Positions 1 through 64,000 of a stretch of 64,000 nucleotides of DNA are shown here, piece by piece. The stretch is from contig CM120649.1 in NCBI GenBank assembly GCA_051362555.1, forward strand, positions 7,006,001 to 7,070,000, written 5' to 3'. The notes beneath the pieces are model-generated. The model was not told the DNA's origin. It was given only the letters and a program-made list of their open reading frames with translations, and did not search any database. This DNA comes from Lingula anatina (Eukaryota; Animalia; Brachiopoda). Within the stretch, counting starts at the first letter, position 1; each line of letters opens with the position of its first letter. The translations under genes and the position numbers were made by a program.

Positions 1-1178
1 AATAGATGAGTGCCTCCAGCAAATTCAATTAATTTCCAATACAGTAAGTGGATTTTTTTCATATCTGAAACTGCCTTATCTTTAAGCATGAAATTGATCT
101 ACTAAGCAGAATCACAGCCAGAGTTAAACATGTGAAAAAAATTGATATCGTAATGATTTTTCTCATTTGAACAGATGCATTTTCCTATGGGAATAAAATG
201 CTGACTTTCAATTGAGTTGTTCGACTAATGCTTTTGTGCCAACCAAAGGGACCTAAAGAGTGGATTATTAAGTGTCAGTTTTTTAAATCCATTTTCTTTC
301 TTATTTTAAATAGAGTAATATTCGCTCCAGTAAACATTTTATCAAAAACTCTATCACATGCATCTTTACCCAACGCTTCACTAAATCTAATTCCACTTTT
401 GACAGTTCAGTTAATGTTTTATACTTTATTATGTAATCCACATATTTAATATGTTTTTATGTATAAAATTTTATATGTAAGATTCATTTTTAATATGAAA
501 TAAATCAAATCAAATCAAGTTAAATTTTAGATGGAATATACTGGTATATTCTTTGGGCCACAGTACTGTCTATTTCTTATCTCTAAACAAGTTTATTCAG
601 GTCACGGACGTTACATAAATATTTTAAGTTCATTATGTAAAACTGAAGTTGCATTTTAAAGTCCAAATACCAACTACAAATAGTAAAAATCACACGTGGC
701 TGTCATCTCAATCGGCTGAAGAATCTACACACTATGTGAAATCACTTTTATAATAGCACAATGGTCTTCTACAGCAGTGTGCCCCTGAATAAAAAGGTGA
801 CGGGTGCAGGGAAAAACTAGCCTTGCCAACAACAGAGTTGTTTTGGCATTGAATATCATTTAACATTTAATTTACCTATATATCTCTTATTTTCCATCTA
901 AGTTATAAATCAAAAATATTTATACTTGTCTGTAGAATATTCTGTATTCAAAAATTCGTTTTAAAATAACTATTCAATTTTCTCTGCTCTTTTGCATCAT
1001 GGTCGATAAGTATAATTACGTAGGCTGTTACTTGTGGTTTACGGATTCACCATTAAGGTGACAGCCGGGTGTAAACAAAATGGATTGAAAACTAAAACAC
1101 AGTAAATTTGTATTCCAAGCAGATCTGGTACTCATTTAGTGTAAATCTCAGCACCTGTATACGCATGTTTTAACTTAC

Positions 1179-1252
1179 CAGAAAAACAACTTGGACAGCC
1201 AGTTTGCTTTCTGGAGAGGATTCGTGTTCACATGTTTCGTGCCTTCGTCCAT
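1179..1252 (-). CDS. ABCC4: First coding exon of an ABCC4/MRP4-like ABC transporter (rest of the gene runs off the left edge of the window)
   Basis: The reverse complement reads ATG...MDEGTKHVNTNPLQKANWLSKLFF(W), followed by a GTAAGT donor at 1178. This matches the NPLxxANxxSxxFFW N-terminal lasso motif of MRP4-type ABCC proteins. It is too short for the ORF track, and I did not find exon 2 in 1-1178. Confidence 0.8.
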
Positions 1253-1845
1253 CGTGCAACGACTTCACGTAACTAGTAACGTTAGTTTCACGTTGTCCAT
1301 TTCACCTCCTCAGCACTTGAAACGACCTTGACCCAGAATGGTTTTATAATCTCTAAACTTTTTACGTTGTTCGGCTTGTCAGTTAATAGACATGGATAAA
1401 GTATATAATTACATTATTTGTTGTACTGAATATAGATATTTATTGTAAAACAATTGCACCGATTGGTATTCAATGTATTGTTTTTTGTAAATTGCCTGGG
1501 TTTAAGGATATAGCACCGTGAAGCGCCATATTTCAAAGCTGAGGTCGGTCGTAACTCGCTCAGGTTCACATTAGATGTTGTTTAACCGCTGATGTTTTAA
1601 AAAGAACTCATTTATATGAAGGTTAGTATTTTCAGCAGTACCAGATCATGAAAAACGTTTGCCTACCTATTTATAATGAGCATTGAATTTGTGCAGTTAC
1701 TGGTACTTTTTATTAGAAATACATGTGCACTTTACCTTGTAGAAGTATCGCTACAAGTATCAGTTATACCATCACTTTCAAGAGTTAAATATTGCCTGTT
1801 GAGTATTGACAACTTTCTCTCATTTTTGGGTTGGCATACCCTTGT

Positions 1846-1913
<68 letters not shown>

Positions 1914-1982
1914 TACAAATGTAAAAAGGTACCAAATTATAATTATTCATCTTTTAAGTGTTTTAATATTTATGTATTTTAG
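1253..1982. promoter_or_regulatory. Putative bidirectional promoter and 5' UTR region between the ABCC4-like gene and MIS12
   Basis: The two ATGs diverge 863 bp apart (1252 minus, 2115 plus), and CpG is locally enriched (about 1220-1560). A candidate non-coding MIS12 exon ends AG|GTTAGT at 1621, with an acceptor TTTTAG ending at 1982. Confidence 0.5.
1849..1910. repeat. (CT)n microsatellite
   Basis: Perfect TC dinucleotide run. Confidence 0.95.
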
Positions 1983-2114
1983 GTATTGAGTGGAGAATAA
2001 AAGTAATATATTGTTTAACCTTATTGTGATAAGCAAGGGCATCAATGGATTTATGGATTTAAATTAGAGGGAAACAAATTGGCAATTCAAGGACAGGTCA
2101 ATTCAGTAACCAAA

Positions 2115-5100
2115 ATGTCAGACAGTTCATCAGCAACGATAGCAGATAGCACATTGAAGGACTCGCAGTCATCATCGCAGATGTATCAGAGCTCCTTGGC
2201 TATGACTGAAAAAGTGCTCGGAGAGCAGGAATATGAAACACAATTCTTTGGTTTTACCCCGAAGTCCTTTACTGATGGAGGTACGATGGTTTGTTGTCCA
2301 GATATATAATATGTATCGACAATTTAAGAAGCAGTTATGTTAGTGTAGTGGGCATGTTTATTAACTTATTTGCAACATGGTTATTACATGAATCTTTTTC
2401 TTTAACTTGTCAAAAGTAAAACTTAAATGGTTCTTAGTTGACATAGCAGTACATCTGATTCATTGCAAATATTTGTTACTTGCAGAAATAAAAACTGTTC
2501 ATATGAGATTGATATTTTCACAGTAAATACACTGTAAACAACTCACTGAAGTATAAATTAAATATTACCACCAAAATGGCATTTATCGCAATTATTTTGG
2601 AATCTGTGCTTGCCATCAGACCACATGGACCTTCATAGATGGCTATATCTCCATAATAATCCTGCAAGTTTACAAAAAAACTTTTTTAGGAAAAAAAAAA
2701 CATGGACTTATTTTGAATATCAAAATGGATTTTTTTTTTTTTTTTTGCCAAATAGAATTTGTTTTCCCTCTTATTATGCATTTTGATTATATGCATCTTT
2801 CCAAATACTCTGATGCAAAGCATGTGAACCACTTGGGTCAACTCCCTCATTGTTCTCAAACTGGCAAATCATTGCTCTTGAAAATTAAAGCACAAGGAAT
2901 GTATTAGGCCAATTTTAACTTGTAGTTCCATTAATGACTTTACTGTTATATGTACTGTATAAATGTCATTGTTTGTATTTTGTTTTTCAGTTTATAATGC
3001 TGTGAATGAATACCTCACAGACTGTCTGGAAGTGGTAGAGAAATACATCATTCAAGAGGTATATTTATTTACTTATTTTATTTGATATCCATGTGATGAC
3101 AACAGTGTCAGTGTACTAATGAGACAGGAACCTTTCTTCATATAATTTTTGAAAATCAACACAACTAAGTTAGGGGCGGATTTAGGCCATCTTCTGGGTC
3201 TTCTGGAAGAAGGTCAGATTTTCAAGTTTACATTGATGAGTACCTTTTTTTTCTGTTGGAAAACAGTCAAAAATGGAGAATAGATCTACAAAGATTTAGA
3301 AGACTGTCAGAAAATATCTCTGGATCCTCCCCTGTTAGTTTCTTATTATAGTGGAGGATCTATGATGGCTAAGAAGAGGGAAAGAGTTTTTGCCTCCCTC
3401 CTATAAATACTCCCTGTATAATAAAGTTTCAACATTTCAGTTCAGTGCCGTCATCCCAGCAGAAACAGTGAGAGAATGTACACAGCAGTTGCTGCCTGTG
3501 TTTGTGAAGACTTTTGACAAAGCATTTGATAAGTTAGAGGTGCAGTTGGTTTTTAGACTTTGAAAGAGCATTTGATATTATTTATGTGCGTTTTGTTTGT
3601 ACAGTGCATTTGGTTTAGAGATTATTCTGACAGTAGGGAGTTTGATACATGGCACATAAGCATATAAGACCCCATTCCATCCAATAATAGTTTATCTATA
3701 ACATTACATTTACATGTTTGAAAAATAATTATTAATTCGCACAATTACATCCACTCTTAAATCTTTAACTCTGATTAAAGTGTCCCCTCTTAGAGGAATA
3801 TATTTATATTCTTTATATTTTTTGTGTGTACATTCAACAGCACCATTTTCGACTTTCCATTTATGTATGATGGCTTTAAATGGGAAATCTTTAAATCATC
3901 TCTTTTCAGAATTATCTTCTCTGTAACATATTTCACATTCCCAACAATGTGTTACTTCCCGAAGACAAGCCCCAAGAGTTTCAGTACACAGAGCTGGAGC
4001 AGGAAGAGATCGACAGGGACCTGGAGACACTGAGACAGAAGATCAGAAATGTAAAGTCCTATTTACACTGGATGGCGTCCTTTCTGAGTCCCCATTTGAG
4101 AGTTTAAAAAAATACATGCTGACAATTGGCTGATCATTGAGCATTCATTTTGCAACCAAAGCGATGCTTGTGCCTCCTTTCTACGACCACGGCAATGCCA
4201 GTTTCATGGTCGCACAAAGGACGCAGAAAGGATGCTGCTGAGTGTAAGGGGGGTTTAAGGGGCTGTTTTTGGCCAAATTTCAGAAAATTTTCAATTGTTT
4301 ACGTATATTCTCTTATATATCCGCCCTACTCCCTGTTTACTCACAAATAGTGGTTTTTACCTGAGGATGACATTATATATATAATATAATCAATATCTTT
4401 TGCAACACATATGTTGAACATTTTGTATTGGAAGGTTCATAGAGAGCATTTACATCGAGAAGAGCCGAGGTCTAGCAAGGCTGAGACCTAAATATGGCGG
4501 ACCTTCACGAAAGGAAGACTGCGTAATCCTTTAATGGTCTCTCAATGACATTCATTGACATCCATATTTAGGTCTCGACCTTGCTAGACCTTGGCTCTTT
4601 GCGATGTGAATGCTCCCATAGTTTTTTATCTTTGATAGATTTGATAGTTTTGGATGTCAAGTGAAAACCTTGGGTTTCATTTTAGAGACACAGTGTATAT
4701 ATGTTGGGGAATTATTTATGAAAGTAAATGAGTAGCCTCAAAGTGTGTTCTCTAGGAACTGTTAAATCTACCAACAAACAAGGTTCTGCTTGCATGTTTC
4801 TGTTTGTGAGAGGACACACCGGACAGAAAAAAGTGATTGCAATCTGAATCTGGGTCTCCTGATATATTTGAAGTCATTTTTATTTTGTTATTTACAGGTC
4901 TGCTCACAGGGAGCACTCTCTAGATTGAAATGAGTATTTTAATCCTCTTTTCAGGCCAAGTATGTAAATGCCTGTTTGGAGCAGGAATTGAAGGACATAG
5001 CCACAGTTCAGGAACAGTACGACAAGATGCTGACTCTGCTGGAAAGGCTGGAAAAGACGACTATGTCTGCAGGAGGTAGAAGGAACAATCTCTCTCTCTC

Positions 5101-5754
5101 TTTCTCTTTCTCTCCCTCTCTGCCATCATTGAAATTATATGATGAAGAAATTTGCAATATATTGACAGGTTTTTGTGATTTTGCGGATGGAATAATTTGA
5201 TTGGTTATTTTACTGGGATAGGAGCTGTCCAAATACCCCTCCCCCTTCATACATGTACATGTACACACAGACACCTGCAGGCACATGCACACACACACAC
5301 ACACACACACAGTTGTCTCTGGTTATGGACTTATTCTGTTACTGTTCTCTTCAGCCCATTTTTTTTAGAACTTAGCCCAGGGGCAAGAATGTTCCAGTAA
5401 TATCCTACTATTATCAGTGATGAGCTTTGTGTATTGGATCTTGATATTTATTTTCAAATTTGTAAAAGAAATGTTCATACTTACCATTGTAGCCATCGTT
5501 TATACTGTTTCTATGATCAATTCCTTAATTTTCAGTTCCTGGCTTGAAGGAAAGTTTGGTATTCACTTGTGACAAGGTTCGAGCACTGAACACAAGAATA
5601 CAGGAACTAAAACCGCTTTCGCCACCACGCTTTAAGGTGATGGAATACATATTTTTATTTATAGTTATGTAAATACATTGCTTTGTCAGTTTATAATAAT
5701 ATTTTATAAAACAATTCAGTATTTGTATTCATTTGTTTTTTTAATTAGGTCTAA
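2115..5754 (+). CDS. MIS12: Kinetochore protein Mis12 homolog, 7 coding exons, about 233 aa
   Basis: Exons 2115-2280, 2991-3058, 3441-3539, 3910-4050, 4955-5075, 5536-5636, 5749-5754; all GT-AG and frame-consistent (702 nt). Contains the Mis12 signature EYETQFFGFTPKSF..VYNAVNEY, then FDKLE-YLLCNIFHIPNNVLLPED and a C-terminal coiled coil. The last 6-nt exon is less certain; read-through of the last intron would stop at 5672. Confidence 0.88.
3172..3334. mobile_element. Non-autonomous DNA element with AGGGGCGGAT-type termini
   Basis: Begins AGGGGCGGATTTAGG and ends CTGGATCCTCCCCTG (imperfect inverted termini). Similar ends occur at 19385-19621. Confidence 0.5.
4440..4620. mobile_element. MITE with about 60-bp imperfect terminal inverted repeats, in MIS12 intron 4
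   Basis: TAGAGAGCATTTACATCG..GGTCTAGCAAGG..GAGACCTAAATATGG is mirrored by CCATATTTAGGTCTC..CCTTGCTAGACC..CGATGTGAATGCTCCCATA. Confidence 0.8.
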
Positions 5755-7173
5755 TTTCTTTTCTTTCATAATTATTCCAACTGTGGTTGTATAAACAGCT
5801 TCACCATGATGACACATCCATGAGCAAAATGAACAAAAGAATTCGGAAAAGTTAGCGCAGGACGGAGACATCCAGTCCAAAATTTTGATTCACAAATCTG
5901 TATACAAAAGGAAATGTAATCAACTATTACAACAGAACAACATTCATAAAGATTTTCACTAGAAAGCTGGAGATTACACGTGGAAAAAACTTGAGATATT
6001 GCATGTAAAAGGTGGTGCAGATGGTCCATTGAAGATAAGGACTAATGTGTATTTATTTATTATGTGTAGTAAATATTATGTATAATTAACTTTGGGGATT
6101 GACTGCCAAATGGACAACATGACAGATATTACGTCTCTTTTACTACAACAAAATGGCCTCCAAAAGTATGGTTCTGTACAACCTCTGTGTGTATGTATAT
6201 ATATTTGTAAGATAATGCAGAGCTTCCAAGTACATGGAAGTGATTAATTAAATAGAATAAAGCATCACTTGACCTGTACTTTTAGTATTAGTCTCAGAGT
6301 TGTGGTAGTGTTTAATTTTATATGCATTACATGATTTATATTTGCAAATTTGCTGAAAGAGAGAGACTAAAATTATTTACTTGGTAAATCTTGACTAAAT
6401 GTTTGTTGCAACTCATTGTATATTAACAGGTTAATGTGGTGACATATTTATATCCATTTTGTAAAGTTTTAATCATCACAAATATTGAAATGAAAATATA
6501 GTTTCTTACATTGAAATTTCACCTAAATAAACTTGTCTTTTATCAAAAAGTAACTCACTTGTAATGTGATAAATCACAGAACCACGTTATATTTGAAACT
6601 GAAAAAAAACATCGAATCATTAAAAAAATTAAACCTGAGGAGAATTAAGAAAAATAATCCAAATTAAAAATGGAATAGGCATCAGCTTTACTTTTCATAT
6701 GTACTCTTTGTTTCGATAATTGTAATTGAAAGTGCTAAGGCATAATATTTGTGCTGTACAAGATCCAATATGCAAATGAGAGAAAATACGTCTTTTTAAC
6801 TTTACACTGTACTATACATTTTATTATCTTAATATTTTAGCTATTTATTTATTGATTTTAGACATCTTTCTCTCTCCTTTATACCCTTGTAAAGTTTACC
6901 TTACATTTTAAATCTAAATGGATTTAAGGCTGTGAAGAACAAATGTCATTATCAAAATATTTGACTAAAATCTTTAATTGAATAAGCAAGTCAGATCTAC
7001 TTGCGTACCTGACGATCAGGTATGATTTATCATTTATTTATGTGTTGCAGCAGTTGAGTTACTGTAACTGCGCAAATAAATATTGATCGATTGCGTCAGA
7101 TGAGACGGTGTACCAAGAACCCGCATCGTCACAATCCTGCAGAACAACCGAGCCAGCCCGGTGATAAACAACG

Positions 7174-7952
7174 ATGGCGACTGATCACGATCGCGGCGAT
7201 TGTAGCTGGATCCCAATCGTCGATTTAAAGGCGTTTGACATCACAAAAGAAGAAAATGAAGTCGACAGAAAAGATCTGGAAAAGCTTGCTAATGATGTGT
7301 TCAAAGCTTTCAGCACCATAGGATTTGTTTATGTCAAAAATCACGGAATTCCCCAAGATCAGGTTAGCGAGCACGCTGCCGGCTGTTCAGCGGTTAAAGG
7401 CAGTGGCTTATGCAATTTGACGAAAGTGCCGGTGTTTCTGTAATCATTTTACGTAACTGTTAATTGTTGTATTTTGTTGCGAAGTTGAGTTTGATGTTTT
7501 CGCATTTAAATCATAACTAACAGTGTCAAGCTTATATAAGTTATAATTAGATGACCTTACAGAGTGGACGAGGGCAAGAACATTGGGGGGGGGGGGGGGG
7601 GGGGGTAATCGATTTATGTTGCCTCCATTTTATCATATCAAGGAGCGGCAGGTGTGAGAAAATCAGATGAACTTGCAGTCGGAGGACAGTTGGCTATCAG
7701 TAACGTTGAGATATACGAAGAGTTTATCTTGGTTCAAGGCTTTCGAGAGGTGAAGGGGGAAAGGGGGGGCGAGCTGCATGTACGTGCGCCTGTCAGCGTC
7801 TGCCTCTCTGAAAATGAGTCGGATTATGGAATGATTATTTTGTGATATCTGAAGGCTATACTTAACAAATGTATTGATTAATTAATTTATTTATTCATTC
7901 CATTCATTTATTTGTTTGTTTGTCTATTTATTTATTTATAATAATAATAATA

Positions 7953-8011
<59 letters not shown>

Positions 8012-10496
8012 ATCATGTGTTTTGCATTTTGGTGATTTACATTGGTACTATTTGTTATGTTTTGTTTACTCTTAATTTTCATTTTTAGATGAATAAACCT
8101 TTACAGTTAACCATTATTATTCATTCACTTACATAAAATTACATCTTTTACCCCAGAAAATTGTCCTGATGATTATTGTTATATATCAAAATGTATTGTT
8201 TCAAAGCCATGTTGGTAGGAGCACTGTTATTATCCAAAACTCACGAAAAAAAATATTTTTTTCAAAGGGTTTCATTCCTCTGTATTTTCAGATTGACAAT
8301 ATATTCAGGTTGTCAGATGAATTTTTTGCACAACCACAAGAGACCAAAGATAAATTCGTCCGTCCAATGTCTGATCCTGCTGCAATTGGTTACATTCCAA
8401 TTGGAAGAGAATAGTAAGTTTTTTTTTTATACAATACAGACACTGAACCAGTGATATCACTTACACACATACACAAAAAGGCCATACACAATCATTTGAT
8501 CCACGGACACACTAGTCCACGAATCAAGTATGATCAAGTATGACAATTAATTCCTGCCTAGCTCCCACGCTTTCCGTCCCAGCAGGGGCAGAGCAATAAA
8601 TTCTCAGCACACTGTCAAGTGGGTCACGCCATTTTAGATTTGCAGACAAGTTAGTCCATGGATCAAGTGTTTGTGTATGCAGCCAATCAGCTACCTTTCC
8701 ACTCCTTACAAGTATCTGCAGTCACTTATTCTATAGATTTATGTAGAACTATTGATACTTTTTCCTCACGGAATATTGGAGAGAATTATAATGAAGTTTA
8801 CTTCGGATAGGACACATACAAGTATGTAACATGGGTTACTGGGAGCTGCCGATGTGACCGAAAATTCCATTAATTGCTAGCTGGAAGAACATTTTCTTTG
8901 AATGACTGTGTTTTATATTTTCATGGCATTTTAGAGTATTTTCAATCTTAGTATGTCTTCATAGTTGTAGTGTTTATAGTCACAGTTTGATTTCACAATA
9001 GCTTTGAAATATGAATAAAAAACTCAAAAATGAACATTTTTCACTTTTATTGCATAGCTATTGTAAATATGAGTATTATCTATAGCTAATGAATCTATTT
9101 ACACACATCATAGTTTTTTATCGAAACAGAATGTTCTGAACTTGTTTCTAGTTTGTCAGATGATGTAAAAATTCATTTGGACAGAAATATTTAAATGTTG
9201 ATATATATTTCAATTTGAATTAGAAACACTTTGAAAATGTTGTGTTCTAAACATTTTGCAAGCTCCTATTTTCATGGTTTTGCTCTAGTTTTGATGCCAA
9301 CAAACCTGCTGACCTCAAAGAATCATTTGACGCTGTCCCAGGAAGTGAATATTCTCAGGTAAGACAAAAAAAAGCCAGATAAAAGTTTATTTGCAGTCAA
9401 GATTTAGAGATATAGATAAGGATTTTATTGTTAATTTTGCGTCTGAAAAGCAATGCTATAACATGCATACATAGTAAAACACGAAGAAAGAAAGATAAAT
9501 TTCAATATTACATGATTTATTGGCTGAGTTTTATTTTCAGTACTGGCCAAACATACCAAACTTTGAGGAGGATGTTGTTAAGTTCCACAGAACGTGTGCC
9601 AAGCTGGGCTTACGATTGCTCAAACTGATTGGAATGGGATTAGGACTGGAGGTAATGTGTATATATTTAGGTAGACCACATCTGTCTTGAAAAGTTCAAA
9701 CTTGTTGGGGGAGGATATGAAGTGTGTACTTTGTAATGCTCTGCTGGATCTTATTGTGAGGCTTTTGAAAGCAGAAAAGAAGTGGACAAGAAGAAGTGTT
9801 CATTTCCTGTCAGAATGGAGTCTTGTACACGTATTCAATCAAGTTGGGCAAACCAAATTTAATAAAACTCAATATTTTCTTTATTTCTTGGCTCACTAAA
9901 GTCTTGTTTCTATTAAAGTTGGGTTCACCAAACATTGTGATTTAGGAAGCCTAATAGAATATAATGGCTAACCTCAAGTACAGTTCTGGTATATTAAAAA
10001 CAACATAGGGGGTGCGTACTTAAAGATGTCAGACATACTCACTAGTCATGACTCCATTTAAGTTAGGTTGACCTTACTTAGTGAATCCTATCTCAGTTGG
10101 CTCTTTCATTATGATAAAATGGCTATAGGAAGCCTGTTGAATGGAAATGTTGGAGTCCGCAAAACTTCTGAAAGTCTGATATCAATGTAAGTGCCCAGTA
10201 TTATAGTTTTTACTATAAAAATAATTAAAATATTATTTTTTTGCCTTTGAACTGGATGAATCATAATTTACATTCTAATGACTTGAATGTGGACTTAGTT
10301 TACAAACATCTGTTACTTTTCAATAACTATGGAGCCAAATATTTTCATTCCTTTAGAAGTTGTACATGTACAATCCAATATCAGAAAAGAAAATCCAATC
10401 TAAAGAGATGCTGAGTGTTTTGATTGAAATACCCATTGTCACAAATATGTGACATTTTATAAGTCATATAGTAGTTGTGTACAACAACATTCACAG

Positions 10497-10527
<31 letters not shown>

Positions 10528-13500
10528 GTTAAAAAGATCAGAGAGAAAAGATAAAGTGAGAGATGAATGTGAATAATGGACAATTTTATAAGAAATGGGA
10601 TTTCAAAATGAAATTGAATTATGTTATGGGAATACTATATATATAGTAAATGCCATGTATCCATTTTTCTTATATTTGCCTTTGGCCGTCCTTAGCAAAT
10701 GAGATGTACACTAGTTGAAAAAAATGATTCTGACTTCATGTATTTTTTTTTTTAAGGGAAGTTTTTCTTTCTTTCTAGGTCTGCATATTTTTTTGTTAAA
10801 GAACACCAAAAGTGAAAGTACAACAGTGAAAGTTTTCTTTTTCAGGACTCTGAATTTTTTGTAAAAGCACATGAAAAGATCAGTTCAAGAGCCAGCAATA
10901 ACACAGCCATTTTGCGTCTTCTGCACTATCCGCCTGTGAAGGACGGTGAAGGTACAGGGAATTATGGGAAGACTAATGAGTATGGTGGGCTATCACTGAA
11001 AAGTAACACTTTTAAGGCATACAATGTGTATAAGACCTTTATACAGCTGAAAATAATTTTCCTGTTTTCAGGTTTTATCTTTGATTCATTCTTGTATTAG
11101 AGATGGAAACTGGGGAATGCTACTTTTGACAATATACCATGAAAAATTAAGAGGGGAAAAGGATTGAAATTTCGCTGAAAAAAATCTATATATTTTTTTT
11201 TATTTTGATGTTTGAATGTCTATCACACATTGTGTGCCTTTAGAAGAGGAATTTCAATTTTTTTGCCCAAAAAGTGGTTTTGAACCAGCTGTAACTGACC
11301 ATGCATGTATTTGATAATGATGATATAAATTTGGGAGATAGGTGGTCGTATATAACTAATATTTCTTTGGTGTTTTTAGTGACTGCTTTCCCATTGTGTC
11401 TAGCACTTTATGCTGTGGCATTACAAAAAACGTTCTTTTAGTTGTAGCTAGAAGTCTTTTTTTTTTTTTTTTTGTCTTGCTTACTAAGTACTGTTTGGTG
11501 GTTTTCAGTTCTGGCAATGCCATTCAAAATGTACATGAAAGAGTCACACATAGAGCAGCTGCATGCTATTAATTTACTATTTTTGTTTTTATTTTTTATT
11601 AGGGCTTAATCTTTAGGTTCTCTAACATCTTTTTATACTCCCTGTTATTTTTGTTTTAGGTGTGTTGCTCTATTAATATGCATGTGTTGAAGAATATCAC
11701 ATATTGCACTGCTTACCTTTTTCATTAAAAATGTGGGTTTTGTTATATTTGTGTGCTGTCTTATTTTCGTAGGACCAAAATGAGTTGCTTATGTGTCATA
11801 CACATCTTGAAAATTGGCGTAATAACAGCACAACAAGTTTGCGGCTTTTGACCTATCCTGCACGTACTGAAGAAGAAGGTAGCAAGGGCTTGAAAGCAGG
11901 CTTTGAAAATCGCTTCACTATAGAAAGCTCACCATTTTATCAAAAAATAACTGCCATGAAAAAGTTTCTAGTCTATGTCATATACACTACCCCCATGCAA
12001 AATGTCAGTTAATTAAAAAGATTGGTCAGTAGTACTCAATGAAATTTATTTGGTTACTGGCCACTGTTTCTAATTTGGCCCATTCTTTGACCCTGTTGAC
12101 CTGAAGGACCAGTTAGCATGCTAAAAAGGTCTTGGCAGTGTATAAGTTTTATTAAAATCAGTTGAAACCTGGAAAAATCAAATTGTAAATTGCAGGTGCT
12201 TTATATGCAGCCTGGCTCACTTGAAGCTGTTGGTTGTCAGAATCATTTATATTTTAGCATAGTATGAGTTTCATTAAAATCACTTATAAGTACAGGAGCA
12301 ATCAAATTGGCAATTGTAAGTGCTTTATATGCAGCCTGGCTTACTTTGCACTGTTGGTTGTCGCAGTTACGTATGTGCTTGGCAAAATATGTATAGACTA
12401 ATGGTGTGCTTTGGGTTACTTGGAACAAGGTTCTTCCAGCTCTTGATCACATGATTATATAACTTGTTGTTATCCTATTTTTTGTTAAAGAAAGCTTCCA
12501 TATGCTAGATAGCCGAGGAGGTTTTGAAGGGCTCATTTACATTGAAACTATTGGTCTAAGTAGGTCAATCTGTTAAACTGATTGCAGGTGAGAGTCTCTT
12601 AGGAGTTGATCTACAGAGGCAGATGTTTTCAATGAGAATGAACCCAAACCTATTTCATATTTCTACATTCCTATTATCTCTCTTATTTACACCTTTTGGT
12701 GATCATTTAATGTAGCCATTTTTAGATATGCGTCTATATAACAGTTTTCTCAAGTGTTATGTGTGATTTTAACAATAAGGAGAATAACACAACATTTTCT
12801 GAGTGACATTTATTTCTTTTGTTTTCAGACTTTCTGCCAGACCAGACACGCTGTGGTGAACACACGGATTACGGCTCCATGACTCTGCTCTTCCAGGATG
12901 ACACTGGAGGCCTGGAGGTAATTGTGTTGGGTGTGACATTGTGCGTGTTGTGTTAGGTGTGACAATTTGTCAGCTGGGGCAGTGTGTTAGGTGTGACAAT
13001 GTGAAATGGTAACCTTCTGTAATATTGTTGGGACAGTGTGTTGGGTGTGAGAGTGTGCCACCTTTGTTAGATGTGACAGTGTGCCAGCTGAGACATTTTG
13101 TTAGGTGTGATAATATGTCAGTTGGGACAGTGTGTTAGGTGTGACACTTTGCCAGCTGGGACAATGTGTTAGATGTGACAATGTCAGCTAGGGCAATGTG
13201 TTAGGTGTGACAATGTGTTAACTGGAGCAGTGTGTTAGGTGTGACAACTTGTCAGTTGGGACAGTGTGTTGGGTGTGACAAGTGTTAGTTGGAACATTGT
13301 GTTACGTATGACAATATGTCAGTATGTCAATTGTCATATAGTGACATTTTGTAATATAGTGACACTGTGAAATGGTAACCTTCTGTAATATAATATAATA
13401 TCACTTTGTGATACAGTGACACTGATGTAGTGACAATGTGATATAATGACAGTTTGTTAGGTGTGACAATGTGTCAGCTGCATCTGACAATACTTTCAAA

Positions 13501-15896
13501 CTTCACCAGGTCCAGACAGTGAACGGGGAGTTCAAGCCAGCCACGCCCATACCAGGCACTGTGGTGGTCAACATAGCCGACATGATGCAGAGGTGGACAG
13601 CGGATGGACTCAAGTCCACTGTGAGTACATGTCCACTACACTGGTGTTTTCTAAGGCCTTCTTCCCTGTTAGTGTTGACTGACTAATTGTCTTTTGATTG
13701 CGTGCTGTCTACTACTCTGCTTTGACTAAGTGTTTTGGTGCCTCAGTCATCCACCGTATTGTATATGAGGGTGGCACTTACAAATAGAAATTTTAGTGTT
13801 CTTGCATTGGTTTTGATGTATATTTTAGTTTAACAGCTAATTGTGTCTTAAGTAAACAGTGGTTTTTGGATTGTTAAATTCATTGATATGGTTATGTTTT
13901 ATTGTGTCTTGATGATCTGAACCAGAGAAATTAGTTCTTAAAGTTTGGAAATGACGTTCTGATCAACAAGGTACATTTTTTTTCTTTACTGGACTCACTC
14001 TATCTTTGTCTCTTTACTCGAGCATTTTAAAAGTAATCTCATTTTTTAATTTACTTTGTTTTGCATCAGTGGTATGTCTAATTTTCCACTGCTCAAAAAA
14101 TGATTTTTATGCACCTTTAAATTTCCAAAAGAAACCAAAAAAAAAAACCATACAAAGCACATGGACTGTCCATACACTCACGGGAATACCAAACAGTGAC
14201 TTTTGTAACCTAGGTTTTTGACCAGAATTTTGTACTTGAATGAGATTGATTTAAAAAAAAAGCTCATTTCTTCACTATTTCATGACATTGGAGTGAGTCC
14301 TGTTTTATGTTGTGCTCTTCTTAATTGGCTTTAAGAACAGGTTTAACAAAAGAAAAAAAATGTTTTTGAACATATTTCAGAATGTAGACTCTTGATATGA
14401 ATCTCATATTAGTAATAATAGTTTTTAATATTTAATCCCTTTAAACCTTGCTATTTGTAATGTTTGCTTACCATTCATCATCCACTGCCAAAGGTTCACA
14501 AGCATTGTGTGCCAGCTTCCTTTTCAAATTTCCGTGCAATCTCACTTCACACCTCTGACTTTCAGTGATTAAGTTTTACTATAATTATCACAAAATATTA
14601 GATTGGTATACATTAATTATGGCACATGCCCTTCTATTAAGCCACCTAATCTTCACACACATTGTCAGAGTCTGATAAGTCTGGTAAGCTGAACCATGGT
14701 AGTTTGACAATGGAAAAAACTGGCAAACATCAAATCTTAAGCTCATATTAGATTCACAGAGTATGACAGAGGTTTACCTGGTTGTAATGAAGCGTCTACA
14801 TCCTGATGTAAAAACTGAAAACATTTTTTTGTCAAAACTGTTCTGTAAATGGCCTTGACCTTTCAGTGTTGTGTTCTTCCTTTTTCTAGCCCCACCGTGT
14901 TGTACCCTCCAATAAGAGGAAGGCACGTAGAAGTGTAATCTATTTTATCGACCCTGATCGCTCTACGATTGTGAGGCCCCTAGATGGGTCTAACAAATAC
15001 CCTCCCATCTCTTATGTTAACTACCTATCACAGAGATTTGCTGACACGGGAATGCTTGAAGGAAACGAAGTCATTAACACAGCTGCATAAGTTTGCATGT
15101 AAGATTTTTTTTGTTGTTTTGTCTTAAAAAATCCTGAATGTAAGCTTAATTTGCTTTTTATGGCTTTGTTGCGCTTTGTTACTGTTGCTTCGTAAGCATT
15201 CCATTTGATGGTTGAGGCATTTGTGATTTTTTCTCAACAATTTTGCAGGGATTTTTGAAAAATTATTTATTTATCAAATTATAAATTTGTTTATACTTTC
15301 ACTTGCTTCTGTTTTGGAGCATGAAAAAAACATCACTTTTAGCTTAGTTCCTAGCTTTTTCTTTCCCCTTAACTAAATTTTAATCTGCCCCTTGGGTTTT
15401 TATGAGTTGATACTGTACTCACTGGTAGAACCAGATTTTTCATTATCACTGTACTCACTGGGAGAACCAGATTTTTCATTATCACTGTACTCACTGGGAG
15501 AACCAGATTTTTCTAAAATGGCACAGAGAGTTTTGTCAGATTTGTGTTATCACCATTGTAATTTTGTAAAAATTATAGTTAAATTTTTTTGTTCTTTTTT
15601 AAAGATATTCACAGTAGTAAACAAAATCCTACATGTTTTGCCTGTACTTGACCCACTGACCTTAACCAACTGACCTTCACCCACTGACCTTGACCTTTTC
15701 ATTGTAGTGTCACAGAGTGATCCCCCATAGGAAGACCAAACCAAGGCGTTCTATGGCATTTTTCATTGATCCTGATGGGGACGCAGTGATTGCGCCTTTG
15801 GACAATTCCAAAAAGTATCCACCAATAAAGTTTATAGACTACTTCAACAAACGTTATGAAGAAACAGGAATGACTCGGGAGGAACATATACAGTAG
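7174..15896 (+). CDS. 2-oxoglutarate/Fe(II)-dependent dioxygenase (DIOX_N + 2OG-FeII_Oxy, IPNS/ACC-oxidase-like fold), about 328-332 aa, with duplicated alternative exons
   Basis: Constant exons 7174-7362, 8292-8413, 9289-9358, 9541-9651, 12829-12917, 13510-13620. Alternative exon 5 is 10846-10951 or 11773-11878; the terminal exon is 14890-15090 or 15708-15896. Motifs: IPIVDL, GFVYVKNHGI, DLKESF, LRLLHYPP, CGEHTDYGSMTLLFQD..GGLEV (HxD), VVNIADMMQRWT...KST-xHRV (distal His), RRS (RxS). Confidence 0.92.
7954..8010. repeat. (TTA)n microsatellite
   Basis: Perfect trinucleotide run. Confidence 0.95.
8480..8685. mobile_element. MITE-like dispersed repeat (second copy inverted at about 54868-55056)
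   Basis: Ends TTGATCCACGGAC and GTCCATGGATCAA. The core GTCCCAGCAGGGGCAGAGCAAT..TCTCAGCAC..TCAAGTGGGT is the reverse complement of sequence at about 54918-54967. Confidence 0.7.
10761..10815 (+). pseudogene. Decayed partial copy of the exon 5A acceptor and 5' end
   Basis: Pyrimidine tract plus AG ending at 10778. In the +1 frame it reads SAYFFVKEHQK* versus DSEFFVKAHEK in exon 5A. Confidence 0.6.
10846..10951 (+). CDS. Dioxygenase alternative exon 5A (DSEFFVKAHEKISSRASNNTAILRLLHYPPVKDGE)
   Basis: TTTTTCAG acceptor, G|GTACAG donor, 106 nt, phase 0 in and phase 1 out, open reading frame. Confidence 0.9.
11773..11878 (+). CDS. Dioxygenase alternative exon 5B (DQNELLMCHTHLENWRNNSTTSLRLLTYPARTEEE)
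   Basis: TTTTCGTAG acceptor, G|GTAGCA donor, 106 nt, same phases as 5A, open frame, aligns to 5A without gaps. Confidence 0.85.
12920..13490. repeat. Degenerate minisatellite (about 33-bp unit, GTGTGTTAGGTGTGACAATGTGTCAGCTGGGACA) filling dioxygenase intron 6
   Basis: TGTTAGGTGTGACA recurs many times across the intron. Confidence 0.85.
14890..15090 (+). CDS. Dioxygenase alternative terminal exon 8A (PHRVVPSNKRKARRSVIYFIDPD...NTAA*)
   Basis: TTTTTCTAG acceptor, phase 0, 66 codons plus TAA. Carries HRV, RRS, FIDPD and KYPPI. Confidence 0.88.
   Translation, partial: PHRVVPSNKRKARRSVIYFIDPDRSTIVRPLDGSNKYPPISYVNYLSQRFADTGMLEGNEVINTAA
15412..15512. repeat. 36-bp tandem repeat, about 3 copies, between exons 8A and 8B
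   Basis: ACTGTACTCACTGG(G/T)AGAACCAGATTTTTCATTATC repeated. Confidence 0.9.
15708..15896 (+). CDS. Dioxygenase alternative terminal exon 8B (CHRVIPHRKTKPRRSMAFFIDPD...EHIQ*)
   Basis: TTTTCATTGTAG acceptor, phase 0, 62 codons plus TAG. Same motifs as 8A; an AATAAA lies downstream at about 16778. Confidence 0.88.
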   Translation, partial: CHRVIPHRKTKPRRSMAFFIDPDGDAVIAPLDNSKKYPPIKFIDYFNKRYEETGMTREEHIQ

Positions 15897-17339
15897 ATGG
15901 TTTATATCTAATGAGACAATCATGTTACTTAACTGATTACATTTTGACGTTGCCTAACATTGTCTTCAGGATTATGCCAAGATTATATGTTTATTTGTAT
16001 TGATAATGCTGAAAATGTCAAGATGTTTTCTCTTAGAAATTATGACATTCATAATTGGTTTAATTTGACAAAGTAAATAATCCATCCACACTGTTGATGA
16101 TGCGGGAATATAACTGCTGGTATTTGAAGAAAGTGCTTGTTTCACTAAACACCTTTGGACCATTTGGACCATTTTTCTTTAAAATTAAAAAAAAAATTAA
16201 ACCATTGAAAATACTCTGTTGTGTCTGTGCCTAAAGTTATAGTGATTTTATTGGTTTGAAAGCTGTATATACAGGTTTTATATTTGATGATTGATATTGC
16301 TTTATGATATTATCTGGGTTGTTGACTTTTTTCCCAACAAGTGGCAATTTTTGGCCACTATTTTGGCTTCATAATTCTGTGAAAGTTAAGTGTGCAATTA
16401 TATTCTTTTGGTTGCTTTGAAGGTTTATGATTTGAATTATTAGATTAAGTTTTTGAAATTATTGTAAAGCTTTCAGCAAGCTTTTTTAAACCAATTATTA
16501 TTTGAAATTCCGAAGTGTTCGTAAAAAACATAATGGCACTTTTAAGCTATGCTGTATATATTTTTCTTTCATTTACCTGATTGTCTTATACCAAATTTAA
16601 GCCAATATTTAGGCATTTTTACAAAGTGGCAATATTTTAATTTGTTTACTCTTTTTGTTAATAAGCGATTGTGGAAAGACTGAAAAGCATTTTTAAAATT
16701 ATTAGTTTCAATCATTGTTGGATGGGAGCTGTTGAATTATTCAGATGAAAGTGTCACATTGTTGTTGATCAATTGGGAATAAAGCAGTAGGTTGATTGGT
16801 TACTTGCACATGTATTATTTGTTTATTTAATATATTTTGGAAATCTGAATACTTTTTATTCAAGTTCCTGAACATAAGCTAATAGGAGCAATCGGGGGGG
16901 GGGAGCAATTTTCTTCATGTAATGTTCAATTTGGATAAGGGAATGACACTTTATATGTGTAAAATATCACGTATTCCCTCACCTTCTCTTTTATTTGTCC
17001 TTTTTGTTTATTCTTGTTGCAGTCCGTGAATTAGTTCTAGTATTTATTTATTTATTTATTTATTTATTTATTATTATTATTTTTATTTTTTTGAAGAGCT
17101 TTAACATTCAGGTTAGTCGAACATACATGAAAAGCTGCGTGGTTCACACAGGCACTGTGTTCAATTCTGCTTTAAAATCTTTAGTAACAGTACGCTCTAG
17201 GACAACAAAGATTTAAACGTTAGAATTTATAACACCGACGTTTGGGCCTACTGTATGGGGAACAAGCGTCCTGTCTTTCTTATTTCAAAAATATTAAGAA
17301 AGTATGTGGACCCACTTTGACGCACCACACCTTACAATG

Positions 17340-17810
17340 CCGACAGAACCAAATGACTACAGAGCAGAAAATCTACCTATCACAGTTTGTTTTGTGATGC
17401 TTTTCTCTTCTTTCAATGAGGTAATTTTACAAGACATTTTTTCATCGTAGTAAATATTCAGCTCACCCATGTGTTCCGAAACGGCTTATGAATGTCCGTT
17501 CACAACGGTCGAAACTAAACGACAAGAGCACCTTCGTTACAGCAGAAATTTACCTGCTTGTGTCAATTTGTTTTAATTTGTGATGCTTTTCTTTTCTTTC
17601 AGCGTAGAAATTTTACAAGACGTTCTTTCATCTCGGTGAAACTAGGGCGTAGATACATTTACAGGATTTATTTTAATAATGTCCCGGCACAAGACGGTGC
17701 GACGGGTTCCGTCTAAAACGGCCGAAAGTAAATGACGGGAGCACCATACTTTCTGCAGAAAATTATTTGGTTTTGTTTTGTGATGCCTTTGTTTCCTTTC
17801 AAGTTGGGTG
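17340..17810. repeat. Degenerate tandem repeat (about 180-210 bp, 3 copies), intergenic
   Basis: GCAGAAA...TTTGTGATGC(T/C)TT..TT(C)TTTCA recurs near 17365, 17543 and 17756. Confidence 0.6.
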
Positions 17811-18624
17811 GGGGTGAGGGTGGGGGCATTTTATAAGAGACTTGGATCTGAAACGTCCCTGGATATTTACAACCGCATGAGGAACAGATGTTTGAATTCC
17901 AAGGGTTCAAATGACATTGTTCAAAAAACCGTTATTAAGTCACGCTTCAGAAGTTGTTTAATGATAAGTTTTGGGGATTTAGCTGCTGTTTCCCGTTTTT
18001 CCGTATTTTATATATACCCATTTTCCCCACATTATTTTATACGTTTTGGGGTTGTTGTTCCTATAAAGGATATGTGTAAGCCTACTTTACGATAACAGAA
18101 TACGCTATCATCGAAGATAATGTATTCCTTTTCTCGTGTGCCGATAGAGGTCACTGACAGCATAGCGGACATCGTGAATATTGAAATTGATTTTTTTTCT
18201 ATATCAAGGCATCTGTCGATGTCATTTCAATTTTAAGGCAAAGTATTGCGTCTCAGGGTGCATCTTGTTAAGGTTTGATTAAGTTGATGAGTTAATTGAT
18301 TGATTAATTAATTATTTGCTCAAAACGTTACGGACATGTCATTTAACCGACATTTCTGATAGGCCTAGCCCAGGTGGTCATCGCATTTTAAGTTTTCTGA
18401 TGAGTTTTAGCGATAGTCTAAAATATAGGATTTTTCGTACTATTTACCGTGATGATCATCTTAAGTTGCACAAATTATGTTGGTAATTATATTGATCAAC
18501 TTAAAGAAATGATAAATACATCATTAGACATTTATCTCTGTATTTATTTATTTATCATGAATAAAATATTGAAAACGTACACTCAATGTTTATTTCTTTT
18601 TAAATTTTAATTAAAATTCTTCAT

Positions 18625-18666
<42 letters not shown>

Positions 18667-18949
18667 CTTTAAGGTTCCTTCAAATTTCCATGCGATCTTT
18701 TCGGATATTTCAGTCCTTTAGTCCAGGCTTTGGAAAATCTTGATCAACAGAGACTTGGACATAATAACGAATCGTTATTATGTTCAAGCTCGAGAGCATC
18801 TAAATTAATTTATGAGATATCACAGAGTCTAAGTCGAAACGGAAAAGTGTTTGTAAACTGTGTAAACCACACGGGTTACGGAAAGGATATCTATCACTTG
18901 CATAGTAGAATGTTCAAGGGTGCATATGTGTATGAACGCTGTGCATGTG

Positions 18950-19162
18950 TACCTTCTACCAGGGCGACTGATAGATTTTTACGGATATTCACAGATATGT
19001 CTCTAGCTAGATAGATTGTCATTTTAACTCTAAGTCACTTAGCTAGATAGATTGTCATTTTAACTCTAAGAGTTAGAATTAGAGTTAAAATGACAATCTA
19101 TCTAGCTAGAGACATATCTGTGAATATCCGTAAAAATCTATCAGTCGCCCTGGTAGAGGGTA
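18950..19162. mobile_element. Foldback MITE with 84-bp near-perfect TIRs and a 9-bp TSD (Mutator/MULE-like)
   Basis: 18950-19033 is the reverse complement of 19079-19162 with one mismatch. GTGCATGTG is duplicated at 18941-18949 and 19163-19171. Confidence 0.88.
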
Positions 19163-19231
19163 GTGCATGTGCACGTGGAACCTCTTTGCTGCCCTTGGTA
19201 TTATTTTCTGTATTGTATAGTTTGCCAGGAC

Positions 19232-19260
19232 CAAGGAGTTATAACTGTTATAACTCCTTG
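19232..19260. mobile_element. 29-bp palindromic micro-element with an 8-bp TSD (P-element-like termini)
   Basis: CAAGGAGTTATAAC-T-GTTATAACTCCTTG flanked by GCCAGGAC at 19224-19231 and 19261-19268. Confidence 0.75.
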
Positions 19261-19384
19261 GCCAGGACTATCGTGGACACACCTGTCATATGTATTAAGC
19301 CCCCCCCCCCCCCCTAGCGGATTCAATATGGTTGATTGTTGATATGAAAAAATAATGCATTGAACTTCCTTAGGGGCCTATCTA

Positions 19385-19621
19385 ATGGCGGATTTAGGGG
19401 GTGTCAGGGGGGTCTTGACCCGCCCTTCGACTTCTGAAGAAAATTTACATCAACTGTCCCCTCTTGAAATTAGAAAAAAAATAACTAGCTGAATCATAGT
19501 TCTAAACCGTACCAAATGGCACCGTTCACCCTCTAAAATACCAAAATTTTAGCCGGCCCCAAACCCTGCACCAAAGAGGGGGACCCCCCCCCCCCTTCAA
19601 ATAATCCCGGATCCGCCCCTG
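19385..19621. mobile_element. Non-autonomous DNA element with GGCGGAT...ATCCGCCCCTG termini
   Basis: Starts TGGCGGATTTAGGGGG and ends CCGGATCCGCCCCTG, with G/C-run subterminal tracts. Confidence 0.6.
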
Positions 19622-20099
19622 TAGATCTATAAATTTTCAGAACTGAACAACAACACGACGCGTGTGTTTTTAAATGAGTATGATGTTTACAAAAGGAACC
19701 AACAGCTGAAATAGTTTTACCTTCTTTATCATACAAAGGAAATAAACGTGTTCTTTTTACGAATATGATGCGTTTTTTTAATGATTTGCGTTACTTCTTC
19801 ACCGTTAAAAAACTGTTTTACCCCCCCCCCCCCTCATGACTACCGCCGTGTAATTATCACCGAATGTCAGATTTACAACAAATTTACTGTGAGTTTTGAA
19901 AAAAAAAAAAAAACAACAAAACATGGATAATAATATCTAAAGACTTAATCAATCCATTAAAATATAATAAAACATATAATTAAAGTAATTATAATAATAA
20001 AAATAAATTAAAAAATGTAAAGCCGAAACCAGCCGTAAGCAGCCTCAACCCGACCCTAAACGTGGAACTTGTACAACCTAGGTTGAAGTCCAGGTCGGG

Positions 20100-20530
20100 T
20101 CAAACTTAGTGCTAAAATCACTTCCTGCGGAAAAGGAGATTTCTGTTAATAAGACCCCACCGACACGTATTTATGACGTTTTAACTAAGATTAAAGCTAT
20201 GAATAGTCTATCAAACGCAAATATCCCAGAAATGAGTCACTCGCGTTGAGACATTAGGTACGCTGATAATTGATAAAGAAAACATTCCTCGGAAAGTAAT
20301 AAACCTCATTAAGAGAGTTATTACTCATCATTTCAAACTGCAACTAGTCATGAAAACAAGTAAGGTGCTGCAAAGCTAGAAATGTATGTGCGAATTTTTC
20401 TGTAATAAATTTATTGCGCTGCCGCACTTTGGGGCTTCCGATTGTGTCTGATGCGGAAGATAGCAGCCGAGTGCACATAGACTCGTCCATCCAACCCTTC
20501 CACCCCCGCCGCGGAAGTAGGTCAATCAAG

Positions 20531-20540
<10 letters not shown>
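20100..20540 (+). promoter_or_regulatory. CpG-rich DGK promoter/5' UTR with ETS-like and YY1-like motifs
   Basis: CACTTCCT at about 20119, CGGAAGT at about 20512, and CAAGATGGCG overlapping the ATG at 20531. These are motif matches only. Confidence 0.4.
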
Positions 20541-58675
<38,135 letters not shown>

Positions 58676-58704
58676 CAACTACTCAAGCCTCCGCTGCCAC
58701 CCTG

Positions 58705-59114
58705 GTGGCTTACCCTGGGGGCACTGAAAGAGGAACATTTTGAGCAAGAAGCGGATGTGTATTATTAATCTCACGATTCCCACTGTTAAAATGCCAGTGG
58801 CTTACCCTGGGGGCACTGAAAGAGGAACATTTTGAGCAAGAGGCAGATGTGTATTTTTAATCCAGCTGTTGAAATCCCGGTGGCTTACCCTGGGGGCACT
58901 GAAAGAGGAACATTTTGAGCAAGAGGCAGATGTGTATTTTTAATCCCACTGTTGAAATTCCGGTGGCTTACCCTGGGGGCACTGAAAGAGGAACATTTTG
59001 AGCAAGAGGCAGATGTGTATTTTTAATCCAACTGTTGAAATCCCGGTGGCTTACCCTGGGGGCACTGAAAGAGGAACATTTTGAGCAAGAAGCAGATGTG
59101 TACTATTAATCCCA
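58705..59114 (+). repeat. 83-bp tandem repeat, 5 copies, immediately after the DGK stop codon
   Basis: GTGGCTTACCCTGGGGGCACTGAAAGAGGAACATTTTGAGCAAGA starts at 58705, 58797, 58880, 58963 and 59046. Confidence 0.95.
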
Positions 59115-59992
59115 CCGCTGCCACCAATGTAGCATATTTCTTTGTACTCATGGCACCAATGCTAGCCAGTATTTCACTCTTAACCCCTCAAAGCCACCTT
59201 GATGGCTTACCGTTGGAGCAGCTAAAGAAAAGCTCTTTCAGTACAGTATATTTTTGTGAACGGAGATCAAAATTTTCTTTTGAACTTCCATCCAGGTGCT
59301 TTAGATTGGGGACTCAGTCAATCGAACCATAAGAGTGAACAACACAGTTTATAAGATCCTCCTGTTGCCACCAGTGAACATATAAAAACCTTAATTGATG
59401 ATGAATATTTGTTTTTTTATAACATGTGACAGTGGTCCAAAGACTGATGGCATTGGATTAATATGCAGCACAGCATGGAGAGGATTTAATTTTGAAAACT
59501 AACATGTGAGGGGCCAATTCTTTCAGACACTGATAGCTACCACTATTGTAGCACAAGATGAGGTGATTGTGAACAGTTTGATGTCGAGAATGGGAGCAAT
59601 TAGTAGGTAAACCCCTTGGTAACCTGTAAGGGGCCAATTTTTTTTCTGACAGTGATAGGTATTGTATTTATTTTTAATTTAGAGGAGGCAGATTTGAAAG
59701 AGTTTGATGTCATATAAGAAATAGGAAGGGGGGTGAGCATGGAGCACAAAGAGAAGAACAACTGGAAACTGAGAATTGAATATGGAGTAAAAAATGGATG
59801 ACGACCTAGGGACATCTTCACTACTGATTCTGGCTAACTGCTGCCATGGTTAAAGCATTGCCAAGTTGCTCAATTGAACACGAGACCACATCTTTTTAGA
59901 TCCCTATATTATTTACATGTAATATGGTCAGTTTGGTCCAAAATTAGTTGGCCAAACTGCCTGCAGGAGGATTTTGTTTGACTGAGCAGAAG

Positions 59993-60531
59993 CATGTTAC
60001 AGTTAGGCACCAACTGAATTGTTGGCACCAACATGTTACAGAAAAGGCACCAATGGAATTGGTGGCACCAACATGTTACAGAAAAGGCACCAACTGAATT
60101 GTTGGCACCAACATGTTACAGTTAGGCACCAACTGAATTGTTGGCACCAACATGTTACAGAAAAGGCACCAATGGAATTGTTGGCACCAACATGTTACAG
60201 TAAAGGCACCAATGGAATTGTTGGCACCAACATGTTACAGTAAAGGCACCAATGGAATTGTTGGCACCAACATGTTACAGAAAAGGCACCAATGGAATTG
60301 GTGGCACCAACATGTTACAGAAAAGGCACCAACTGAATTGTTGGCACCAACATGTTACAGAAAAGGCACCAATGGAATTGTTGGCACCAACATGTTATAG
60401 TAAAGGCACCAATGGAATTGTTGGCACCAGCATGTTACAGTAAAAGCACCTCCTGAATTTTTGGCACCAACATGTTACAGTAAAAGCACCTCCTGAATTG
60501 TTGGCATCAACATGTTTCGGTAAAGGCACCA
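59993..60531. repeat. 40-bp minisatellite, about 13 copies
   Basis: CATGTTACAG(A/T)AAAGGCACCAA(TG/CT)GAATTGTTGGCACCAA repeated head to tail. Confidence 0.95.
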
Positions 60532-62299
60532 AGGCTGACTGAATTGTGGTCATTTTCTGCTGTCAGGTGCAGTATTTTAATTTTTTTAGTCCTCTGGTTT
60601 AAAGTGCAATAGAGCAGGTTGTAATGAAACTATTGTATTGTATTATCAGTGTGTTAATACCTCTCCCAATAAAGAAGGTTATGGGAATTGTTATCTGACA
60701 AGATCTTTCAGAATGTTCTGGACAAATTATGATGAAATTGTCAGGATAACCAGTCATTCAAAAGTGAAAAACAACAATTTCAACCAAATCTTGGTCCATA
60801 TTTTTATATAAATAAAATCCATTGCCTTTTTCCTTGGCAGAGGCCAGCAATCTTTTAGTACTCTCATCCCTAAAGCAGTCCTGTTATAGCTTCAAGGTGC
60901 CCTTTCCTAGGGGAACTGAACCAGCTCGAGTTAATTTTACTGTTCATCACACAATGTCTAAAATCTTGGCATATTTCAGGATTTGGGCATGTGATCTATA
61001 GGTGTATCATACCAATTTGTGTCTTTTGAATGTGTTACTTTATATGTGACCCTTTAAATCAAGTCTCTCGTTTCAGGAATGTATTTAATGGCAGATGTTG
61101 TATACTCCAAATTTCCTTTTTGTTATCAAGTGTTACTGATAGAGTTCTGTTAGTGCCATGTTAAACTTGAAGGTGCTCTCCATAATTTGACCCCCTGTTC
61201 AATTCTAAGTTTAAAGTCAATTTATTCAGTATTACTGGTTGACAGACCAAAAGTACATCACAATAATTATATTAACGATATTCACTTAGAATCCAAAAAG
61301 GTCATCAACAATTTCCTAAATGCATAATATACATATATGTTGCTCTGCTACCACCTATGTCTACGGATGAGCCTTTCAAAATTGTTTTTTTGTCAAATAT
61401 TTGAACTGTATGTCTTTATGTACAAACAGTGCAAGATCCCTCGATATAAATGGCTTTTTTTTTACATTTTTACCTGTGGCACAGCCAAACCAACCTATAG
61501 GTCAAGGATTTACTCTTCATCTATATCTTCTAACATTTTGCAAAGCGAGGCCATTTCTGCTGCAGGGTTTTTTACCAGTAGACCTGAACCTTGCGTTTGT
61601 CCTGAACAAATATAGCAGGTGGCAATTTATTGTATTGTGTTAAATTATTGACTCCTATGTAGAGCCCTATGTTCCTCTACACAACTATTGACTTTGGGTG
61701 CAGTCACCTTTTGGCTAGGTCAACAGTTTGAGCTTAATCAAGAGGTGATCGAAACACTAAGTCTGTAATTGCTTTGTTATATGATCATGATTTTTTAGAT
61801 AATTGAAAATAATACAGGAACATTGAGAACTTGCTGACATTGTATCTGCCTCATGCAGTGGCCAGCCATGGAGATCCAAGATGGCAGCAATGTGCTCTCA
61901 ATGGTCAACTCACTTACTCAACCAATCGTTGAGCATCAAAATTTGTGATCATGTAACAAAAAGTAATGTTTGTCTCTATTTAATTTGTAATATAGGTCAC
62001 TTTGACCCTCTTATGTAATATTGCTAGTCATTGTGTTTAATTTTTAGGTGCACTCTGAAATCCTCAGCATTGTTCCTTTTAATGTGTGTTCATATTGTAG
62101 ATGTTTACAAATTATTTAATATCTAAGATACATTTTGCAGAGACAATTTTGATCAGGTGTGATGTTCATTGGTGGACTAAGATCATACTTTTTGTTAATT
62201 TATTGTTTTGTGTTTAATAGTATAGAACATTACCATTATTTGATGTAATTGGTGTTGTTATTTATAATGGGCATTTTAGTGCACCTTGCCATAAATAGT

Positions 62300-62725
62300 C
62301 TCTATCCTGACTGGTCCTGGCTGTTTGAACCTGACTGTATGGTCCTGCCTACCTGGTCCCGGCTGTTTGATCTCGGCTGTCTGGTCCCCCTGTAAGGTCC
62401 TAACTGCCCCGGCCATATGGTCCTGTCTGGTCCCGCCTATATAGGCCATGCTGTATGGTCCTGGCTATCTGATCTCGGCTGTCTGGTCCCCCCTGTAAGG
62501 TCCTAACTGCCACAGCCATATGGCCCTGTCTGTCTGGTCCCGCCTGTATGGTCCTGACTGTCTGGTCCTGCCTGTCTGGTCCCACCTGTATGGTCCTGAC
62601 TGTCTGGTCCTGCCTGTATGGTGTGGGCTGTATGGTCCTGACTGTCTGGTCCCTTCTGTTATGGTCATGGCTGTATGGTATCGGCTGTCTGGTACTGGCT
62701 GCCTGGTCCCGGCCGTCTGGTCACT
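62300..62725. repeat. Degenerate minisatellite with an about 14-bp unit (CTGT(C/A)TGGTCCTG(A/C))
   Basis: CTGTCTGGTCC and CTGTATGGTCC recur throughout. Confidence 0.9.
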
Positions 62726-64000
62726 GCTGTTGACTTATAAAACCAGTACAACTTGAGTACTTTAAGTATGAAACAATTCATTAAAAAAATGTATATCAGT
62801 ATAATTATGGTTTCTTTGCATTTTTATTCTAAGCATGCTCAGGTCACTTTGTTAATGAAATGGATAATATTTGATATTCGCAATTTTGTGTTCCTGCAAA
62901 AGCAAAAAAAAGAAGTGAAGAAAAGCATTAATAAGATACCAGAAATCCTTTTCTCTGGCAAACACACCAGAAACTTGCAAAGTAGTTAATATTACAAACC
63001 ACATAATGGTATTCAGGTAATCATTATATGTAGAGGCATGAACATGTACGTCATTGTGATCTAAAATGTTTGCAGCTAGGTCACTTTGACCCGAGTTTTT
63101 TTTTTTTTTTTTAACTTTAATTGAGTCAATGCAAATGCTTATACAAACATAAAAATTCACCAAGATCCTTTTTCTTAGTAATTATAAGGTCACTTTTGAT
63201 CAGTTAACCTATTAGTCCAGCATGAAAATATGGTCACCCATATTTTCCTGTATTTTTGGCCCTATGTGCCAACTGTGAAACTGGTTCTTACAGGTGCAAT
63301 ATATGTCATTTTTCAGTCATTTAATTGTATTAATTATTATGATTGTATTGTGTAAATTGTATTAATCTTGTTAACTACAATTTCAGATCATGTATGGTTC
63401 TTGTTGCCTCATGCCCTATGGCGTGTTGGTGTTCAATTTTGATATCTTATTGTTGATAGAATATTTAAAAAGAATTTGTATTTTTCATACTATTACATTA
63501 TAGTTAATATTTCAAAGTATGATTATTACTATCATTGTGAAACTCTATCTTTGTGAAAGTTAATAAACTTTTTTCAAAAATTAATATTATTGTTGTGTAA
63601 CAGCACGTATATACTTTAGTTTTGAATTTCTTTTTAATTTTTTTTTCTTTAATATACATTTATGGCATATAAAAAGAACACTTAGGATCACTTTTTTATA
63701 TTTTTTCTAATTCAGTAGTTAAGCTTTGGCCAGACATTAAGACTGCCAGGAGGGAATATTGACATCGAGTACTTTTATTTGAGGGGTTTCATAAAATTAA
63801 AATGGTCTGGAAAGTGGGGAAAGGTAAATAACTTTGCTGGATATCTAGAAAAATGTATAAATACTCATACGTTGTAGTCCAGGTTAAAAAAAAAACCCTA
63901 TCACAAGAAAGATGTTACAAATGTTTTAGAGTAATTTGTGTGCTGCAATTAGCTGACACCATGAGTTATGAAGGACACTTGCGTTTCTCTTCTTTAACTA

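Follow-up and report, generated by a model that had tools for sequence, protein, structure and literature searches.

In Lingula anatina, a single 2OG/Fe(II) dioxygenase gene carries two homologous copies each of exon 5 and exon 8, and exon 8A is included or skipped depending on the RNA sample. Our favoured reading, which we hold to be probable though well short of assured, is that this sample-dependent choice of 8A in a gene with duplicated exons 5 and 8 swaps the last 62-66 residues of the enzyme, likely tuning substrate access and not core chemistry. The gene was analysed within a 64-kb stretch of contig CM120649.1, here called the window. Its product is a T7H/IPNS-like 2OG/Fe(II) dioxygenase with T7H as the best sequence match (E 1e-39; about 34% identity). 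PF14226 (DIOX_N, about 84 bits) and PF03171 (2OG-FeII_Oxy, 73-80 bits) exceed the curated cut-offs in all three isoforms scanned, and every isoform contains the HxD...H iron triad and the RxS 2OG motif. These features and the predicted double-stranded beta-helix fold place the protein in the IPNS/T7H-like family. Animal homologues of this family are mostly named 'uncharacterised' in database matches, with several tandem paralogs per species. Five ORFs near the gene gave no Pfam match at E 0.01.

The gene consists of ten exons, all found with AG/GT boundaries at the positions implied by an earlier sequence-only reading (Table 1). The four possible joins of 5A/5B with 8A/8B encode 332, 328, 332 and 328 amino acids without internal stops. 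Exon profiles built from 115 non-Lingula homologues and run against 2953 six-frame pieces of the window found exons 1-4, 6 and 7 once each and exon 8 twice (E 7e-21 and 4e-20), and no additional copy of any exon was found by this search in the 64 kb. Translation and profile search thereby bear out the earlier description of exons 5 and 8 as two intact, phase-matched homologues each among otherwise single-copy exons, and the HxD iron ligands do sit on a constant exon.

Table 1. Positions of exons and other features in the window.
Feature	Position	Strand	Evidence
Exon 1, coding part, constant; DIOX_N start	7174..7362	+	loose RNA read ends at 8288 match its 3' end
Exon 2, constant	8292..8413	+	joint 8413-9289 in 4/4 runs
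Exon 3, constant	9289..9358	+	translation and RNA junctions
Exon 4, constant	9541..9651	+	translation and RNA junctions
Exon 5A, family-like, dominant; T7H R190/L192/Y194 equivalents	10846..10951	+	RNA junctions
5A extension, 33 nt in-frame, second donor at 10984	10952..10984	+	40 junction reads, 4/4 runs; RefSeq X1/X2
Exon 5B, derived, intact	11773..11878	+	open frame; RefSeq isoform X4
Exon 6, constant; HxD iron ligands, T7H Y217 equivalent	12829..12917	+	alignment to T7H
Exon 7, constant	13510..13620	+	translation and RNA junctions
Exon 8A, derived cassette; stop at 15090, donor 15098	14890..15098	+	RNA junctions on both sides
Predicted hairpin across 8A stop and donor	15088..15148	+	fold energy vs shuffles; lead only
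Exon 8B, coding part, family-like tail	15708..15896	+	RNA junctions, depth bins

Exon 8A is an internal cassette that determines the C-terminus of the enzyme. 8A and 8B are identical at 28 of 63 aligned positions, and over their first 55 codons the nucleotides agree at 40/55 second and 15/55 third codon positions. Exon 8A carries the distal His, RxS, Phe and the C-terminal helix. In raw reads from four of nine RNA runs labelled as the same species, exon 7 is joined to 8A by 31, 0, 2 and 36 reads and to 8B by 1, 27, 6 and 6 reads, respectively, while 8A is itself joined to 8B by 25, 3, 4 and 19 reads (51 in total). RNA depth just past the 8A donor is 0-1, and neither AATAAA nor ATTAAA occurs within 15090 to 15708. 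Where 8A and 8B had been taken for alternative terminal exons, 8A is instead spliced onto 8B and lacks a 3'UTR of its own. According to the junction reads, translation ends in 8A when this exon is included, leaving 8B as 3'UTR, and skipping of 8A makes 8B the protein tail; the 8B UTR extends to about 16100-16900 in RNA depth bins. This is the organization of a KRAS 4A/4B-type C-terminal cassette, in which a stop-carrying homologous exon is included or skipped and the downstream exon is always present in the mRNA. With a stop only 8 nt before the last junction, mRNA that includes 8A would be spared nonsense-mediated decay.

Use of 8A among junction reads ranges from 0/27 (run X4) to 31/32 (run X1; Fisher p 6e-16), with slightly inconsistent 8A junctions in run X4 (0 reads upstream, 3 downstream). 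The switch between runs could be partly genetic. Of 102 variants, 40 are listed, and the 11 among these that fall in 5A, 8A and 8B (5, 2 and 4) are all synonymous, against 20-24% expected for random changes. The splicing of both exon-8 forms, together with the purely synonymous changes listed in them, supports the earlier reading.

Exons 5A and 5B have the length, phase and frame properties of mutually exclusive homologous exons. Both are 106 nt long, run from phase 0 to phase 1 and share 11 of 35 residues. The profile match is E 1.5e-10 for 5A and just E 0.062 for 5B; given this weak match, the case for 5B homology is its identical length and phasing, its LRLLxYP motif and its occurrence in the same place in full-length database proteins. 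The reading frame is broken with both copies (stop codon 203) or neither (stop codon 182), and such transcripts would be degraded, so that a choice of one of the two would be enforced. All 126 exon-4 junction reads in the four runs lead to 5A, and 92 reads continue from the 5A donor at 10951 to exon 6. The second 5A donor adds 11 residues in a low-confidence loop of the predicted structure (pLDDT under 50 at residues 201-208), and in every run read 5A, short or 11 residues longer, is the exon 5 in use. No 5B splice junction is listed in the four runs read out of nine, corresponding to a pooled 95% upper bound of about 2.3% (0/126 exon-4 junction reads), and the bin containing 5B holds 38 bases of RNA depth over these runs. 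Inclusion of 5B is predicted by a single automatic RefSeq model, placed at one of a pair of near-identical loci. A steric block between 5A and 5B was considered and rejected, as the intron is about 820 nt long and the last branch-like motif lies 99 nt upstream of 5B. A search for docking/selector pairing gave nothing convincing among inverted repeats around exon 5.

The same gene is present in RefSeq as 'UPF0676 protein C1494.01' isoforms X1-X4 (XP_013406537/538/540/541 and XP_013412357/359/360), representing another allele with 98% identity in exon 1. Duplicated-exon splicing is thus already annotated there with four isoforms (5A+8A, 5A-long+8A, 5A-long+8B and 5B+8A), all by automatic annotation. 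Proteins of the 5A-short+8B and 5B+8B types are absent among the database matches; the junction reads imply that 5A-short+8B dominates in run X4. The suggestion of up to four enzymes stands in that all four frames are open and is weakened by the lack of a 5B junction in 4/4 runs and of a 5B+8B protein. The hinted coupling of 5A with 8B and of 5B with 8A fares similarly. Every 5B found in database proteins has an 8A-type tail, but in two runs 5A+8A accounts for at least 57-75% of the transcripts, which contradicts exclusive pairing.

Both duplicated exons carry active-site strands, and the mapped first-shell residues are identical between copies. Predicted models of two isoforms reached pLDDT values of 90.9 and 90.0, and the best fold match of the 5B+8A model is T7H (PDB 5C3P, TM 0.80). 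Like the Neurospora enzyme, as described in the available text of its structural report (5C3P; PMC4787775), the Lingula protein keeps the equivalents of H214, D216, H271, R190, L192, Y194, R286, S288, Y217 and F292. Three of the six T7H substrate contacts N87, E122, R190, Y217, F292 and N294 are identical (R, Y, F); unlike T7H, the Lingula enzyme has Ala for N87, Asp for N294 and, by motif, Asp for E122. All nine mapped T7H metal, 2OG and substrate positions located on exons 5 and 8 are the same in both copies. The claim that the isoforms differ in substrate pocket is therefore unproven, and they may be near-equivalent. The copies differ in the gate helix and in the second shell, for example with Ala versus Ile two residues past the RxS serine of exon 8 and Ile versus Ser two residues ahead of the Arg in exon 5. 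For TraH, a related enzyme, the accessible part of the published description treats the C-terminal helix as part of a gate (PMC13083874). By analogy with T7H, the Lingula enzyme might hydroxylate a small, flat metabolite held between its conserved Tyr and Phe, and its isoforms would differ in the second shell and the C-terminal gate helix.

5B and 8A are the derived copies and the sole versions found in Lingula paralogs. 5A is nearer than 5B to 84 of 115 homologues (5B is nearer to 15), and 8B is nearer than 8A to 68 (8A to 30), in agreement with the sequence-only reading, which had judged 5A and 8B closer to the family. Four Lingula paralog proteins contain only 5B-type and 8A-type versions, with identities to the gene of 57-87% in constant exons, 69-71% in 5B and 52-58% in 8A, and just 31-34% to 5A and 37-39% to 8B. 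In the exon-8 tree all Lingula rows group together (96/86) and 8A groups with the paralogs (99/94). The exon-5 tree joins 5B with the paralogs (98/100) and does not group 5A with 5B; a single clade of the two is neither rejected nor shown (p-AU 0.20; 33 columns). The constant-exon tree has a shallow split between gene and paralogs. This pattern suggests splice-isoform separation and, judged from four protein sequences, the paralogs would have lost 5A and 8B. Among the proteins found, both exon duplications look restricted to the Lingula lineage. Short fragments from other brachiopods reach at most 61% identity among the 120 of 216 matches listed. Amphioxus LOC144923418 was considered as a case of the same arrangement and set aside, as the difference between its isoforms X1 and X4 lies within the N-terminal 150 residues and not in exon 5 or 8.

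The history most consistent with these data would start from 5A+8B as the ancestral-type enzyme, with 5B and 8A diverging within the gene to give a second form. Whole-gene duplications would then have yielded paralogs encoding this derived 5B+8A type alone, and in the parent gene 5B would have become rare or limited to unsampled tissues. The reverse order, in which gene duplication came first and exons 5 and 8 of a diverged paralog were then copied into the parent by recombination or gene conversion, fits the clustering of both 5B and 8A with paralogs and the frequency of tandem paralogs in this animal family. We regard it as quite improbable: it requires two separate insertions, and 8A is less similar to the paralogs than most constant exons are, where a later transfer should have left it the more similar, barring homogenisation of the constant exons. 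An assembly artefact or an interleaved paralog as the source of the extra exons is hardly credible. RefSeq does have the gene on two scaffolds, and haplotype duplication occurs in that assembly, but reads connecting exon 7 to 8A, exon 7 to 8B and 8A to 8B refute such an origin for exon 8, the constant exons have no second copy in the window and a different allele possesses all four duplicated exons, all of which supports the single gene originally proposed.

It is conceivable, as a tentative extension of the history above, that 5B+8A is a second enzyme with its own substrate that evolved within the gene via two co-adapting active-site exons and was later freed as paralogs, the parent switching chemistry between tissues via 8A. 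Rather doubtful to us is the notion that all forms share chemistry and substrate, the swap affecting no more than stability, localisation, partners or control of the mRNA, and that 5B is a degenerating remnant whose function the paralogs have taken over. The identical first shell agrees with it, as do the silence of 5B in four runs, the 2/35 residues by which the window's 5B differs from the RefSeq allele (3/297 elsewhere; p 0.09) and the tendency of human homologous exons, in the part of the survey consulted, to keep ligand-binding residues (80.6%; PMC9741552). Yet 5B is intact and as similar to its paralog copies as constant exons are, 8A usage varies strongly among samples, and at the site where Ala-Phe stands in 78 of 115 homologues, 8A and the paralogs have Ile/Val-Tyr in common (Ile-Tyr and Val-Tyr are absent from the eight commonest pairs listed). 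A free 2 x 2 combinatorial gene yielding four enzymes with different substrate pockets is unlikely: the open frames, the range of RefSeq isoforms and the strong divergence of copies that bear active-site strands speak for it, but no exon-4 junction read reaches 5B, the 5B+8B protein is absent among database matches, first-shell residues do not differ and 8A is a cassette and not a terminal exon.

The 4A/4B swap of KRAS mainly alters the membrane-targeting tail, whereas in Lingula an iron ligand, the RxS strand that binds 2OG and the gate helix are all exchanged. The splicing logic is alike: 8A with its own stop is spliced onto 8B, which is then untranslated, just as the upstream KRAS exon with its own stop joins the downstream one in the published account as far as available (PMC5945503). 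KRAS 4A/4B is counted as a tandem duplication event in a human survey whose accessible text gives 236 such substitutions in 215 genes, 14 of them with more than one (PMC8373072). As in those human genes, homologous exons are swapped internally and C-terminally with core ligand residues kept. Human events overlap ligand sites less than expected in the portion of the analysis at hand (10.7% vs 14%; PMC9741552), while in Lingula active-site strands of a single catalytic domain lie on both swapped exons. P4HA1 is likewise a 2OG/Fe(II) dioxygenase with duplicated exons (9a/9b, mutually exclusive and condition-regulated; PMC11868403, PMC8373072); going by the available text, it differs in belonging to the collagen prolyl hydroxylase subfamily, acting on a protein and having a single swap. 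The novelty tentatively suggested earlier narrows accordingly: exon swapping in enzymes is a described class, and the IPNS/T7H-like case was not found in the searched literature. No publication on duplicated exons in such a dioxygenase, or on this gene, was found in a literature collection with few subscription papers; more enzyme cases may stand in Supplementary Table S1 of PMC8373072. Separation of splice isoforms after gene duplication is described for 11 vertebrate cases in the accessible text of PMC4494069, including CDC42, FYN, SLC8A3 and CACNA1. There, as here, paralogs encode one homologous exon and another copy keeps alternative splicing, and the Lingula paralog segments group with one exon copy at both sites (8A and 5B). 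Unlike those cases, the Lingula paralogs, judged from their proteins, appear to combine two derived exons from separate sites.

If isoform chemistry differs, the gene would be a compact natural experiment in making a new enzyme by exon duplication ahead of gene duplication and an entry point to a dioxygenase family that is widespread in animals. The ancestral-type 5A+8B, the abundant hybrid 5A+8A, the derived 5B+8A and the paralogs can be compared on one constant scaffold. Should 5B+8A prove to be a second enzyme, ancestral, hybrid and derived forms would coexist in one genome, tracing a path of neofunctionalisation by splicing. If the isoforms are alike, this is well-supported, ordinary homologous-exon splicing already modelled in RefSeq. 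Predicted RNA folds at the 5A donor, 5B donor and 8B acceptor are no better than shuffles (z 0.36, 1.29 and 1.26). The hairpin across the 8A stop and donor, a site picked after an inverted repeat had been noticed there, has a predicted energy of -19.1 kcal/mol (z -3.25; 1/200 shuffles).

The dioxygenase gene contains two homologous copies of exon 5 and of exon 8 among otherwise constant exons. Rebuilding the exon model directly from the window sequence showed AG/GT boundaries flanking all ten exons, and the four joins of 5A or 5B with 8A or 8B all yield open frames (332, 328, 332 and 328 amino acids), in line with the up to four proteins of 328-332 residues proposed by the sequence-only reading. 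Exon profiles built from 115 non-Lingula homologues and searched against 2953 six-frame pieces of the window identified one copy each of exons 1-4, 6 and 7 and two strong matches for exon 8, with exon 5A matched at E 1.5e-10 and 5B at just E 0.062. Boundaries, open frames and profile search together confirm two copies of both exons. 5A and 5B are identical at 11 of 35 residues and, by these comparisons, 5B is the most diverged part of the gene. 8A and 8B are identical at 28 of 63 positions; identity is 40/55 for second codon positions and 15/55 for third, a pattern indicative of long purifying selection.

Exons of the dioxygenase gene, in window coordinates
Exon	Start	End	Length (nt)	Phase
1	7174	7362		
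2	8292	8413		
3	9289	9358		
4	9541	9651		
5A	10846	10951	106	0 to 1
5B	11773	11878	106	0 to 1
6	12829	12917		
7	13510	13620		
8A	14890			
8B	15708			

Exon 1 is 98% identical to the Lingula anatina RefSeq 'UPF0676 protein C1494.01'. RefSeq already models isoforms X1 (5A-long+8A), X2 (5A-long+8B) and X3 (5A+8A) at two near-identical loci and X4 (XP_013406541.1, 5B+8A) at one locus only, 5A-long using a second donor at 10984 and 5A-short the donor at 10951. Few residues separate the window gene from both RefSeq alleles, placing all four duplicated exons in at least two haplotypes. DIOX_N and 2OG-FeII_Oxy domains score above cut-off in the three isoforms scanned. Among solved structures, Neurospora thymine-7-hydroxylase (T7H, PDB 5C3P) comes closest both in sequence (E 1e-39) and in fold (TM 0.80, 34% identity), and the predicted folds are confident (pLDDT 90.9 for 5B+8A, 90.0 for 5A-long+8B).

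Raw RNA reads from four of nine runs (6-25% of each; counts in the order X1, X4, X7, X2), with joints reported at three reads from two starts, indicate that the exon 8 swap is real, expressed and variable between samples. Exon 7 is joined to 8A by 31, 0, 2 and 36 reads, a row whose first codon is variant being counted in, and to 8B by 1, 27, 6 and 6 reads; 8A versus 8B use differs between runs X1 and X4 with p 6e-16. Run X7, whose genotype is more diverged (95-99% similarity for most reads), also uses both tails. Donor 15098, located 8 nt after the 8A stop, is joined to the 8B acceptor by 25, 3, 4 and 19 reads and read depth just beyond it is 0-1. 8A is therefore a cassette rather than the terminal exon it had been taken for, and 8B is present in every mRNA, either as protein or as 3'UTR. 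The coupled 5A+8B and 5B+8A forms suggested earlier likewise do not hold as exclusive pairs, because by pigeonhole 5A-short+8A makes up at least 75% of run X1 and at least 57% of run X2. 5A-short+8B accounts for about 80% of run X4, or about 70% when 3 downstream 8A reads are counted.

Exon 4 is joined to 5A by 50, 17, 11 and 48 reads, with donor 10951 used by 28, 24, 3 and 37 and donor 10984 by 8, 6, 11 and 15; the latter adds 11 residues that the predicted structure places in a low-confidence loop. At the reporting threshold, 5B has no joint on either side in the sampled portions of the four runs. The 5B share of exon-4 joints is 0/126 (pooled 95% bound near 2.3%), the bin containing 5B holds 0, 38, 0 and 0 bases, and use of 5B as an expressed exon is unproven. 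In run X7, the loose ends of three reads link exon 2 to sequence matching intron 1 near 7750 (7658-7753), a hint of either a minor additional exon or a different start.

Variants were taken from 40 of 102 rows, 26 of them in coding exons. All 11 variants in 5A, 8A and 8B (5, 2 and 4) are synonymous, compared with 20-24% expected for random changes, while 7 of 15 in constant exons, scored singly, change a residue. 8B is thus under constraint as protein despite doubling as UTR. Between window and RefSeq, 5B differs at 2/35 residues and the remainder at 3/297 (p 0.09), a weak hint of relaxed constraint, but 5B still shares 69-71% identity with the paralog copies.

The swapped exons carry conserved active-site positions. 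T7H residues given in PMC4787775 were mapped via sequence alignment, placing equivalents of R190, L192 and Y194 on exon 5 and of H271, V273, R286, S288, F292 and N294 on exon 8. All nine are the same in A and B copies, and the proposed pocket difference is unproven. The copies differ at neighboring positions (T7H numbering): 5A and 5B carry Ile versus Ser at 188 and His versus Thr at 193, and 8A and 8B carry Ile-Tyr versus Ala-Phe at 290-291. Ala-Phe is found in 78/115 homologues and Ile- or Val-Tyr in the paralogs. By strand alternation, the side chains at 188 and 290 would be expected to point into the pocket. Exon 8 includes a predicted C-terminal helix (residues 308-318); in the related enzyme TraH, PMC13083874 describes the C-terminal helix as part of a gate. 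The lid loop of TraH is N-terminal and by analogy would lie in the constant part of the Lingula gene. Because 3/6 T7H substrate contacts differ, no substrate is assigned to the Lingula enzyme. We lean slightly towards a measurable difference between isoforms in substrate preference or kinetics; a full substrate switch seems rather unlikely.

As the earlier reading had anticipated, 5A and 8B are nearer the family: among the 115 homologues, 5A is closer in 84 and 5B in 15, 8B in 68 and 8A in 30. Trees drew on 28 named members of this set (20 for constant exons). 8A, 8B and the paralogs have in common the loss of several residues downstream of the distal His, and they form one group (96/86; 34 rows, 57 columns). 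Within this taxon sample, the duplication of exon 8 therefore looks specific to the Lingula lineage. A clade of 5A with 5B is neither shown nor rejected by the exon-5 tree (p-AU 0.20). The four paralog proteins recovered from Lingula (P0006, P0007, P0008, P0014) all have 5B-type and 8A-type segments, grouping with 5B (98/100) and 8A (99/94). Compared with the gene, they show 57-87% identity across the constant exons; the values for 5B (69-71%) and 8A (52-58%) contrast with 31-34% for 5A and 37-39% for 8B, and the gene-paralog split is shallow in the constant-exon tree. The simplest order suggested by these proteins is that exons duplicated within one gene, 5B and 8A would then have diverged inside it, and the gene finally duplicated, the paralogs retaining the derived 5B+8A pair. 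In the paralogs, the exon-7 VVNI motif is also without its Asn, and Pro replaces Gln before RW; these changes outside the swapped exons may mark altered function. P0008 and P0014 (XP_013409668/669), RefSeq isoforms of one paralog, are identical as far as exon 5 and diverge over the region of exons 6-8, reflecting either a younger 3'-half duplication or a model joining tandem genes. Amphioxus LOC144923418 isoforms X4 (P0017) and X1 (P0028) show homologous substitutions across the N-terminal 150 residues, which may reflect duplication of 5' exons or, within a tandem cluster, a chimeric model.

Each ingredient of this arrangement is already known. The KRAS 4A/4B layout, as outlined in PMC5945503, is the same as that of 8A/8B; PMC4494069 reports 11 vertebrate cases of homologous exons partitioned among paralogs, and PMC7954323 notes a tendency for the variable residues of homologous exons to group close to functional sites. 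None of the papers listed by our literature searches dealt with this gene or with such an arrangement in an IPNS/T7H-like enzyme. It is unusual for two swaps to sit within one catalytic domain, and for the derived pair to recur together in paralogs.

Including both exon-5 copies leads to a stop at codon 203 and including neither to one at codon 182. Under the 50-55 nt rule, decay of such mRNAs could enforce the one-of-two choice; 8A mRNA would escape, its stop lying just 8 nt before the last junction. A hairpin predicted over the 8A stop and donor (15088-15148; z -3.25, 1/200 shuffles), chosen after a scan yielding 30 inverted pairs in the region, is only a lead. Its 3' arm contains a second donor-like GT near 15140 used by no listed joint. 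A 14-nt tandem repeat (15647-15695, 3.5 copies) lies shortly upstream of the 8B acceptor and repeats a branch-point-like motif. AG-free zones extend over 88 nt ahead of 8B and 78 nt ahead of 5B, longer than the 11-23 nt preceding 5A, exon 6 or 8A.

Intron 6 contains a degenerate 17/34-nt minisatellite (12920-13480), probably a dispersed repeat since it draws opposite-strand reads from elsewhere. Ser/Pro-rich ORFs at 20354-20761 and 44475-44915 have no Pfam match at E 0.01 and resemble exons of neighboring + strand genes. Longer tandem arrays with periods of 143/433 and 159-160 are located at 38295-39558, 42296-42688 and 43873-44234, the 159-160 nt unit being present at two places in the window.

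Follow-up and report, generated by a model that had tools for sequence, protein, structure and literature searches.

The brachiopod Lingula anatina possesses a 2OG-Fe(II) oxygenase gene in which two exons, exon 5 and the last coding exon, are present in duplicate. The structure of this gene and the use of exon 5A, its extended form 5A-long, exon 8A and exon 8B were observed directly. The gene is located in a window of 64,000 nucleotides, i.e., the whole stretch of DNA that was analyzed. The explanation that we favor, with modest confidence, is that two old tandem exon duplications took place in the catalytic core, that 8A and 8B are spliced in sample-dependent proportions, and that 5A is the default form of exon 5, with 5B as a tightly repressed alternative for a tissue or stage outside the sampled ones.

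Exon 1, used as a query, retrieves Lingula anatina RefSeq proteins named 'UPF0676 protein C1494.01' with 98% identity (XP_013406537, 538, 540 and 541; XP_013412357, 359 and 360), in which DIOX_N and 2OG-FeII_Oxy domains are present. These entries represent two copies of the oxygenase gene. For the same gene, RefSeq isoform X1 combines 5A-long with 8A, isoform X2 combines 5A-long with 8B, isoform X3 has 5A and 8A, and isoform X4 has 5B and 8A; in the collection searched, the 5B isoform exists for only one of the two copies. The models name the isoforms without comment on duplication, usage or paralog history, and they differ from the window in a few amino acids, the window being another allele or assembly. 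Every intron of the gene is of the GT-AG type, and its exons are the following.

7174..7362, + strand: exon 1, coding from the ATG onward, with the beginning of DIOX_N (Pfam PF14226, E 3e-08; spliced to exon 2 in 4 of 4 runs)
8292..8413, + strand: exon 2, 122 nt (junction reads in 4 of 4 runs; tblastn with the RefSeq isoforms)
9289..9358, + strand: exon 3, 70 nt (junction reads; AG/GT borders)
9541..9651, + strand: exon 4, 111 nt, phase 0 at its end (junction reads; borders)
10846..10951, + strand: exon 5A, 106 nt, the copy that is used, with R188, L190 and Y192 (216 reads in and 179 out, 8 runs)
10952..10984, + strand: extension of 5A, 33 nt in frame up to a second donor, adding 11 amino acids in a loop (68 junction reads in 8 of 8 runs; RefSeq isoforms X1 and X2)
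11773..11878, + strand: exon 5B, 106 nt, an intact copy for which no spliced read was seen (RefSeq isoform X4, 33/35 amino acids; paralogs, 26-27/35)
12829..12917, + strand: exon 6, 89 nt, with the HxD iron ligands (Pfam PF03171; junction reads)
13510..13620, + strand: exon 7, 111 nt (Pfam PF03171; junction reads)
14890..15098, + strand: exon 8A, copy of the last coding exon, 66 amino acids, stop at 15088-15090, then spliced to 8B (126 reads from exon 7, 88 reads on to 8B)
15708..15896, + strand: exon 8B, coding part, 62 amino acids and stop, depth running on past 16300 (74 reads from exon 7; RefSeq isoform X2)

The encoded protein has the features of a DIOX_N-type 2OG-Fe(II) oxygenase: PF14226 and PF03171, an HxD...H triad, an RxS motif and a predicted jelly-roll fold. 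Its closest solved relative is thymine-7-hydroxylase from Neurospora (T7H, PDB 5C3P), both by sequence (E 1e-43) and in a Foldseek comparison of folds (E 5e-28, TM 0.77, 34% identity). In the available text of PMC4787775, T7H residues Arg190, Leu192, Tyr194, His271, Val273, Arg286, Ser288 and Phe292 are described as binding iron, 2-oxoglutarate or substrate. Counted along the T7H alignment, in which the numbering is that of the paper plus 2, the strand encoded by exon 5 holds the equivalents of the first three (R188, L190 and Y192 in Lingula), and exon 8 holds those of the remaining five. Both copies of exon 5 and both copies of exon 8 retain all eight of these residues. T7H and the Lingula protein share the iron triad, the 2-oxoglutarate ligands and the equivalents of F292 and Y217, but Asn87 of T7H aligns to Ala and Asn294 to Asp. 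From the T7H substrate residue set (N87, E122, R190, Y217, F292, N294), R, Y and F are retained, and the E122 region aligns poorly. As the kept residues are near-invariant in 108 homologs, they do not single out thymine as the substrate; the T7H class is defined by oxidation of thymine, 5hmU and 5fU, and the Lingula protein resembles it in sequence and predicted fold. The AlphaFold model of the 5B+8A isoform has a mean pLDDT of 90.2, with 81-96 per 10-residue block over exon 5. This model and that of 5A-long+8B, predicted from 115-row alignments, both reach a mean pLDDT of 90, from which it follows only that these isoforms are compatible with the fold; the 11-amino-acid loop from the 5A extension has a low pLDDT. 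In the mechanism that we propose, the exon swaps would tune substrate preference and leave catalysis untouched.

Exon usage was determined in eight of nine Lingula RNA runs (X1-X7 and X9, without X8) from three studies, which were picked by species label, the tissue and stage of the samples not being given. A total of 369 million read pairs is reported for Lingula RNA-seq in PMC4595640. Reads were taken at 90% likeness, covering approximately 6% of X1-X6 and 25-30% of X7 and X9. Junctions were listed from three reads up, with four weaker joints falling below listing in the set of X1, X4, X7 and X9.

The pair that switches in RNA is 8A/8B, a second duplicated pair that is absent from the preliminary description of this DNA. 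The two copies are identical at 28 of 62 amino acids and both match the exon-8 profile with E < 1e-18. Summed over the eight runs, 126 junction reads connect exon 7 to 8A, 74 connect exon 7 to 8B and 88 connect 8A to 8B; the 8A counts include reads with a variant first codon at the joint, taken as a synonymous allele. The 8A:8B ratio is 31:1, 36:6 and 47:2 in X1-X3 (pooled 114:9), 0:27 and 2:20 in X4-X5 (pooled 2:47), 2:6 and 7:11 in X7 and X9 (pooled 9:17), and 1:1 in X6, which has eight 8A-to-8B reads as well. For X1-X3 compared to X4-X5, Fisher's test gives p 2e-30, the groups having been chosen after seeing the data and the reads being treated as independent. The shift from sample to sample could be due to genotype or library rather than to tissue.

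Exon 8A is a cassette with its own stop that exchanges the C-terminus of the protein; from the end of this stop to the last junction there are 8 nt. In mammals, a zone of about 50 nt before the last junction escapes decay. The 8A stop would likewise escape nonsense-mediated decay. When 8A is included, the protein ends in 8A and 8B is 3′ UTR; when 8A is skipped, 8B is coding. The pair provides homologous alternative C-termini that are both found in spliced RNA, as in a C-terminal tandem duplicated exon substitution. In the transcript the two copies are not mutually exclusive, as the 88 reads joining both illustrate, and exclusion exists at the protein level only, via the 8A stop. Since 8A is spliced together with 5A in these runs, it is not tied to 5B. 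The idea that 8B is the ancestral-like copy was rejected, as 108 homologs split 57 to 49 with 2 ties.

The preliminary description centered on the exon 5 pair. Both exons are indeed 106 nt long, are preceded by AG, start with GAC, end in GAAG|GTA and contain no stop in frame 0. They align without gaps with 11/35 amino acids and 51/106 nucleotides identical; the amino acid pattern given for them is a single dot too short between D and H, a trivial slip. The sequence features of a mutually exclusive exon cluster are hence found in 5A/5B, i.e., adjoining homologs of equal length and frame with valid splice sites. The two strands of the window together contain 60 stop-free AG|106 nt|GT segments; scored against 5A, 5B reaches 48 and the next best of these segments -6. 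Among 16,404 stop-free 35-codon stretches, 5A itself is the only one to rank above 5B, and the stretch that follows 5B (48) scores 17. Because this score is so far above those of other segments, the likeness of 5A and 5B is not due to chance. Both copies probably measure 106 nt simply because the parent exon did. Per-exon profile searches of the window returned the known exons only; neither a further copy of exon 5 or exon 8, beyond the two of each, nor a tandem paralog was found. The 5B donor equals the 5A donor in strength, with 5/9 consensus matches and a U1 duplex of -6.2 kcal/mol each. Before the acceptor, the zone free of AG spans 78 nt for 5B and 88 nt for 8B, compared to 10-30 nt for the other exons, which may point to distant branch points and regulated acceptors.

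5A is closer than 5B to 106 of 115 non-Lingula homologs (the non-Lingula rows in the best 120 of 579 hits) and is by this count the conservative copy of exon 5. A profile built from non-Lingula homologs only gives a strong match to 5A (E 3e-10) and a weak one to 5B (E 0.046). Outside Lingula, no 5B-like segment was found among 260 other proteins, where the best score was 58, compared to 143-144 for the Lingula paralogs. A 50%-representative search yielded no close non-Lingula relative, its next hit having only 43-47% identity, and a short-protein search returned one fragment of unrelated type.

In RNA, 5A is the copy that is used. A total of 216 reads connect exon 4 to 5A (50, 48, 64, 17, 7, 2, 11 and 17 in runs X1-X7 and X9, respectively), and 247 leave 5A for exon 6, 179 from the donor of the 106-nt exon and 68 from the second donor after 10984, which produces a 139-nt exon of unchanged phase. 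The share of the long donor is 33/154, 12/62 and 23/31 reads in the three studies; its high share in the third study may be explained by genotype, the reads being mostly 90-99% like the window. Among the junctions listed in the eight runs, none leads into or out of 5B, none connects 5A to 5B and none skips exon 5. As junctions are listed only from three reads, depth is the better guide to 5B use. The depth of the 5B bin is zero in X1, X2, X3, X5, X7 and X9; it amounts to 0.13 in X4, where an intronic patch adjoins the bin, and to 2.57 in X6. In the six runs with zero depth, 5B is found 0 times against 197 exon-4 junctions, which gives a one-sided 95% bound of about 1.5%. The depth in X6 was considered as 5B inclusion and rejected, since the flanking intron bins are alike (1.21 and 2.44) and no junction is listed.

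The proposal that 5A and 5B alternate as a true mutually exclusive pair is therefore upheld in part. 5B is a homologous duplicate with a coding history, given its 26-27/35 amino acids in common with exon 5 of the paralogs and its presence in RefSeq isoform X4. The alternation itself and the mutual exclusion were not borne out, as, of the junctions by which they were to be recognized, those listed involve 5A only. Reads joining 10951 to 11773 had been expected to be scarce and none was listed, which is uninformative while 5B itself is unseen in the eight runs. A single copy of exon 5 is seen in use in the sampled RNA, and the other is likely a rarely used or fading alternative of a known type. 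RefSeq alternative models such as isoform X4 need transcript support.

In its strong form, the preliminary description held that 5A and 5B alternate routinely and that the reading frame enforces their exclusivity. The arithmetic is correct: skipping both exons leads to a stop at 12880 and including both leads to a stop at 11781. These stops lie 146-504 nt before the last junction, so decay could remove mis-spliced exon-5 products, and no such junction is listed. It was also right that steric exclusion is ruled out by the spacing, the intron between 5A and 5B measuring 821 nt, or 788 nt from the long 5A donor. Neither was an RNA-structure alternative found: no docking or loop-out duplex exceeded shuffles in seven region pairs, the best duplex in the six pairs around exon 5 being matched by 4 of 30 simple dinucleotide-block shuffles. 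The inverted repeats that were listed consist for the most part of poly-T/poly-A or match at 72-85%, and no role is evident for them. Routine alternation under frame control is nevertheless very improbable. With 5B below about 1.5% in six runs, repression must act before decay could. As 5B is nearly absent even where it would be in frame, decay is a backstop and not the selector, and the absence of skipped and double products fits decay and silencing of 5B equally well. In 377 human clusters (60%), the lengths are not multiples of three, and reads joining both exons were reported for only 83 (22%) of them; for most clusters of such lengths the authors infer other control (PMC5740500, available text). 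In the explanation that we favor, skipping or double inclusion of exon 5 would trigger nonsense-mediated decay as a clean-up, and splicing factors would set the choice of 5B, as neither a steric block nor a docking helix was found.

A second explanation is that 5B was once a working alternative, became redundant after daughter genes had fixed a 5B-type enzyme, and is now silent and starting to decay, the live variation consisting of 8A/8B and the two 5A donors. We regard this as possible, if less than probable. It agrees with the lack of 5B junctions in the lists of all eight runs and with the 5B-type exon being supplied by all four paralog proteins. Between the window and the RefSeq allele, 2/35 amino acids differ in 5B, compared to 0/35 in 5A and 3/297 elsewhere (Fisher p 0.09), which may be taken as a hint of relaxed constraint. 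Among the listed read variants that were checked, 5/5 in 5A, 7/7 in 8A and 7/8 in 8B are synonymous, and 5B had no reads. However, the 5B frame is open in two assemblies, its AG and GT sites are intact in the window, RefSeq isoform X4 models the exon, and its identity to the paralogs is not below that of the constitutive exons. Simulated neutral decay with 20% nucleotide change left the exon intact in 19% of draws and retained at least 26/35 amino acids in 6%; with 10% change these values were 43% and 80%, so that the simulation is not decisive without a synonymous distance.

The history of both pairs can be traced through four paralog proteins of Lingula, probably from three genes, two of the proteins being isoforms of one model. 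In all four, exon 5 is of the 5B type and the last exon is of the 8A type. Their exon 5 is identical to 5B at 26-27/35 amino acids (74-77%) and to 5A at 11-12/35, and their last exon shares 30-38/66 amino acids with 8A. For exons 1-4, 6 and 7 taken together, an identity of 77-79% was computed with two of the paralogs. 5B is thus as close to the paralogs as the constitutive exons are, as expected if it stayed constrained, and since 5A and 5B are only 31% identical, the paralogs split off after these two had diverged. In trees, 5B (RefSeq allele) groups with the paralogs on a long stem (support 97/93), 8A groups with the paralogs (99/97), and 8A and 8B group together with the paralogs (97/93). 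These trees were built with 16 named animal homologs from 108 non-Lingula rows; the alignments have 33 and 57 columns, and no mixture model was applied. AU tests reject a clade of 5A and 5B (p 0.016) and a clade of 8A and 8B (p 0.013), whereas 5A as the sister of the 5B group is neither shown nor rejected (p 0.30). The trees, the AU tests on these short alignments and the per-exon identities agree that the exon duplications are older than the gene duplication. The simplest history would be that of two exon duplications followed by whole-gene duplication, after which the daughters would have fixed the pairing of 5B with 8A.

The grouping of 5B and 8A with the paralogs and not with their neighbors 5A and 8B, together with the unsettled position of 5A, would also follow if 5B, and perhaps 8A, had been acquired from a paralog through gene conversion or exon shuffling instead of being born in place. 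This is improbable, as a late copy should be nearer to its donor than the other exons are, and neither 5B nor 8A is. Moreover, the identity of the constitutive exons to two paralogs far exceeds that between 5A and 5B. A further idea, rather unlikely and put forward tentatively, extends the favored history: the gene would be an intermediate, still surviving, in the origin of a new enzyme; 5B and 8A would have co-evolved as a new substrate pocket in one alternatively spliced gene and this pairing would have been exported to the daughters, with the parent still splicing up to six active-site combinations and 5B serving one cell type or stage.

Several other observations concern the paralogs and their relatives. 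The V-N-I before the A/G-D-x-M motif in exon 7 is changed to V-I-L in all four paralog proteins (P0003, P0004, P0005 and P0011), three of which change the following A or D, and this would be consistent with a shifted function. P0005 and P0011, the RefSeq isoforms of one paralog model, are identical as far as exon 5 but not in exons 6-8, as would be seen if that paralog had a duplicated 3′ block or merged two tandem genes. In amphioxus (P0014, P0026 and P0035), isoforms X1 and X4 of one model differ in the N-terminal half and are the same in the rest, and another amphioxus protein shares the last part only; this may represent swapping of duplicated blocks elsewhere in animals or models that merge tandem genes. 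Directly past the exon 6 donor, a minisatellite with a period of 17 nt (12923-13478) draws reads from elsewhere. Paralog model P0003 continues into minisatellite-like sequence after its own exon 6, which suggests that the minisatellite may predate the gene duplication.

The window contains additional genes and repeats. A multi-exon gene on the + strand (2115-5640) ends about 1.5 kb upstream of the oxygenase gene; its first exon has a weak Mis12 match (Pfam E 0.15, below the cut-off), with a motif that we take to be that of the kinetochore protein MIS12. Downstream, a long gene on the + strand (20531-55700) contains a diacylglycerol kinase catalytic piece at 36911-37228 (E 1e-07) and a SAM domain at 55427-55576 (E 4e-12), and is likely a type II diacylglycerol kinase gene, of which the open reading frame at 20531 is, as a guess, the first exon. 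The intron between 8A and 8B has short tandem repeats at 15412-15519 and 15642-15695 (3 x 36 nt and 3 x 14 nt), and the 14-nt unit places several branch-point-like motifs before the 8B acceptor. In X2 and X3, six reads join positions 11580 and 14127 on opposite strands; they probably stem from a repeat located elsewhere. Long open frames of repeated units at 42087-44128 and 38648-40140 are probably intronic tandem repeats.

The gene is a new case of tandem-duplicated-exon substitution, the isoforms of which were already annotated in RefSeq. As this kind is well known, the splicing itself is not surprising. Among the papers listed in literature searches, none deals with this oxygenase gene or with the substrate of the animal family to which it belongs, and supplements could hold expression tables for the gene. 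The locus offers a compact test case, being a small soluble enzyme with two duplicated exons that each give active-site strands. One of the swaps, 8A/8B, changes sharply between samples, and the daughter genes seem to have fixed one pairing. With six isoforms and three paralog genes, the question arises whether alternative splicing could be a trial ground for new specificity before gene duplication.

Known tandem duplicated exon substitutions, as described in the available text of PMC9741552 and PMC5740500, share with the Lingula gene adjoining homologous exons of equal length and phase with one default exon, internal and C-terminal swaps within one gene, and ligand residues that are kept while their neighbors change. 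Human clusters mostly consist of one ubiquitous and one regulated exon (PMC5740500, same text). In comparison, 5A/5B resembles these systems in sequence features only, as reads show 5A alone. The Lingula exon 8A is a stop-bearing cassette spliced to 8B rather than an alternative polyadenylated last exon. Also, both Lingula swaps are inside the catalytic fold, whereas swapped regions in human tend to avoid ligand sites (PMC9741552, available text). Paralogs that keep one of two duplicated exons are described there for PGM1/PGM5, for CACNA1C/D versus CACNA1F/S and for FYN versus FGR/SRC/YES1/FRK, and subfunctionalization of splice forms is treated as a general process in the accessible part of PMC4417111. 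In those cases as in Lingula, a parent has both copies and daughters are annotated with one per pair. The Lingula case differs from them, so far as these texts go, in that the four paralog proteins, known from proteins alone, share one and the same pairing of a 5B-type with an 8A-type exon, with no complementary daughter found among them.

Follow-up and report, generated by a model that had tools for sequence, protein, structure and literature searches.

In KRAS, the homologous exons 4A and 4B are arranged so that the upstream exon, which has its own stop codon, is included or skipped, and the downstream exon is present in both mRNAs and translated on skipping only (PMC5945503, PMC12683732); the pair has been entered among homologous 3′ coding exons in PMC8373072. 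The part exchanged in this way is a membrane-targeting tail. P4HA1 is a 2-oxoglutarate (2OG)-dependent dioxygenase, and its duplicated exons are internal. They too are entered, as tandem-duplicated exons, in PMC8373072. Splicing events that rebuild the catalytic core of an enzyme have been described as rare (PMC7434440). Cases are coq-2, with exons 6a/6e, and CYP4F3 (PMC7434440), in which duplicated or alternative exons remodel the enzyme core with few differences near the active site; the exons concerned are internal and mutually exclusive, and the substrate switch has been demonstrated.

Here we describe a gene of the brachiopod Lingula anatina, found in a 64,000-nt stretch of genomic DNA (hereafter the window), in which exon 8A is a stop-carrying cassette exon of the KRAS4A/4B type. 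As in KRAS, the upstream of two homologous exons is included or skipped together with its stop, and the downstream exon, 8B, is present in both mRNAs but translated on skipping only. Unlike KRAS, what exon 8 would exchange is the lid helix together with an iron ligand, the 2OG-binding RxS motif and a Phe that stacks on the substrate. The gene resembles coq-2 and CYP4F3 in remodelling an enzyme core with few differences near the active site, although 8A and 8B are exclusive at the protein level only. It shares with P4HA1 alternatively spliced duplicated exons, so that the enzyme class has a precedent, but P4HA1 belongs to the prolyl 4-hydroxylase family and its duplication is an ancient bilaterian event.

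The gene appears in RefSeq as 'UPF0676 protein C1494.01', an uncharacterised DIOX_N/2OG-Fe(II) oxygenase, with isoforms X1-X4 (XP_013412357/9/60; XP_013406537/8/40/41) from automated annotation only. Both C-termini are already present there, at two Lingula loci: isoforms X1 and X3 end in 8A and X2 in 8B, while X4 (P0151) uses exon 5B. Compared with two annotated RefSeq versions, the A protein of the window shows 2 and 3 differences over its 332 residues. All exons are on the plus strand. The coding part of exon 1 (7174..7362), with the start ATG and the beginning of DIOX_N (Pfam E 3e-8), matches RefSeq P0001/P0267, and exons 2 (8292..8413, an open frame between AG/GT ends), 3 (9289..9358) and 4 (9541..9651) are matched by the family HMM. 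Exon 6 (12829..12917) covers a piece of Pfam 2OG-FeII_Oxy with the HxD iron ligands H211 and D213 and with Y214, and its junction to exon 7 was read in 4/4 runs; exon 7 (13510..13620) ends at the GT donor common to 8A and 8B. In the RefSeq proteins P0267, P0269 and P0151, DIOX_N (PF14226) scores 81.5-84.1 bits against a curated cut-off of 27.3, and 2OG-FeII_Oxy (PF03171) 73.4-80.3 bits against 23. The HxD...H triad and the RxS 2OG motif are found in both isoforms (H211, D213, H268, R279, S281). By domains and motifs, the protein is assigned to the DIOX_N + 2OG-FeII_Oxy (IPNS/DOXC-like) oxygenases, its activity being predicted. Relatives among the homologues listed range from corals to fish, and our literature searches found no functional study of this family. 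Among the papers listed in these searches we found no account of the duplicated exons, of the way the cassette works or of the switch; the supplements of PMC8373072, or MetazExp (PMC8728262), might bear on precedent.

Exon 8A is 209 nt long (14890..15098), with a coding part of 66 aa (14890-15090) closed by TAA and followed by 8 nt and a GT donor. The coding part of 8B (15708..15896) comprises 62 aa and ends in TAG. Over the first 57 codons the two align without gaps, 28/57 residues being identical, and each has a phase-0 AG acceptor and its own stop. The translations are exactly those of the first-pass annotation, which had also noted the gap-free alignment, the phase-0 acceptors and the stops. 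At the three codon positions, 30/57, 40/57 and 16/57 nucleotides agree, different codons encode 20 of the 28 identical residues, and pS is saturated at 0.86 for a pN of 0.38. The local BLOSUM62 score is 175, compared with a maximum of 59 in shuffles (n=5000). From these comparisons, 8A and 8B are best read as old, diverged tandem copies of the last coding exon. The third iron ligand (H268), R279-x-S281 and the stacking Phe (F285) are present in each, and the claim that catalytic residues are kept stands. Among listed read variants only, from reads filtered at 92% identity, 11/14 sites in 8A and 7/8 in 8B are synonymous (pN/pS 0.086 and 0.036). Both exons look constrained, in keeping with the earlier proposal that both are functional; in neither is the ratio near 1 among these variants. 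A third copy of exon 8, suggested by a hybrid loose-end consensus in run X9, was rejected: short 8B reads mixed with longer 8A reads would account for this consensus, and the window holds just two copies by tblastn and by an HMM built on 114 sequences. No match came from a word-indexed search in which 8B was the sole query, and the family HMM scan of the window showed no duplicated exons beyond 5A/5B and 8A/8B.

We examined RNA reads from 8 of 9 Lingula anatina runs chosen by species label (X1-X7 and X9, with X8 left out) and belonging to 3 studies; counts include both mates, and 6-30% of each run was read. Our results show three junctions, all at GT..AG sites: 13620->8A (126 reads over 8 runs, 19 of them placed at 14893 because an allele alters the first codon), 13620->15708 (74 reads over 8 runs) and 15098->15708 (88 reads, 7/8 runs). 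Both junctions predicted from exon 7, to 14890 and to 15708, are thus observed, rather than a single one. The description of 8A as a terminal exon, on the other hand, is wrong, the GT donor at 15098/15099 being used in 7/8 runs. Just past this donor, read depth falls to zero in 8/8 runs (bin 15132-15249 in 4/4, bin 15197-15337 in 4/4), and neither AATAAA nor ATTAAA occurs between 14800 and 15823. As 8A is spliced onto 8B and depth past its donor is zero, the 3′ end derived from 8B is common to both mRNAs; this 3′ UTR extends over 15897..16800 (approximate end), with AATAAA at 16778 and read depth to about 16780-16900. Furthermore, 8A is spliced to 8B with a stop inside it (15088-15090, 8 nt upstream of the donor), so that 8A is the stop-carrying cassette exon and 8B serves as 3′ UTR on inclusion. 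Skipping of 8A joins exon 7 to 8B, which is then in frame (328 aa); with 8A included, the frame ends in 8A (332 aa). Such a cassette would, like KRAS4A/4B, make the two ends exclusive at the protein level with no need for a mechanism of exclusion. We rejected read-through from 8A into 8B, since 8B would then be out of frame.

Usage of 8A is switch-like between samples, with tissue, condition, individual and study confounded. Inclusion spans about 0.05 to 0.97 between runs, the estimates being 0.97 (X1), 0.82 (X2), 0.95 (X3), 0.05 (X4), 0.05 (X5), 0.82 (X6, on 10 junction reads), 0.33 (X7) and 0.39 (X9).

The best sequence match of the protein is fungal thymine-7-hydroxylase (T7H; Neurospora, PDB 5C3P/5C3Q; E 9.8e-44), at an identity of only 32-39%. 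Two predicted models spanning all four duplicated exons (pLDDT 90.9 and 89.2) also match T7H best (Foldseek E 1e-28; Z 37.5, rmsd 2.2, 292 aligned). Residues were aligned to T7H with a 2-residue numbering offset derived from H271 in PMC4787775. Isoforms A and B both have counterparts of T7H R190, L192, Y194, H214, D216, Y217, H271, V273, R286, S288, F292, Y324 and R328; those encoded by exon 8 (H271 onwards) are the same in 8A and 8B, as is an Asp at N294. The T7H substrate-contact set is kept in part: Y217, F292 and R190 are conserved, and N87 and N294 of the Neurospora enzyme are replaced by Ala94 and Asp287. The Lingula protein is therefore predicted to have a T7H-like fold and is not classed as T7H. 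Because the T7H-defined contacts of exon 8 are identical, isoforms A and B may be catalytically alike.

Residues 283/284 differ between the two, being Ile283/Tyr284 in 8A and Ala283/Phe284 in 8B. Counted in register from the RxS Arg, position 283 would correspond to A281 of EFE, for which contacts with O2 and with the C1 carboxylate of 2OG have been described (PMC10467617), and would face the pocket. Among 108 other homologues, 77 have Ala and 2 have Ile at position 283, and 1 has Tyr284; the Lingula paralogues have Ile or Val followed by Tyr. Ile/Ala283 is the one clear pocket-facing candidate for a change between A and B, and the lid helix holds further candidate residues; in T7H, the pocket lies under the C-terminal helix, which is indispensable (PMC4787775). 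A change of the pocket lining, as proposed in the first-pass annotation, is weakly supported: it would involve position 283 and the lid helix, the T7H contacts being invariant.

The reading we consider probable is that inclusion or skipping of 8A yields two C-terminal versions of the enzyme, whose pocket for co-substrate and substrate is likely to be shaped differently, as is its lid, with the core chemistry unchanged. The same splicing could produce enzymatically equivalent proteins, the switch acting at the mRNA or protein level (through a 197-nt longer 3′ UTR or another C-terminal tail) or amounting to tolerated redundancy. The identity of the exon 8 contacts would agree with this, as would the fact that many 8A/8B differences lie either in the loop that follows the His strand or in the tail, where model confidence is low. 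We nevertheless hold equivalence to be unlikely: both copies are still constrained after synonymous saturation, usage is switch-like, and Ile283 and Tyr284, so rare in the family, have counterparts that recur in the paralogues. The differences in inclusion might also be genetic, caused by cis splicing variants between individuals or populations and not by regulation through tissue or condition, given that the high-inclusion runs with good depth (X1-X3) come from one study and are closest to the window sequence, the other runs carrying many variants. Yet within study P2, X4 and X5 lie near 0.05 and X6 has 8 reads for 8A->8B against 1 skipping read, and the diverged samples X7 and X9 each show both forms, which makes a genetic origin very unlikely.

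Two other readings concern the fate of the A mRNA. True alternative last exons would each have a separate poly(A) site and 3′ UTR, selected by alternative polyadenylation. Human genes usually obtain homologous C-termini in this way (PMC8373072), each of the two exons here has an acceptor and a stop, and the first-pass annotation had adopted this arrangement, with a change of 3′ UTR. The 8A->8B reads, the zero depth past the 8A donor and the lack of either hexamer between 14800 and 15823 largely refute it for these samples, and we regard it as extremely improbable. Inclusion of 8A could instead be a poison event, in which the transcript is degraded or gives no working enzyme and splicing sets how much B enzyme is made; poison exons usually look like this, as cassettes that bring in an in-frame stop. 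However, the A mRNA would escape junction-dependent nonsense-mediated decay (NMD) because its stop lies just 8 nt before the last junction (assuming the ~55-nt rule in brachiopods), most of the steady-state mRNA in X1-X3 is of the A form, and 8A encodes a complete, constrained catalytic end. Of all the readings, this is the one to which we give least credence.

The first-pass annotation mentions neither a second pair of exons, 5A/5B, nor an alternative 5A donor. Exon 5A (10846..10951) encodes a strand with R188, L190 and Y192, which align in 5C3P with T7H R190, L192 and Y194, involved in 2OG binding; its read ends before exon 6 are seen in X2, X3 and X5. Exon 5B (11773..11878; AG/GT ends, open frame, RefSeq isoform X4) is a diverged duplicate lying beyond an 821-nt intron. 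Both are 106 nt long and of the same phase, with 11/35 aa identical; their score of 48 is marginal, the best shuffle giving 47 and 0/5000 reaching it. The alternative donor adds an in-frame extension of 33 nt (10952..10984), that is, 11 aa in a loop, with loose-end reads in X2 (14), X3 (12) and X5 (5); it is used in RefSeq isoforms X1/X2 (343/339 aa), and the insert region has pLDDT <50 at 203-206. Inclusion of both exons or of neither shifts the frame, with an early stop at aa 203 or 182, which would let NMD enforce their exclusivity. Nothing convincing as docking/selector pairing was found among 25/29 inverted repeats listed. No 5B read ends occur among the listed loose ends, in runs including X2, X3 and X5, and 5B, known from the RefSeq model, appears rare or absent in the samples able to show it. 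A coupling of 5B to 8A was rejected for the 8A-dominant runs X2 and X3: their exon 5 read ends agree with 5A at 0.99, although 14/30 letters differ between 5A and 5B at the compared ends. The 5A/5B pair could alter the other 2OG-binding strand.

Annotated proteins of the Lingula paralogues, at loci that may hide unannotated 5A or 8B copies, carry 5B and 8A types only. In the exon-8 tree, 8A groups with 4 paralogue rows (98/87), with 8B as sister (89/36); in the exon-5 tree (33 columns), 5A and 5B fall apart. Both exon pairs probably arose before the Lingula paralogues did. We infer that 8B keeps the ancestral Ala283/Phe284 and that Ile283/Tyr284 of 8A is derived, so that 8A would be the more specialised form. 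The homologues listed included nothing recognisable as coming from another brachiopod. When shorter proteins were searched with the 5B-8A region, 154 matches resulted; the 120 listed (best identity 62%) contained no recognisable brachiopod fragment. An equivalent of the exon 8 swap was seen in none of 12 isoform-pair comparisons (amphioxus, corals, limpet). Three homologues with two matching stretches (P0103, P0140, P0122) were set aside as other duplications or model errors, differing from the 8A/8B arrangement. The exon 8 duplication appears lineage-restricted.

The novelty of these observations is limited, the class of mechanism being known and the protein isoforms already in RefSeq. They provide a read-confirmed core-rebuilding event that is switch-like between samples, and 8A illustrates that carrying a stop codon does not make an exon the last one. 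As the A and B proteins differ in a single exon, they offer a clean comparison for substrate, for the RxS+2 residue and for the lid helix. More tentatively, and as a reading that we hold to be rather unlikely, the 5A/5B and 8A/8B switches, independent of each other, and the loop insert might together form a combinatorial kit that rebuilds both 2OG-binding strands and the lid, tissues making oxygenases with different substrates from one locus and later gene duplicates having fixed the derived 5B+8A enzyme as separate genes. If true, splice isoforms would here have become paralogues in nature, and the gene would give a handle on the substrate of a widespread animal family of IPNS/T7H-like enzymes.

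To assess how the duplicated last coding exons of the Fe/2OG oxygenase gene, 8A (14890-15098) and 8B (from 15708), are used, we counted spliced reads in 8 of the 9 coded Lingula RNA runs listed (6-30% of reads per run, both mates counted). Over these 8 runs, exon 7 was joined to 8A in 126 reads and to 8B in 74, and a further 88 reads carried a GT..AG junction from 8A to 8B (15098 to 15708) that the first-pass annotation had not foreseen. The 8A donor lies 8 nt past the exon's own TAA, and read depth directly behind it is zero in 8/8 runs. This shows that 8A is a 209-nt cassette exon, on whose inclusion 8B becomes 3′ UTR, and not one of two alternative last exons, as had been proposed. Both mRNAs appear to end close to an AATAAA at 16778. 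Read-through from 8A into 8B was also considered but yields nothing, as the frame of 8B does not continue that of 8A.

The counts for exon 7 to 8A, 8A to 8B and exon 7 to 8B were, respectively, 31, 25 and 1 in X1; 36, 19 and 6 in X2; 47, 22 and 2 in X3; 0, 3 and 27 in X4; 2, 0 and 20 in X5; 1, 8 and 1 in X6, where reads were few; 2, 4 and 6 in X7; and 7, 7 and 11 in X9. Inclusion of 8A spans 0.05 to 0.97 across these coded samples, in which tissue, condition, genotype and study are confounded. Junction-dependent decay is described as having a threshold of about 55 nt between the stop and the last junction (PMC13247117); assuming the rule for brachiopods, the 8A stop would fall well within this limit, being separated from that junction by 8 nt. 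A second AATAAA (15824-15829) lies within the 8B coding sequence, and in X2 and X3, where 8A dominates, many first mates start at 15879-15881. The signal may mark an early poly(A) site that serves only transcripts with 8B as UTR, but the 52-nt spacing is long and library bias could also account for these starts. Reads of X7 and X9 diverge from the window by 3-5% and show many differences that look fixed, pointing to a distinct population or cryptic lineage with both isoforms still in use.

The gene lies on the + strand of AT-rich animal DNA (window GC 0.36), with coding exons at 7174-7362, 8292-8413, 9289-9358, 9541-9651, 10846-10951 (exon 5A), 12829-12917 and 13510-13620, all with GT donors and, from exon 2 onward, AG acceptors. 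The same open frame continues from exon 7 into 8A (coding part 14890-15090, + strand; 332 aa, the A protein) or into 8B (15708-15896, + strand; 328 aa). It is flanked by a MIS12 kinetochore gene (2115-5640, + strand; Pfam Mis12 match for 3910-4047, E 6.5e-7), ending about 1.5 kb upstream, and by another gene from 20531 onward, whose exons at 22900, 26662 and 27511 we take to resemble the PH domain of diacylglycerol kinase delta/eta; the one exon of it tried gave no Pfam match. A degenerate tandem repeat, probably with further copies elsewhere in the genome, fills intron 6 (12920-13480) and draws opposite-strand reads that run on into unrelated sequence. By eye, the intergenic stretch 18955-19157 looks like a nearly perfect palindrome some 200 bp long, possibly a MITE.

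An HMM search with both exons against 1.84 billion representatives retrieved a 343-aa Lingula anatina protein named 'UPF0676 protein C1494.01' isoform X1 (E 2e-36). Both C-termini are already present in RefSeq, and the A protein shows 2 and 3 differences per 332 residues from two annotated RefSeq versions, which we infer to be alleles. DIOX_N and 2OG-FeII_Oxy domains both exceed the Pfam cut-off. The best 120 of 2560 matches include relatives with about 40-46% identity from cnidarians, molluscs, annelids, hemichordates, echinoderms, amphioxus and fish. Neurospora thymine-7-hydroxylase (T7H) is both the nearest solved structure by sequence (E 9.8e-44) and the nearest fold of two AlphaFold models (pLDDT 89.2 and 90.9; Foldseek E 1e-28; Z 37.5, rmsd 2.2 over 292 residues).

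The two exon sequences are exactly as first described, with 28/57 residues identical over 57 gap-free codons and an alignment score of 175, where 5000 shuffles reached 59 at most. Third-position identity is 16/57 (pS 0.86, pN 0.38). The 8A/8B duplication is old and has been retained under constraint at the protein level. Among the variants listed from reads, a rough measure, 11/14 sites in 8A and 7/8 in 8B are synonymous (pN/pS 0.086 and 0.036; binomial p 2.5e-5 and 9.2e-5), and two of the three listed 8A replacements sit in the tail beyond the lid helix. With both junctions from exon 7 read and these ratios far from 1, the view that both exons are functional is not refuted. Short TGACC-type repeats precede 8B (15642-15698), with one matching 14-mer before 8A (14850-14863); they may be branch-point motifs or what is left of the duplicated intron.

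The suggestion that the exchange changes the pocket lining is weakly supported. In T7H, H271 is reported to bind iron, R286, S288 and V273 to bind 2OG, and F292 to stack against the substrate, while helix 10, with Y324 and R328, shuts the pocket and is essential (PMC4787775). The equivalents of all seven residues are the same in 8A and 8B, as is the Asp at the position of N294, which counts against a large change in chemistry. Residue 283, two past the RxS serine, is Ala in 8B, T7H and 77/108 other homologues, Ile in 8A and 2/108, and Val in 25/108; the adjacent Tyr284 of 8A recurs in 1/108. The two exons differ as well in lid-helix neighbours and in the tail. Mapped by sequence register, residue 283 is the clearest candidate for a pocket change, and counting from the 2OG-binding Arg it would correspond to EFE A281, described as interacting with O2 and the 2OG C1 carboxylate (PMC10467617; PMC11668244).

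Three annotated Lingula paralogues (61-68% identity overall) match 8A at 34/53, 34/53 and 30/49 residues and 8B at 22/53, 21/53 and 21/49, and they match 5B (11773-11878) at 24-25/35 against 11-12/35 for 5A. In trees taking 36 named homologues of the 108 (exon 8, 43 rows and 57 columns; exon 5, 33 columns), 8A grouped with the paralogue exons (98/87) with 8B as sister (89/36), all joining one Logan fragment (98/88) apart from other animals; 5B grouped with the paralogues (100/100), and 5A was placed elsewhere without strong support. Both 8A and 8B share derived features, namely Pro296 (Cys in 97/108 homologues), a shorter loop and a tail extension. We read this as a lineage-restricted exon duplication, which gene duplications keeping the derived 5B and 8A types would have followed. 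The lid Arg (T7H R328) is absent from all three paralogue representatives. Isoforms X1 and X2 of a Lingula paralogue (proteins P0152 and P0286) show 18 scattered differences from residue 206 to 327, as would be expected if 3′ exons had been duplicated in blocks there or tandem genes had been merged. Isoforms of amphioxus LOC144923418 (P0158, P0172 and P0293) are set apart by scattered substitutions, at residues 2-50 and 76-148, which may reflect independently duplicated N-terminal exons within this enzyme family or chimeric gene models.

RefSeq isoform X4, from one allelic locus, carries an alternative exon 5. Its counterpart in the window, 5B, has the 106 nt and phase of 5A, an open frame and the R-x-L-x-Y 2OG strand, with 11/35 residues identical to 5A. 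The shuffle test was marginal, its score of 48 only just exceeding the best of 5000 shuffles (47), and 5B scored highest among 15 AG...GT candidates of 106 nt after 5A plus one overlapping it. Including both 5A and 5B, or neither, produces early stops. Read ends before exon 6 fit 5A at 0.99-1.0 agreement (35 in X2, 52 in X3, 24 in X5) and 5B mismatches 14/30 of their letters; from the loose ends listed, we infer that 5B reaches at most a few percent in these runs, the three in which it could have shown up, 8A-dominant samples included. Since window 5B and the RefSeq allele differ at 2/35 residues, constraint on 5B may be weaker. An alternative 5′ donor lengthens 5A in frame by 33 nt (10952-10984; 14, 12 and 5 reads in X2, X3 and X5, about 17-29% of read ends), placing 11 residues in a low-confidence AlphaFold loop.

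Literature searches, judged at listing level, found no publications on this Lingula gene or its exon event. P4HA1, a 2OG-dependent dioxygenase, provides a precedent for duplicated exons in such an enzyme. The arrangement of 8A and 8B is that of KRAS4A/4B, where exon 4B is described as present in both mRNAs and untranslated after the 4A stop (PMC5945503; PMC12683732). Alternative polyadenylation is given as the usual route for homologous C-terminal exons (PMC8373072), KRAS being the cassette exception (PMC8373072; PMC9882654), and splicing that alters enzyme specificity is known but termed rare, as in coq-2 and CYP4F3 (PMC7434440). The 8A/8B pair is a genuine duplicated-exon switch, expressed and under constraint, located in the catalytic end of an uncharacterised enzyme. 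Its mechanism is a known one, other than that of the first-pass annotation, and 5A/5B is a second exon pair additional to it.
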